A stretch of 64,000 nucleotides of DNA, from the NCBI GenBank assembly GCA_963848295.1, contig CAWKDB010000011.1:512001-576000 (forward strand), written 5' to 3'. This document shows, piece after piece, positions 1-64,000 of this stretch. The position numbers and the translations under genes were made by a program. The stretch comes from an uncultured delta proteobacterium. GTDB taxonomy: Bacteria; Myxococcota_A; Polyangia; Haliangiales; Haliangiaceae. Under the pieces are notes generated by a model. The model was given only the letters and a program-made list of their open reading frames with translations. It was not told the DNA's origin and ran no database searches. The first letter of the stretch is position 1; every line of letters starts with the position of its first letter.

Positions 1-81
1 CGGGATCGCCTTGGTCGCGGGTAAGAACCGCGTTCCGAGGCCAGCCGCAGGGATCACCGCCTTACGGACCTGGTGCGCCAT
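1..81 (-). CDS. galU: UTP--glucose-1-phosphate uridylyltransferase, N-terminus only (runs off window start)
   Basis: Manual translation from ATG at 81: [27 protein letters not shown], the GalU N-terminal signature; not in the ORF track. Confidence 0.9.
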
Positions 82-113
82 GACCGGGCCACCTTACCAT
101 CGGCGTCGGACAC

Positions 114-1142
114 ATGGCCGAGCACCGCCCGTTCCCGCCATCGCCGCGCCGGCGAGCCCTCGCGCGAACCGCCGGGCTGTCGGGGGCGAGCCCGATCGCG
201 ACCGCGGCGATCGGCTGGGTTGCCGCGACGATCGCGATCGCGGCGATCGCGCGCACGGCGGCGTCCGCGCTCGGTGGCTCGGTCGCGGCGGCGTGCTCTG
301 GCTCGGCGACGGCGGTGCAGCCCGGCGCGATCGTCGGCGCGATCGCCGCGGTCGCCGGTCCGCTGCTCGGCGCGGTCGCGCTCGCCGCGATGATCGCGCA
401 CGTGGCGCAGACCGGCGCGTTGTGGTCACCGCGCCGCAAGATCGCGGGCGCACCGAGCTTGCCCGCGGGCGCCGGGCCGCGCGTTCGGCGCGCGGGCCTC
501 GAGCTGTCGTTCGCCGCCGCGATCGGCGCGGTCGGCTTCGGCTGGTTGTGGACGAGCGCGCCGCGGCTCGCCGTGCTCGTCGATGGAACCGCCTGGCCAT
601 CCGGCGATGCGGCGGGTCGCGAGGCGCTGCTCGGCGCCGGTGCGACGCTCGTCGCCGGCGCGCTCACCGCGTTCGCGATCGGTTACGTCGTGCTCGGTGC
701 GATCGATGCGCTGACCCGCCGGCTCGCGCTCGGTCGAGCGCTCGCGATGACCGCTGCCGAGCGCCGCGAGGACGACCGCCTGTCTGCGGCCGACCCGCGC
801 TGGCGAGCCGCGCGCGCCGCCGCCGCGCGCGATGGCCTCGGCGATGCGATCGCGGGCGCGAGGCTCGTGGTGCTCGGTGACGACCTCGCGGTCGCGGTCG
901 CCTGGGACCCGGTCCGCTGCCCGAACCCGATGCGCATCGCGAGCGGTCGCGCCGCGCGCGCCACGCAGATCATCGCGTACGCCCGGCGCTATCAGATCGC
1001 GGTCCATCGCGAGCCGGCGCTCGCAACTTTGGTGGCCCGGAACACGGTGATTTCCGAGGAAGCGTGGCCTCGGTTGGCAGAGATCATCGCGGCTTGCGCT
1101 GGGAGTGACAACACTATTGCGGTGCGCCAACGCGAGAGGTAA
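114..1142 (+). CDS. Divergent FlhB/SctU-like type III export switch protein
   Basis: HRPFPPSPRRRALARTAG resembles the FlhB N-terminal KTE.PT.KR...AR..G; hydrophobic TM region; MTAAERREDDRLSAADPRWR resembles MSKQEVKDE.K..EGDP..K; AVAVAWD...P.RIASG and ARRYQIAVHREPALA match the FlhB C-domain; NPTH motif absent. Confidence 0.75.
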   Translation: MAEHRPFPPSPRRRALARTAGLSGASPIATAAIGWVAATIAIAAIARTAASALGGSVAAACSGSATAVQPGAIVGAIAAVAGPLLGAVALAAMIAHVAQTGALWSPRRKIAGAPSLPAGAGPRVRRAGLELSFAAAIGAVGFGWLWTSAPRLAVLVDGTAWPSGDAAGREALLGAGATLVAGALTAFAIGYVVLGAIDALTRRLALGRALAMTAAERREDDRLSAADPRWRAARAAAARDGLGDAIAGARLVVLGDDLAVAVAWDPVRCPNPMRIASGRAARATQIIAYARRYQIAVHREPALATLVARNTVISEEAWPRLAEIIAACAGSDNTIAVRQRER

Positions 1143-1152
1143 TACGCCCCGC

Positions 1153-2109
1153 GTGAAGCTCTCTCAGCTCGTATGCGCATCGCTCTTGATCGTTCCCGCC
1201 GCCGGTTGCATCGATACCGCCAATACCTCGGACACCGAGGGCGACAGCAGCTCGACGACGTACGTCAACGTCACCGACACCGACAGTGCCGACGGGCTGT
1301 ACGACCTGCAGGGCAAGCTCGCCGCCGAGTTCGCGGAGACCTGCGGCGATACGTTCTGCGAGGGCGAGTACTCGAACCTCACGCCGCTCGGCCTGCAGTG
1401 CTCGGTCACGAGCAAGCGCGGCGACATCCACGATTGCGCGTGGACGTTCGGCGCATCGCAGTTCCTCGTCAACCCGACCGCCGCGACGCTCGAGATCAAC
1501 GCGCCCACGTTCACGTGCCACTTCGCGCCGAAGACCTCGACCACCGCGGCGAAGCTGTTCGCGCTACTCGACGGCGCCGACTCCGCGATCGATACGGTGC
1601 TGCCCGGTTCGTCGACCTCGATCTACGACAGCTTGGTCGATTGTTTCCAGCACCCGGACGGCGCGACGCCGATCTCGATCGTCGCGACCCCGACCCCGAC
1701 CTACGTTGCCGCGAGCGATTACTACGTGAGCGCGGCCGGCAAGGCGAAGTGGGCGGCGGCTCAGAAGGCGCTGCTCGACGGCTTCAACAACGTCTGCGGC
1801 GACACGTTCTGCGGCAGCGACTATGGCGATCTGCAGTCGCTCGGCTTCGAGTGCTCGATCACCAAGTCGACCGGCAACATCAAGTCGTGCGCGTGGGTGT
1901 TCGCCGGCAACTTCGCGGAACCGGACAAGACCGGCAAGCTCGGCGAGACGATCCAATCGTGGAACTGCGCGGTCCACGCGCCGACCACGCTCGCCGCGAT
2001 GATCACGACGTTGACCGCGACGCTGCCCGCGGGCAGTGAAGACCCGATCCATCGCACGCTCGACGGCCTGAACTCGGCGTACGACGACATCGGCAACTGC
2101 CTGCCGTAG
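1153..2109 (+). CDS. Cys-rich putative lipoprotein with two tandem CGDTFC domains
   Basis: GTG start at 1153 gives a signal peptide ending AAGC (lipobox-like); internal duplication CGDTFCEGEYSNL..LQCSV..CAWTF / CGDTFCGSDYGDL..FECSI..CAWVF. Confidence 0.7.
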   Translation: MKLSQLVCASLLIVPAAGCIDTANTSDTEGDSSSTTYVNVTDTDSADGLYDLQGKLAAEFAETCGDTFCEGEYSNLTPLGLQCSVTSKRGDIHDCAWTFGASQFLVNPTAATLEINAPTFTCHFAPKTSTTAAKLFALLDGADSAIDTVLPGSSTSIYDSLVDCFQHPDGATPISIVATPTPTYVAASDYYVSAAGKAKWAAAQKALLDGFNNVCGDTFCGSDYGDLQSLGFECSITKSTGNIKSCAWVFAGNFAEPDKTGKLGETIQSWNCAVHAPTTLAAMITTLTATLPAGSEDPIHRTLDGLNSAYDDIGNCLP

Positions 2110-2123
2110 CGACGGCGCGCTGA

Positions 2124-2798
2124 TCAACGCACGAGCTGTGCGATCGCGATCGCGAGGGTCGCGACCAGGCTCGCGGTGATCATGACGAGGGCCGCAGGTG
2201 CTGCTGCGGCGGCAGGAACGAAACGCGCGCTGCGGCCGGCGACTCGCAGGCCTGCACCGGCGGCGAGCTCGACGACCGCGGCGGTGAGCAACCACGGGGT
2301 CGCGAGCCGGATCGCCGCGGGGATCAGCGCACCGAGCGTGGCGAGCACGCCGGGGGTGGTCGTGGCGAGCGCTGCGCCGGATGGCAACGCGCGATGACTG
2401 TCGAGCACTGCGCGGATCACCGCGATGTGGCCATCGAGCCCGACGAACACCGCCGCGGCGAGCACGGCGAACAACGCGGCGTACGGCCCACCCGCTCCCG
2501 CACCGAGCTGGCTAGAAGCGGAGACGCGATCGACGAGCCGGCCGGCGGTCGCCGCCGCGACGAGCGGGAGCGACGCGATCACACCGAGGGCGGTACCGAG
2601 CACGAGCTCGCGCGCGGCGACGAGCCAACCGAGGTCGACCGCGGCGCTCGCGTCGACCACCATCAGCGCGGTCCACAGGCCGGTCGCGAGCGCGAGCGCG
2701 GCCTGGGCGATGCGCGGGATGCCGCCGACGAGCGAGGTCAACACGAACACCGCCGCTGCTCCACGCAGCGACAGGATCGCGAGCGCCGCTAGCGTCAT
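2124..2798 (-). CDS. Divergent FliR/SctT-like export gate subunit
   Basis: ATG at 2798 overlaps the stop of the fliQ-like gene; very hydrophobic; RELVLGTALG, AGRLVD and VFVGLDGHIAVI resemble FliR motifs; last in the O-P-Q-R order. Confidence 0.75.
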   Translation of the reverse strand: MTLAALAILSLRGAAAVFVLTSLVGGIPRIAQAALALATGLWTALMVVDASAAVDLGWLVAARELVLGTALGVIASLPLVAAATAGRLVDRVSASSQLGAGAGGPYAALFAVLAAAVFVGLDGHIAVIRAVLDSHRALPSGAALATTTPGVLATLGALIPAAIRLATPWLLTAAVVELAAGAGLRVAGRSARFVPAAAAAPAALVMITASLVATLAIAIAQLVR

Positions 2799-3070
2799 CC
2801 GCGCGCCGTGCCGATCGTCGTGATCAGCGGCCACAACGTCGCGGCGAACGCCTGCAGCTGGTGTGCGATCGCCGGCGCGAACAACGCGATCGCGACCCCG
2901 ACCGCCGCGACTCGAGGCGCGAGCGCGACCGCCGGATCTTGGATCTGCGTAAAAGCCGCGACGAGCCCGGTGACCACACCCGCGATCACCGCTGCGACCA
3001 GCAACGGCGCCGCGAGCAACAGCGCGAGCAACGCGCCTTCGCGCATGATCGCGACGAGGCCAGACGTCAC
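2795..3070 (-). CDS. FliQ/SctS-like export gate subunit
   Basis: 91 aa from GTG at 3070 (overlapping the fliP-like stop); LAAPLLVAAVIAGVVTGLVAAFTQIQD...APR matches FliQ/SctS. Confidence 0.85.
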   Translation of the reverse strand: MTSGLVAIMREGALLALLLAAPLLVAAVIAGVVTGLVAAFTQIQDPAVALAPRVAAVGVAIALFAPAIAHQLQAFAATLWPLITTIGTARG

Positions 3071-3741
3071 GCGTAGCCTCTGAGCAACGCATCGATCAGC
3101 AGGCGCCAGCCGTCGACCGCGACGAACAGCAGCAACTTCAACGGCAGCGCCACGACCTGCGGCGACGTCGCCTGCAGCCCGAGCGCGGCGAGCGCTAGCC
3201 CGACGATCAGATCGATGATCAGAAACGGCACGAAGATCACGACCGCGATCGCGAACGCCTGGCGCAGCTCGGTCGTCACGAACGCCGGGCCGAGCACCCA
3301 CAGCTCGCGGCCGTCGGCTTGACGGCCCATCGTATGGGCGAGCTCGGTGAACGTTTCGCGATCCTTTGCGCCCGCGTGCTTGTCGAGAAACTCGCGCAAC
3401 GGCTCCACCGCACGCTCGGCGGCCGCGAGCTGGCCCTGATATTCGGCGGGCACCAGCTCGTGCAGCGCGTTGTCGAGAGAGCCCGGGGCGGGCGCCGGCG
3501 CGACCTCGGTGCTCTGCGCAGCCCTGGCCATCGCCAGCCCGACCGGCGCCATCACGAAGAACGTCAGCACGAGCGCGAGCCCGGTGACGACGAGCCCCGA
3601 CGGTGCGTCGGGCGCGCCGATCGCGTTGCGCACGAGCGACAGCACGACCGAAATCTTCACGAAGCTAGTCAGCACCAAGACGATCAGCGGCACGATCGCG
3701 ATCGTCGCGAGCAGCGCCGCGTTGCCCAAGCCGCCGGTCAC
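3067..3741 (-). CDS. FliP/SctR-like export gate subunit
   Basis: GTG start at 3741; motifs TSFVKISVVLSLVRNAIG, LALVLTFFVMAPV, PAFVTTELRQAF, FVPFLIIDLIV, LPLKLLLFVAVDGW; no cleavable signal peptide (SctR-like). Confidence 0.9.
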   Translation of the reverse strand: MTGGLGNAALLATIAIVPLIVLVLTSFVKISVVLSLVRNAIGAPDAPSGLVVTGLALVLTFFVMAPVGLAMARAAQSTEVAPAPAPGSLDNALHELVPAEYQGQLAAAERAVEPLREFLDKHAGAKDRETFTELAHTMGRQADGRELWVLGPAFVTTELRQAFAIAVVIFVPFLIIDLIVGLALAALGLQATSPQVVALPLKLLLFVAVDGWRLLIDALLRGYA

Positions 3742-4130
3742 GGCGTCTCGCCCGGTGGCGGCGCCGGCGGCGGTGGGCGCTTGCGGCCGAGCGCGCGGGC
3801 CACGAGGTCGGCGAAGCCCGGGCGCTCGACGACGCGCGCTCGCACCTCGCTGCCATCGAGCTCGGACAGCACCGACAGGCCCATCTCGCTCGTCCCGACG
3901 AGCAGCGTCTTGCCCGCGACCTCGACGACGTAGAGCGATCGCCGAGGCTCCAGCGGCAGGCGCGCGACGACGTCGAGCACGTGCGCGCCACGCGTGCGGC
4001 CGGTCGCCATCCATCGGCCGAGCACGCGCACGGCCACGACCGCGACGATGCTGACGACGCCGAGCACGATCAGCGAGGTGACGAGCAGATCACCGTAGCC
4101 AGCTCCACCAGACACGCCATTCCCGGGCAT
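3738..4130 (-). CDS. FliO-like export gate assembly chaperone
   Basis: One N-terminal TM, then LDVVARLPLEPRRSLYVVEVAGKTLLVGTSE, typical of the FliO cytoplasmic domain; directly upstream of the fliP-like gene; ATG at 4130 preferred as start. Confidence 0.8.
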   Translation of the reverse strand: MPGNGVSGGAGYGDLLVTSLIVLGVVSIVAVVAVRVLGRWMATGRTRGAHVLDVVARLPLEPRRSLYVVEVAGKTLLVGTSEMGLSVLSELDGSEVRARVVERPGFADLVARALGRKRPPPPAPPPGETP

Positions 4131-4200
4131 GGGCGTGGTGTTACCAAGCCGGTCTGACGTTGCCGGGATCACCGGCGACTCCGGGTCTTCGAGCTCCCCG

Positions 4201-4233
4201 AAAACGAACACGGCCCCCGAGGGGGCCGTGTTC
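4201..4233 (-). terminator. Intrinsic terminator after the OB-fold lipoprotein gene
   Basis: Perfect 12-bp stem gaacacggcccc/ggggccgtgttc with a 4-nt loop, followed by GTTTT on the minus strand, 20 nt past the stop at 4254. Confidence 0.8.
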
Positions 4234-4253
4234 ACCCGAGTCGCTCGCTCTGG

Positions 4254-5834
4254 CTACATGCCCGTGCAGGCCGTGCCGGTGCCACCCGTCGGCGGAGCCG
4301 CCGTGAGCAGGATCTCGTAGCTGCCCGCGCCGGTCGTGTCGTACGTCCAGATGCCGGTCAGGTTCGCGTAGCAGGTGCCGATCGCATCGGCGGTATAGCC
4401 GGCGCCGAGCATCGCGGTACCGACCGAGATCACCGTGCCGCCCGAGGTCAGCTTGCCGAAGTGGCCCGCGATCGCGGTCGTGATCTTGAACTGGCTCGCC
4501 GGCGTCAGCTTCACGTACGAGCCGATCAGCGGGTGGCCGTTCGCGTCCGCCGACAAGCTCGTCATCGTCGCCGTGGAGTTCAACGTTGCCGGCGTGCAGG
4601 TCGCGACGTCCTTCGTGACCTGGAGGCCCGCGAGCTCGATCTCGCCTTCCGGCGCGGTCGACCCGCTCGACTTGAACGAGCTGACCGTTCCAACGAGGTC
4701 GACCGTATCACCGACCGCGAGCCCGGTCGGCAGCGGCTGGCCGCCGCCGTACATGTAGATGCCCTGGTCGGCCGCCGCGGTGCCGGCGGTCGCGAGGTAC
4801 AGGTTCGTGCCGTTGATCGCGGTGACGCACGAGCTGGCGATCAGCACGCCGGCGGCCGGCAGCGTCGGGTTCGCCGGATCGGCGTCGCCCGCCTGGTCGA
4901 TCGCCTTGATCGTCGTGGTCGTGTGGCAGGTGTCGGCGGTGATGATGCAGTTGTCGTCGTTACAGTCGGCGAAGCCGTTGCCGTCGTTGTCGATGCTGTC
5001 GCCGCACACCGTCTCCGCCGCCGGGCAACCGGTGCCGCCGGTGACGAGGTCCGCCGACGTCCGCGGCAGCACCAGGTAGTCGTAGAAGTAGTCGACGATG
5101 CCGGTCACGCTCGACAGGCACGTGTTGCGCGCGACGCCCGACATCGTGATGTCGGACAGGCTGCCTTCGACCTTCGCGACGCCGGTGATCCCGAACGAGT
5201 AGTCGTCGGCCGGGGTCGGCATCGTCGAGCCGAACGCCTTGGGCGCGCCGAGCGCGGCGACGTTGGTCATCGTCACGAGCACGCCGTCCCATTGCTTCCA
5301 CGCGGCGGAGAAGTTCGGGCCTTGCGCGTCGGCGTCGCTCATCTGGCCGTACATCAGCGCGTCGACGACGGCGGGCGCCGGCACCGAGCCCGTTCCGGTC
5401 TTCGTGATCGTCATCGTGCCGCCGGCGACCGGCTCGAGCTCGACATCGGTGCGGCCGGTCGGATCGGCGTTCGAGCCGGTGAGCGCGAACTCGTCCTTCA
5501 CCGCGCCGCTGAGGCTGATGATGTCGCCCGGGTTCAGCGTCGCGACCGTCGCGGCGTCGCCGTGATAGACGAGCACGCCGGAGTTCGGCCCACCCTCGGG
5601 CTCTTCGATCCAGAAGTTGCCGACCGTGCCGCCGAAGTTGTCGATCGCGGTGACGACCACGCCGGCGACCGCGACCTGCGTACCAGCGGCCATCATGGGG
5701 TCCTGGATCATCTGGATGGTAACGGTGCCGCCGTTGGGTGCATCGCTGCCACCTGGGCTGTCGGGACCGTTGGTGCTGCTACGGCAACCGAAGAGCGCGA
5801 GTCCGAGCGAGGCGACGACGAACGAGTTTCGCAT
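4254..5834 (-). CDS. Lipoprotein with repeated OB-fold-like domains and a Cys/Asp-rich metal-binding motif
   Basis: Lipobox LFGC; two similar blocks (GVVVTAI..FWIEE..SGVLVY..GDIISLSGAV / SCVTAI..LYL..QGIYMY..GDTVDLVGTV) resembling YhcR/ExeM OB folds; central ETVCGDSIDNDGNGFADCNDDNC. Confidence 0.6.
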   Translation of the reverse strand: MRNSFVVASLGLALFGCRSSTNGPDSPGGSDAPNGGTVTIQMIQDPMMAAGTQVAVAGVVVTAIDNFGGTVGNFWIEEPEGGPNSGVLVYHGDAATVATLNPGDIISLSGAVKDEFALTGSNADPTGRTDVELEPVAGGTMTITKTGTGSVPAPAVVDALMYGQMSDADAQGPNFSAAWKQWDGVLVTMTNVAALGAPKAFGSTMPTPADDYSFGITGVAKVEGSLSDITMSGVARNTCLSSVTGIVDYFYDYLVLPRTSADLVTGGTGCPAAETVCGDSIDNDGNGFADCNDDNCIITADTCHTTTTIKAIDQAGDADPANPTLPAAGVLIASSCVTAINGTNLYLATAGTAAADQGIYMYGGGQPLPTGLAVGDTVDLVGTVSSFKSSGSTAPEGEIELAGLQVTKDVATCTPATLNSTATMTSLSADANGHPLIGSYVKLTPASQFKITTAIAGHFGKLTSGGTVISVGTAMLGAGYTADAIGTCYANLTGIWTYDTTGAGSYEILLTAAPPTGGTGTACTGM

Positions 5835-5896
5835 TGCGTGTTTCTCCGAGGGTGAAGCCGGGAATCAATAACCAAACGACGCGCCGCTGTATACCG

Positions 5897-5924
5897 AAAA
5901 AGCGAACGCCGCCCTGCGGCGGCG
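5897..5924 (-). terminator. Intrinsic terminator of the alpha operon
   Basis: Stem cgccgcc/ggcggcg with a 4-nt loop, then TTCGCTTTTT on the minus strand downstream of rplQ. Confidence 0.65.
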
Positions 5925-5978
5925 ATCACATAACAACACGTGATGACAGTTGTGTGGCGGTTTGGCCGCTGGAGCGCG

Positions 5979-6404
5979 CTACGCGGCCGCCGTCGGCGCG
6001 AGCCCGACGAGCTCGATGAACGCCATCGGGGCGGCATCGCCCTTGCGAACCCGGGTCTTTAGCACGCGGGTAAAGCCACCTTTACGGGTCGCGAAGTGCG
6101 GGCCGATCTCCGAGAACAAGCGCGCGAGCACTTTGTCCGTCTTGATCGTCTGCGCCGCCATGCGATGAGCGTGCACGACCTGTGCGCGCTCGGCCTTCGT
6201 GGCCTTGTCGCCCTTGGCGACGATCGCGTGGACGGACACACCCCAGCTGATCGTGGCTTCGGCGAAGCCGCGAAGCTCCTTGGCCTTGGCCTCGGTGGTC
6301 TCGATCCGCCCATGCTCGAGCAGCGAGGTCACCATGTTGTTGAACAGCGCCTTGCGATGCGAGGCGTTGCGACCGAGCTTCCGACCAGATTTCATGTGGC
6401 GCAT
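5979..6404 (-). CDS. rplQ: 50S ribosomal protein bL17
   Basis: [20 protein letters not shown]...[12 protein letters not shown]; follows rpoA. Confidence 0.98.
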
Positions 6405-6425
6405 AGCAGTCTCTCTTTAGTTCGC

Positions 6426-7442
<1,017 letters not shown>

Positions 7443-7541
7443 CTGTCTCTCCTTGGTCGACCGCTTTCATCACGGCCGAGTTGTCGTGCAGGTTTTCGAG
7501 GCCTGCCCCAAAGTCTTCGGCGGAAAATTCCGTCGAAGGTC

Positions 7542-8171
7542 TTACTTGCTATAAAGCTCGATGATCAGCTGCTCGCGGATCGGCAGCGTCACGTCTTCGC
7601 GCGACGGCAGCTGAGCGATCGCGCCGCGGAAGTTGTCCTTGTCCATCTGGATCCACTGCGGCACGCCGCGGCGATCGACCGCTGCGAGCGCTTCGTTGAT
7701 CCGCGCCATCTTCTGCGACGGCTCCTTGACCTGGACGATGTCCTTCGCGCGGACGAGGTACGACGGGATGTTGACCTTCTTGTTGTTGATCAAGAAGTGG
7801 CCGTGGCGAACCAGCTGGCGCGCCTCGGCGTGATCCGACGCGAAGCCCATCCGGTAGACGACGTTGTCGAGCCGGCGCTCGAGCAGCTGGATCAGCGTGT
7901 GACCGGTGACGCCCGGCATCCGGATCGCCTTGTAGTAGTAGCCGCGGAACTGACGCTCCGCGATGCCGTAGATCCGCTTGACCTTCTGCTTCTCGCGCAG
8001 CTGCTCGCCGTAGTCCGAGCGCTTGCGGCGGCGATTCTGGCCGTGCTGACCGGGCGGATAGCTACGACGCTCGTAGCCGCACTTGTCGGTGTAGCAGCGC
8101 TCTCCCTTGAGGAAGAGCTTCATGTCTTCGCGCCGGCAGAGCCGACAAACCGCACCAGTATAACGAGCCAT
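7542..8171 (-). CDS. rpsD: 30S ribosomal protein uS4 (Zn-binding type)
   Basis: [15 protein letters not shown]...QLREKQK...[13 protein letters not shown]. Confidence 0.99.
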
Positions 8172-8201
8172 GGTCTTTTTCTTACTCGGCTTCGGAGGTG
8201 A

Positions 8202-8591
8202 TCAAACGCGACGGCGCTTGCGCGGCCGGCATCCGTTGTGAGGGACAGGCGTGACGTCGCGGATCAGGTTGATCTTGAAGCCCACCGCATTGAGCGCGCG
8301 CAGCGCCGACTCGCGGCCGGAGCCCGGACCGTTGACGTAGACCGTCACGTTGCGGACGCCGTGCTCCATCGCCTTCTTGGCGGCGTCCTCGGCGGCGAGC
8401 TGCGCCGCGAACGGCGTCGACTTGCGCGAGCCCTTGAACCCGCACGTGCCGGAGCTCGACCACGCGACGACGTTGCCCGAGACGTCCGTGATCGAAACGA
8501 TCGTGTTGTTGAACGTCGCGGAGATGTGCGCGACGCCGGTCTGGATGTTCTTCCGGACCTTCTTCTTCTGCTTGGCTTTGACGGTCGACAT
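8202..8591 (-). CDS. rpsK: 30S ribosomal protein uS11
   Basis: [26 protein letters not shown]. Confidence 0.99.
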
Positions 8592-8606
8592 GATTTTCTC
8601 GCTCGC

Positions 8607-8990
8607 CTACTTCTTGGTAACGGCGCCCATCTTCTTCACCGCCATGCGGCGCGGTCCCTTACGCGTGCGGGCATTCGTGTGCGTGCGTTGACCGCGAACC
8701 GGCAGGTTGCGGCGATGACGACCGCCGCGGTAGCTGCCGAGATCGATCAGCCGCTTGATGTTGAGCTGGACGTCCCGCTTGAGATCGCCTTCGACGCGGT
8801 AGTGAGCTTCGATCGCGTCGCGGATCTTGCGGACGTCGTTCTCGTCGAGGTCGTCGCTCTTCTTGTCCGGCGAGACGCCGGCGTCAGAGAGCACGACGTT
8901 CGCCGCGTGGCGACCGAGGCCGTAGATGTACGTGAGCGCGATCTCGATCCGCTTGTTGCGCGGGAGGTCGATGCCTGCGATGCGAGCCAT
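8607..8990 (-). CDS. rpsM: 30S ribosomal protein uS13
   Basis: [10 protein letters not shown]...[17 protein letters not shown]. Confidence 0.99.
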
Positions 8991-8993
8991 GGC

Positions 8994-9107
8994 TTAGCCC
9001 TGCCTCTGCTTGTGACGAGGATTGGAGCAGATCACGCGCACGACACCCTTGCGCTTGATGATCTTGCACTTGGGGCAGATGGGTTTGACGGATGCACGTA
9101 CCTTCAT
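8994..9107 (-). CDS. rpmJ: 50S ribosomal protein bL36 (Zn-ribbon type)
   Basis: Manual translation [37 protein letters not shown]; too short for the ORF track; start overlaps the map stop. Confidence 0.98.
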
Positions 9108-9898
9108 GGCGACTGTCCAATAACTCCGGGCTGCGTCGAGGATGGGCGAGTGAGCACCCAAGGTCCCTCATCGGTGATGGCGATCGTGTGCTCGAAGTGC
9201 GCGGACATCGAGCGATCTTTAGTCACGGCCGTCCATTCATCGTCGAGGATCTCTACCTCAGGGGTCCCGGCGTTTACCATGGGTTCGACGGCGATGACAA
9301 GGCCGGTCTTGAGCCGTTTCCCCGAGTCCGGGGCGCCGAAGTTCGGGACCTGCGGTTCCTCGTGCATCTGCCGGCCCGTGCCGTGGCCGACAAACTGATG
9401 GACGACCGAATAGCCGCGTGATTCCGCATAGCTCTGGACCGCGTGGCCGACGTCGCCCAGCCGATGGCCGACCGTGCACATCGCGATCGCGGCATCGAGG
9501 GCCTCGCGCGCGGCATCGACCAATTTGCGCTTGTCCGGGCTGACGTTGCCGACCATGACGGTGCGGGCGGTGTCGGCGCAGAACCCGTGCATGAAGATGC
9601 CGAAATCGATGCCGATGATGTCGCCGTCTTTGAGGACCTCGTTCTTGCGCGGGATGCCGTGGACGATGACCTCGTTGATCGACGTGCACACGACCGCGGG
9701 ATACGGCGGGCTCGCATAGCCGAGGAACGCGCTCTTGACCCTGTGCTTGTCGATGCCAGCGCGCGCGATGCGATCGAGCTCGAACGTCGAAGTACCCGCG
9801 ACCGCGGCGGTGCACATCGACTCGAGGATCTCGGCGGCGACGAGGCCGGCTTCCCGCATCAGCCGAACCTCGGCCGGCGACTTGTAGATGATCCGCAT
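9104..9898 (-). CDS. map: Methionine aminopeptidase type I
   Basis: [44 protein letters not shown]. Confidence 0.97.
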
Positions 9899-9916
9899 CG
9901 CCGCGCCTCGCGCGCC

Positions 9917-11248
9917 TTAGCGAGTTCGAGCAGCGACGCGGCCGCGGATGCGCGGACCCTTGGGTCCCGCGAAGCCTTCGTAGTTGCGCGTGATGAGGTG
10001 CGATTCGATCTGCTGCACGGTGTCGAGCGCGACACCGACGACGATCAGCAGGCCGGTGCCACCGAACTGGAACGGCACCGACATGTACTTGATCAGCAGC
10101 GCGGGGATCATGCAGATCACCGAGAGATAGACCGCACCGGCGAACGTGATCCGCGACAGCACGCGCTCGATATATTGCGCGGTGTTCTTGCCCGGCCGGA
10201 TGCCCGGGATGAACCCGCCCGACTTCTTGAGGTTGTCGGCGACATCGACCGGGTTGAACACGACCGCGGTGTAGAAGAACGCGAAGAAGATGTTCAGGAT
10301 CGTGAACACCGTGTTGTAGCGCCAGTCCGCCTGGTGAAACACCGACGCGAATTCCTGCAACCACGTCGAGCCCGACATGCCGGCGATCTGCGCCGGGAAC
10401 ATCAGCAGCGACGACGCGAAGATCGGCGGGATCACGCCCGAGACGTTGATCTTGAGCGGCAGATAGCTCTGCGCGCCCGAGTACATCTTTCGCCCGACCT
10501 GTCGTTTCGTGTACTGGACCGGGATGCGCCGGTGGGCGCGTTCGAAGTAGCAGATCGTCGCGATCGTCGCGATCACGAGCAGCAACATGAACAGCACGGT
10601 GAGGCCGCTCGCACCGCCGCCGCCGCTGCCGGATAGGAATCGGGTGAGTCCGTCGGGCATTGCCGCGACGATGCCGGCGAAGATGATCAGCGACGAGCCG
10701 TTGCCGATGCCCTGATCGGTGATCAGCTCGCCGAGCCACATGACGATCGTGCAGCCGGTGGTCAGGGTCAGCACGGTGAGCAGCCGGAAGCCGAGGCCAC
10801 CGCCGCCGACGACGACCTCCGCACCGTTCTTCGATAGGCCCTCGACGTAGCTCGCGATGAACCACGCTTGGACCGCCGAGACCAAGATCGTGCCGTAGCG
10901 GGTGAGCTGGTTGATCCGCTGCCTGCCCTGCTCGCCCTCTTTGTTGAGCTGATCGAGCTTGGGTACGACGACGGTGAGCAGCTGCATCACGATCGACGAC
11001 GTCACGTACGGCATGATGCCGAGCGCGAAGATCGACATCTGCTGCAGCGCGCCGCCCGAGAACATGTTGAACATGCCGAGGAACGAGCCCGAGCCGCCTC
11101 GGACGACCACGTGCTGCATCTCGGCGCGGTTGACGCCCGGGATCGTGATGAACACGCCGACCCGGTAGACCGCCAGCATCGCCAGCGTGAACAGGATCCT
11201 CCGGCGGAGCTCGGGGACCTTACCGATATTTGCGATCGAGCCTGCCAA
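9917..11248 (-). CDS. secY: Preprotein translocase SecY
   Basis: [52 protein letters not shown] start. Confidence 0.99.
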
Positions 11249-11256
11249 GTGAGGCC

Positions 11257-11745
11257 CTAGACGCTCGCCGAGGTGGAGGGCGGAATCGTCGACGGGATCA
11301 GCTCGATCTTACCGCCGGCCTTCTCGACCTTGTCCTTCGCGATCGCCGAGATCCGGTGGACCTTGATCGTCAACTTCTTGGTGAGCTCACCCTCGCCGAG
11401 GATCTTGATGCACTCGACCATCTTCGGGACGAGGCCCTTCGCGCGCAGGGTTTCGACGTCGATCGTCGCGCCGGCGGCGAACACCCGGTCGAGCGTCGCG
11501 ACGTTGATCGGGAAGGCCTCGACCCGGAACGGGTTGTTGAAGCCGCGCTTCGGGATCCGCCGCGGCATCGGCATCTGACCGCCCTCGAACGCGAGGCGAG
11601 CGCCGTGATGGCCCGGGCGAGCCTTCTGGCCCTTGACGCCCTTACCCGAGGTCTTGCCGGTGCCCGAACCACGTCCGCGGCCGAGCCGCTTCTTCGGTTT
11701 GGTGGCGCCTTCGTTCGGGTGGAGGTTGTGCAGCGAAATCGTCAT
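11257..11745 (-). CDS. rplO: 50S ribosomal protein uL15
   Basis: [32 protein letters not shown]; start reassigned to ATG at 11745. Confidence 0.97.
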
Positions 11746-11839
11746 GGGGTGCTCGTAGCTGCGCCAGGAATCTGGCGCGGAATCGGTGAGTTCGCAACTG
11801 AGTAGCGCGTTACCTGGCCACAAAGCCAGGACGGGATCG

Positions 11840-12025
11840 TTAGTCAGCCGGGGCGATGGTGATGAGGTGGGAAACCTTGCGGATCATCCCGCGGATCGCC
11901 GGGGTGTCCTTGAGCGTCTTGGTCGTGTGCGGACCGCGCAGACCGAGGCCCTCGAGGGTCTTGTTCTGGGTGTTCGAGCGACCGACGCCGCTCTTGACCT
12001 GGGTGATCTTGATGTTGATCGCCAT
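11840..12025 (-). CDS. rpmD: 50S ribosomal protein uL30
   Basis: [12 protein letters not shown]...LGLR...[12 protein letters not shown]; spc operon position. Confidence 0.97.
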
Positions 12026-12028
12026 GAC

Positions 12029-12550
12029 TTACTCCGGGCGCGCGGTCTTGTGGCCGCGGAAGTCCGAGACGTTCTTGCCGCGGGTCTTCGCGACCTGCTC
12101 GATCGAGCGCAGCGCCTTCAACGCCACGACCGTCGCGTGGATCACGTTGTGCTTGTTCGACGTGCCGATCGACTTCGTCAGGATGTCGGTGATGCCGGCG
12201 ACTTCGAGCACCGGGCGAACGCCGCCACCGGCGATCACACCCGTGCCGGGGCTAGCCGGGCGGAGCAGCACTTGCGCCGCGCCGAAGAAGCCCTGGATCT
12301 CGTGCGGGATCGTGCCCTTGACCAGCGGGATCTTGAACAAGTTGCGCTTAGCGCGATCGGTGCCCTTGCGAATCGCCTCGGGCACCTCGTTCGCCTTGCC
12401 CAGGCCGGCGCCGACGTGACCGTGCTGGTCACCGACGACGACGAGCGCCGAGAACGAGAACCGACGGCCGCCTTTGACGACCTTGGCGACGCGGTTGATG
12501 TGGACCACGCGGTCCACCAGCTCGCCAACTTCTTCGGGATTGATCAACAT
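12029..12550 (-). CDS. rpsE: 30S ribosomal protein uS5
   Basis: [33 protein letters not shown]. Confidence 0.99.
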
Positions 12551-12564
12551 GATTTCCTATTGCC

Positions 12565-12942
12565 TTAGAACGCGAGGCCCGCGTCGCGAGCGCCGTCGGC
12601 GATCTCTTTGACGCGACCGTGGTAGATGAAGCCGTTGCGGTCGAACACCACGGCGGTGACCTTGAGCGCGAGCAGCTTCTCGCCGATCACCTTGCCGATC
12701 TGACGGGCGCGCTGCTTCTTCGGACCGGTGAGCGCCTTCTTGATCGATGGCTCGGTGTCGCTCGCCGACGCGAGCACGCGGCCGGTCGTATCGTCGATCG
12801 CCTGCGCGTAGACGTACTTCGCCGACCGGAACACGCTGAGCCGCGGACGCTCCGCGGTGCCGCTGATCCGCTTGCGGATGGTCCCCTTGCGCTTGTCGCG
12901 CTTGCGGGTCTTCTCGCTGCCGTACTTGAGGTGTCCAGCCAT
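12565..12942 (-). CDS. rplR: 50S ribosomal protein uL18
   Basis: [23 protein letters not shown]. Confidence 0.99.
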
Positions 12943-12944
12943 GA

Positions 12945-13481
12945 CTACTTACCTGCCGTCTTGCCGGCTTTGCGGCGGATCGTTTCTTCGATGTACTTGA
13001 TGCCTTTGCCCTTGTACGGCTCGGGCGGACGAAAGCTACGGATCTTCGCGGTCGCGGCGCCGAGCGCCTGGCGATCGATGCCCGACAAGATCAGCATGTT
13101 CTTGTCGACCTTCGCCGCGATGCCTTCCGGCAGCTGGTACTCGATCGGGTGCGAGTAGCCGAGCGAGAGCACGATCTTCGGGCCCTTGATCTCGGCCTTG
13201 TAGCCGACGCCGTTGATCTCGAGCTGGCGCTCGAAGCCCTTGGTGACGCCGGTGAACATGTTGTTGACCAGCGCGCGCATGAGCCCGTGCGCGGCGCGCT
13301 CGCGACCGTCGTCGCCGCTGCGGCCGAAGACGATCTCGTTCGCCTCTTGCTTGATCTCGATCGCCTTGTGGCGCGCGAGGTTGAGCGTGCCCTTGGGGCC
13401 CTTGACCGAAACGCTGTCCTTGGTGATCGACACCTGGACGCCTTTCGGCACCTCGATGGGTTTGCGTCCGATTCGCGACAT
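12945..13481 (-). CDS. rplF: 50S ribosomal protein uL6
   Basis: MSRIGRKPI from ATG at 13481; RPPEPYKGKGIKY. Confidence 0.98.
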   Translation of the reverse strand: MSRIGRKPIEVPKGVQVSITKDSVSVKGPKGTLNLARHKAIEIKQEANEIVFGRSGDDGRERAAHGLMRALVNNMFTGVTKGFERQLEINGVGYKAEIKGPKIVLSLGYSHPIEYQLPEGIAAKVDKNMLILSGIDRQALGAATAKIRSFRPPEPYKGKGIKYIEETIRRKAGKTAGK

Positions 13482-13483
13482 GA

Positions 13484-13882
13484 CTACCAGACCTCGCAGA
13501 GGACTTCGCCGCCGACGCCCTTGGTCCGGGCATCCTTGTCGGTCATCACGCCGAGCGACGTCGAGATGATCGCGATGCCGAGGCCGTTGCGCACGCGCGG
13601 CACTTGCTTGGCCGGGACGTAGTGACGCTGGCCCGGGCGCGACACGCGGCGCATGCCGGTGATCGCGTTCGAGTTGCGGCCGTCGTAGCGCAGCTCGACC
13701 TTGAGCAGACCTTGCTTCTCGTCCTCGGAGGACGACACGGTCTGAACGAAGCCTTCGTCGCGCAGGATCTCGGCGATACGGAGCTTGAGGTTCGAGCGCG
13801 GGCACTCGAGCAACTGCTTGCGAGCGCGGATCGCGTTGCGAATCCGGGCAAGGAAATCAGCGATGGGATCGGTCATCGACAT
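13484..13882 (-). CDS. rpsH: 30S ribosomal protein uS8
   Basis: [17 protein letters not shown]...RVSRPGQR...GGEVLCEVW. Confidence 0.98.
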
Positions 13883-13892
13883 CGGTTTTCTC

Positions 13893-14072
13893 CTACCAGC
13901 TCGACTTGATGACGCCGGGGATGTCGCCGCGGAGCGCGAGCTCGCGGAAGCACAGCCGGCACATTTCGAATTTGCGCAGATACGCGCGCGACCGACCACA
14001 GCGCTTGCAGCGGCTCTTGATCCGAACCTTGAACTTTTGCTTCTTGGGAAGCCTGTCGATTAGCTTGCTCAT
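13893..14072 (-). CDS. rpsN: 30S ribosomal protein uS14, short Zn-binding type Z
   Basis: Manual translation [59 protein letters not shown] (59 aa). Confidence 0.97.
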
Positions 14073-14079
14073 AGGGGTC

Positions 14080-14832
14080 CTACGCGGTCGCGCCGGGGAT
14101 GGCCGGGGCTGGCTGCCGGAACGGCATGCCGAGGTGAACGAGCAGCGCGCGGCCTTCGGCGTCGCTCTGTGCGGTCGTCACGATGCTGATGTTCATGCCC
14201 TTGATCGAATCGATCTTGTCGTACTCGATCTCGGGGAAGATGATTTGCTCGCGCACGCCCATGGTGAAGTTGCCGCGGCCGTCGAAGCCACGCGGCGACA
14301 CGCCGCGGAAATCGCGAACGCGCGGTAGCGCGATGTTGAGCAGGCGATCGAGGAACTCCCACATCCGCTCGCGGCGCAGCGTGACCATCACGCCGATCTT
14401 CTGGCCCTTGCGGAGCTTGAACACCGCGATGTCCTTCTTCGCCTTCGACACGACCGGGGACTGGCCGCAGATGAGCTTGAGCTCCTCGATGCCGTTGTCG
14501 ATCATCTTGGGCTCTTCCTTGGCTTTGCCGAGGCCCATGTTGACCGACACCTTGAGGACGCGCGGCACCTGCATGATCGTGGAGTAGCCGAACTCCTTCA
14601 TCATCGCGGCGCGGATCGTCTCGTCGTACCTCTTCTTGAGACGAGGCGGAGTCTCGCGCTTGTACTTCGGCGCCGGGCCCGTGGGCTCTCCGCCCTTCTT
14701 CTTGTTCGCCGCGAGTCCGCCACCGGCCGCGGCCTTCGCGCGAGCCTTCTCGGCGCGCTCGGCCTTCTTCGCGGCCGCGGCGGCGTCGTGAGCCGCCTTG
14801 TCTTCGTCGGGTTTGTTTTCGTCGTTCGCCAT
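14080..14832 (-). CDS. rplE: 50S ribosomal protein uL5 with long N-terminal extension
   Basis: [27 protein letters not shown]; about 60 extra Ala/Lys-rich N-terminal residues. Confidence 0.97.
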
Positions 14833-14835
14833 GAC

Positions 14836-15153
14836 TTACATCCCAGCCGTCGGAAACTTCGTTCCGGTCTTCGAGCCGACGCGAATTTTGGTGTCGCCTT
14901 CGGTCGTGATCTTGGTGCGGGTGCCGCGCGCGAGCTTCTCGTCGAACAACAGCACGTTCGAGATATGAATCGTGCCTTCCTTGTCGACGATGCCGCCCTG
15001 CGGGTTCTTCTGCGACGGCTTCGCATGCTTCTTGATCATCGCGACCTTCTCGATCGCGACGCGATTGCCGTCGATGCGTAGCACCTTGCCGCGCTTGCCT
15101 TTGTAGGATCCTGCGATGACGACGACGAGGTCGCCTTTACGAACGTGCGGCAT
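14836..15153 (-). CDS. rplX: 50S ribosomal protein uL24
   Basis: [24 protein letters not shown] (KOW), [15 protein letters not shown]; appears fused to uL14 in the ORF track only because of the rplN frameshift. Confidence 0.96.
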
Positions 15154-15522
15154 TACAGGACCTCCGGCGCCAGGCTGATGATCTTCATGAAGCGCTTGGC
15201 GCGCAGCTCGCGAGCGACCGGCCCGAAGATCCGGGTCCCGATCGGCTCGTTCTCCTTCGTTGATCAGCACGGCGGAGTTGCCGTCGAACTTGATGTAGCT
15301 GCCATCGGGGCGCGCGAGCTCGCGCTTGGTCCGCACGATCACCGCGCGCGCGACCTCGCCCTTCTTGACCTTCGCGCCGGGAATCGCCTCGCGGATCGAG
15401 ACGATCACGACGTCGCCGATCGACGCGTAGCGCCGGCGCGAACCGCCGAGCACCTTGATGCAGAACACTTTCTTGGCGCCGCTGTTGTCAGCGATGTCCA
15501 AGACCGAGGTCATCTGGATCAC
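15153..15522 (-). CDS. rplN: 50S ribosomal protein uL14 (one +1 indel near 15258)
   Basis: [17 protein letters not shown]...; removing one base restores [23 protein letters not shown]...APEVL; span 370 = 369+1 nt. Confidence 0.95.
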
Positions 15523-15821
15523 GACGCGACCTCCGCGAGCCCGGCGTCGACCCCGCGGCTGATCAGCCGCAGCACGCGCCAGCGCTTCGTGCGCGACATC
15601 GGCCGCGACTCGACGAGCTCGACGAGGTCACCGACCTTGTACGTGTTCGTCTCGTCGTGCGCTTTGTACTTCACGCGGCGGGTGAGGAACTTGTGGAACC
15701 GGCGATCACGGACGCGACGGATCACGGTGACGACGACGGTCTTGTCCATCTTGTTGGACGTCACCGTGCCCTGGACGTTGCGGCGCGAGCCGCGGTGGTC
15801 TGACGTGGTCTCTTCGCTCAT
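15519..15821 (-). CDS. rpsQ: 30S ribosomal protein uS17
   Basis: [32 protein letters not shown]. Confidence 0.98.
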
Positions 15822-16141
15822 GACTTCGCCTTCGCTTTGCTCGTCTTGGGAGCCGACTTCTTCGCGGCCTTGGCCTTCGGCGCGGCCGCCGCACCCTCGG
15901 TCTTGACCGACTTCAGTTTTTGGCCCTGGGTCTCGTGGCCGAGCTCGCGGCCGCGCAACACCGTCATGATCCGGGCGATGTCGCGGCGCTTGGTCTGCAT
16001 CCCGGCGGACGACGTCACCTGGTTCGTGTACTGGCCGAGCTGGAGCCGGAACAGCTCGTCGCGGTTGCGCGCGAGCGCCTGGCGCAGCTCCTCGTCCGGG
16101 AGATCGCGAAATTGCGTGAGGGTCGTGGCTAGCTTGCTCAT
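15818..16141 (-). CDS. rpmC: 50S ribosomal protein uL29 with Lys/Ala-rich C-tail
   Basis: [26 protein letters not shown]; located between rplP and rpsQ. Confidence 0.93.
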
Positions 16142-16555
16142 AGCGCGGGCTCCCGCGAGATCAGGTGGGTCTTGATCGGCAGCTTGTGGTGCGCGCGATG
16201 GAACGCTTCCTTCGCGATCTCGAGCGAGCAACCCTCGACCTCGAAGATCACGCGACCCGGCCGCACGACCGCGACGTAGCCCTCGACGCCGCCTTTGCCG
16301 GTACCCATGCGGGTCTCGGCCGGCTTCTTCGTGAACGGATGGTCGGGGAACACGCGGACGTAGATCTTGCCGAGCCGCTTGACCGAGCGAGAGATCGCGA
16401 CGCGAGCGGCCTCGATCTGGCGAGCGGTGATCCAGCCGGGCGACGTCACCTGCAGCCCGTAATCGCCGAACGACACGACGTTGCCGCCTTTCGCGCGGCC
16501 CTTCGTGTTGCCCTTATGGGATCTTGCGGAACTTGGTGCGTTTTGGGGAGAGCAT
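16138..16555 (-). CDS. rplP: 50S ribosomal protein uL16 (one +1 indel near 16519)
   Basis: [12 protein letters not shown](+1)HKG...[22 protein letters not shown]; span 418 = 417+1 nt. Confidence 0.95.
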
Positions 16556-16581
16556 CGACATACGAAAACATCCTTAGGAAA

Positions 16582-17251
16582 CTAGGTGCGAGGCGGAACC
16601 GGACGAGCGGTGGCGTCCTTGCGGGCGGGGAGCACCTCGCCGTGGAACACCCACGCCTTGACGCCGATCGACCCGTAGGTCGTGTGCGCCTCGGTGAAGC
16701 CGTACTCGATGTCCGCACGCAGCGTGTGCAGCGGAACGCGGCCCTCTTTGTACCATTCGCGACGGCACATCTCGGCGCCGCCGAGCCGACCGGCCGACGC
16801 GACCTTGATGCCCTTCGCGCCGAACTTCATCGCGGTCTGGGTCGCCTTCTTCATCGCGCGGCGGAACGCGATCCGACGCTCGAGCTGCGTCGCGATGTTC
16901 TCGGCGACGAGCTGCGCGTTGGTCTCGGCCTTGCGGACCTCGATGATGTTGAGGAACACCTCGTTCTCGGTCAGCGCCTGGACTTCCTTCTTCAGCGTCT
17001 CGACGCCCGCGCCGCGCTTGCCGATCACGATGCCGGGACGCGCGGTGTGGATGTTGATCTTCGCCTTGTTCGCGGCGCGCTCGATCTCGATGTAGCTGAC
17101 GCCAGCGTGGTGCAGCTTCTTCTTGATGAAGCCGCTTGAGCTTCAGGTCCTCGTGCAGCCACTTGGCGTAGTTCTTCTCTTCGTACCAACGAGACGACCA
17201 CGTCTTGATGATGCCGAGACGGAAACCAGTCGGATGTGTTTTCTGACCCAT
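16582..17251 (-). CDS. rpsC: 30S ribosomal protein uS3 (one +1 indel near 17133)
   Basis: [13 protein letters not shown] in one frame and IGKRG...[12 protein letters not shown] in the next; span 670 = 669+1 nt. Confidence 0.95.
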
Positions 17252-17254
17252 GAG

Positions 17255-17597
17255 CTAGTCCTCGTCCGTGACAACAACCGTGAGGTGAGACGACCGATGA
17301 TTGATGCGGTTCGCGCGGCCCATCGACCGCGGCATCCAGCGCTTGTCGATCGTGCCGCCGTCGACCGCGATCGTGTGCAGGCGCAGCGTCCTCGACCGAC
17401 GCGTCGCCGCCCGACTTGTCCTCGGCGTTCGCCGCGGCGCTCTTGATCGCCTTCGCGATGATGCCCGCGGCCCGCTTCGGCATGAGCTCGAGCAGGCCGA
17501 CCGCCTCTTCGACCTTCTTGCCGCGAACCAGGTTCGCGACGACGCGCATCTTGCGCGGCGACATCGTGATGCCCTTGACGTGTGCGCGAGCCTGCAT
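17255..17597 (-). CDS. rplV: 50S ribosomal protein uL22 (one +1 indel near 17387)
   Basis: [14 protein letters not shown]...SAAANAE; corrected C-terminus VDGG...[25 protein letters not shown]. Confidence 0.95.
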
Positions 17598-17599
17598 GA

Positions 17600-17878
17600 C
17601 TAGGCCTTCTTCCGTTCGCCGGTGTGACCGTGGAACGTGCGGGTGTGCGAGAACTCGCCGAGCTTGTGACCGACCATCTGCTCGGTGATGTGCACCGGGA
17701 TGAACTTGCGGCCGTTGTGAACCGCGAACGTCACGCCGACCATGTCGGGGATGACGGTCGAGCGGCGCGAATACGTCGTCACGACGCGCTTGCTCGGGTT
17801 CGGTTCCTTCGCGGCGATCGCGAGCTTCTTCGTCAGGTACTTGTCGACGAACGGACCTTTTTTTACTGAACGAGGCAT
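17600..17878 (-). CDS. rpsS: 30S ribosomal protein uS19
   Basis: [29 protein letters not shown]. Confidence 0.98.
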
Positions 17879-17897
17879 GGCTATTCTATTCCCTGGC

Positions 17898-18720
17898 TCA
17901 CTTGCGCCGGCGGATGATGAACTGCTCGGTCCGCTTGTTGTGACGGGTCTTCTTGCCCTTGGTCTTGACGCCCCAAGGGGTGCACGGGTGACGACCACCG
18001 GAGCTGCGGCCTTCGCCGCCGCCCATCGGGTGATCGACGGGGTTCATCGACACGCCGCGCTGGTGCGGACGAATGCCGAGCCAGCGCCGGCGACCGGCCT
18101 TGCCCCACTGGATGTTGCCGTGCTCGGAGTTGCCGATCGATCCGACCGTCGCCTTGCAGTCGATGTGGACGCGGCGCATCTCGCCCGAGGGCATGCGCAG
18201 CGTGGCCCAATCGCCTTCTTTGGCCATCAGCGTGACCTTCGTGCCAGCCGAGCGCCCGATCTGCGCGCCGCGTCCGATCTTGAGCTCGACGCAGTGGATG
18301 TCGGTGCCGACCGGGATGTAGCGCAACGGCAGCGCGTTGCCGGGCTTGATGTCGGCGGTGTTCGCCGACACCACCTGCTCGCCGACCGCGAGCTTCTGAC
18401 GGCGCGAGGATGTACGCCTTCTCGCCGTCGGCGTACTGGATCAGCGCGAGCCGAGCCGAGCGGTTCGGGTCGTACTCGATGCCGACGACGGTCGCCGGCA
18501 CGCCGGTCTTCATCCGCTTGAAGTCGACGCGGCGATAGCGCTTCTTGTGCCCGCCCGAGCGAAACCGCGACGTGATCCGGCCGTGGTTGTTGCGGCCGGC
18601 CGACGCGGTCTTGTGCTCGAGCAGCGACTTCTCGGGCTCACCCTTGGTGATCTCGCCGAAGTCCTGCGTGGACATGCCGCGCCGGCCGGGAGATGTTGGC
18701 TTGTAGATCCGGATCGCCAT
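17898..18720 (-). CDS. rplB: 50S ribosomal protein uL2 (one +1 indel near 18399)
   Basis: [18 protein letters not shown] in one frame; [13 protein letters not shown] in the next; span 823 = 822+1 nt. Confidence 0.96.
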
Positions 18721-18723
18721 GGC

Positions 18724-19054
18724 TTAGACGCCCTCGAAGAATTCGATGTTGTCGCCGGGCTTGAGCGTGACGAACGCCTTCTTCCACGACGGGCGGCGGC
18801 CGGCGAACCGACCGATCCGCTTCTCTTTGCCGCGCACGATCAGCGTGCGGACATCGGTCACGGTCACCTTGAACAGCGGTCTGGACCGCGCGGCGAATCT
18901 CGATCTTGTTCGAATCGCGCGCGACCTCGAACACGACCTTCTGCGCGTAGTCCTCGCCCTCGACGTGCGAGCTCGCCGCACCACCGGTCTCGCGGAGGCG
19001 CGCCGTCTTCTCGGTCAGCAGCGGACGCTTGATGACGGATTGAGCGCTACGCAT
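18724..19054 (-). CDS. rplW: 50S ribosomal protein uL23 (one +1 indel near 18878)
   Basis: IKRPLLTEK...NKIEIRRAV then LFKVTV...WKKAFVTL; span 331 = 330+1 nt. Confidence 0.94.
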
Positions 19055-19690
19055 CGATCGTCTCCGGCTTTTCCTGCAGCGCGGCCTCGACCTGCTTGGC
19101 CGCGGCCTGGGTGAGCACGAGCGTCTCGTGGCGAAGGATGTCGTAGACGTTGAGACCTTCGGGCGCGATCCACTGCGAGCGCGCGAGGTTGCGCGCGCCG
19201 CGGACGAGCTTGTCGTTGGTCTTCGCGTCGACGATCAGCGCCTTCGGCGCCCGTGCCGAGCGTCGCGAGCGAGGCCGGCGACGTTCTTGGTCTTGCCATC
19301 GGTCGCGAAGCCATCGAGCACGATGATCTTGTTCTCGGCCGCGCGCAGCGACAGCGCCGAGCGCAGCGCCGCCTTCTTGGTCTGGCGCGGCATCGCGTAG
19401 TCGTAGCTGCGCGGCCTGGGGCCCTTCGCGGAGCCACCGCCGACCCAGTGCGGAGCCTGCTTGGAGCCCTGGCGCGCTTGGCCCGTGCCCTTTTGCTTCC
19501 ACACCTTCTTGGACGATCCGCGGACCTCGCCGAGACGCTTGGTCGACGCCGTACCGGCGCGGCGCTTGGCGAGTTGCCACTTCACGACTTCCCACAGCAG
19601 GTGCTCGTGGACCTCGACTCCGAACACGGCGTCGTCGAGGTCGATCGACCCGACGGCCTTGCCGGAGATATTTTTGACTTCGATCTTCAT
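19047..19690 (-). CDS. rplD: 50S ribosomal protein uL4 (two +1 indels near 19250-19278)
   Basis: [10 protein letters not shown]...[16 protein letters not shown]...GPRPRSY; C-terminus [10 protein letters not shown] in another frame; span 644 = 642+2 nt. Confidence 0.94.
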
Positions 19691-19698
19691 GGTTCGGC

Positions 19699-20007
<309 letters not shown>

Positions 20008-20019
20008 GAGAGTCCTTCG

Positions 20020-21273
<1,254 letters not shown>

Positions 21274-21285
21274 GGTATCGGCTCC

Positions 21286-23514
21286 TTAGGCGCGTTGGCG
21301 GGAAGTCAGGTCTTCGCGAATTTGCTGAGGCACTTCAGCGTAGTGGTCGAATTCCATCGAGTAGGTGGCCCGGCCCTTCGTTCGTGACCGCAGGTCGGTC
21401 AGGTATCCGAACATCGTGGCTATGGGCACAAAACAGGCGACGGCTTGTACCCCAGGCCGCGCGGTAATTCCAGCGACTTTTCCCCGTCTGGCGTGCAAAT
21501 CTCCGAGGACGTCGCCGAGGCTCTCGTCCGGAGTGACGACCTCTAGCTGCATCACCGGTTCGAGCACCGTCGGGCTCGCCTTGTTGGCGGCGGCGACGAA
21601 GGCCTTCGACCCGGCGACCTTGAAGGCGTAATTGTTAGAATCTACGGGGTGATAGCTGCCGCCGACGACCTGCACGCGAAGGTCGGTCATCGCGCATCCG
21701 GCGATCACGCCGCGCTGGGCGGCCTCGGCGACTCCAGCTTCCACCGCGGGCGCGTGCTCCGACGGGATGTCGCTGGTCGGGGCGCGGTTCTCGTAGACGT
21801 AGCCGCCACCTCGCCCGGTCGGCTCGACGACGAGCCGGACGTGGCCGTACTCGCCCCGCGCGCTGGCCGCGCCGGCCCCGCCGCGCACGAACTTGTTCTC
21901 GCCCTCGGCGGAGCGCGTGATCGTCTCGCGATACGCGACCTGCGGCGCACCGACCTTGACCTTGACGCCGAGCTCGCGGCGCAAGCGCTCGACGATGATC
22001 TCGAGGTGGAGCTCGCCCATCCCGGAGATCACGGTCTGGCCGGTCTCGATGTCGGTCGACACGCGGAACGATGGATCCTCGAGCGCGAGCCGGTCGAGCG
22101 CCGCCGGGAGCCGGGCGTGATCGTCGTCGGTCTCCGGCTCGATCGCGACGCCCATCACCGGCTCGGGGATCGTCATCGGGTCGAGCACGATCGGCGCGCG
22201 CGGATCGCACAGCGTCTGGCCGGTGTAGATCCGCGCCTGCTGCGACGGGCCCACCGGTTGGTGCAGCGCGCCGATCATGCCGGCCTCGATCTGCTTGATG
22301 TCCTCGCGGCGATTCGCGTACATGCGGACGAGCCGTCCGATGTGCTCGAGGTTGCCGCGGCTCGAGTTGAGCACCGAGTCACCGACGCGCAGCACGCCGG
22401 AGTAGACGCGGATGAACGTCAGCGTGCCGCCGGTGCCGTCATCCTGGGTCTTGAACGCGAGCGCGGCGAGCGGCGCGTCGTCGGAGATCGGCCGCGACAA
22501 CGTCGGCGCCGCGGCGGCGGTGCGATCGTCGGGCTCGCGCCCGCGCACGACGGTCGCGACCTGTGCGCGACCGGCGGCGCCGCCGAAGGACGGCGCGGTT
22601 CCATAGACCCCGATGTCGATCGGCGATGGCAAGTAGTCGAGGACCGCGTCGAGCAAGAAGTGGATGCCTTGGTTCTTGAACGCCGAGCCGACCAAGGTCG
22701 GCACGCCCCTGCCGGCGAGCGTGATCCGGCGCAGCGCGGCGCGCACGAGCTCGGGCGGCAGCGCGCGGCCCGAAACCCAGGTCGCCATCAATTCGTCGTC
22801 GAGCTCGGCGATCGCTTCGATCATCGCTTCGCGCGCGCGGCTCGCGGCGGGCACGATCGCGTGCGGCACCGGACCGTCGGAGAACTTCGCGCCGAAGCTC
22901 GCCGCGTCCCACGTCCGCGCGCGCATCGTGATCAGATCGATCACGCTCTTGAACTGCGCACCGAGGCCGAGCGGCAGCTGGATCGCGATCGGCGTCGCGC
23001 CCAGGCGCGCGCGCATCTCGCCGATCACGCGATCGGGCTCGGCGCCTTCGCGATCGCACTTGTTGATGAACGCGAGCCGCGGCACGTGATAGCGATCCGC
23101 CTGCCGCCACACGGTCTCGCTCTGCGGTTCGACACCCTCGACCGCCGAGAACACGCAAATCGCACCGTCGAGCACGCGCAGGGAGCGCTCGACCTCCATC
23201 GTGAAGTCGACGTGGCCCGGCGTGTCGATCAGGTTGACGACGTGGTGCTTCCAGCCAAACGTCGTCGCCGCGGCGGTGATCGAGATGCCGCGCTCTTGCT
23301 CTTGCTGCATCCAATCGGTGAACGCAGAGCCGTCGTCGACCTCGCCGAGCCGCGACGTCACGCCCGTGTAGAACAGGATGCGTTCGGTCGTCGTCGTCTT
23401 GCCGGCGTCGACATGCGCCATCACCCCGATGTTGCGGGTGCGGTCCAGTGGGACCGAGCGGATGTCGGGGCGGGTTGCCATGCTTGCGAGCTCGGTGGTT
23501 TGGCTTGTCGCCAC
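21286..23514 (-). CDS. fusA: Elongation factor G, divergent
   Basis: [45 protein letters not shown]; between rpsG and tuf. Confidence 0.92.
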
Positions 23515-23550
23515 CTTCCGTGCTCCCTCTGCAAAATCGTTAGCCGATAG

Positions 23551-24039
23551 TTACCAGCGGTAGTGCGCGAACGCCTTGTTCGCGTCGGCCATCTTGTGGA
23601 CGTCCTCGCGCTTCTTGACCGCGTTGCCACGGTTCTGAGCGGCGTCGACGATCTCGTTCGCGAGTCGATCCATCATCGTCTTCTCGTTGCGCTCGCGAGC
23701 GTAATCGACGAGCCAGCGCATGCCGAGCGCGAGCGAGCAATCCGGACGAACGTCGACCGGAACTTGGTACGTGGAGCCACCGACGCGGCGGCTCTTGACC
23801 TCGACGCGCGGCCGCACGTTGCCGAGCGCGCGCTCCCACACCTTCAACGGATCATCTTTGGCTCGCTCGGCGACGAGATCCATCGCGCCGTAGACGATGC
23901 CCTCGGCGACCGCCTTCTTGCCATCGCGCATCACGACGTTGACGAACTTCGTGACGCGACGACGAACGTCGGCCGGGGCGTCGGTGTACTTCGGATCCGG
24001 GAGGACCTTGCGCTTGGGGACTTCACCTTTACGGGGCAT
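23551..24039 (-). CDS. rpsG: 30S ribosomal protein uS7
   Basis: [30 protein letters not shown]. Confidence 0.99.
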
Positions 24040-24048
24040 GGCCGATCC

Positions 24049-24420
24049 TTACTTGGGACGCTTGGCGCCGTACTTGGACCGGCTCTGCTTGCGGTTCGAC
24101 ACACCCGTGGTGTCGAGGGTGCCGCGGATGATGTGGTAGCGAACGCCCGGCAGATCCTTGACGCGACCGCCGCGGATCAACACGACCGAGTGCTCTTGAA
24201 GGTTGTGGCCCTCGCCCGGGATGTACGACGTCACTTCCATGCCGTTCGTGAGGCGAACGCGGGCGACCTTGCGCAGCGCCGAGTTCGGCTTCTTCGGGGT
24301 CGTGGTGTAGACGCGCGTGCACACGCCGCGCTTCTGCGGGCACTGCTTGAGCGCCGGCGATGCGCTCTTGGTGCGCACCTTCTCGCGTCCCGAACGGACG
24401 AGCTGATTGATCGTAGGCAT
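24049..24420 (-). CDS. rpsL: 30S ribosomal protein uS12
   Basis: [32 protein letters not shown]. Confidence 0.99.
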
Positions 24421-24469
24421 TTGACGAAGTTCCTGACGGTGGGACGAGAGGCCCGATAGAGAGCGCGGA

Positions 24470-24497
24470 ATCTTATGGATCTGCCCCCGGCTGTCAA
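24470..24497 (-). promoter_or_regulatory. Sigma70-type promoter of the str operon
   Basis: TTGACA-16 nt-TAAGAT followed by a GC-rich discriminator, about 50 nt upstream of the rpsL ATG. Confidence 0.7.
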
Positions 24498-24550
24498 GGC
24501 CCGCGTGACCGGGCTAGACACCTGGCCCTTGCGGCCGAACCGTCCCAGCG

Positions 24551-25681
24551 ATGCTGACTCTCGCTCGTTTGGCCGCGGCGCTCGCCCTGATCCCCGCGGT
24601 GGCACGCGCCGACCGTCTGGTCATCGCGGAAGTACCCGCGGCGCTTGCCGTGTCCGGGGCTCAGGCCGACGCGTTCCGGACCGGCGCGATGCCGGCGGTC
24701 GGTGCCTACGTCGAGTCGGCCCACGGCGAGCTCGGCGTCCGGGTTCGCGTCGGCGTCCTCGCCAATGGCCCGGCGCCTGGAAACAACGAGCGAGATCCGG
24801 GCGTTGGCGGGCTCGCCACCGCGGGCGTGGCCTATCGTTTGCCGATCGGCGCGGGCTGGGTCGAGGGCGTGCTCGGCGGCGGCATCACCGGACGCGACGT
24901 CGTGCCCGCCGCCGAAATCGGCGTGGGTTGGCAGTTCGAGCTCGCCGGCGTCCAGGCGGGCCCGGCCGTCCGCTTCCTCTATGTCGACGGTCACGACGCG
25001 ATGGGGTTCGGCAGCGCGAGCATCGTGCTGGTCGGGATCGATGTCCAGTTCGGCAAGCATCGGCGCGCACCGGTCGTGACGGAGCAACATGTCGTGGACC
25101 TCGCGCCTCCGCCACCGCCGGTCGCTCCACCACCCGCCGCGCTCGAGGCCGACGACGAAAAGCTCGTCGACCGCGACACCGGCTGCATGCAGGACGGCGA
25201 AGGTTGCGAGATCGCGATCGCCGGCGGTGAGCCGCTCGTCATGCGCGATCATCGGATCGTCCTCGACGATCGCGTGCTGTTCGACACCGATCGCGCGAAG
25301 GTCAAGTCTGCGGGCTACGACACGATCGCGGCGATCGCGCGCGCGTGGCGCAAACATCCCGAGTGGCGGCACGTCACGATCGAGGGTCACACCGATACGC
25401 GTGGCGAGGACGACTACAACATGGACCTCAGCCAGCGCCGCGCGGATCACGTGCGCGCGTTGTTCGTTCGCGACGGCATCGCGCCGGATCGGGTCGACGC
25501 GGTCGGCTACGGCCGTACGCGGCCACGCGACCTCGGGCAGACCGAAGCGGCACATCAACACAACCGCCGGGTCGAGTTCGCGGTCGATTCCGCGCCGCCA
25601 TCCGCCGCCGATCAGACGGTCTCGCGGGCCGTAGGGACCTCGCTCGGCGCAGCCGTGGCGGCCGAAGGAGCTACGCCATGA
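24551..25681 (+). CDS. OmpA-family protein (N-terminal beta-barrel-like region, C-terminal peptidoglycan-binding domain)
   Basis: Signal peptide (ARA), alternating beta-strand pattern, Pro linker, IEGHTD...YNMDLSQRRA...GYG...NRRVEF. Confidence 0.9.
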   Translation: MLTLARLAAALALIPAVARADRLVIAEVPAALAVSGAQADAFRTGAMPAVGAYVESAHGELGVRVRVGVLANGPAPGNNERDPGVGGLATAGVAYRLPIGAGWVEGVLGGGITGRDVVPAAEIGVGWQFELAGVQAGPAVRFLYVDGHDAMGFGSASIVLVGIDVQFGKHRRAPVVTEQHVVDLAPPPPPVAPPPAALEADDEKLVDRDTGCMQDGEGCEIAIAGGEPLVMRDHRIVLDDRVLFDTDRAKVKSAGYDTIAAIARAWRKHPEWRHVTIEGHTDTRGEDDYNMDLSQRRADHVRALFVRDGIAPDRVDAVGYGRTRPRDLGQTEAAHQHNRRVEFAVDSAPPSAADQTVSRAVGTSLGAAVAAEGATP

Positions 25682-26688
25682 ACAGCCTCAGGATCGCCGC
25701 TGCCGTGTTCGCCGTCGCGCTCGTCGGGTGCTTCGACTCCGTCGTCAGCGATCCGTGCATCGTGGGCTTCGCGTGGACGAACGGCGCTTGTCAACCCAGC
25801 GGCACGACCCCCGATGGCGGCGCCCCTGGTAGCGCCGATGCCACCGGCGATGCGCGCGGTCACGATGGTGGCGTGCGCGATGCGAACGTCGCGATCGATA
25901 GCGTCGCGATCGACAGTCCGATGATCGACGCCGGCATGATCGACGCGCTGACCTGTCCGCTGCCCGAGATCGTGTGCAGCACGGTGTGCATCGATCCGAC
26001 CACCGATGCGAACAACTGCGGTCACTGCGGCCACGTGTGCGCGAGCGGGATCTGTCAGGCGAGCGTGTGCGTCGGCGACGCCGCCGGTCACGTCGTCGCG
26101 ATCGGCCACGACTACACGCACTTCCATCCGGCGATGGCGCGGGTGCTCGGCAACGCGCTCGCGCTGCGCGCCGCGCACGCCGTCCGCGTAGGCTGGTATC
26201 GAGGGAGCGCGACCGAGGAGGTCGACACCGACGCGCACTCCGCGGCTCAGCAGGCGCTCGCGGCGATGGGCAATACGCTCGCGTCGACCGCGTTCGCGAG
26301 CCCGCCGACGACCGCGCAGCTCGCCGCGGTGGACGTCGTCGTGATCGAAGCGCAGACCGGCGACGGCGACGCCGCCGAGGCGACCGGCGCGGCGTGGGCG
26401 CCCACCGCCCAGACGTATCTAGCCGCGACCGGCGTGATCGTCGTGCTCGAAGCTACGGGCGGCGTCAGCTATCGCTTCGCCGCCGGTGCTGGCTTGTTCG
26501 CGGTCGGCGCCCCGGTCGACGAATCGGGCACCGCGCTCGATGTCGTCGGCACCACCGACGCGGTGGCGCAAGACGTCACCTCGCCATACCTCGGCGAAGC
26601 GTCGACCGTCAGCTGGCCCGGCGCGCCCGTCGCGGTGGTCGCGACGCCGAGCGGCGACGTCGTCGTGTTTCACGAGACGTTCGAGTAA
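25678..26688 (+). CDS. Cys-rich lipoprotein (myxobacterial type)
   Basis: ATG overlaps the ompA-like stop; lipobox LVGC; CSTVCIDPTTDANNCGHCGHVCASGICQASVC motif. Confidence 0.75.
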   Translation: MNSLRIAAAVFAVALVGCFDSVVSDPCIVGFAWTNGACQPSGTTPDGGAPGSADATGDARGHDGGVRDANVAIDSVAIDSPMIDAGMIDALTCPLPEIVCSTVCIDPTTDANNCGHCGHVCASGICQASVCVGDAAGHVVAIGHDYTHFHPAMARVLGNALALRAAHAVRVGWYRGSATEEVDTDAHSAAQQALAAMGNTLASTAFASPPTTAQLAAVDVVVIEAQTGDGDAAEATGAAWAPTAQTYLAATGVIVVLEATGGVSYRFAAGAGLFAVGAPVDESGTALDVVGTTDAVAQDVTSPYLGEASTVSWPGAPVAVVATPSGDVVVFHETFE

Positions 26689-26707
26689 ACGCAGGCCCGG
26701 GCGGGCA

Positions 26708-28510
<1,803 letters not shown>

Positions 28511-28545
28511 CGCAACGCGTAGCGTACCACGCGGTCAGCGGCCGA

Positions 28546-28944
28546 TCAGTGAGTCCACTTCTCTTGGCGCGAATGGTCGCCGTCGTCGTACTCGTGCGCG
28601 GTCACGAAGTGGTACGCGACCTCGCGCGCCTTCTCGGATTCGACCACGCACTCGAACAGCCACTCGCCCTCCGCGTCGGCCGGTTCGACCTGCACGTAGG
28701 CGATCTCGGCCGGAAACAGCAGCAGCTCGCCGACGAGATCTTTCGCGCGGCCGAGCTGGACGACCAACGTGTGCTCGTCCTCGGTCTTGAGCCGCCAGTG
28801 GAAATCGTCGTGGTCGAGCAGCACCACCTCGGGAGTTCCGGCGCGAACGATGCAGTTCGCGTGATCCTGCAACCAGGCCCAGAACTTGTCGAAGGTGAGT
28901 GTCGTCGCCACGGCCGCGAGCCGTTTACCCGTCGTCGTTCCCAT
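28546..28944 (-). CDS. Hypothetical cytoplasmic protein, 132 aa
   Basis: Globular acidic composition and typical codon usage; fills the gap between co-oriented genes. Confidence 0.75.
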   Translation of the reverse strand: MGTTTGKRLAAVATTLTFDKFWAWLQDHANCIVRAGTPEVVLLDHDDFHWRLKTEDEHTLVVQLGRAKDLVGELLLFPAEIAYVQVEPADAEGEWLFECVVESEKAREVAYHFVTAHEYDDGDHSRQEKWTH

Positions 28945-28995
28945 ACGCGCAACTTATAGCCGCATGCCGGCCCCGCGCCAAGGCTCGTGTGGGTC

Positions 28996-30198
28996 CTAGA
29001 ACCGACCCACGACCGCGACGCCGGCGCTCGTCGGCGATGCGACCGGAACCACCATCCTCTCGGCCGGCCCGGGAGCGTCGAAGTAGTACAACACCGCCGC
29101 GGTCGCACCCGCGACCACCGCCGCGCCACCGAGCAGCCACGCGGTATCGCGAAAGTTATTGCGGCGATCGGTGTAGCTCCGGTAGTCGGCCAGCTGTTGC
29201 TGCGTGATGCCGACGGTCTCGCGGTCGCGCTCGATATCGCTCATCTTGTTGTCCGAGAGCACCGCGACGAGCGCACTGGCCGCACTGCCGAGCGCGAGCA
29301 CGCCGCCCGCACCGACGAGCCACGGCACCGAGCGGCGCTTGCCGGTCGGTCGCATCGCGACGGTCACGGTCTTGACCTCGCCGCGCGCGAGCACGAGCGA
29401 GCGGGCCACGGTCTCGCGACCGCGCCGCATCACGACCAGCACGTGATTCCCCGACGGCACATCCTGGGTAGCGAGCGGGGTCGTCCCGAGCACGCGACCG
29501 TCAATCGCAATCTGCGCATCGGTGTCGGTGGCGAAGGTGAGGCGCGCCGGCTTCTCGACGAGCCGGACCTCGACGGGATCGGTCTCGCCCGGCGCGACCT
29601 TGTGAGTCTCGGTGACCGGAATGTAGCCGTCCGCCGTGATCGCGACGGTGTGCTCGCCGGGCGTGACAGCGATCGGGGTGTAGAGCTCGGCCGGCTTGCC
29701 ATCGAGCGTCGCGGTCGCCCCGAGTGCGTCCGAGGCCGGCAGCATCGACAGCTCGGTCATCGTGGTCTTCTGCTCGCCGATCGTGACGTTGATGATCACG
29801 CGAGTCGCGTCGCTGCGAGGCGCCGCGACGAGGCCGCCGCCGCCGAGCCGGTCGAGCTCGCGCTGCATCTCGGCGAGCCCATCCGACGCGTCGCCGACCC
29901 GGCCGCCGCTCTTCACCTTCGCGAGATACGCGCGGTACAGCTCGACCGCGCGCTTGCAGTACTGCGGCTTCGGCTCGATGAAGTACTGGCGGCGATACGC
30001 CTGCGCCGCCGAGAACGCGATCTCCGGGATCGCCATCTCCGTGTAGGCCAGCTCGAAGCTCTCCGCCGCGGCGGCGAAGCTCTGATGGCGAAACGCCTGC
30101 TCGCCGGCGCGAAAATACTGCTCGGCCTTCACGCGATCGTCGGCGCGTGCGATCGAGCTCGCCGCGACCAGCGCGATGCAGATGGCGACCGCCTTCAT
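28996..30198 (-). CDS. Secreted TPR + PEGA-domain protein (copy 2)
   Basis: ATG at 30198 overlaps the upstream stop; signal peptide ARA-DD; TPR-like helices; two PEGA-like repeats (ATLDGK..PGEHTVAITADGY; IAIDGRVLGTTP..SGNHVL); ends VVGRF. Confidence 0.85.
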   Translation of the reverse strand: MKAVAICIALVAASSIARADDRVKAEQYFRAGEQAFRHQSFAAAAESFELAYTEMAIPEIAFSAAQAYRRQYFIEPKPQYCKRAVELYRAYLAKVKSGGRVGDASDGLAEMQRELDRLGGGGLVAAPRSDATRVIINVTIGEQKTTMTELSMLPASDALGATATLDGKPAELYTPIAVTPGEHTVAITADGYIPVTETHKVAPGETDPVEVRLVEKPARLTFATDTDAQIAIDGRVLGTTPLATQDVPSGNHVLVVMRRGRETVARSLVLARGEVKTVTVAMRPTGKRRSVPWLVGAGGVLALGSAASALVAVLSDNKMSDIERDRETVGITQQQLADYRSYTDRRNNFRDTAWLLGGAAVVAGATAAVLYYFDAPGPAERMVVPVASPTSAGVAVVGRF

Positions 30199-33011
30199 CG
30201 CGCGCCCCCGGAGCGATCGCAGCCCGCACCGTGACTGTCGCATTGCGTGAACAGATGGATCGTCCCTTGCTGAGTCGAGCCGACGGTGTAGACGACGTCG
30301 TCGAGCCCGTCGCCGTTGAGGTCGCCCGCGTGGAGCTCGATCGTGGTGTCCTGGCCGGTGTCGATCGCCGGGACGTACGCGACGCCGTTCGCGTTCGTGA
30401 ACCTCTCGAACAGCTGCATCGCGAACCCGGTGCCCGACAGCGGGCTCGGAGCGCGACACGCGACCACCATGTCAGGGCCATCGGCTCCGAACACCGCGCC
30501 GCTCGCGTCGGCGTACTGGCCGAGCTCGATCGACGTCGCGTCGTAGCAGTTGACGTTCGCGATCCCGAGCGCCGTGCCGAGCTCGTCCGATAGCACGACC
30601 GGGCTCGACAACAACGGCGCGCCATTCGCCAGCGTGAGGTTCCACAACACCGCGTCGTATGCCTTCGCGGCGTTCAGCTTGGACAACACGATCACCGCGG
30701 TCGTCCCGTCGTTGCTGATCAGCTTGGTCGACGCGAGCTCGTAGACCGAGCTCCATGGCGAGCCCGTCATGTCGACCGCGCCTTGCGGGTCGCCGACGAG
30801 ATCGTGACACTTCGTCAAGCTCCAGCTCGGCGTCGACGATGCGGTCGCCAGGTAGTAACCGCCGCAAGCGGGTTCGTCGACGCCGACGTCGGTGCCCGAG
30901 ACCGAGTTCTTGCCGCCGTAGACGCGATCGCCGCGGAGCGCGAGCAGCAACTCGCCCCCACCGAGCGCGACATTGAACAGCCTGGCCGACTGAACACAGG
31001 CGGGTTGTTGGCCACACACCTCGAACGTGACGTCGGTGGTCTGGGTGAAGTCGCCGTAGGGCTCGGGCCCGAGCTGCTCGGCGCCGTACGACCCGCCAGC
31101 ATCGCCGCCCGCGCCGGACACGTTGAACACGCCAAGCACGCCGAGCGCGCCGCCTGGGCCGTAGTTGCCGATCGCGGCCAAGACTCCCGGATCACCGAGG
31201 ACGACCGCGCCCTGCTTGACGCGAAACGGGGACGATAACAGACGCGTCGACGAGCCGTAGATGAACGTCAGCTGGGACGGATCGGCCGGATCGATCGGGT
31301 CCGACGAGCTGATCGCGTCGAGCGCGCCGTGGGCGACGATCAAGTCGTCGGAGTGGTCGAAGCCGGGCGGCTGCGAGGGATCCGGTATCTGCGCGGTCGT
31401 CATCGAGAAGAACTCGTCGAGCGTCACCGAGATCTGTGGGTCGGCGAAGCCGTCCGCCCCACCCCAGGACACCGCGATCGCGCCGCTCCGGCTATCGGAC
31501 GGATCGACGACCGCGAACGCGAGGTCGGTGACGCCATCGCCGTCGTAGTCACCCGCGGTCACGAGCGACACCGCGCCGGTCGTCGTGATCCGGCGTTGGA
31601 TCCATTGTGACTCGCCGCCGATCGCGGGTTGTTGCAGGATCACTTCGACGTCCGCCGCGGCGCCGACCGTGACCAGATCGGGGAGGCCATTGCCGTCGAG
31701 ATCGGCGACGATCGCATAGCGCCACGACCGGGTCGCCGGGATCACCGGCGTCGTCACGTTCGTGGCTGTGCTGACGTCGACGTCGTAGATCCCGCTCTCG
31801 GTGACGAGCGCGCCGACCGTCTTGCCGAGGTGGGTGATCGCGATCGACGCGAGTGGGACGCCCGCCACTTTGAGCGCGCTCCCGGTGGCGACAGGATTCA
31901 ACGTGCAGCCTAGCCCCGCGGCGTTGGCCTTTCCGGGGACGACGACGGTCGCGTCGAGCCCTCCACCGAACGGATCGTTGTTGCCGTTCGTGTTGTCGAC
32001 CACCGGTATGGCGAGGTCGGGGCAAGGACTCGGATCGTCGTCGAGGTGAGCGAAGAACGTCTCGCCGTAGGCCGGCATCGTCATGTTCGTGACCGGATCG
32101 GGAACGAGCCGCGTGCCGCCACCGAGGCTGGCCGACGCCATGTACTCGTACGACGGGACGCTGAGCAGGCTCGGCGGCGTTTGAACGCACACGACGAGGC
32201 CGGCGCTGGTCTCGGTCTCGAGCGGGACGCGCAGCGGCGTCCCCAGCATATTGATCGACTCGGTATCGGCGGTGAGGCTCCGCCCTGCGATGGTGCCGAG
32301 CTCGATCCCGCCCTGTCCGCACAGCGAGACCGGCATCATGCCATCGGCGGACAACACGGCGTTCTGCTTCCCGATGTCGAAGGCAAGGTCGACCGACCGC
32401 GCCGCTCCGAGCGTCGCCACCCGCGCGTTCACCGCGGTCGTTTCGACGAGGGCCGGGAACGCGACTGGTCGAGGCACCCCCGACGAGGTCTCGAGCGCGT
32501 ACAGCCCGGCTGCGGTCGGGATCACGACGTCCGGTCGTTGATCGCCCGTGTAGTCGCCGATCGCGATCGGGCCGGTCGAGAACGGCGAGCTCTGCGTGTT
32601 GGCATTCGTGAGCGGCGAGAGCAGATCGCCGTAGATCGCCGACACCGCGCTCGCGCTGACCCCGAGCACGTCGTCGACGAGATCGCCGTCGAGATCGGCG
32701 ACGCTGAACTGGGCCGCATCGAAGGGCTGCGAGATTCCGACCGTGGAGAGCGCGCCGCCTGGGGCGTGACAGACGTCGTCGACGCCGCAGGTGAAACCGG
32801 TCGGGCAGCACGTGCCGTCGATCGCCGAGCCGCACGTGTCACCGCGCATCGCCGGATCGCACGCGATCCGGCAGTCCGCCGTGCAGTTGCCGCCCGGTTG
32901 ATCGCAGTCTTCGCCCGGATCGAGCACGTAATTGCCGCAGGTGCCGTCGGCGATCGTCGCCGTGGTGGAGCACGCCGCGACCGCCAGCGCGAGCAGGATC
33001 AGCTTGGTCAT
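30195..33011 (-). CDS. FG-GAP/VCBS-repeat lipoprotein with myxobacterial Cys-rich N-terminus (copy 2)
   Basis: Lipobox VAAC; CGNYVLDPGEDCD; repeated DxDGDxxxD motifs (DLDGDLVDD, DYTGDQRPD, DLDGNGLPD, DYDGDGVTD, DLNGDGLDD). Confidence 0.85.
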   Translation of the reverse strand: MTKLILLALAVAACSTTATIADGTCGNYVLDPGEDCDQPGGNCTADCRIACDPAMRGDTCGSAIDGTCCPTGFTCGVDDVCHAPGGALSTVGISQPFDAAQFSVADLDGDLVDDVLGVSASAVSAIYGDLLSPLTNANTQSSPFSTGPIAIGDYTGDQRPDVVIPTAAGLYALETSSGVPRPVAFPALVETTAVNARVATLGAARSVDLAFDIGKQNAVLSADGMMPVSLCGQGGIELGTIAGRSLTADTESINMLGTPLRVPLETETSAGLVVCVQTPPSLLSVPSYEYMASASLGGGTRLVPDPVTNMTMPAYGETFFAHLDDDPSPCPDLAIPVVDNTNGNNDPFGGGLDATVVVPGKANAAGLGCTLNPVATGSALKVAGVPLASIAITHLGKTVGALVTESGIYDVDVSTATNVTTPVIPATRSWRYAIVADLDGNGLPDLVTVGAAADVEVILQQPAIGGESQWIQRRITTTGAVSLVTAGDYDGDGVTDLAFAVVDPSDSRSGAIAVSWGGADGFADPQISVTLDEFFSMTTAQIPDPSQPPGFDHSDDLIVAHGALDAISSSDPIDPADPSQLTFIYGSSTRLLSSPFRVKQGAVVLGDPGVLAAIGNYGPGGALGVLGVFNVSGAGGDAGGSYGAEQLGPEPYGDFTQTTDVTFEVCGQQPACVQSARLFNVALGGGELLLALRGDRVYGGKNSVSGTDVGVDEPACGGYYLATASSTPSWSLTKCHDLVGDPQGAVDMTGSPWSSVYELASTKLISNDGTTAVIVLSKLNAAKAYDAVLWNLTLANGAPLLSSPVVLSDELGTALGIANVNCYDATSIELGQYADASGAVFGADGPDMVVACRAPSPLSGTGFAMQLFERFTNANGVAYVPAIDTGQDTTIELHAGDLNGDGLDDVVYTVGSTQQGTIHLFTQCDSHGAGCDRSGGAR

Positions 33012-33031
33012 GGATAGCTCGAGGCTAAGGA

Positions 33032-34597
33032 TTAGTGATGGAACGGGTTCTCGATATCGTGGGAGTCGACACCGGTCGCGGGCTTGGGCGCGGTCGTCGC
33101 GGGCGCGAGCCTGCGGTGCAACGTCGCATCGAGCTTGTCGTCATGATCGGGCACGACGTGCCTCGTGATCGACACGTAGCCGGCGTGGCGAATGACGAGC
33201 GCGACCGCCGCAGTTCCGCGCTCGAGCGTGACCGAGCCCGGCGCCGAGCCGACCACGCGGTTGGCGAGCACGACTTCGCTGCCCGCCGGAGCGCCGGTGA
33301 TGTCGAGCGCGATCGTCGGCGATGCGGGCGGCGCGGGGACCGGGGGCGGCTGGACCGCGGGCGGCTGGACGGCGGGAGGTCGTGCGGTAGGCGGCGCGGT
33401 CACCGGCGGGGCCGGCGACAGTGCGCCGCTCGGTCCGGGCGTACCTGCTCTGTTGCCGCCGGCGGCGGAGACGACGATGAACATCGCGCCCGCGACCAGC
33501 GCTGCCGCGACCGCGACTCCGATCACGAGCGGGGCCTTCGACTTGCGTGGGGCGTCCTGCACGCTCGATACCGCGAGCGGCGCGGCCGGAGGCGAAGGCA
33601 TGACATCACTCGTGCGCTTCGGCGGCCACGGCGTGGCCCTGCCGCCGTCGCCGGTCGTGACGTCCCACGCGGCGCTCATCGGCCCGCGCACGACGATGCC
33701 GGATCCGTCGAACGCGGACTCGAGCGCGCGCACCGCGGTGATGAGATTTGGCGGGCGGTGCGACGGGTCTTTCTGCATCAACCACGCGACCGCGTCATCG
33801 ACGCCGGCCGGGAGCTCGGGCGCGTGCGACGACGGCGGTGGCGCCTCCTCGCTGATCTGCTTCATCAGGATCGTCATGTAGTCGTCGCCGTCGAACGGAA
33901 ACTCCCCGCACAACATCCGGTACGCGACGATGCCGAACGCGTAGTAGTCGGTGCGGTGGTCGACATCGCGGCCGCGGCACTGCTCGGGCGACATGTAGTA
34001 CGGCGTCCCGAGCGGCACCCCGGTGCCGGTCTTGTGCTTGAGGCCGTCCTCCGGTCCCATCAGCTTCGCGATCCCGAAATCGAGCAGCTTGGGAAACCAG
34101 CCGCCGTCGGGGTCGGTCGCGAGGAACACGTTCTCGGGCTTGAGGTCGCGATGCGCGATGCCCTTGCCGTGCGCCGCATCGAGAGCGCGCGCGATCGCGC
34201 GCAGGATCGGCAGCGCCTCCGCCGGTGCGATCCGGCCATCGCGCTCGATCAGCGCGTCGAGCGCCATCCCGTCGAGGTATTCCATCACGTAGTAGTGACG
34301 ACCGTCTTCGAGCTGGCCGAACGAGAAGATGTCGATGATGTTGTGGTGCCGGATCTGGTTGACCGCGCGCGCTTCGGCGACGAATCGCGAGAGCATGTCG
34401 GGATCGACGGAAAACCGGCGCGCGAGGACCTTGATCGCGACGACCTTGCCGATCAGCGGGTGGACCGCCTTGAACACCGCGCCGAACCCGCCCTGCCCGA
34501 CCTTGCTCTCGACTTCGTACTCGCCGACCGTCTGACCGGACACGAGGTCCGGATCGACGACCGCGGTCGCGGGCAGATCAGGCGTAGCTTCCGACAT
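33032..34597 (-). CDS. Membrane Ser/Thr protein kinase with Pro-rich linker and PEGA-like domain
   Basis: GQGGFGAV, VAIK, HRDLKPEN, DFG, GTPYYMSPE; TM; C-terminal PEGA-like segment; ends IENPFHH. Confidence 0.95.
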   Translation of the reverse strand: MSEATPDLPATAVVDPDLVSGQTVGEYEVESKVGQGGFGAVFKAVHPLIGKVVAIKVLARRFSVDPDMLSRFVAEARAVNQIRHHNIIDIFSFGQLEDGRHYYVMEYLDGMALDALIERDGRIAPAEALPILRAIARALDAAHGKGIAHRDLKPENVFLATDPDGGWFPKLLDFGIAKLMGPEDGLKHKTGTGVPLGTPYYMSPEQCRGRDVDHRTDYYAFGIVAYRMLCGEFPFDGDDYMTILMKQISEEAPPPSSHAPELPAGVDDAVAWLMQKDPSHRPPNLITAVRALESAFDGSGIVVRGPMSAAWDVTTGDGGRATPWPPKRTSDVMPSPPAAPLAVSSVQDAPRKSKAPLVIGVAVAAALVAGAMFIVVSAAGGNRAGTPGPSGALSPAPPVTAPPTARPPAVQPPAVQPPPVPAPPASPTIALDITGAPAGSEVVLANRVVGSAPGSVTLERGTAAVALVIRHAGYVSITRHVVPDHDDKLDATLHRRLAPATTAPKPATGVDSHDIENPFHH

Positions 34598-34688
34598 TCC
34601 CCAGACTCATTGTAGGCGCGGTCGATCAGTCCGGCAGCCGGACAAAGGTTAAAACCGCAGGCGCCGGATCACGGTTCAGCATCACGGT

Positions 34689-35912
34689 TCAGAACTGCCC
34701 CATCACGACAGCGCCGGCTCCGCTCTCCGACACCACCGGTGCGAGGCGTACACCGTCCGCCGATGGATGGTCGAAGAAATACAGCGATCCGGCGACCGCC
34801 GCGGCCGCCACGGCGGCGCCGCCGAGTGCCCAGGTCGCGGTCGCGAAGTGGTCGCGCGTGCTGACCTCGGAGGTGTAACGATCGCCATCGCTCGGCGGGC
34901 GATTGCCGCCCGCGATCTGCCCGCGCAGGTCCGACGCACGACCGTCGTAGACCAGCGCGACGATGCCGCTCGTGATCGTACCGGCGGCGAGCGCGCCGGC
35001 GGCACCTAGTAGATAGGGCACCGCGCGCCGTCGCCCGGTCTTGGCCAGCGGCGCGTCGATCGCGAGGCGTTCCCCGCGCTTGACGGTGACCTCGCGGCCG
35101 AATGGCTCGCGACCATCGCGCGTGACCGCGAGCAAGTGAGTGCCCGCCGCAACGTCGAACGGGAGCCACGCCGCGCCCGCCACGGCGCGACCGTCGATCG
35201 CGAGGTGCGCGTCGCTCTCGGTGCGGATGACGAGCGTACCCGGCATCGGCACGAGCTCGACCTCGACGAGCGACGCTTGGCCCTCGACCGCGAGCGCTTG
35301 CTTGTCGACCGGGAAGTAGCCGTCGGCGCGCACGGAGATCGTGTGCGGCTTCGCTTCGACATCGGCGAGCTCGAACGGCTCGATCGCCTTGCCGTCGATC
35401 ATCGCGACCAGGCCCTTGATCGTCTCGTGTGGAGCATCGCCGACTTCTTGCAATGCGCCCGCATCGCGATGATCGGCCGCTCGAGCGACGTTGACGCTGA
35501 TCCCGAGCTGGGTCTTGACCGGCTGCGCCGCCGCGACGACTTGCACCCCGCTCGCCTTGAGCCGATCGAGCTCGCGCTCCATCTCGCCGAGCCCGTCCGC
35601 GGCATCGCCGACTCGGCCGCCCGCTTTCACCTTGGTCAAGTAGATCTTGTAGAGCTCGACCGCACGACGCACGAACTGCGGCTTCTGCGCGACGCGATAC
35701 GCGCGGCGATACGCTTGCGCTGCCGAGAACGCGATCTCCGGCAACGGCAGGACGACGTACGCCTGCTCGAACTCGAGCGCGGCGGTCTCGAAGCTCTGCG
35801 CGCTGTACGCCTTCGCACCGGACCGAAAGAAGCCTTCCGCGACCGCGCGGTCATCGGCGCGCGCCGGGGCGGCGATCGCGACGAGCACTGCGACCACGAG
35901 CCAGTCCCTCAC
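34689..35912 (-). CDS. Secreted TPR + PEGA-domain protein (copy 1)
   Basis: GTG at 35912 overlaps the upstream stop; shares PEIAFSAAQAYRR, RAVELY, GGRVGDA.DGL.EM.RELDRL with 28996..30198; ends VMGQF. Confidence 0.85.
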   Translation of the reverse strand: MRDWLVVAVLVAIAAPARADDRAVAEGFFRSGAKAYSAQSFETAALEFEQAYVVLPLPEIAFSAAQAYRRAYRVAQKPQFVRRAVELYKIYLTKVKAGGRVGDAADGLGEMERELDRLKASGVQVVAAAQPVKTQLGISVNVARAADHRDAGALQEVGDAPHETIKGLVAMIDGKAIEPFELADVEAKPHTISVRADGYFPVDKQALAVEGQASLVEVELVPMPGTLVIRTESDAHLAIDGRAVAGAAWLPFDVAAGTHLLAVTRDGREPFGREVTVKRGERLAIDAPLAKTGRRRAVPYLLGAAGALAAGTITSGIVALVYDGRASDLRGQIAGGNRPPSDGDRYTSEVSTRDHFATATWALGGAAVAAAAVAGSLYFFDHPSADGVRLAPVVSESGAGAVVMGQF

Positions 35913-38512
35913 GGCTGCACCGCCGTCTGCTGGCACGCGAGGTCGCGCGAGCTGCATTGCGCCAGCACGGTGATCGAGCGCGAGCCCGCGTCGCCCTGCA
36001 GCGCGACGATATCGTCGACGCCGTCGCCCGTGACATCGCCGACCTCGACCGCGCGCAGCGAGCCGAGGCCCGAGGCGATCTCGGTGGCGCTGTAGCTGCC
36101 GGCGCTCGAGTCGATCCGGACGAGCGCGCCGTCGCCGGTGGCGTCGTGACACAACGCGATCAGCGACGTGCCGACCGACGCGGGGGTCGTCGGATCGCGA
36201 AACGCCACGGTCCCCGGCGCAGCATCGGAGCAGGTCGCTCCGGGCAAGACCCCGGCGACCACCGCGCCGAGGTCGCTGCACGTGCTCGGTACGCCGTTCG
36301 CCGCGACCGTACACGCGAGGACGAGTCCTGGGTCCGAAGCGGCCGCGTCGGCGGATGGCGAGAACGCGACGACGAGCTCGGGGGTACCATCGCCGTCGAG
36401 GTCGACGGCGCGCAGCGAGCGGATGTTCGCGCCGGCAGGAACGCCCGCGGTCACCGCGGGCGCCGCGGTCGCGCTCGGGGCCGTCGACCACGGATCGATG
36501 ACGAACGCGCGCGGCGGCGATTCGCGATCGACGCCGATCACGACGTCGTGGTTCGTCGCGGTCGGCCACGCGATCAGCACCGCATCGTCGAGACACGGCC
36601 CGCCGGCCGCCGGGTCGTTGCTACAGTACGTCACCCCGGCGATCGCGACGCCATCGTCGTGATCGAGCGGGTCGTTAGGGTCGAGCCCGGCCGCGGTGCC
36701 ATCGAGGCGGAACATCTTGATCGGCAAGTCGCCCGTCGCGGACGCGACCGGCGCGAACGCGAGCACGTCGGGGTATTGCGACGTGCCGGTCGACGCGACG
36801 AAGTCACCGGCGACGACGCCGCGATACGCATAGTGGGGCGGCGGATCGCCGCTCGGGCGCGGATCGAAGTACGCGAGCATCGTGCGGTCGGGGCTGCCCT
36901 CGACGATGCTCACCGCCTGCGGCGTCGACACGCCCTGCTGCTGGTCGAGCACGATCAGGTCACCGACGACACCGACCGGATCGGTCGAGTCCTGGAGCTG
37001 GAACGACACGAGCGAGACCGCGCGGTCGAGCGTGCCCTGCGCGATCGTGGTCTGGGTCCGGCCCGGCGTGTCGTACGCGACCGACAGCCGGTCGTGATCG
37101 AGCAAGTGCTCGGTGAACGCGACGTCGTTGACCCCGTTGCCGTCGAAGTCACCGATCGCCATCGCGGTGACGATGCCCGCGGTCTCGAGCCGCGCGACGA
37201 TGAACCCGGGCGTCCATCCGTCGACGACGCGATAGACCACGTCGAGACCGTCCTCACCCTCGGCGGACAGCACGGCGTCGACATTGCCGTCGTTGTCGAG
37301 GTCGCCGCTGACCACCCCGTCGAGCCGGCGCTCCGACGAGAACACCGGCGCGAGCGTCGGTGGCAGACCGGCGATGTAGAGATCGATGCCGGTCGACAGC
37401 ACGAGCGCATCGTTCCCGGCGAACGCGATGCCCGGTTGCAGCGGGATCCGACCGACCGCGACCGTGCTCGGATCGTCGTCACCGGTCGGCAGCGTCGTGG
37501 TCGTCGTGGCGAGCGTGCAGTGGCCGCCGGTCATCGACCCGTCCCACACCCGCAGCCCGGCACCGCCGGCGTCCGAGTCGATCAACGACGGACACGGATC
37601 GGTGTCGAAATCGAGGTCGGCGAACACGAGCTTGCGCTGCGGAGCCGCGCCGGTCGGCGTGATGTCGGTGAACGTCGCGGTCGTACCACTCGTGTGGATC
37701 GCGACGACGCACGCCACGCGCGTCGCGCCGCTGCCGGTCGGCACCGAAACCACGACGTCGGTCGCGCTCGCGTCGTAGACGTCGAGATCGGCGATCGAGA
37801 AGTCGGTCGCGTCGCGCGACGCGTCGCATAGCGTGGCGGCAGTCATCACGAGCCCGGACGGCGTGAAGTCGAGCACCGCGATCTCCATCGGGCCTTCGCC
37901 GTCGGACAGCAGCGCGCCGACCACGGTATCGTCGATCCGCCACATCGCCTCGGCCGAAAACGTGTTGCCCATCGGGTCGGCGAGCGGAATGCGCGAGATC
38001 TGCGGCGATGGCGTGCCATACGGCGACGCGAGCTCGACCAGGCCATCGGCCGCTGCGATCGCGACGTCGAGCCTGCCATCGCCGTCGAGATCGGCGATCG
38101 CGGGCGTCGCGGTCTGGTCCGGCGTCGCGATCGTGTACGAGCTCGTCAACGCGGCATGGGCATCGCCGAACCGGACGACCACCGAGGTATTCGACAGCGC
38201 CAACACGTCACCGATGCCGTCGCCGTCGATGTCCGAGATCCGGACGTCGGTAGCGAGCAACGGGCTCGCGGCGGTTGCCGGCGAGACGGCGCCGCTCGGC
38301 GCGTGACAGAACCCATCGACCCCGCAGGCGTACGCGGTCGTCGGACAATCGCTCGCGGCCCGGCACGCGACCTGGCAAGCGACACAGCTGGGGTCGTTCG
38401 AATCGCAGTCTTCGCCCGGCTCGAGCAACCCGTTGCCGCACACCCCGCGCTCGATCGGATCGAATGACGTGCAGCCTGCAAACACCACGATGGCGATCCC
38501 GGCGTAGTTCAT
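35909..38512 (-). CDS. FG-GAP/VCBS-repeat lipoprotein with myxobacterial Cys-rich N-terminus (copy 1)
   Basis: ATG at 38512; lipobox FAGC; CGNGLLEPGEDCD; CGVDGFCHAPSG (compare CGVDDVCHAPGG in copy 2); multiple DxDGDG repeats. Confidence 0.85.
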   Translation of the reverse strand: MNYAGIAIVVFAGCTSFDPIERGVCGNGLLEPGEDCDSNDPSCVACQVACRAASDCPTTAYACGVDGFCHAPSGAVSPATAASPLLATDVRISDIDGDGIGDVLALSNTSVVVRFGDAHAALTSSYTIATPDQTATPAIADLDGDGRLDVAIAAADGLVELASPYGTPSPQISRIPLADPMGNTFSAEAMWRIDDTVVGALLSDGEGPMEIAVLDFTPSGLVMTAATLCDASRDATDFSIADLDVYDASATDVVVSVPTGSGATRVACVVAIHTSGTTATFTDITPTGAAPQRKLVFADLDFDTDPCPSLIDSDAGGAGLRVWDGSMTGGHCTLATTTTTLPTGDDDPSTVAVGRIPLQPGIAFAGNDALVLSTGIDLYIAGLPPTLAPVFSSERRLDGVVSGDLDNDGNVDAVLSAEGEDGLDVVYRVVDGWTPGFIVARLETAGIVTAMAIGDFDGNGVNDVAFTEHLLDHDRLSVAYDTPGRTQTTIAQGTLDRAVSLVSFQLQDSTDPVGVVGDLIVLDQQQGVSTPQAVSIVEGSPDRTMLAYFDPRPSGDPPPHYAYRGVVAGDFVASTGTSQYPDVLAFAPVASATGDLPIKMFRLDGTAAGLDPNDPLDHDDGVAIAGVTYCSNDPAAGGPCLDDAVLIAWPTATNHDVVIGVDRESPPRAFVIDPWSTAPSATAAPAVTAGVPAGANIRSLRAVDLDGDGTPELVVAFSPSADAAASDPGLVLACTVAANGVPSTCSDLGAVVAGVLPGATCSDAAPGTVAFRDPTTPASVGTSLIALCHDATGDGALVRIDSSAGSYSATEIASGLGSLRAVEVGDVTGDGVDDIVALQGDAGSRSITVLAQCSSRDLACQQTAVQP

Positions 38513-38528
38513 GGTGACGACCGGTAGT

Positions 38529-38543
38529 GCAAATCGGCGGCCG
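38529..38543 (-). promoter_or_regulatory. Candidate sigma54 (-24/-12) promoter
   Basis: CGGCCGCCGATTTGC = GG-N10-GC with TTGC, 16 nt upstream of the ATG at 38512. Confidence 0.5.
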
Positions 38544-38673
38544 GGCCCGAGTGCCGGACAACCCGACGCCGAAACGACCGAAAACGAAAAGTCGCGCGAG
38601 GCCGAGCGGGATTTCTCGACGTCGCGCTGGCGCCACATAGCCGGTCGGCTACGCGGCGATGTAGGAGCCGGTA

Positions 38674-42906
<4,233 letters not shown>

Positions 42907-42934
42907 ATTGGTTCTCCTTTGATTCCTTCGCGAC

Positions 42935-47140
<4,206 letters not shown>

Positions 47141-47512
47141 GGTCTGAGGTGTCCCGTTCTGGCCTGCGACGAAGAGGCCGATATGTGGCGGCGAAGCGAG
47201 TGAGTGCCGAAATAAGATCGACGGCCGATCCACCAACCGCGTCCCCTGCTCGAGGGATCGTGGATGGTGTCAGCCGTTTCTAAATGATGTGTCCGACGAG
47301 TGCGCGCGGGCTCGTCGGATACTCGAAGGGATAACTACGCAAACCGGGGCTGCGTATAGCATGTCCCCGGAAAAGTGAACCGAAAAGTACGCTGCAAGTG
47401 ATCGTGCCAAAGCACTGGTGATCACCGAGGTAAACCGGGCTCAGCAAGAGGGCCGTTGTAGCGCTGGTCGGAGTGATCGCCAAGCTGGCAGATCGGGTGG
47501 GCGATCGGGGAA

Positions 47513-47606
47513 TTGATCAATTGATCAACAGGCGACAGGCAACAGGCAATGCCGGAGGACGTGCGAGTGCGAGCCCGAGCCCGAGTGCTAGCCCGAGACC
47601 GAGCCG
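47513..47606. repeat. Cluster of short tandem repeats in the rplL-rpoB spacer
   Basis: (TTGATCAA)x2 at 47513-47528, (CAGGCRA)x3 at 47529-47549, degenerate (CGAGYS)n hexamers at about 47563-47606. Confidence 0.7.
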
Positions 47607-47660
47607 AAAAAAAATGACGAGCGCTCACGCACGCCCGCGAGCCGGCGTCCATGAGCGCTG
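47607..47660 (-). terminator. Terminator/attenuator between rplL and rpoB
   Basis: Stem agcgctca/tgagcgct with inner acgcc/ggcgt pairing, followed by T8 on the minus strand. Confidence 0.7.
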
Positions 47661-47728
47661 CCCCTCCGGTCCCACGTGCCATGTGCACGTGCTCGTACAC
47701 GAACGACGCGGCCGTCAGGCCGCCACCC

Positions 47729-48112
<384 letters not shown>

Positions 48113-48174
48113 TTGATATATCCCTTGAAAGAAACCCGAAGGTTGAAAACTGGTTGGGGGTGAGAAGGAACCGG

Positions 48175-48702
48175 TTACGACTTGGCCTCGAGCTCGCGGC
48201 GGCGCGCGTCGAGCAAGTACGCGAAGTTCTGCGGGCCCGCGACGAGCTGAGCGACGAAGCCCTGCGGCGCCGCGAGGAACGTCATCAGCATAGAGGCGCG
48301 AATCTCGGGCTTGCCCGGCATCTTCGCGAGCATCTCGACGCCTTTGAGATCGAGGAGGGTGCCCTCGTAGAAGCCGCCGCGAATGATGAACTTGGGCTCG
48401 TCCTTGGCCCACTTGAGCGCGACCTGCGCCGGCGGCTGGGGAGCCTCGCCGGTGGTCCAGATGACGGCGGTCGTGCCGGTCATCAGCTGGGTGATCGGCT
48501 CCATCTTGCTGCCCTTGACCGCGATCTTGACCAACGAGTTCTTGATCACGCGGTAGTGGCAGCCGGCCTTGCGGAAGTCATCGCGCATCGTCGTCACCGT
48601 CGGGACGCGAACCCCGCGGTAATCCGCGATGATCACCGACGACACGTTCTTCCAGGCGTCTTTGATCTCGCCGAGGACTTGCTCTTTTGCTGCTTTTTCC
48701 AT
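48175..48702 (-). CDS. rplJ: 50S ribosomal protein uL10
   Basis: [24 protein letters not shown]; between rplA and rplL. Confidence 0.97.
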
Positions 48703-48709
48703 GGTGTCT

Positions 48710-48830
48710 GTCTCCTGAAAACACGAACCCCTCGTTGTTCGAAACGAGGGGGTGCAGGCGAAACCGCCAGCTCCACTCGTCTCCGCAGGACTTAGGCCGT
48801 AAAGGCTGCCGACTTCTTCGACGGGGTCGA
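48710..48830 (-). ncRNA. L10 leader-like cis-regulatory RNA with attenuator hairpin
   Basis: 5'UTR of rplJ reads ccgtCGAAGA...TAAgtCCTGCGGAGACG (L10-leader-like), then hairpin acccctcgtt/aacgaggggt followed by a U-rich run. Confidence 0.6.
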
Positions 48831-48846
48831 TAGGTGATGAAGTGAT

Positions 48847-49554
<708 letters not shown>

Positions 49555-49568
49555 AACGTGACTCCTGC

Positions 49569-49601
49569 CTGGTCAAACGCTCGAGCGAGTCGAGCTCCCA
49601 G
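49569..49601 (-). promoter_or_regulatory. Putative uL1-binding autoregulatory RNA element
   Basis: CTGGGAG-ctcga(loop)tcgag-CGTTTGACCAG: GGGAG asymmetric loop capped by a hairpin, directly before the rplA SD. Confidence 0.6.
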
Positions 49602-49635
49602 CCAAAGGGATGTCGGATGTCTCTAGAGACGGTGA

Positions 49636-50058
49636 TTAATCGACGACCTCGAGGCCCATCGAACGAGCCGTGCCTGCGACCGAGCGCATCGCGGACTCGA
49701 GGCTCGTCGTGTTGAGATCCGGCAGCTTCTGCTCGGCGATCTCGCGAACCTGCTTCTTGGAGACCTTGCCGACCTTGTTCTTGTTCGGCTCGCCCGAGCC
49801 CTTGTCGATCTTCGCGGCTTTCTTCAGCAGGATCGACGCCGGCGGCGTCTTCGTGATGAACGTGAAGCTGCGGTCGGCGTACGCCGTGATGAGGCACGGG
49901 ATGATCAGGTCGCCCATCTGAGCCGTGCGCGCGTTGAACTCCTTGCAGAACTGCATGATGTTCAGACCGTGCTGACCGAGCGCCGGACCGACCGGCGGCG
50001 CCGGGTTGGCCTTACCGGCCGGGCATTGAAGCTTGATGATCGCGGTGACTTTTTTCAT
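49636..50058 (-). CDS. rplK: 50S ribosomal protein uL11
   Basis: [25 protein letters not shown]. Confidence 0.99.
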
Positions 50059-50105
50059 GGCGGACTCGAATCAGCATCCGGCGGCCAGCGCCCGGAAGAT
50101 GCGCT

Positions 50106-50762
50106 TTATGCTTTCTCTACCTGGGCGAAGTCAAGCTCGACGGACGTCGCGCGACCGAACATCGACAGCGAGACCTTGACCTTCTGCTTGTCGGCCTTGA
50201 CCTCCTCGACCGTGGCCGAGAAGTTCGCGAACGGACCGTCGATCACCCGGACCGACTCGCCCGCCTCGAACACCACGCGGGTCTTCGGCTTGGACTTGCC
50301 TTCGGTGATGTTGGTCTGAACGCCGGTGATCTCGCGCTCGGGCACCGGCGTCGGCTTGGTGCCGCCGAGGAAGCCCGTGATTTTCGGGGTGTTCTTGACC
50401 AGGTGGAAGGTGCGATCGTCGAGCACCATCTGGACGAACATGTAGCCCGGAAAGAACTTGCGGGTCATCGTCCGGCGTTGACCCTTGACGTTCTCGGTGA
50501 CGCTCTCGGTCGGCACCAAGACGTCGCCGAAGAACGCGGTCAGGTTGTTGTTGCGGACGCGCTCGAGCAGCGTCAGCTTCGCCTTGTTCTCGTGGCCCGA
50601 GTAGGTGTGGACGATGTACCACTTCTTTTCGGCCGAGGGCCCGGGCTGCGGCCCCGGGGTGGCGTCGTTAGCATTGGCCGCGGAGCCCGTCGACGTCGCT
50701 TCGTGAGCGCCTTCGTCGTGCGAGTTCGTGTCGGTGGGGGTGCCGTTATCTTCATCCGCCAT
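50106..50762 (-). CDS. nusG: Transcription factor NusG with N-terminal extension
   Basis: [42 protein letters not shown]. Confidence 0.98.
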
Positions 50763-51135
50763 AAATCTTATCCGTCAGGCCCGACCACACGACGTCGAAC
50801 AGGAACAGGACGACCGCGGAAATCAGCGCCATGACGATCACGACGATCGTTGCGGCGCGAACTTCTTTCGCGTTCGGCCAGGTGACCTTCTTGAGCTCGG
50901 AAGCCACCTCGTTGACGAGGTGGTAAAGGCGATCGTTCTTGTACGCGACCAGACCGGTGACAATCGCACCGCCGGCCGCGATCAGCGAAATCACAAAATC
51001 GCTAGGCGCGGTGGCGAAGTAGCCCCACAGCCAATCGATCGTCCACTGCAGTAAGTAGAAGACGACGACCGCGCCGCACAGGTAGATCAGGTGGACGGGC
51101 TTGTTCGGTGCGTTGTCGGTGGTGGTCTGGGCCAT
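50752..51135 (-). CDS. secE: Preprotein translocase SecE (3-TM type)
   Basis: [12 protein letters not shown] motif; upstream of nusG. Confidence 0.96.
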
Positions 51136-51157
51136 GGCTGCTTGGCTACTTCACTGA

Positions 51158-51233
<76 letters not shown>

Positions 51234-51298
51234 AAGGACTTCGACGACTTAGCTGCGGATTCGAGAAGATACTCCTGTGCTGTTCAGACGGAAGCGGA

Positions 51299-51327
51299 CG
51301 TTTATCCGATCCACTGCAAGGTAGCAA
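51299..51327 (-). promoter_or_regulatory. Candidate promoter for tRNA-Trp-secE-nusG
   Basis: TTGCTA-17 nt-TAAACG, just downstream of a terminator; -10 lacks the final T. Confidence 0.4.
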
Positions 51328-51337
51328 GAGCCTTCCG

Positions 51338-51382
51338 AAAAAAAAGCCCCGCCCGAGAGCCGTGCGGTTCCCGGTCAGGTTC
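51338..51382 (-). terminator. Terminator after the four-tRNA cluster
   Basis: Imperfect GC/GU hairpin followed by T8 on the minus strand. Confidence 0.55.
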
Positions 51383-51417
51383 GATCCTTTGTTTCGATCG
51401 GTTATGTGGGCTGCTCG

Positions 51418-51491
<74 letters not shown>

Positions 51492-51519
51492 GAATCGATC
51501 CGTTGCGTTGTTACGCGCG

Positions 51520-51591
51520 AGCCCTCTCCGAGAATTGAACTCGGGACCCCTTCCTTACCAAGGAAGTGCACTGCCACTGTGCTAAGAGGGC
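51520..51591 (-). tRNA. tRNA-Thr(GGT)
   Basis: GCCCTCTTAGCACAGTGGCAGTGC...CTTGGTAAG...GTTCAATT...AGAGGGCT; CCA not encoded. Confidence 0.94.
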
Positions 51592-51630
51592 GGGTTTCTG
51601 AGTCGTTCGGTGCTCCTGCCTGTCGTTTCG

Positions 51631-51714
51631 TGGAGGGAGGTGGATTCGAACCACCGAAGGCGTGAAGCCGGCAGATTTACAGTCTGCTCCCTTTGGCCGC
51701 TCGGGCATCCCTCC
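51631..51714 (-). tRNA. tRNA-Tyr(GTA)
   Basis: GGAGGGATGCCCGAGCGGCCAAAGGG..GACTGTAAATC, long variable arm, GGTTCGAATCC; CCA not encoded. Confidence 0.96.
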
Positions 51715-51742
51715 GAAACTCTGACGCTGTCTGTTTTCCTCG

Positions 51743-51815
51743 AGCTGGCGGTGGGACTCGAACCCGCGACCTCCTGATTACAAGTCAGGTGCTCTACCAG
51801 TTGAGCTACGCCAGC
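51743..51815 (-). tRNA. tRNA-Thr(TGT)
   Basis: GCTGGCGTAGCTCAACTGGTAGAGC..CTTGTAA..GGTTCGAGTCC..GCCAGCT; CCA not encoded. Confidence 0.96.
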
Positions 51816-51840
51816 AAACGCGGCGTCCGCGAGGCCCAGA

Positions 51841-51870
51841 CGTATAAACGCCCACCTCGATGCTCGTCAA
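51841..51870 (-). promoter_or_regulatory. Candidate promoter of the tRNA cluster
   Basis: TTGACG-18 nt-TATACG, then GC-rich sequence 25 nt before tRNA-Thr. Confidence 0.45.
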
Positions 51871-51927
51871 GCGGGACGCTGCGATCGCCTCATTATATAG
51901 CGCGTCCCGCGCGTCCGGACCGCGTGG

Positions 51928-52875
51928 CTAGGTCGAGGCCGGTGCGGGCGGTGCGAACGGCGGCGGCGGCGGCGGCGACGGTAGCGGCGGCGCGAACATC
52001 GGCTGCGCGGGTGGCGGCACATAGACCGGCGCCGGTGCCGCCGGCGGCTCGAGCGGTCGCGCGCCGCCGAACGGGATGCGGACCATGAGGCCGATGCCCG
52101 GCCCGGACTCGATCGGATTGGTCGTCACGGTCTGGTGGACCAAGAGGCTGATCTTGACCGCGTCCGACACCTCGTACTCGACGCCCGCGTGGAGCGTGAC
52201 GTTGAACGGGCCATTTTGGACGTCGGCGTCGCTGTCTGGATCCTGCGTGTAGATCAGGCCCGTGATCGTCGGTTGGTTACGCGCGGTGACGCCGCCGAAC
52301 AGCGTGAGCGGGCCGCTGTGGTAGCTCGGCGTAATGCCGAACGCGAGCGTCGGCACGAGATCGCTGCCGCGATCGGAGTACGTGAAACCGGGCGAGTCGC
52401 AGTTCGTCGAGACACACGTCGTGTACTGGACCCACGGTACCGACCAGAACATCAGCTCGGTCGACACGCCGATCCGCCAGTGCGGGTTCGACGTCGCGAT
52501 CGACCACGCGAAGCCAGTACCCGCCCCGATCACGTCGCTGTCGTGGAGGTTCGGCAGGCTCGCACTGACCGCCTGCCCGGTCGCGGACAAGCCTTGCTCG
52601 TACGCGCCCCAGATCATGCCGCTCGATCCGACCCGGAGCGCGATCTCGCCGCGCAGCTGCGTGCCTGGCACGACGTCGCCCGCTCGCGGGTCACCTGCGG
52701 TCGGAGCCACCATGTCGGCGACGTTGCTCGCACCGAGCCCGAGCTGCCCGACCGATTGCATCGGCTGACCGTCGATCGCCATCGGCGTCGAGTGCGGCAC
52801 GAGCGCGGCGCGATTCTGCGTATAGGTCTGGCAGCCGCAGGCAAGGATCAACGCGAGAGCGACGGACAGACGCAT
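51928..52875 (-). CDS. Hypothetical lipoprotein, beta-strand-rich with Pro-rich C-tail
   Basis: MRLSVALALILACGC lipobox; amphipathic beta-strand patterns; poly-Pro tail. Confidence 0.7.
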   Translation of the reverse strand: MRLSVALALILACGCQTYTQNRAALVPHSTPMAIDGQPMQSVGQLGLGASNVADMVAPTAGDPRAGDVVPGTQLRGEIALRVGSSGMIWGAYEQGLSATGQAVSASLPNLHDSDVIGAGTGFAWSIATSNPHWRIGVSTELMFWSVPWVQYTTCVSTNCDSPGFTYSDRGSDLVPTLAFGITPSYHSGPLTLFGGVTARNQPTITGLIYTQDPDSDADVQNGPFNVTLHAGVEYEVSDAVKISLLVHQTVTTNPIESGPGIGLMVRIPFGGARPLEPPAAPAPVYVPPPAQPMFAPPLPSPPPPPPFAPPAPAST

Positions 52876-52888
52876 GGGCGTTGCCAAA

Positions 52889-52903
52889 GCAAGGGCCGGA
52901 CCA
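52889..52903 (-). promoter_or_regulatory. Candidate sigma54 (-24/-12) promoter
   Basis: TGGTCCGGCCCTTGC = TGG-N10-GC with TTGC, 13 nt upstream of the ATG at 52875. Confidence 0.55.
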
Positions 52904-52977
52904 CGCGAGGTGCGGTGACGTTGTGCCCACTTGCGCGGCTCGACTCGGCGCGTGATGACCGACCTCGGACAGCGGCG

Positions 52978-54150
52978 TCAGAGGTCCGGCGTCACGTAGT
53001 CGCCGATCGTGTCGCGGCGGAGCATCTCGTCGATCTGCTGGGCCTGGTGCTCGCTGCCTTGGCTCCATCGCGTGTCGACGCCGTAGGCCTTCGCGAGCTC
53101 GACGTTCATGCGATGGCCTTCGAGTGCTTTCTGCAAGTGCTCGCGGACCCGGTCGTGGACCTCGGCGACGTACGTACGCCGGGTCGCCGCGTCGATCCGC
53201 GTCGGATACGGCGCCTTGACCGTCGCCTGCCATAGCTCGACGAAGATCTGCGACATCTGATAGCCCGCGGCGGTCGCCCAGTACGCCTGTTTGAAGTCGA
53301 GGCTGTCGCGCCAGCGATCGTACGCCTCGGCCGCGAGCACGCGCTTGTGATCGAGATCCGCGATCAGCACGTCATCGGGCAGCCGGACCGGCGCTTCGAG
53401 GAATCGGCGGTGCGCGAGCTCGCCGCGATAGTAGTAGGCCATCGCGATGTAATAGGGGTCATCGAGGTGGGGCGCGTCGTGCCACTCGTTGACCGCTTGT
53501 TGCAGCGCACGGTCGGCGTCGTCGTAGCGATCGAGCTCGATCAACGCGTAGCCCTTGCGCGCGTCGGCTTCGATCCGATCGGCGTAGGTCAAGTTCGTGC
53601 GCGCGAGCACCTCGTCGAGCGTGGCGACCGCATCGGCCCAGCCCCCGTGATCGGCCTGGATCGCGGCGATGTAGAGGTGGCCGTCGATCGACTCGCGCGA
53701 GTCGGGGTAGCGCTTGACCAGCTCGCGCAGCGCGTCGACCGTCGCGACCGGGTCGCCGCGGCCATCGAGGATCGCCGCGATATCGAACAGCGAGGTCGGG
53801 GCGTACAGCGACTCGGGGAAGTCATCGGTGATCTCGCGGTAGCGCGCGATCGCGGCATCGCCCCGCCCCGCCTTCGCATCTTCGGTGGCCTGCTTGAACA
53901 GATCGGCGGTCGCGACGTGGTCGAGCTCGACCTCGCCGTTCGGACCTTTCGGCGTCGCGCGAATCCGGATGATGTCGAGATCTATGACGCGGGGATCTTT
54001 TGCCTCGATCGCCGTGCGCTCGGCTGCGGGCGATGGCGTCGCCGGTCGCGCGCTGGAGAGATCTCGCGCGGGCGCGCTGGTCGGCAGGGTCGAATGGGCC
54101 GGCGCGGCTGCACACGCAGCGACGACCGAGACGAGCCACGCGAACCGCAT
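52978..54150 (-). CDS. TPR-repeat lipoprotein
   Basis: Lipobox VAAC; repeated AIARYREI..DFPES / LRELVKRYPDS TPR motifs. Confidence 0.8.
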   Translation of the reverse strand: MRFAWLVSVVAACAAAPAHSTLPTSAPARDLSSARPATPSPAAERTAIEAKDPRVIDLDIIRIRATPKGPNGEVELDHVATADLFKQATEDAKAGRGDAAIARYREITDDFPESLYAPTSLFDIAAILDGRGDPVATVDALRELVKRYPDSRESIDGHLYIAAIQADHGGWADAVATLDEVLARTNLTYADRIEADARKGYALIELDRYDDADRALQQAVNEWHDAPHLDDPYYIAMAYYYRGELAHRRFLEAPVRLPDDVLIADLDHKRVLAAEAYDRWRDSLDFKQAYWATAAGYQMSQIFVELWQATVKAPYPTRIDAATRRTYVAEVHDRVREHLQKALEGHRMNVELAKAYGVDTRWSQGSEHQAQQIDEMLRRDTIGDYVTPDL

Positions 54151-54253
54151 ACCTAGTTATGACGCACGTCGGGGCGATTTGTGCGGCGAGCTCGCGCGCT
54201 AGTTTTGCTTGACGGATACCCCTGTCACACCGTCTTGTTAGCGTTCGAATCGC

Positions 54254-56548
54254 ATGAAGGTCGCGTTCACACATAACCTCCGCATCACCGACGTTCGCGA
54301 CTCCGAAAAAGAAGCGGAGTACGACAGCGCCGACACCGTCAACGCGATCGCGACCGCGATCGAAGCGGCCGGCCACGAGGTGGAGCGCATCGAGGCCTCG
54401 GGCCCGGCGTCGAACCTGCTCGATCGCCTCGAAGCGATCGATCCCGACCTGATCTTCAACACCGCCGAAGGCGATCGCGGCCGGATGCGCGAAGCGTTCT
54501 ACCCTGCACTCTTTGAAGAGCTCGGGATCCCGTACACGGGATCGGACGCGTACACGGACGCGATCACGCTCGACAAGTGGCTGACCAAGCTCATCGTCAA
54601 CAAGGCTGGGGTCGACACCGCGCGCGGCGTGCTGGTCACCGTCCGCAACTTCGACCAGATCCTCGAGCGCGGCGCCGGCCTCGCGTTCCCGGTGATCGTC
54701 AAGCCGAACTACGAAGGCTCGAGCAAGGGGATCTACAATCTATCTCCCGGCAACGGCGCGCTCGGCTCGTCGGTGATCAAGGAGCCGAAGGAGCTCGCGG
54801 CGACACTCAAGGCCGCGCTGCGCGCGTATCCCGACGGCGTGCTGATCGAGGAGTACATCGATGGCAGCGACGTCGCCGTCGGCTTCATCGACGGGATCGG
54901 CCACGACGACGGCCTGCTCACACCGGTCGAGCTGATCTACGAGGCGAGCGACAAGCCATTCAACATCTACGACTATCGGCTCAAGAACCTCGAGCCCGGC
55001 AAGGTCCAGTACCGGTGCCCGGCGAACCTGCCGCGCGATGTCGCGGCGCGGTTGCGCCAGATCTCGACCGAGGTCGTGCGCGCGCTCGGCCTGCGCGATG
55101 TGGCGCGGCTCGACTATCGGGTGACCACCGAGGGCCGGATCTACTTGCTCGAGGTCAACGCGCTGCCGTCGCTCGCGGCGGGCTCGTCGCTGTTCGCGGC
55201 GACCGCGCAGCTCGGCATGACCTTCGGCGCCACGATCGCGGCGATCCTGAACGCGGCGGCGTTGCGCTCGGGCCTGGCGACCGCGAGCCAGCTCGGGGTC
55301 ACCAAGCAGCGCAAGGCGCAGCCGATTCGCGTCGGCTTCACCTACAACGTCAAGCGCACGAAGGCGACCGACGACGAGGCCGAGTGGGATCCGCCCGAGA
55401 CGATCATCGCGATCGCGAACGCGCTCGCGCGCCAAGGCCACATCGTCGTCCACCTCGAAGCGACGCCGGACTTGCCGAGGGTGCTCGCCGAAGCCGACGT
55501 CGACCTGATCTTCAACATCGCCGAGGGCGTCGAAGGCCGCAACCGCGAGGCGCAAGTGCCGGCGCTGTGCGAGCTGCTCGGCATCCCCTACACCGGCAGC
55601 GACTCGGCGACGCTCGCGATCGCGCTCGACAAGGCGCTCGGCAAGAAGGTGCTGCTCCAGCACGACATCCTGACGCCGGCGTTCCAGGTGATGGAGAGCT
55701 CGCGCGAGCGGCTATCGCCCGAGATGCGGTTCCCGCTGATCGTCAAGCCGAACGCCGAGGGCTCGAGCAAGGGCATCGGCTCGACCAGCGTGTGCGACAA
55801 CGAGGAAGAGCTGCGCGCTGCGGTGAAAGAAGTCGTCGAGCGCTACCGCCAGCCGGCGCTCGTCGAGGAGTACATCGCCGGCCGCGAGTTCACGGTCGGC
55901 CTACTCGGCGACAAGCGGCCGCGCGTGCTGCCGCCGATGGAGATCCGGTTCAAGAAGGACAACCCGCGCCCGGTCTACGACTACGCGGTCAAGCAAGAGT
56001 GGGAAGACCACGTGTATTACGAGTGCCCGGCGAAGCTGACCGAGGCCGAGCAGAAGGCGATGGAGAAGATCGCGCGCGCCACGTTCTGGGCGCTCGACTG
56101 TCGGGACGTCGCGCGGGTCGACTTGCGGATGGACGCCGAGGGCAAGATCTACGTGCTCGAGGTCAACCCGCTGCCCGGCCTGACGCCGGGCTACTCCGAT
56201 CTCGTGCTGATCGCGAAGGCGTGCGGGATGGAATACGACCAGCTGATCGCCGAGATCATGACCGGCGGTCTGCGCCGGATGCGCGACAAGCGGCGGGAAG
56301 AGCGCGAGCTCGAGCGCGAGACGAAGGCCGGCGCGCCCGCTGCTGCAGCGGCGGCGGCGAAGGAAGAGAAGGACAAGGCCAAGCGGGTCGCGAAGCTGCC
56401 GACCGTGGTCGCCGGTGGCCATGCGGTCGCGGCCGTCGAAGCGGCCCCGGTCCGGGTCAAGCGCGAGCGCAGCGAGCCGGTGCCGCGCGCTCAGAGCGAG
56501 AGCGAGCCGGTCGATCCGCCGATCGTCACGCCGACGACGACGAACTGA
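54254..56548 (+). CDS. Tandem double D-Ala-D-Ala-ligase-like ATP-grasp protein
   Basis: Two copies each of DLIFN.AEG..GR.REA, LGIPYTGSD, FP.IVKPN.EGSSKGI, EEYI.G, RDVAR.D.R, LEVN.LP. Confidence 0.9.
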   Translation: MKVAFTHNLRITDVRDSEKEAEYDSADTVNAIATAIEAAGHEVERIEASGPASNLLDRLEAIDPDLIFNTAEGDRGRMREAFYPALFEELGIPYTGSDAYTDAITLDKWLTKLIVNKAGVDTARGVLVTVRNFDQILERGAGLAFPVIVKPNYEGSSKGIYNLSPGNGALGSSVIKEPKELAATLKAALRAYPDGVLIEEYIDGSDVAVGFIDGIGHDDGLLTPVELIYEASDKPFNIYDYRLKNLEPGKVQYRCPANLPRDVAARLRQISTEVVRALGLRDVARLDYRVTTEGRIYLLEVNALPSLAAGSSLFAATAQLGMTFGATIAAILNAAALRSGLATASQLGVTKQRKAQPIRVGFTYNVKRTKATDDEAEWDPPETIIAIANALARQGHIVVHLEATPDLPRVLAEADVDLIFNIAEGVEGRNREAQVPALCELLGIPYTGSDSATLAIALDKALGKKVLLQHDILTPAFQVMESSRERLSPEMRFPLIVKPNAEGSSKGIGSTSVCDNEEELRAAVKEVVERYRQPALVEEYIAGREFTVGLLGDKRPRVLPPMEIRFKKDNPRPVYDYAVKQEWEDHVYYECPAKLTEAEQKAMEKIARATFWALDCRDVARVDLRMDAEGKIYVLEVNPLPGLTPGYSDLVLIAKACGMEYDQLIAEIMTGGLRRMRDKRREERELERETKAGAPAAAAAAAKEEKDKAKRVAKLPTVVAGGHAVAAVEAAPVRVKRERSEPVPRAQSESEPVDPPIVTPTTTN

Positions 56549-56619
56549 TTCGACGAAGCCGGCCGGTGGCCGATCGTATTTCGAGCAGCGGCCAGCGCGG
56601 CTCGCTATGCTCATCGGCG

Positions 56620-57110
56620 GTGAGTGAAACGCCCGAGGCGTCGCTTGGACTGAAGTCGGCGAGACTGCGCCAGACAGCTCCGACGAAGATCGTGAGCTGG
56701 GTCGTGCTGCTCGCGTTGTTCACCGCGCTGGCAACCGCGTTCCAGGGCGGCAGAGACGCGAAGATCGCGGGCGAGCTCGCGCTCGCGATCTTTGTCGGTT
56801 TGGTCGTTCTGATCGCCGTCATGGCGAGGCGCTTCCGCCGCCAATGGCGACAGTTCGCAGCCGACAACGCGACCGGCGCAGCCGCGCTCGCCCGCGGCGA
56901 CCTCGCGATCGCGCGCGACATCTTTTTGCGCTGGGGGTCGAAGACCCGGATTCCCAGAACCTCCGCGTTCGCCCGCCACAATCTCGGTCAGACGCTGATG
57001 CGCCAGGGTTAGCTGCAAGAGGCGGCCGACATCCTCGCCGACAACCACGCTGGCAATCACAAGTCGCTGGCCGCCGTGATGCTGCTCCCCGTCAGCGCGG
57101 TGACCATCGC
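56620..57110 (+). pseudogene. Probable truncated membrane/TPR protein gene with in-frame TAG at 57010
   Basis: GTG at 56620; two TM segments, then ARHNLGQTLMRQG*LQEAADIL, a TPR helix pair split by TAG; 3' boundary uncertain. Confidence 0.5.
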
Positions 57111-57215
57111 TAGGGGCCGGCGCAGCGACGCGCATCCGTTCCGCGCTTCTCTCGGTCGGGCTCGGGCTGGACCCGATTGGCCGTCTTGTGACCGAGCGCG
57201 CTATGCTGGGCTGGG

Positions 57216-58697
57216 ATGAAGGTCGCGACGCGAATCACGGCTGCGACCGCCGTCGTGGTCGCGATCGCGGCCGCGGCGTACGCGACGTTCGACCTGCGCG
57301 GCCGCGCGACCGAGCGCCGACTCGGACTCGATCGCGAGGCGCGCTCGGTGGCGAGCACGTTGCGCGCTACGATCGAGCCGATGGCCTCGGCGTTTCGCAC
57401 GCCGACCGACGCGCAGCTCGCCGACTTCGCGCGCGCGACCAACGGCTGGAAGGTCGCGGTGATCCCGCGCGGACGAGCGGCCGATGGCACCGACCTGACG
57501 CCCGGCGAGCTGCGCCGCGTCCGCACGATGATCGATGTGCCGCAACCGAGGTCAGAGCTCGCCGGCGACACCTATTTCTACGATCTCGCGCTGCGCGCCG
57601 GACCGTCGAACGCAGAGCCCGCCGTGCTCGGCATGCTCGAGATCAGCCGCAAAGGCGACGTGCTCGAGACCACGAGCGACGACTTGTTGCGAGCGGGCGC
57701 ACTCGTGATGCTGATCGTCGCGGTGACGACGGTCGTCGTCGGCGCGCTCGCGAGCCGGCTCGTGTCGCGGCCGATCACGAAGCTGCTGACCGGCATCGAC
57801 GATGTCGCGAAGGGCGACTTGTCGCACGTGATCCTGTCCGAGCGTGACGACGAGATCGGCCAGATCGCGACGCGGTTCAACGACATGACGTTCTCGTTGC
57901 GCGAGTCACGCGGTGAGACCCAGCGCCAGAACGAAGCGAAGCTCGCGCTCGAACAGCGCCTCGGCCAGACCGAGAAGCTAGCGACGATCGGCCAGCTCGC
58001 GGCGGAGATCGCGCACGAGGTCGGCACCCCGCTCAACGTGATCGCCGGTCGCGCCCGCTCGATCCAGAAAAAATCGCGCGACCAGGAAGCGGTCGAGAAG
58101 AACGCCGAGATCGTCGCGGAGCAGACCGCGCGGATCACGCGCATCATCCAACGCCTGCTCGACTTCACGCGGCGCAAGGTCGGCGCGATCGGCAAGGCCG
58201 ACATCAACCTCAACGAGCTGTCGCTTACGACGATGGAGCTGCTCTCCGGGCAATTCTCGAGCGCGAAGGTCAAGACCCGGCTCGAGCGCGCCGAAGGTCT
58301 ACCGCGCGTCGCCGGCGACTCCGATCGCTTGCAGCAGGTCATGATCAACCTGCTGCTCAATGCGGTGCAAGCGATGCCCGAAGGTGGTGCGCTCGCGCTC
58401 GAGACCAAGGTCGTCCGCCGCGCCCGGCCTGGCCTCGAGGGTGGCGCCGAGCAGGCGTTCGTCACCTTCGCGGTGTCCGACACCGGAGTCGGCATCCCCG
58501 CCGACATCAAAGACAAGATCTTCGACCCGTTCTACACCACGAAGGAAGGCACCGGCGGCACCGGCCTAGGCCTCGCGGTGTGCTCGGGCATCGTCAAAGA
58601 GCACGACGGCTGGATCGATCTCGAAGACGTCAGAGGCGGCGGCACCGTCTTCCGCGTCTACCTCCCGGCCGGGGACGCTGTCTCTTCTGTCAACTAA
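57216..58697 (+). CDS. Membrane sensor histidine kinase (HAMP-HisKA-HATPase)
   Basis: Two TMs, DEIGQIATRFNDM, EIAHEVGTPL, QQVMINLLLNA, DTGVGI, FDPFYTTK, GTGLGL. Confidence 0.96.
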   Translation: MKVATRITAATAVVVAIAAAAYATFDLRGRATERRLGLDREARSVASTLRATIEPMASAFRTPTDAQLADFARATNGWKVAVIPRGRAADGTDLTPGELRRVRTMIDVPQPRSELAGDTYFYDLALRAGPSNAEPAVLGMLEISRKGDVLETTSDDLLRAGALVMLIVAVTTVVVGALASRLVSRPITKLLTGIDDVAKGDLSHVILSERDDEIGQIATRFNDMTFSLRESRGETQRQNEAKLALEQRLGQTEKLATIGQLAAEIAHEVGTPLNVIAGRARSIQKKSRDQEAVEKNAEIVAEQTARITRIIQRLLDFTRRKVGAIGKADINLNELSLTTMELLSGQFSSAKVKTRLERAEGLPRVAGDSDRLQQVMINLLLNAVQAMPEGGALALETKVVRRARPGLEGGAEQAFVTFAVSDTGVGIPADIKDKIFDPFYTTKEGTGGTGLGLAVCSGIVKEHDGWIDLEDVRGGGTVFRVYLPAGDAVSSVN

Positions 58698-58798
58698 CGG
58701 TCGCGCGCCCCTACGCTAACTCCAGTCGCAGCGCGGAGTTTCCTGGGGACGCTGTCACTATTGTCAACTTGTTGCGCAGGCTGAGCAACCGCCGCCCC

Positions 58799-61114
58799 TC
58801 AGTCGTCCACGATGATCCGGCCCTCGCCATAGGCCTGGCCGCCGGACAGCGCGGTCACGTTGCGCTCGGTGTTCGCATCGAGCTCGACACCGCGGTTGCG
58901 CAGCATGTTCGCCGCGTTCTGGCGGGTCCCTTGTGCGGCGTTCGGGTTATCGACGATCTGCTCGAGCGTCTCGTCGACCTCCGTGCCGCCGTTGTACGAG
59001 TTGCCGATCGCGCTGTTCGCGATCTGCTCGTCGCTATCTAGCATCATCTGCGCGAGCTCTTGGCCGGCGCGCGGGTCGTCGAGCTGGCCGAGGCTGCTGA
59101 TCGCGGTGACGCGCTCTTCGGTCGTGCCGTGGCTCGCCGCATCGAGGATCGCCTCCTGGGCGCGCTCGGACCCGAGCTGGCCGAGGGTAGACATCGCGGC
59201 CGAGCGCACGCTCGGATCGCTGTCGTGCGTCATCTTGAGCAGCGTATCGGTCGACTCGTCGGTGGGGTTCTGGCCCAGCGTCTGGACCGCCGCCATCCGC
59301 ATGTTCGGCTCGGTCGAAGCGAGCGCGCGGTCGATCAGCTTGCGCGCTTCGGGCGTGCCCGAGGATGCGAGCGCCCACATCATGCTGCCGGCGGCGTTCT
59401 GATCCTTCGCGCTGATCGCGTCGTCGGCGAGCTTGAGCCCTTCAGGGGCCCCGGCGTTGATCAGCTGGTTCGCGATCTGGCCACGCAGCCCGGGGTTGTT
59501 CGCAGCCGCCGACAAGAGCGCCTGCTTGACGGTGTCGTTGAGCCCACCTTGCGCGAGCGCGTTCGCCGCCTCCTGCGCGAGCTCTTGGTTCTTGCCGGTC
59601 AGGGCGGTGACGAGCGCGGTCCGCGCGTCGTCGGTGCCGATCCGGCCGAGCGTGTTCGCGGCTTGCGCTTGCTCGTCGCGCCGCCCCGAGAACAACGCAT
59701 CGGCGAGCATCTGGTTGACCGCGGGGTCCGACGGGTGAGTCTGCGCGAGCAGCTCGAGCGCTTGCGATCGCGTCTGGCCGCGCTCCTTCCCGGCGATGTC
59801 GATCAGCGCGTCGAAGCCTTGTTGAGCACCAGAATCGGCGAGCACGCGCATGACTTCGAACTTGTCGTTCCGCGAGCCGTTCTTTGCGAGGTCGATCGCG
59901 AGCGCGAACGCGTCGGGGTTGCCGGCCTTGAGCAGGCGCGGCAGGACGGCGCGGCGCTCGGCGGTCGTGCCTTGCTTGAGCACGCTGACCAGCGCGGCGT
60001 CGATGTCATCGCCTTGCAGGGTCGCGAGCTGAGCGAGCGCGCCGGTGGGCTCGCCGCGGTCGGACATCGCGACTTCGATCAGCAGCGCGCGCGCTTTCGC
60101 GCCGCCGAGGCCCGCCAGCACCTGCGCGGCGACCTGCGCGGCCTGGCGATCGCCGGTCTTGAGCACCTCGCCGAGCAGATCGATCGCGTCGTCGCCGCCG
60201 ATCTCTCCGATCGCACTGACCGCGGTCCACCGCGTCTGCTGGCCACCGTGCAACGCCGCTTCGCGCAGCACCGGCAACGCCGCTGCACCGGCCTTGCCGA
60301 GCGCGGCCAGAGCGCCGTTGACGAGTTGCGGATCGCCCGAGTGCACGACGTTCGAAAGCTTGTCGAGCAGCGCGTCATCGACCGTGTCGATCTGACCGAG
60401 CGCGAGCGCCGCGATCCGCGTGTCGGGCGCATCGATCAGCGCGAGCACCGCTTTGCGCGACATCGGGCTCGCGACCGCGCCGAGCGCGCTGACCGCGGCC
60501 GAGGCGACCGTGAAGTCCTGGTTCTTCGTCAGCTCGATCAGCTTGGCGGTGGCGCGATCGGTGCCGAGCTGGCCGAGCGCCGCGACCGTGGTCGTCTGCG
60601 CCGGATCGGTGGCCTTGTCGGCCAGCGCGAGCAACAGCTCTTCGGCCTTCGCGCTGTGCGTCGCGCCGAGCGCGTAGATCGCTGCGCCGCGGACCGACAC
60701 GCGATCGTCGGCGAGCGTTTCGGCGAGCACCTCGACCGCGCGCTGCGTCGCGATCTGCCCGAACGCCGCGAGTAGCGCCTCGGGCACGCCGCGGCGCGCG
60801 TCGGCGAGCATCGGCCGGAGGCTCTCGACCGCCTCGTCATCGCCGACCGCGCCCAGCTTGTCCGCGAGGATCATGACATCGCGCACGGTCGCGGCCGACT
60901 GGATCCGGGCGATGAGATCGGCTTGCGAGACGCCGATCGCCGAGGCGGGAACGCGGATCGGCCGGCGGAGCTGGAGCGGCAAGGCTTCGCGGGGCGCATC
61001 GGCGAGCGCGGCAGGAGCGTCCTGATGGCCGGCGCGACGAGCGCGCACGGTGGCCACTCCGGCAACCGCCGCAAACAGGGCACACGCTAGCTTCCAGCGG
61101 GATAAGGTGGTCAA
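58799..61114 (-). CDS. HEAT-repeat protein with N-terminal membrane anchor/signal
   Basis: TTG start with GAAGGAG SD; many VR.AA..ALG.(I/L)G repeats. Confidence 0.88.
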   Translation of the reverse strand: MTTLSRWKLACALFAAVAGVATVRARRAGHQDAPAALADAPREALPLQLRRPIRVPASAIGVSQADLIARIQSAATVRDVMILADKLGAVGDDEAVESLRPMLADARRGVPEALLAAFGQIATQRAVEVLAETLADDRVSVRGAAIYALGATHSAKAEELLLALADKATDPAQTTTVAALGQLGTDRATAKLIELTKNQDFTVASAAVSALGAVASPMSRKAVLALIDAPDTRIAALALGQIDTVDDALLDKLSNVVHSGDPQLVNGALAALGKAGAAALPVLREAALHGGQQTRWTAVSAIGEIGGDDAIDLLGEVLKTGDRQAAQVAAQVLAGLGGAKARALLIEVAMSDRGEPTGALAQLATLQGDDIDAALVSVLKQGTTAERRAVLPRLLKAGNPDAFALAIDLAKNGSRNDKFEVMRVLADSGAQQGFDALIDIAGKERGQTRSQALELLAQTHPSDPAVNQMLADALFSGRRDEQAQAANTLGRIGTDDARTALVTALTGKNQELAQEAANALAQGGLNDTVKQALLSAAANNPGLRGQIANQLINAGAPEGLKLADDAISAKDQNAAGSMMWALASSGTPEARKLIDRALASTEPNMRMAAVQTLGQNPTDESTDTLLKMTHDSDPSVRSAAMSTLGQLGSERAQEAILDAASHGTTEERVTAISSLGQLDDPRAGQELAQMMLDSDEQIANSAIGNSYNGGTEVDETLEQIVDNPNAAQGTRQNAANMLRNRGVELDANTERNVTALSGGQAYGEGRIIVDD

Positions 61115-61454
61115 GGCAGCTCCTTCAGCACATCTGTGTCAAACGAACGCCAATTGGTAACGATCCATTCCGGTTTGCCGGTCAGGTCCATGTAAGCGAT
61201 CGGCACCACGTCGTCGGGGATGTGACAGCTTCCAAGCTGCACGGTTCCGCCCGTCGAGTGGGAAGGCTTCCGCTGGCAACCACGTAGCGCCCCGAGGTGT
61301 CTCAGGGGTTGCCGCTGTCGCAGGCCGGCACTCCAGTTCGAGCGTGAGCCAGCGTTGCGGTCGAGCCGGCGCGCATGATCGCCGAGAGTCCCGTGGTCCG
61401 CAAGCGCTCGCTGAGCGGGGCCGCTCGATCGTCGTTTTGACCTGCGCCCGTCGA

Positions 61455-61482
61455 TTGACGCTCGACGAGGGGTCCGTAGACT
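61455..61482 (+). promoter_or_regulatory. Sigma70-type promoter, probably giving leaderless dksA/traR mRNA
   Basis: TTGACG-16 nt-TAGACT, then 6 nt to the ATG at 61489; no SD. Confidence 0.7.
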
Positions 61483-61488
61483 GAAGTC

Positions 61489-61866
61489 ATGCTGACGGCG
61501 GAACAAACCAACTCCTTGCGTGACGCGCTGAAGGCAGACATCTCCCGGCTCGCCGACCACGCACACCGAGCGGTCGAGTTCACGATGGACCGCGATCGCG
61601 ACCGGATCGGCCGCGACTCGATGGACGAAGCAACCGAAGAAGAGGTCTATTCGACCCAGCTCCGGCTCCACGATCGCGAGAACTTCTTGCTCGAGAAGAT
61701 CCGCGAGGCGATGCGCCGGCTCGAGGCAGGCGAGATCGACGAGTGCGAGGAATGCTCGGAGCCGATCGGGTTCAAACGGTTGATGGCCCGCCCGGTCACG
61801 ACGCTGTGCTTCGAGTGCAAGACCGCCCGCGAGCAGGTCGAGGCCGACGAGTCTCCAGAGCCGTAG
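61489..61866 (+). CDS. DksA/TraR-family C4 zinc-finger transcription factor
   Basis: Coiled-coil tip DSMDEA (DxxDxA), CEEC..IGFKRL.ARP.TTLCFEC. Confidence 0.93.
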   Translation: MLTAEQTNSLRDALKADISRLADHAHRAVEFTMDRDRDRIGRDSMDEATEEEVYSTQLRLHDRENFLLEKIREAMRRLEAGEIDECEECSEPIGFKRLMARPVTTLCFECKTAREQVEADESPEP

Positions 61867-61930
61867 AACGCGTTGCGGGCGCGAACCAGCCCCCGTCAGG
61901 ACGTGCGCCCAGCCGATGGCTGCCCGGTTT

Positions 61931-61960
61931 TTGCTAGCTCTCGGTAACCTCTGGTACAAT
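61931..61960 (+). promoter_or_regulatory. Extended -10 promoter of the kinase gene
   Basis: TTGCTA-18 nt-TACAAT with TG at the extended position, 14 nt before the ATG at 61975. Confidence 0.65.
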
Positions 61961-61974
61961 CGAGCGGTTCGGGG

Positions 61975-63324
<1,350 letters not shown>

Positions 63325-63330
63325 CGCGCG

Positions 63331-64000
63331 CTACTTCTTCATCGCGGCGAGCTCTTTGAACAGATCGCTATTCGGTGCGAGCGCGCCGAGCTTGCCGATC
63401 GCGTCCGCGAGCACGGCCTTGTTGCCGGCCTTCGCCGCGGCCTTGCCGACCGCGTCCCAGCCGTCGATGTAGTCCGGGTTGTACATGACCGACTTCTGCG
63501 CGAGCTCGAGCGCCTTGTTCGGCTTGCGATCGCGGATCAGCTCGGCGGCGAACACGTAGGCGACGTACAGGGTCGGATCCTGTTCGCGCACGAGGTCGAA
63601 GCCGTCGAGCGCGGTCGGATCGTCCTTGCGGAAGTACGCCGAGCCCGCGAGGCCGAAGCTCGCGAGCGCCTTGCTGCGATCGGAGGCGTGTGCGGCCTCG
63701 AAACCGTCGCGCGCGGCTTTGAAGGCGGCCTCCGCCTCGGGGATCTTGTTGTCGTCGAGCAACAACTTGCCGGCGATGATCTGCGCGAGTGGCAGGCCTT
63801 TGAGGCGATCCGGGGCGAGCTTCTCGAGCTTCTCGACGAGCGGACGCTGCGAGTCGTCGGCGGTCGCGGTATCGGCGGCGAGCACCCAGGTGTCTTCGTC
63901 GGTGCCGCAGGTCTCGAGCGCCCGCGCGAGCGCCGAGCCAGCGCCGGCAAAGTCGTTCTTGCGCAGCGCGAGCCGGCCGCGTTCGCGATCGAGCTTCCAC
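63331..64000 (-). CDS. TPR-repeat protein, C-terminal part (start outside window)
   Basis: Frame open from 63999 (WKLDRERGRLAL...) to TAG at 63331; TPR-like helical repeats. Confidence 0.8.
   Translation of the reverse strand, partial: WKLDRERGRLALRKNDFAGAGSALARALETCGTDEDTWVLAADTATADDSQRPLVEKLEKLAPDRLKGLPLAQIIAGKLLLDDNKIPEAEAAFKAARDGFEAAHASDRSKALASFGLAGSAYFRKDDPTALDGFDLVREQDPTLYVAYVFAAELIRDRKPNKALELAQKSVMYNPDYIDGWDAVGKAAAKAGNKAVLADAIGKLGALAPNSDLFKELAAMKK

Follow-up and report, generated by a model that had tools for sequence, protein, structure and literature searches.

The divergent gate genes at the left end of the window (the whole 64,000-nucleotide stretch that was analysed) probably encode the export gate, FliO and SctR, S, T, and U, of a scattered, non-flagellar, and putatively needle-less T3SS (type III secretion system) that would function as a minimal exporter to the periplasm without a substrate switch. 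The host genome is that of a Haliangiales-like myxobacterium (85% complete; G000 in our panel). The locus had been taken in the preliminary description as a lone gate that was repurposed as a channel; this reading was abandoned because other loci encode SctV, ATPase, SctQ, SctJ, and SctO of the same kind, whose presence and loss follow those of the gate. Nor did it prove to be stand-alone: besides a second sctV, sctN, sctQ, sctJ, and sctO, the genome has a flagellar cluster that carries a separate gate (Table 1).

Table 1. Features of the gate locus (positions in the window) and of the partner loci (positions with prefix, in the host genome).
Feature	Position	Strand	Description
sctU (FlhB family)	114..1142	+	342 aa; PF01312 (Bac_export_2) E 1.9e-23
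SctU self-cleavage site	873..884	+	Leu-Gly-Asp-Asp (254-257) where NPTH would be; alignments
Predicted Cys-rich lipoprotein	1153..2109	+	318 aa; between sctU and sctT
sctT (FliR family)	2124..2798	-	224 aa, shortened plug loop; PF01311 (Bac_export_1) E 3.3e-12
sctS (FliQ family)	2795..3070	-	91 aa; PF01313 (Bac_export_3) E 7.3e-15
sctR (FliP family)	3067..3741	-	224 aa; PF00813 (FliP) E 2.6e-55
SctR methionine gasket site	3169..3177	-	Leu189-Gln190-Ala191 replace three Met; alignments
fliO-like gene	3738..4130	-	130 aa with a single membrane segment, AMIN domain absent; PF04347 E 2.5e-11
ExeM-like lipoprotein	4254..5834	-	526 aa, upstream neighbour of fliO; weak NF033681 match E 1.1e-5
Second sctV	G000:C10:4726408-4728264		non-flagellar set
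sctK-like gene then sctL::sctN fusion	C2:1471452-1473664		non-flagellar set
Second sctQ	C10:265228-266220		non-flagellar set
Short (half-length) sctJ	C2:751057-751542		non-flagellar set
sctO	C10:3112271-3112714		non-flagellar set

The structure of the locus was found as first described. All five frames were intact, and each gene scored above its own Pfam cut-off, so that the five-gene locus is not a product of chance; PDB matches were also obtained, and all four membrane proteins (SctR, S, T, and U) are homologous to those of the type III export gate. The fliO-P-Q-R-like operon was coupled by overlaps of 4 nt at all three junctions, and sctU and the 318-aa lipoprotein gene both faced it. galU and priA lie immediately outside the left end of the window; on the right follows the ribosomal cluster, separated from fliO by one more lipoprotein gene. 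No T3SS or flagellar genes besides these five were found in the window by a profile scan. FliO is an assembly helper of the gate, and the product of this gene showed 69% mean identity to its lineage orthologues. The top NCBIfam model for SctR was EscR/YscR/HrcR (above the cut-off), while SctS and SctT scored marginally higher with flagellar than with other models. sctU points away from galU and runs opposite to the operon, and the same inversion was seen in all 16 family-level loci possessing both sctT and sctU; the predicted C-domain of SctU superposed on those of EscU, YscU, and FlhB with an rmsd of 1.4-2.2 Å.

Alignments of the gate proteins also confirmed that several functional motifs were rewritten. 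As judged from these sequences, the rewriting is lineage-wide, and conservation extends to the new motifs. Self-cleavage at NPTH is the switch of textbooks, and NPxH was present in 0/16 lineage copies of SctU. Of the 19 readable lineage copies of SctR, 18 had no methionine in the gasket; the first and last gasket methionines are reported to be 99% conserved in ~2500 FliP homologues (PMC8239009), and triple non-Met changes nearly abolished function and caused leak in the laboratory (PMC8239009, PMC7943601). The plug of SctT spanned 18-25 residues in 18/18 lineage copies, whereas every Myxococcaceae or flagellar copy in the comparison had a span of 30-31; plug loss causes leak, which costs fitness, but not loss of function (PMC8239009). 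Asp45 and Arg53 of SctS were aligned with Glu46 and Lys54 of the solved FliQ, and this pair was found in 19/19 lineage copies. The Asp/Arg bridge matches a laboratory suppressor of small gaskets: E46D in FliQ improves the function of small-residue gaskets, and also raises leak (PMC8239009). Both glutamines of the TQxQ motif of SctS were retained (the first in 19/19 and the second in 15/19 lineage copies), and the third of the glutamine belt was replaced. Such glutamines grip the substrate in PMC7943601, to whose numbering those of SctS would correspond.

In the host genome, the partner genes occupy five distant housekeeping loci. SctJ, N, Q, R, S, T, U, and V, which make up the core, are all present, SctJ being without its first ring domain. 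The second sctV, sctN, and sctQ gave their top scores with Sct models, and the flagellar copies with flagellar models. The short SctJ was detected only with a custom HMM (Pfam YscJ_FliF gave only the flagellar FliF), and three comparisons pointed to the same family: TIGR02544 (E 0.0011), HHalign to Myxococcaceae SctJ (99.2%; four full-length SctJ rows were included in the alignment), and the predicted structure, whose first matches were PrgK/EscJ. SctO was recognized by its HMM (E 5e-9) and by the FliJ model (E 4.7e-5). The gene preceding the fusion is called sctK-like from its position only; no family match and no usable ESM Atlas match were obtained for its product. SctV has lost ~50 residues of its cytoplasmic domain; its charged membrane motifs were retained in 6/6 lineage copies, apart from a single Lys-to-Arg change. 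The ATPase had Walker A, GERGRE, and Walker B in 16/16 lineage copies, and the in-frame sctL::sctN fusion was kept in 16 of 17 relatives. At the level of primary structure, proton-coupling, ATPase, and substrate-gripping residues persist. When SctQ (residues 180-330) was co-folded with the first 48 residues of the fusion, the score was 0.46, versus 0.02 for the best control; the mark applied is reached by 116/157 solved complexes and 2/215 mismatches, and at scores of 0.60 or below by only 18/157 solved complexes and both mismatches. Contact agreement between runs was at least 96%, and partner pLDDT at least 81. Since similar complexes have already been solved, the pass may reflect the training data of the folding model, and the fold lends weak support to this predicted contact.

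No SctI (rod) was found in G000 or in 23/24 genus genomes, and SctP gave only a weak match (E 0.005); both proteins evolve fast and may be missed, and G000 is 85% complete. Weak HMM matches to the SctV C-domain (C10:4438277) and SctP (C10:4319963) were antisense to other genes, and were rejected as noise. Chaperone HMMs matched ~100 generic TPR proteins. Three secretins were encoded in the genome, none at a T3SS locus: one was in a pilMNOPQ-like cluster, and one beside GspE/PilC-family genes. The Tad/Kil marker CpaB was not detected in G000 by profile, at its 85% completeness, nor was it found in 22/24 genus genomes; RcpC was not found in the genome. The only Tad-type gene found was an orphan FHA-TadA-like ATPase; its co-loss with the T3SS was rejected, because the ATPase is kept in G017 and G024.

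The products of the six loci would assemble into one inner-membrane machine, in which SctQ pods may hold the ATPase via its fused SctL N-terminus, and the ATPase and SctV would drive unfolded proteins through the R/S/T pore into the periplasm. The SctS Asp/Arg bridge may tighten the pore, as the laboratory suppressor does, and a Met-free gasket and short plug would be tolerated for this reason. Since no rod or ruler was found, the self-cleavage site is absent, and ~50 residues of SctV are gone, an ordered early-to-late switch is not expected, and the substrates would form a single class. Enzymes directed at prey, either lytic or acting on the envelope, are a guess that we hold tentatively; they would reach the surface without the Kil pilus, along another route.

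With so many losses in parallel, the machine may also have ceased to transport protein, the gate then acting with SctV, ATPase, and pods as a membrane scaffold, a sensor, or a small-molecule or ion conduit; this would be the repurposed channel of the preliminary description, with partners added. The system has lost the gasket, the plug, the cleavage site, one ring domain of SctJ, and part of SctV, the rod was not found in the genomes given above, such changes raise leak in the laboratory (PMC8239009), and a role of the gate core as a nanotube platform has been reported (PMC6456723). However, the ATPase, the SctO stalk, the pods, and the substrate-gripping glutamines are kept under selection, for which a passive channel would have no need, and leak is costly. 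We therefore consider a non-exporting machine unlikely.

The distribution of the system was analyzed with six markers (sctR, V, N, Q, J, and O) in a panel of 24 genus genomes, in which they were found in 16, 20, 21, 20, 20, and 21 genomes, respectively. SctV, ATPase, SctQ, SctJ, and SctO are kept and lost together with the gate: 15/24 genomes possessed all six markers, and two (G017 and G024; 94% and 93% complete) possessed none. In these two, the galU-priA contig continued to rplQ/rpoA with no gate gene between. This co-loss shows that the system is dispensable, and is probably a single event because G017 and G024 seem closely related. The dN/dS values of system genes were 0.05-0.33 in four close pairs of relatives and 0.05-0.17 in the two closest pairs, similar to the 0.03-0.33 of the flagellar paralogues; SctU, SctJ, and SctO were the fastest-evolving parts (SctJ and SctO, 0.26-0.32). 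These values were derived from pairs of relatives and not from the branch of G000, whose synonymous sites were near saturation (pS 0.42-0.51).

A gradual decay, in which motifs erode under relaxed selection once the Tad/Kil partner is lost, is improbable on these data. CpaB was not found in 22/24 genus genomes, the genus sits on long stem branches in the trees, two genomes lost every marker, and SctU, SctJ, and SctO evolve fast; nevertheless, the frames were open, dN/dS was well below 1 in all four pairs, the new motifs are conserved and fixed lineage-wide, the in-frame fusion was maintained, and the identity of sctR to relatives (68%) was about that of priA (69%) over the same depth. The original view that the locus does not represent simple decay was thus upheld. 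A dN/dS near 1, which it had named as a sign against this view, was not observed.

In SctV and concatenated trees, the second set was placed on the non-flagellar side (SH-aLRT 100% for the flagellar/non-flagellar split), and the gate fell among the non-flagellar T3SS of myxobacteria, in a lineage from Polyangia, in agreement with the proposed kinship to the needle-less systems. The SctR tree was a quick tree only, and the gate proteins are Ala-rich, a composition that can bias trees. A direct sister relationship to the long-locus T3SS* of Myxococcus (AU test, p 1.7e-6) or to the Myxococcaceae short locus (p 0.009) was rejected. Two concatenated trees joined the short locus to the Polyangia lineage; this grouping was not upheld by AU tests (fast-evolving rows removed or recoded; 5000 replicates, fast searches), which rejected neither the short nor the long locus as sister of the whole lineage. 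A spare or accessory flagellar gate that arose by duplication of the flagellar genes present in this genome is largely refuted and very improbable: FliO, the slightly better scores of SctS and SctT with flagellar NCBIfam models, and the presence of a flagellar cluster are in its favor, but AU tests rejected grouping with the genome's own flagellar gate (p 8e-9) and with myxobacterial flagellar gates, G024 possessed only flagellar copies while G003, G014, G023, and G148 yielded only non-flagellar sctV and sctN, and non-flagellar systems of myxobacteria are known to include FliO (PMC12403147), which is already tabulated in its non-flagellar form for Haliangiales and Polyangia.

The needle-less T3SS* of Myxococcus xanthus (long locus, MXAN_2434-2464), as far as it is described in the accessible text of PMC10433427 and PMC12075869, shares FliO, SctRSTUV, J, Q, L, N, and O with the present system, and belongs to the same non-flagellar myxobacterial branch; no dedicated secretin or needle is described for it, and the present system may be similar in this respect. 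It works with the Kil pilus, whereas the present genome yielded no CpaB. The preliminary description's link to prey killing is weakened by the failure to find CpaB here and in 22/24 relatives, and by the rejected sister relationship to T3SS*. T3SS* is encoded by one cluster, with SctD, I, J, K, L, N, O, P, Q, and chaperones, and the present system by six loci. The long locus has a two-domain SctJ, a separate SctL, and SctI, whereas SctJ is short and SctL fused in the present system; the long-locus copies retain the M-x-M gasket, Glu/Lys bridge, full plug, and NPDH/NPEH (6/6 readable). The Myxococcaceae short locus T3SS(2), which we take to be of the MXAN_5643-5654 type, has the same gate gene order with fliO. 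It is clustered (I-J-Q-fliO-R-S-T-U-V), and its gasket is already down to one Met (M-Q-T/S in 7/7 readable), but NPTH (8/8) and the full plug are kept. The genome's own flagellar cluster (G000:C10:3355-3392 kb) encodes a gate of homologous fold in the same fliO-P-Q-R order, and the two FliP-family proteins of the genome are 44% identical; flagellar copies retain M-V-M, Glu/Lys, the full plug, and NPTH in 12/12. T3SS genes are also scattered in Chlamydiales, an unrelated lineage, in which the system injects into eukaryotic cells via a secretin and needle; no comparable gate stripping is reported in the accessible literature on it.

The needle-less T3SS of myxobacteria was once described as restricted to Cystobacterineae, with a conserved gene order (PMC3459982), and is now extended to a scattered Polyangia form that cluster-based finders would probably overlook. 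It is uncoupled from the Kil pilus in Haliangiaceae-like bacteria, which are named dominant soil micropredators in the accessible text of PMC10433427. The system sheds seals and switches kept by nearly all type III machines. A lineage without gasket Met, NPTH, and the full plug, yet with ATPase and SctV under selection, provides natural gate variants, with which the minimal needs of the gate and the purpose of the switch may be addressed. The most far-reaching form of our reading, to which we give somewhat less than even credence, is a working exporter without gasket, full plug, SctU cleavage, rod, first SctJ ring, or free SctL, encoded at six housekeeping loci and acting in predation or on the envelope without the Kil pilus in an abundant soil group; it would be the end point of stepwise stripping in Polyangia, in which the Asp bridge preceded gasket loss.

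The 318-aa lipoprotein is, on sequence comparison, a passenger at a variable site and outside the system: no Pfam or NCBIfam family scored above cut-off, no homologue was present in any gate locus fetched from relatives, whose sctT-sctU gap was 7-4655 bp, and an ESM Atlas search gave Myxococcota clusters without names. Homologues of the 526-aa ExeM-like lipoprotein were found in 9 other gate loci fetched, and were located near fliO in several relatives.

The five open frames of the gate locus encoded homologs of FliO, SctR, SctS, SctT, and SctU that all exceeded Pfam cut-offs, and the nearest named relative of SctR was from a 'Haliangiales bacterium' (72% identity). The coupled fliO-P-Q-R-like operon of the preliminary description was confirmed by 4-nt overlaps at all three fliO-sctR-sctS-sctT junctions; galU and priA were located to the left. 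The lipoprotein gene between sctU and sctT, also assigned to the locus, was a passenger: no homolog occurred in any fetched locus and the sctT-sctU gap varied from 7 to 4655 bp across relatives. sctU was inverted in all 16 family-level loci containing both genes, and still followed sctT in G025, G040, G029, and G036 (other Polyangia).

Contrary to the preliminary description, the gate was not stand-alone. The host genome (G000; 7.78 Mb, 85% complete; the window is C11:512001-576000), termed Haliangiales-like on account of the SctR relative, contained a flagellar cluster with its own FliO/P/Q/R, FlhB, FlhA, FliI, and FliF. Far from both this cluster and the window gate were further copies of the FHIPEP protein and the T3SS ATPase (a second of each) and of FliMN_C proteins (a third), all scoring highest with Sct models. 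HMMs made from Myxococcaceae loci recovered SctJ (161 aa) and SctO, and that of SctL aligned to the N-terminal 50 residues of the additional ATPase. The short SctJ had a lipobox, a single ring domain, and a membrane anchor, its predicted model first matched PrgK/EscJ, and full-length SctJ with the same C-terminal signature was found in relatives from other families. Judging by position only, a gene of no known family ahead of the ATPase, where other genomes have a gene before sctL, may be sctK-like.

Locations of features in the window, the host genome (contigs C2 and C10), and a fetched locus (L058)
Feature	Location	Remarks
Cys-rich lipoprotein	window 1153-2109	apparent two-fold internal repeat; closest Atlas clusters are unnamed Myxococcota proteins
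ExeM-like lipoprotein	window 4254-5834	acidic disulfide repeat; upstream of fliO; several relatives have homologs close to the gate; in G017/G024 the corresponding site gave no tblastn match and holds a different long gene
SctQ	L058:7229-8221	likely internal start (Met256) ahead of the last domain, resembling sctQ genes that yield two products
Flagellar cluster	C10:3355000-3392200 (L060 part)	apparently full: flagellin, hook, rod, rings, motor, gate with M-V-M gasket; sugar-modification genes at flanks; at least 10 genus relatives have a similar cluster
Orphan FHA-TadA-like ATPase	C2:620297-622561 (L244)	no Tad platform found
F1-type ATPase alpha/beta gene pairs	C10:1894196; C10:3741716	two separate pairs

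In 16 of the 17 genus relatives read (the exception, G011, being split) and in G183, the SctL N-terminus formed an in-frame fusion with SctN; SctL was a separate gene in G025, G029, G032, G035, G036, G040, and G050. Since the N- and C-termini of SctL bind SctQ and SctN, respectively (the available part of a review, PMC10333785), the fusion may make the C-terminal half unneeded. Contact of SctQ with the fusion was weakly suggested by structure prediction: a score of 0.46 vs 0.02 for the best control.

Among 24 genus genomes (23 of 24 drawn, plus G148; the unpublished G010 was left out and underlies no result here), orthologs with identity above the flagellar-paralog level, tallied by hand, were found for sctR (16), sctV (20), sctN (21), sctQ (20), sctJ (20), and sctO (21), with two weak matches (sctV at 48% in G022, and a fragment of 56 residues in G017) scored as misses. 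All six occurred together in 15 genomes and none in G017 and G024, in which the galU-priA contigs continued to rplQ/rpoA without any gate gene (positive control L042); because these two genomes look closely related, this was probably a single loss. The remaining misses were in fragmented assemblies; the G013 contig ended just upstream of galU. Scattering is old, since each piece had the same housekeeping neighbors in G025, from another family of the order, and fliO-sctR was near priA in several class-level genomes. In Polyangiaceae-like L055, L144, L145, L146, L102, and L115, only fliO-sctR was at the site near priA; sctS/T/U were elsewhere or too divergent, suggesting even more scattering.

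The rewriting of functional motifs noted previously was lineage-wide in 21 loci (18 from the genus, including the host, and three named MAGs that fell within its clade in the SctR tree). The SctR gasket lacked Met in 18 of 19 readable copies, Asp and Arg occupied the SctS positions aligned to FliQ Glu46/Lys54 (19/19), the SctT plug spanned 18-25 residues vs 30-31 (18/18), and the SctU self-cleavage site NPxH was found in 0 of 16, with all four motifs intact in 12/12 flagellar control copies. Unlike the lineage, the long and short non-flagellar loci of Myxococcaceae retained M-x-M with NPDH/NPEH and NPTH, respectively. Among other Polyangia, G029 and G183 had all four changes, G040 had lost NPxH only, and G025, L070, L078, L083, and G036 combined Asp with an unchanged gasket, plug, and NPxH; in this sample of non-independent kin, Asp therefore appears to be the earliest change. 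A modeled SctU C-domain still had an EscU/YscU-like fold. The cytoplasmic domain of SctV was missing approximately 50 residues, which we take to be subdomain 2, near the chaperone dock, in 6/6 lineage copies and seven other Polyangia rows, but not in G025 or Myxococcaceae. SctV membrane charges, ATPase motifs (16/16), and SctS glutamines were retained. L153, L154, L159, L152, and L155, from more distant families within a phylum-level draw, also had fliO-P-Q(-R) sets that were heavily altered and whose gaskets contained no Met; similar stripping may have taken place there independently. In long loci L065-L068, L074, and L086, a small second gene after sctU encoded a stand-alone SctU C-domain that began close to the cleavage site but lacked the motif.

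According to the accessible portion of PMC8239009, the first and last gasket Met are 99% conserved, triple gasket changes nearly abolish function, plug loss causes leak with function intact, FliQ E46D improves the function of GGG, AAA, and SSS gaskets but increases leak, and variant gaskets accompany natural Asp; SctS glutamines bind the substrate backbone (PMC7943601, in part). With Asp at the Glu46 site alongside a Met-free gasket, the lineage thus carries the laboratory suppressor plus the defect suppressed, which fits, without proving, an exporter working with a looser seal. We consider it fairly probable that the system would be a minimal, switch-less machine exporting a single class of substrate to the periplasm. 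With partners encoded elsewhere in the genome, the gate is not the lone repurposed inner-membrane channel proposed earlier; a non-exporting scaffold or channel is an unlikely rival. Slow decay is more doubtful still, and its earlier dismissal was upheld by dN/dS (Nei-Gojobori, four pairs of genus relatives), with gate genes well below 1: 0.12 (fliO), 0.08 (sctR), 0.05 (sctS), 0.08 (sctT), and 0.17 (sctU) in G006-G002, against 0.05 for priA, 0.03-0.16 for flagellar paralogs, 0.28 for sctJ, and 0.32 for sctO; 0.11-0.15 for R, S, and T in G008-G015; and 0.08-0.33 in two more distant pairs.

SctV and concatenated R-S-T-U-V trees separated flagellar from non-flagellar proteins (SH-aLRT 100), with the second G000 set non-flagellar; these were fast or quick searches with uneven letter make-up and few canonical injectisomes, and 6 of 31 rows were dropped in one concatenated tree. 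In AU tests (22 rows), G000+G023+G183 nested in the scattered Polyangia set was accepted (p 0.50), and grouping was rejected with flagellar gates, whether that of the host itself (p 8e-9) or those of myxobacteria, and with the long locus (p 2e-6) or the short locus (p 0.009), the last two concerning these three genomes and not the scattered set as a whole. A flagellar set exists in the host, but the window genes did not group with it as ordinary members; a role as flagellar accessory is very improbable. Non-flagellar Acidobacteriota loci (L087, L090, L098, L099, and L084) grouped near myxobacterial ones.

Needle-less T3SS in myxobacteria (PMC3459982), Polyangia sctV and sctR copies (PMC11509652), homolog counts for Myxococcota bins (PMC11821767), and Kil features (PMC8460266, PMC10433427) are already known from the available parts of these papers, and the part seen of PMC12403147 Dataset S2 marks non-flagellar FliO 'T3SS' in 2/3 UBA2376 rows and many Polyangia rows, among 26 of 68. 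The scattered Polyangia system, the SctL-SctN fusion, and the Met-free uncleavable gate are apparently new relative to the literature searched, that outside subscription papers and partly in excerpt, where no account of them was found.

The suggested link to prey killing holds for Myxococcus xanthus, in which the Tad-type pilus partner Kil recruits the needle-less T3SS* needed for lysis (PMC12075869, in part) and the second system has no part in killing (PMC12403147, in part), but the Kil marker CpaB was not found in G000. SctI was not found in G000 or 23/24 genus genomes (query, the G025 protein), and also gave no HMM match in G000. A CpaB profile with rows from six genomes had no match in the 85% complete G000, and matched 2/24 genus genomes vs 11/16 outside; no TadB/C-like match was seen. 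The Myxococcus mechanism is therefore not simply transferable. The FHA-TadA-like ATPase occurred alone in 23/24 genus genomes, including G017 and G024, both without T3SS, and its ATPase half was less conserved outside the family.

Follow-up and report, generated by a model that had tools for sequence, protein, structure and literature searches.

The closest described relatives of the protein studied here are flagellar FlhB and the injectisome SctU proteins (YscU, EscU, SpaS), canonically autocleaving switch proteins with the Asn-Pro of NPTH at the beta1-beta2 turn. The purpose of the autocleavage is debated: length measurement, a conformational prerequisite and ejection of an inhibitory domain have all been proposed (excerpts of PMC4620466 and PMC13344023). 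The SpaS variant N258A is not processed, so the asparagine is needed for cleavage, and an uncut SpaS mutant exports early substrates and not later ones (excerpts of PMC4620466). In the flagellum, the switch is flipped by FliK-dependent removal of the cleaved domain, which a covalent link would prevent. Early substrates dock at a pocket within the FlhB C-domain, formed in Salmonella FlhB by A286/P287 together with A341 and L344 (excerpts of PMC13344023).

Among non-flagellar type III secretion systems (T3SS), the 'Myxo' systems of Myxococcales occur as short and long loci (Abby & Rocha 2012, PMC3459982, in part). They are labelled 'needleless' in excerpts of PMC3459982, PMC12075869 and PMC10433427, and the first of these says that they lack SctF. 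In the available parts of the other two, a role of T3SS* in prey lysis is described for M. xanthus only. The M. xanthus systems are T3SS* (MXAN_2434-2464) and T3SS(2) (MXAN_5643-5654); our comparison rests on Myxococcales-type loci, not on the M. xanthus proteins.

The window, by which we mean the whole stretch of 64,000 nucleotides analysed, encodes an SctU that shares with FlhB and the injectisome proteins the membrane part, the linker, the C-domain fold and a gene adjoining sctRST/fliO. The equivalents of the FlhB pocket residues P287 and A341 are kept as well. Unlike these proteins, it has no Asn-Pro, and its turn is one residue shorter; the N->A mutants engineered in FlhB/SctU have a natural counterpart in it. 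The system around it resembles the Myxo T3SS in having sctRSTUV, N, Q and J with fliO, and the two are neighbours in the SctU tree. However, Myxo genes lie in contiguous loci that retain NP(T/V/I)H and include sctI-like and needle-like genes, and the system of the window differs in all of these. Its genes lie at five sites, its sctJ is truncated, its sctL is joined to sctN, and no sctI, needle-like or ruler gene was found. Judged by gene content and arrangement, it is a system close to the Myxo T3SS that departs from it in two features, SctI and the contiguous locus. The T3SS of Chlamydiales likewise has core genes scattered over several loci (excerpts of PMC3459982), but it has a secretin and its CT091/SctU is autocleaving (title of PDB entry 3t7y), whereas the cleavage site is gone in the window SctU. 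In the open literature (subscription papers and supplements aside), we found neither a myxobacterial SctU that naturally lacks NPTH nor such a dispersed system described.

Gene content of the window

The export genes of the window, the sequence motifs discussed below and the two genes that anchor the locus are as follows.

1..81, minus strand: 5' end of what we take, from translation and synteny, to be a galU-like gene; locus anchor, with what we take to be priA next, left of the window
114..1142, plus strand: sctU, SctU/FlhB-family export-gate subunit of 342 aa (PF01312, AF2 model, Foldseek)
873..884, plus strand: L254-G255-D256-D257, beta1-beta2 turn (alignment to PDB FlhB)
921..932, plus strand: P270-N271-P272-M273, with N271/P272 at Salmonella FlhB A286/P287 in the register of the PDB FlhB alignment
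1077..1088, plus strand: A322-E-I-I325, putative equivalents of A341 and L344 (numbering counted on from the PDB FlhB alignment)
2124..2798 (start approximate), minus strand: sctT/fliR (Pfam Bac_export_1, 46.8 bits)
2795..3070 (start approximate), minus strand: sctS/fliQ (Pfam Bac_export_3, 54.8 bits)
3067..3741 (start approximate), minus strand: sctR/fliP (Pfam FliP, 187 bits; SctR model 167.7 vs FliP model 156.1 bits)
3738..4235 (start approximate), minus strand: fliO (Pfam FliO, 43.4 bits)
5979..6404, minus strand: presumably rplQ, last gene of a ribosomal-protein operon and the other locus anchor (translation and synteny)

The gene order rplQ-fliO-P-Q-R-U-(galU)-priA was found repeatedly in relatives across the class, and the nearest named sctR loci were from Kofleriaceae/Haliangiales. 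Compared with the ancestral order fliO-P-Q-R-U-galU-priA, sctU is inverted in the genus of the window, with 32 bp between its start and that of the divergent galU (window 81-114). The ancestral orientation is retained in G035 (L055). Two further reading frames lie in the locus. The one at 1105-2109 (+), 334 aa, between sctU and sctT, probably carries a lipoprotein signal and contains two Cys-rich repeats; it had no significant Pfam match, and the related loci searched contained no homologue. The other, at 4254-5834 (-), 526 aa, lies between rplQ and fliO, is lipoprotein-like and without Pfam match, and is also found in L041, L047, L048 and L052.

Cleavage turn and docking pocket of SctU

The reading frame at 114-1142 (+) is open and full-length, with a complete membrane part and the cytoplasmic domain. 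Its product matched the family profile PF01312 (Bac_export_2) with 83.7 bits (cut-off 24.4). On the NCBIfam models it scored 58.9 bits for SctU and 46.2 bits for FlhB, both far under the curated cut-offs, and its identity to the flagellar FlhBs of its own class was 20-24%. It also matched the short FlhB-like proteins (TIGR00789, 27.9 bits), which are similar to the C-domain and have no cleavage site. These proteins comprise nothing but the C-domain (84-position model), whereas the window SctU is full-length and membrane-spanning.

A sequence-only reading had claimed that this FlhB/SctU homolog lacks NPTH and has LGDD at 873-884 instead. The alignment with PDB FlhB chain 36hu_K1 bore this out, placing the window residues ARLVVLG-DDLAVAVAWD opposite ADVIVTNPTHYSVALQYD, and it sharpened the register: the Asn is replaced by Gly, one residue is deleted, and D-D follows. 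A three-residue G-D-D (G255-D256-D257, positions 876-884) hence takes the place of the four-residue N-P-T-H, and L254 is the counterpart of the T/V preceding the cleavage Asn. The loss is shared by the relatives. In an alignment of the best 120 of 210 homologues, the window protein counted in, all 120 had a three-residue loop (GDD in 89, GDG in 14, ADG in 9, others in 8), and the cleavage position was G in 111, A in 9 and Asn in none. The same-genus orthologues with a readable motif region were without Asn-Pro in 26 of 26 cases. The few homologues whose NCBI names were shown came from Kofleriaceae, Myxococcales and Deltaproteobacteria MAGs.

The AlphaFold2 model of the window SctU (mean pLDDT 88) places G255-D257 in a tight hairpin turn joining strands 251-254 and 258-265. 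Overlaid on known C-domains, the model kept the SctU-C fold, with Foldseek TM up to 0.86 (EscU-C) and an rmsd of 1.4-1.8 A vs EscU, YscU, CT091 and FlhB. Uncleaved mutants ranked at the top of the Foldseek matches; this was dismissed as evidence, such mutants being simply single chains.

Selection on sctU was estimated as dN/dS (Nei-Gojobori). In the six closest motif-lost orthologue pairs, the values were 0.15-0.27 for the whole gene and 0.08-0.22 for the C-domain. Three more distant pairs gave 0.27-0.46, and two pairs with the genome of the window gave 0.55-0.6 with dS near saturation. About 90 SctU positions were conserved in at least 90% of the best 120 of 210 homologues. The gene is under purifying selection in close relatives, and the low ratios there argue against decay and for a maintained gene. 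Sequencing error, chance or a pseudogene as the source of the motif loss were rejected because the loss is common to all 120 best homologues and all 26 readable same-genus loci, together with the dN/dS of the close pairs.

Because the cleavage Asn, which is required in SpaS (excerpts of PMC4620466), is absent, the window SctU is predicted to remain in one piece, without autocleavage. It is a member of the FlhB/SctU family that lacks the defining feature of the autocleaving switch.

Another Asn-Pro occurs at 271-272, and SctU might still be cut or switch by another route, through this PNPM or an outside protease, so that the export hierarchy persists. Externally cleaved SpaS was functional (excerpts of PMC4620466). 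However, N271 was present in only 2 of the best 120 of 210 homologues (mostly I/V at this position), and the residue corresponds to the Ala of the canonical 'xAP' after strand 2, not to the cleavage turn. PNPM was thus rejected as a substitute cleavage site; it aligns with the docking pocket, and the claimed loss stands. As no ruler or rod gene was found either, we regard cutting or switching by another route as very unlikely. P272 was conserved in 120/120 of the same homologues, A322 in 119/120, and position 325 was I/V/L in 115/120. Since P272 and the putative A341 counterpart A322 are conserved, the C-domain appears to have lost its cutting site and kept its docking surface.

A second export set in the genome

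The genome of the window (G000; 7.8 Mb, 85% complete) carries a complete flagellar cluster at C10:3356889-3392134, including the hook, FliK, flagellin and its own FlhB with NPTH. Its second export set does not form a contiguous locus and is dispersed over five separate sites on contigs C2, C10 and C11.

Window, minus strand and plus strand: fliO-sctR-sctS-sctT (minus) and sctU (plus), by Pfam profile matches
C10:4726408: sctV, stand-alone; SctV model preferred, 564.8 vs 481.9 bits
C2:1471452-1472891: sctN, with an sctK-like gene upstream; SctN model 539.7 bits vs 462.8 for flagellar FliI
C10:265228: sctQ, beside folD and parAB
C2:~751060-751542: mini-sctJ, by custom profile

The core genes of a non-flagellar system (sctRSTUV, sctN, sctQ and sctJ) were all found, sctJ only in a truncated form. 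This mini-SctJ is a lipoprotein of ~160 aa with a lipobox, the second ring motif and a membrane anchor only; the first ring motif is missing, as it also is in L123-L130. The gene in G000 was missed by Pfam YscJ_FliF and TIGR02544 and recovered by a custom profile. In the genus, all that is apparently left of sctL is an N-terminal piece joined to sctN (G000; L103, L105-L107), and no stand-alone sctL was present at the sctN locus of G000. In other families, sctL and sctN are two distinct genes (L091, L092, L096, L098). A T3SS secretin, whose absence is a trait of Myxo systems, was not seen at any of the five sites.

With a full flagellar cluster in the genome and fliO in the window locus, the window gene could be a spare or regulatory flagellar FlhB, e.g. 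an early-locked competitor of the FlhB with NPTH. But non-flagellar systems of Myxococcota commonly include fliO (excerpts of PMC12403147). In the SctU tree, a quick tree with visible long-branch attraction (the flagellar FlhB of G035 is drawn next to the motif-lost clade), the window gene fell on the non-flagellar side (SH-aLRT 99), adjoining the contiguous Myxococcales loci (89). Rod/hook domain matches were found in 16 of 36 same-genus genomes (the 36 include the unpublished genome G010), and 12 of 26 same-genus sctU carriers were without any. The dispersed system is independent of the flagellum on this last count. With the non-flagellar tree position, the separate flagellar cluster and the retention of sctU where rod/hook matches are missing, the window gene does not group with the flagellar apparatus, and a flagellar role is highly improbable.

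The truncation of sctJ, the sctL fragment and the missing stand-alone sctL could also mark the second apparatus as a slowly decaying relic that exports nothing, with the NPTH loss as one lesion among many. SctU and SctT lie on long branches and have low model scores, sctT is diverged, and no secreted substrate was identified. The relic is nevertheless unlikely: the reading frames are open across the genus, the roughly 90 conserved SctU positions and the low dN/dS of close pairs speak for upkeep, and separate sctV and sctN genes are retained across most of the genus, flagellum-less genomes included.

Rod, needle-like and ruler genes in relation to the cleavage motif

Many orthologues at this locus retain NPTH, NPDH or NPEH. 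Elsewhere the motif is altered to NSEH (G042), DGDR (G053), GEGQ (G052), AGER (G038, G041) or DSMS (G099). In four genomes, SctU stops right after the linker and the whole C-domain is deleted (G039, L066; G059, L068; G047, L070; G121, L199). These loci are priA-linked, except L070, which showed no link within the fetched stretch. No split-off C-domain gene was found within the loci of G039, G059 and G047 (best E 0.2), and in two of these three the stop is directly abutted by galU or priA. Trees of linked or partner genes required between 4 motif changes (PriA tree, careful) and 8 (concatenated tree, quick). The contiguous Myxococcales-type loci with readable SctU had NP(T/V/I)H in 25/25, so the 'needleless' label by itself is no predictor of motif loss.

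These 'needleless' loci appear to encode a needle/pilin-like subunit. Two small genes precede sctJ in Myxococcales loci, one SctI-like and one needle-like. The latter lies immediately ahead of sctI and sctJ, and its product (~150 aa) is highly conserved at the C-terminus.

L246:2961-3416: needle-like gene; also in 23 other Myxococcales-type loci (L237-L276) and in L399-L402

Among 17 rows, the C-terminus gave sub-threshold matches to HrpF (11), HrpA pilin (9) and T3SS_needle_F (5), and 11% of its Atlas neighbour cluster carry the needle family. The alignment found no match among PDB sequences. Modelled with AF2, 75 residues formed a single long helix with a low pTM (0.37). From these matches, the needle-like protein is a candidate for the SctF reported absent from Myxo systems (excerpts of PMC3459982).

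The presence of three genes was compared with the SctU motif; the genomes counted include non-independent kin, several are 80-90% complete, and in many of them the searches scored only some of the candidates (for sctI, 113 of up to 299). Matches to sctI were found in 26/27 Asn-Pro genomes (4 of the 27 in the profile; G199 missed) vs 0/20 motif-lost genomes. SctI was not detected in any of 10 same-genus genomes. The needle-like gene, searched with a profile built from Myxococcales-type loci only, was matched in 16/16 Asn-Pro vs 0/14 motif-lost genomes, none of them in the profile. Ruler matches outside the flagellar cluster (E<=1e-6) were found in 22/27 Asn-Pro genomes (15 of the 22 in the profile) vs 0/18 motif-lost genomes. 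The ruler counts cover 52 genomes minus 7 with an unread dispersed SctU motif (G170, G001, G044, G046, G054, G249, G229). They were obtained with a profile of 26 rows; an earlier 7-row profile (A2) missed even the FliK of G000.

Two kinds of ruler candidates were set aside. L364 (G111) was a false positive, a recombinase-like coiled coil, and was excluded from the A4 profile. Weak partial matches (E 0.004-0.009) in four motif-lost genomes (G003, G047, G052, G059) and comparable second matches in NP genomes were considered noise.

Five Asn-Pro genomes had no clear ruler (G155 a weak match; G180, G268, G051 and G057 none), and the Myxococcales loci yielded none; for this reason, sctI and the needle-like gene track the SctU motif better than the ruler does. 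A PilZ-like gene and sctQ flank a FliK/SctP-like T3S4 (ruler) gene in G037, G048 and G060. No ruler separates the two in G000, where the start of the PilZ-like gene is some 60-80 bp away from sctQ, or in seven same-genus genomes and G039, where they are likewise adjacent. This adjacency alone proves little because f10 genomes retaining NPTH likewise have no ruler adjoining sctQ.

On well-supported branches there were 4 independent contrasts, each in the expected direction or without difference (sign test p 0.125), and on the unfiltered tree there were 8. In fast-evolving lineages, an apparent absence of the sctI, needle-like and ruler genes could reflect failure to recognise them and not true loss. 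When G000 was searched in six frames with loosened filters, the best E was 0.26 for sctI and 3 for the needle-like gene, and the only ruler match was the flagellar FliK.

We consider it likely that the window gene is the SctU of a second, scattered non-flagellar export machine, predicted to stay uncut and probably held in one fixed export mode. A switch would act on behalf of rod, needle-like and ruler genes, and as none of these turned up in G000 for this apparatus, a single mode is likely. SctU would still wrap the SctRST gate, and its cytoplasmic domain would stay covalently attached, with the early-substrate pocket (P272, A322) retained. With the rod, the needle-like subunit and the ruler gone, there would have been no assembly stage to leave, and selection on the cleavage Asn may have lapsed; other lineages may have reached the switchless state by deleting the C-domain. 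What results would be an exporter in the inner membrane, driven by the ATPase, that passes one substrate class into the periplasm or on to another outer-membrane conduit. The sequence-only reading had spoken of an apparatus with no hook or needle to measure. This holds for the second apparatus, where sctI, needle-like and ruler genes were not found in the 85% complete genome and their presence in relatives tracks Asn-Pro. It does not hold for the cell as a whole, whose flagellar genes include those for a hook, FliK and an FlhB with NPTH.

The same losses could be read as a functional machine that no longer exports protein and whose gate, SctV ring and ATPase now serve as a membrane scaffold, an ion conduit or an envelope-sensing complex. 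Every recognisable secreted structural substrate is gone, four lineages dropped the substrate-docking domain entirely, and the genes are located among housekeeping genes. Such a role is quite unlikely, as the ATPase, the C-ring protein and the early-substrate pocket residues are conserved, fitting continued substrate handling.

On what autocleavage is for, the relatives amount to a natural experiment: Asn-Pro persists with rod and needle-like subunits and was lost several times, in different ways, where both are gone. This co-loss suggests that cleavage matters only if an axial structure must be finished first. More tentatively, and as a possibility to which we give appreciably less credence, Kofleriaceae and several other Myxococcota may have independently made a hierarchy-free inner-membrane translocase, shedding needle, rod, ruler and autocleavage together. 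They would have done so through an uncleavable domain (early-locked) or domain deletion (late-like), and the gate would be kept as a vertically inherited, housekeeping-like periplasmic export route. What remains in this soil myxobacterial family would be a minimal type III machine of gate, SctV, ATPase, C-ring protein and mini-SctJ. Its substrates would reveal what type III export does without a needle.

Some further loci were observed alongside. The flagellar remnant of G035 (L038, L315) is a parallel case: fliF/G/H/I/J, fliM/N/O/P/Q/R, flhB, flhA, flhG and an flgL-like relic are present, no rod, hook or FliK match was found, and its FlhB reads APGE, not NPTH. In G001 (L313, L314), fliF, flhA, flhG and an flgL-like relic were seen, with no rod/hook match. 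An unrelated non-flagellar T3SS locus at L268:8735 onward (record titled Paracoccus sp.) has an SctU with the cleavage turn DGNR. G040 of the same order (L079, L110, L119, L334, L400) has a low-GC genome of 1.6 Mb (98% complete) with no rod/hook match, and it retained the dispersed system with an NPDH SctU, a ruler, sctI and the needle-like gene.
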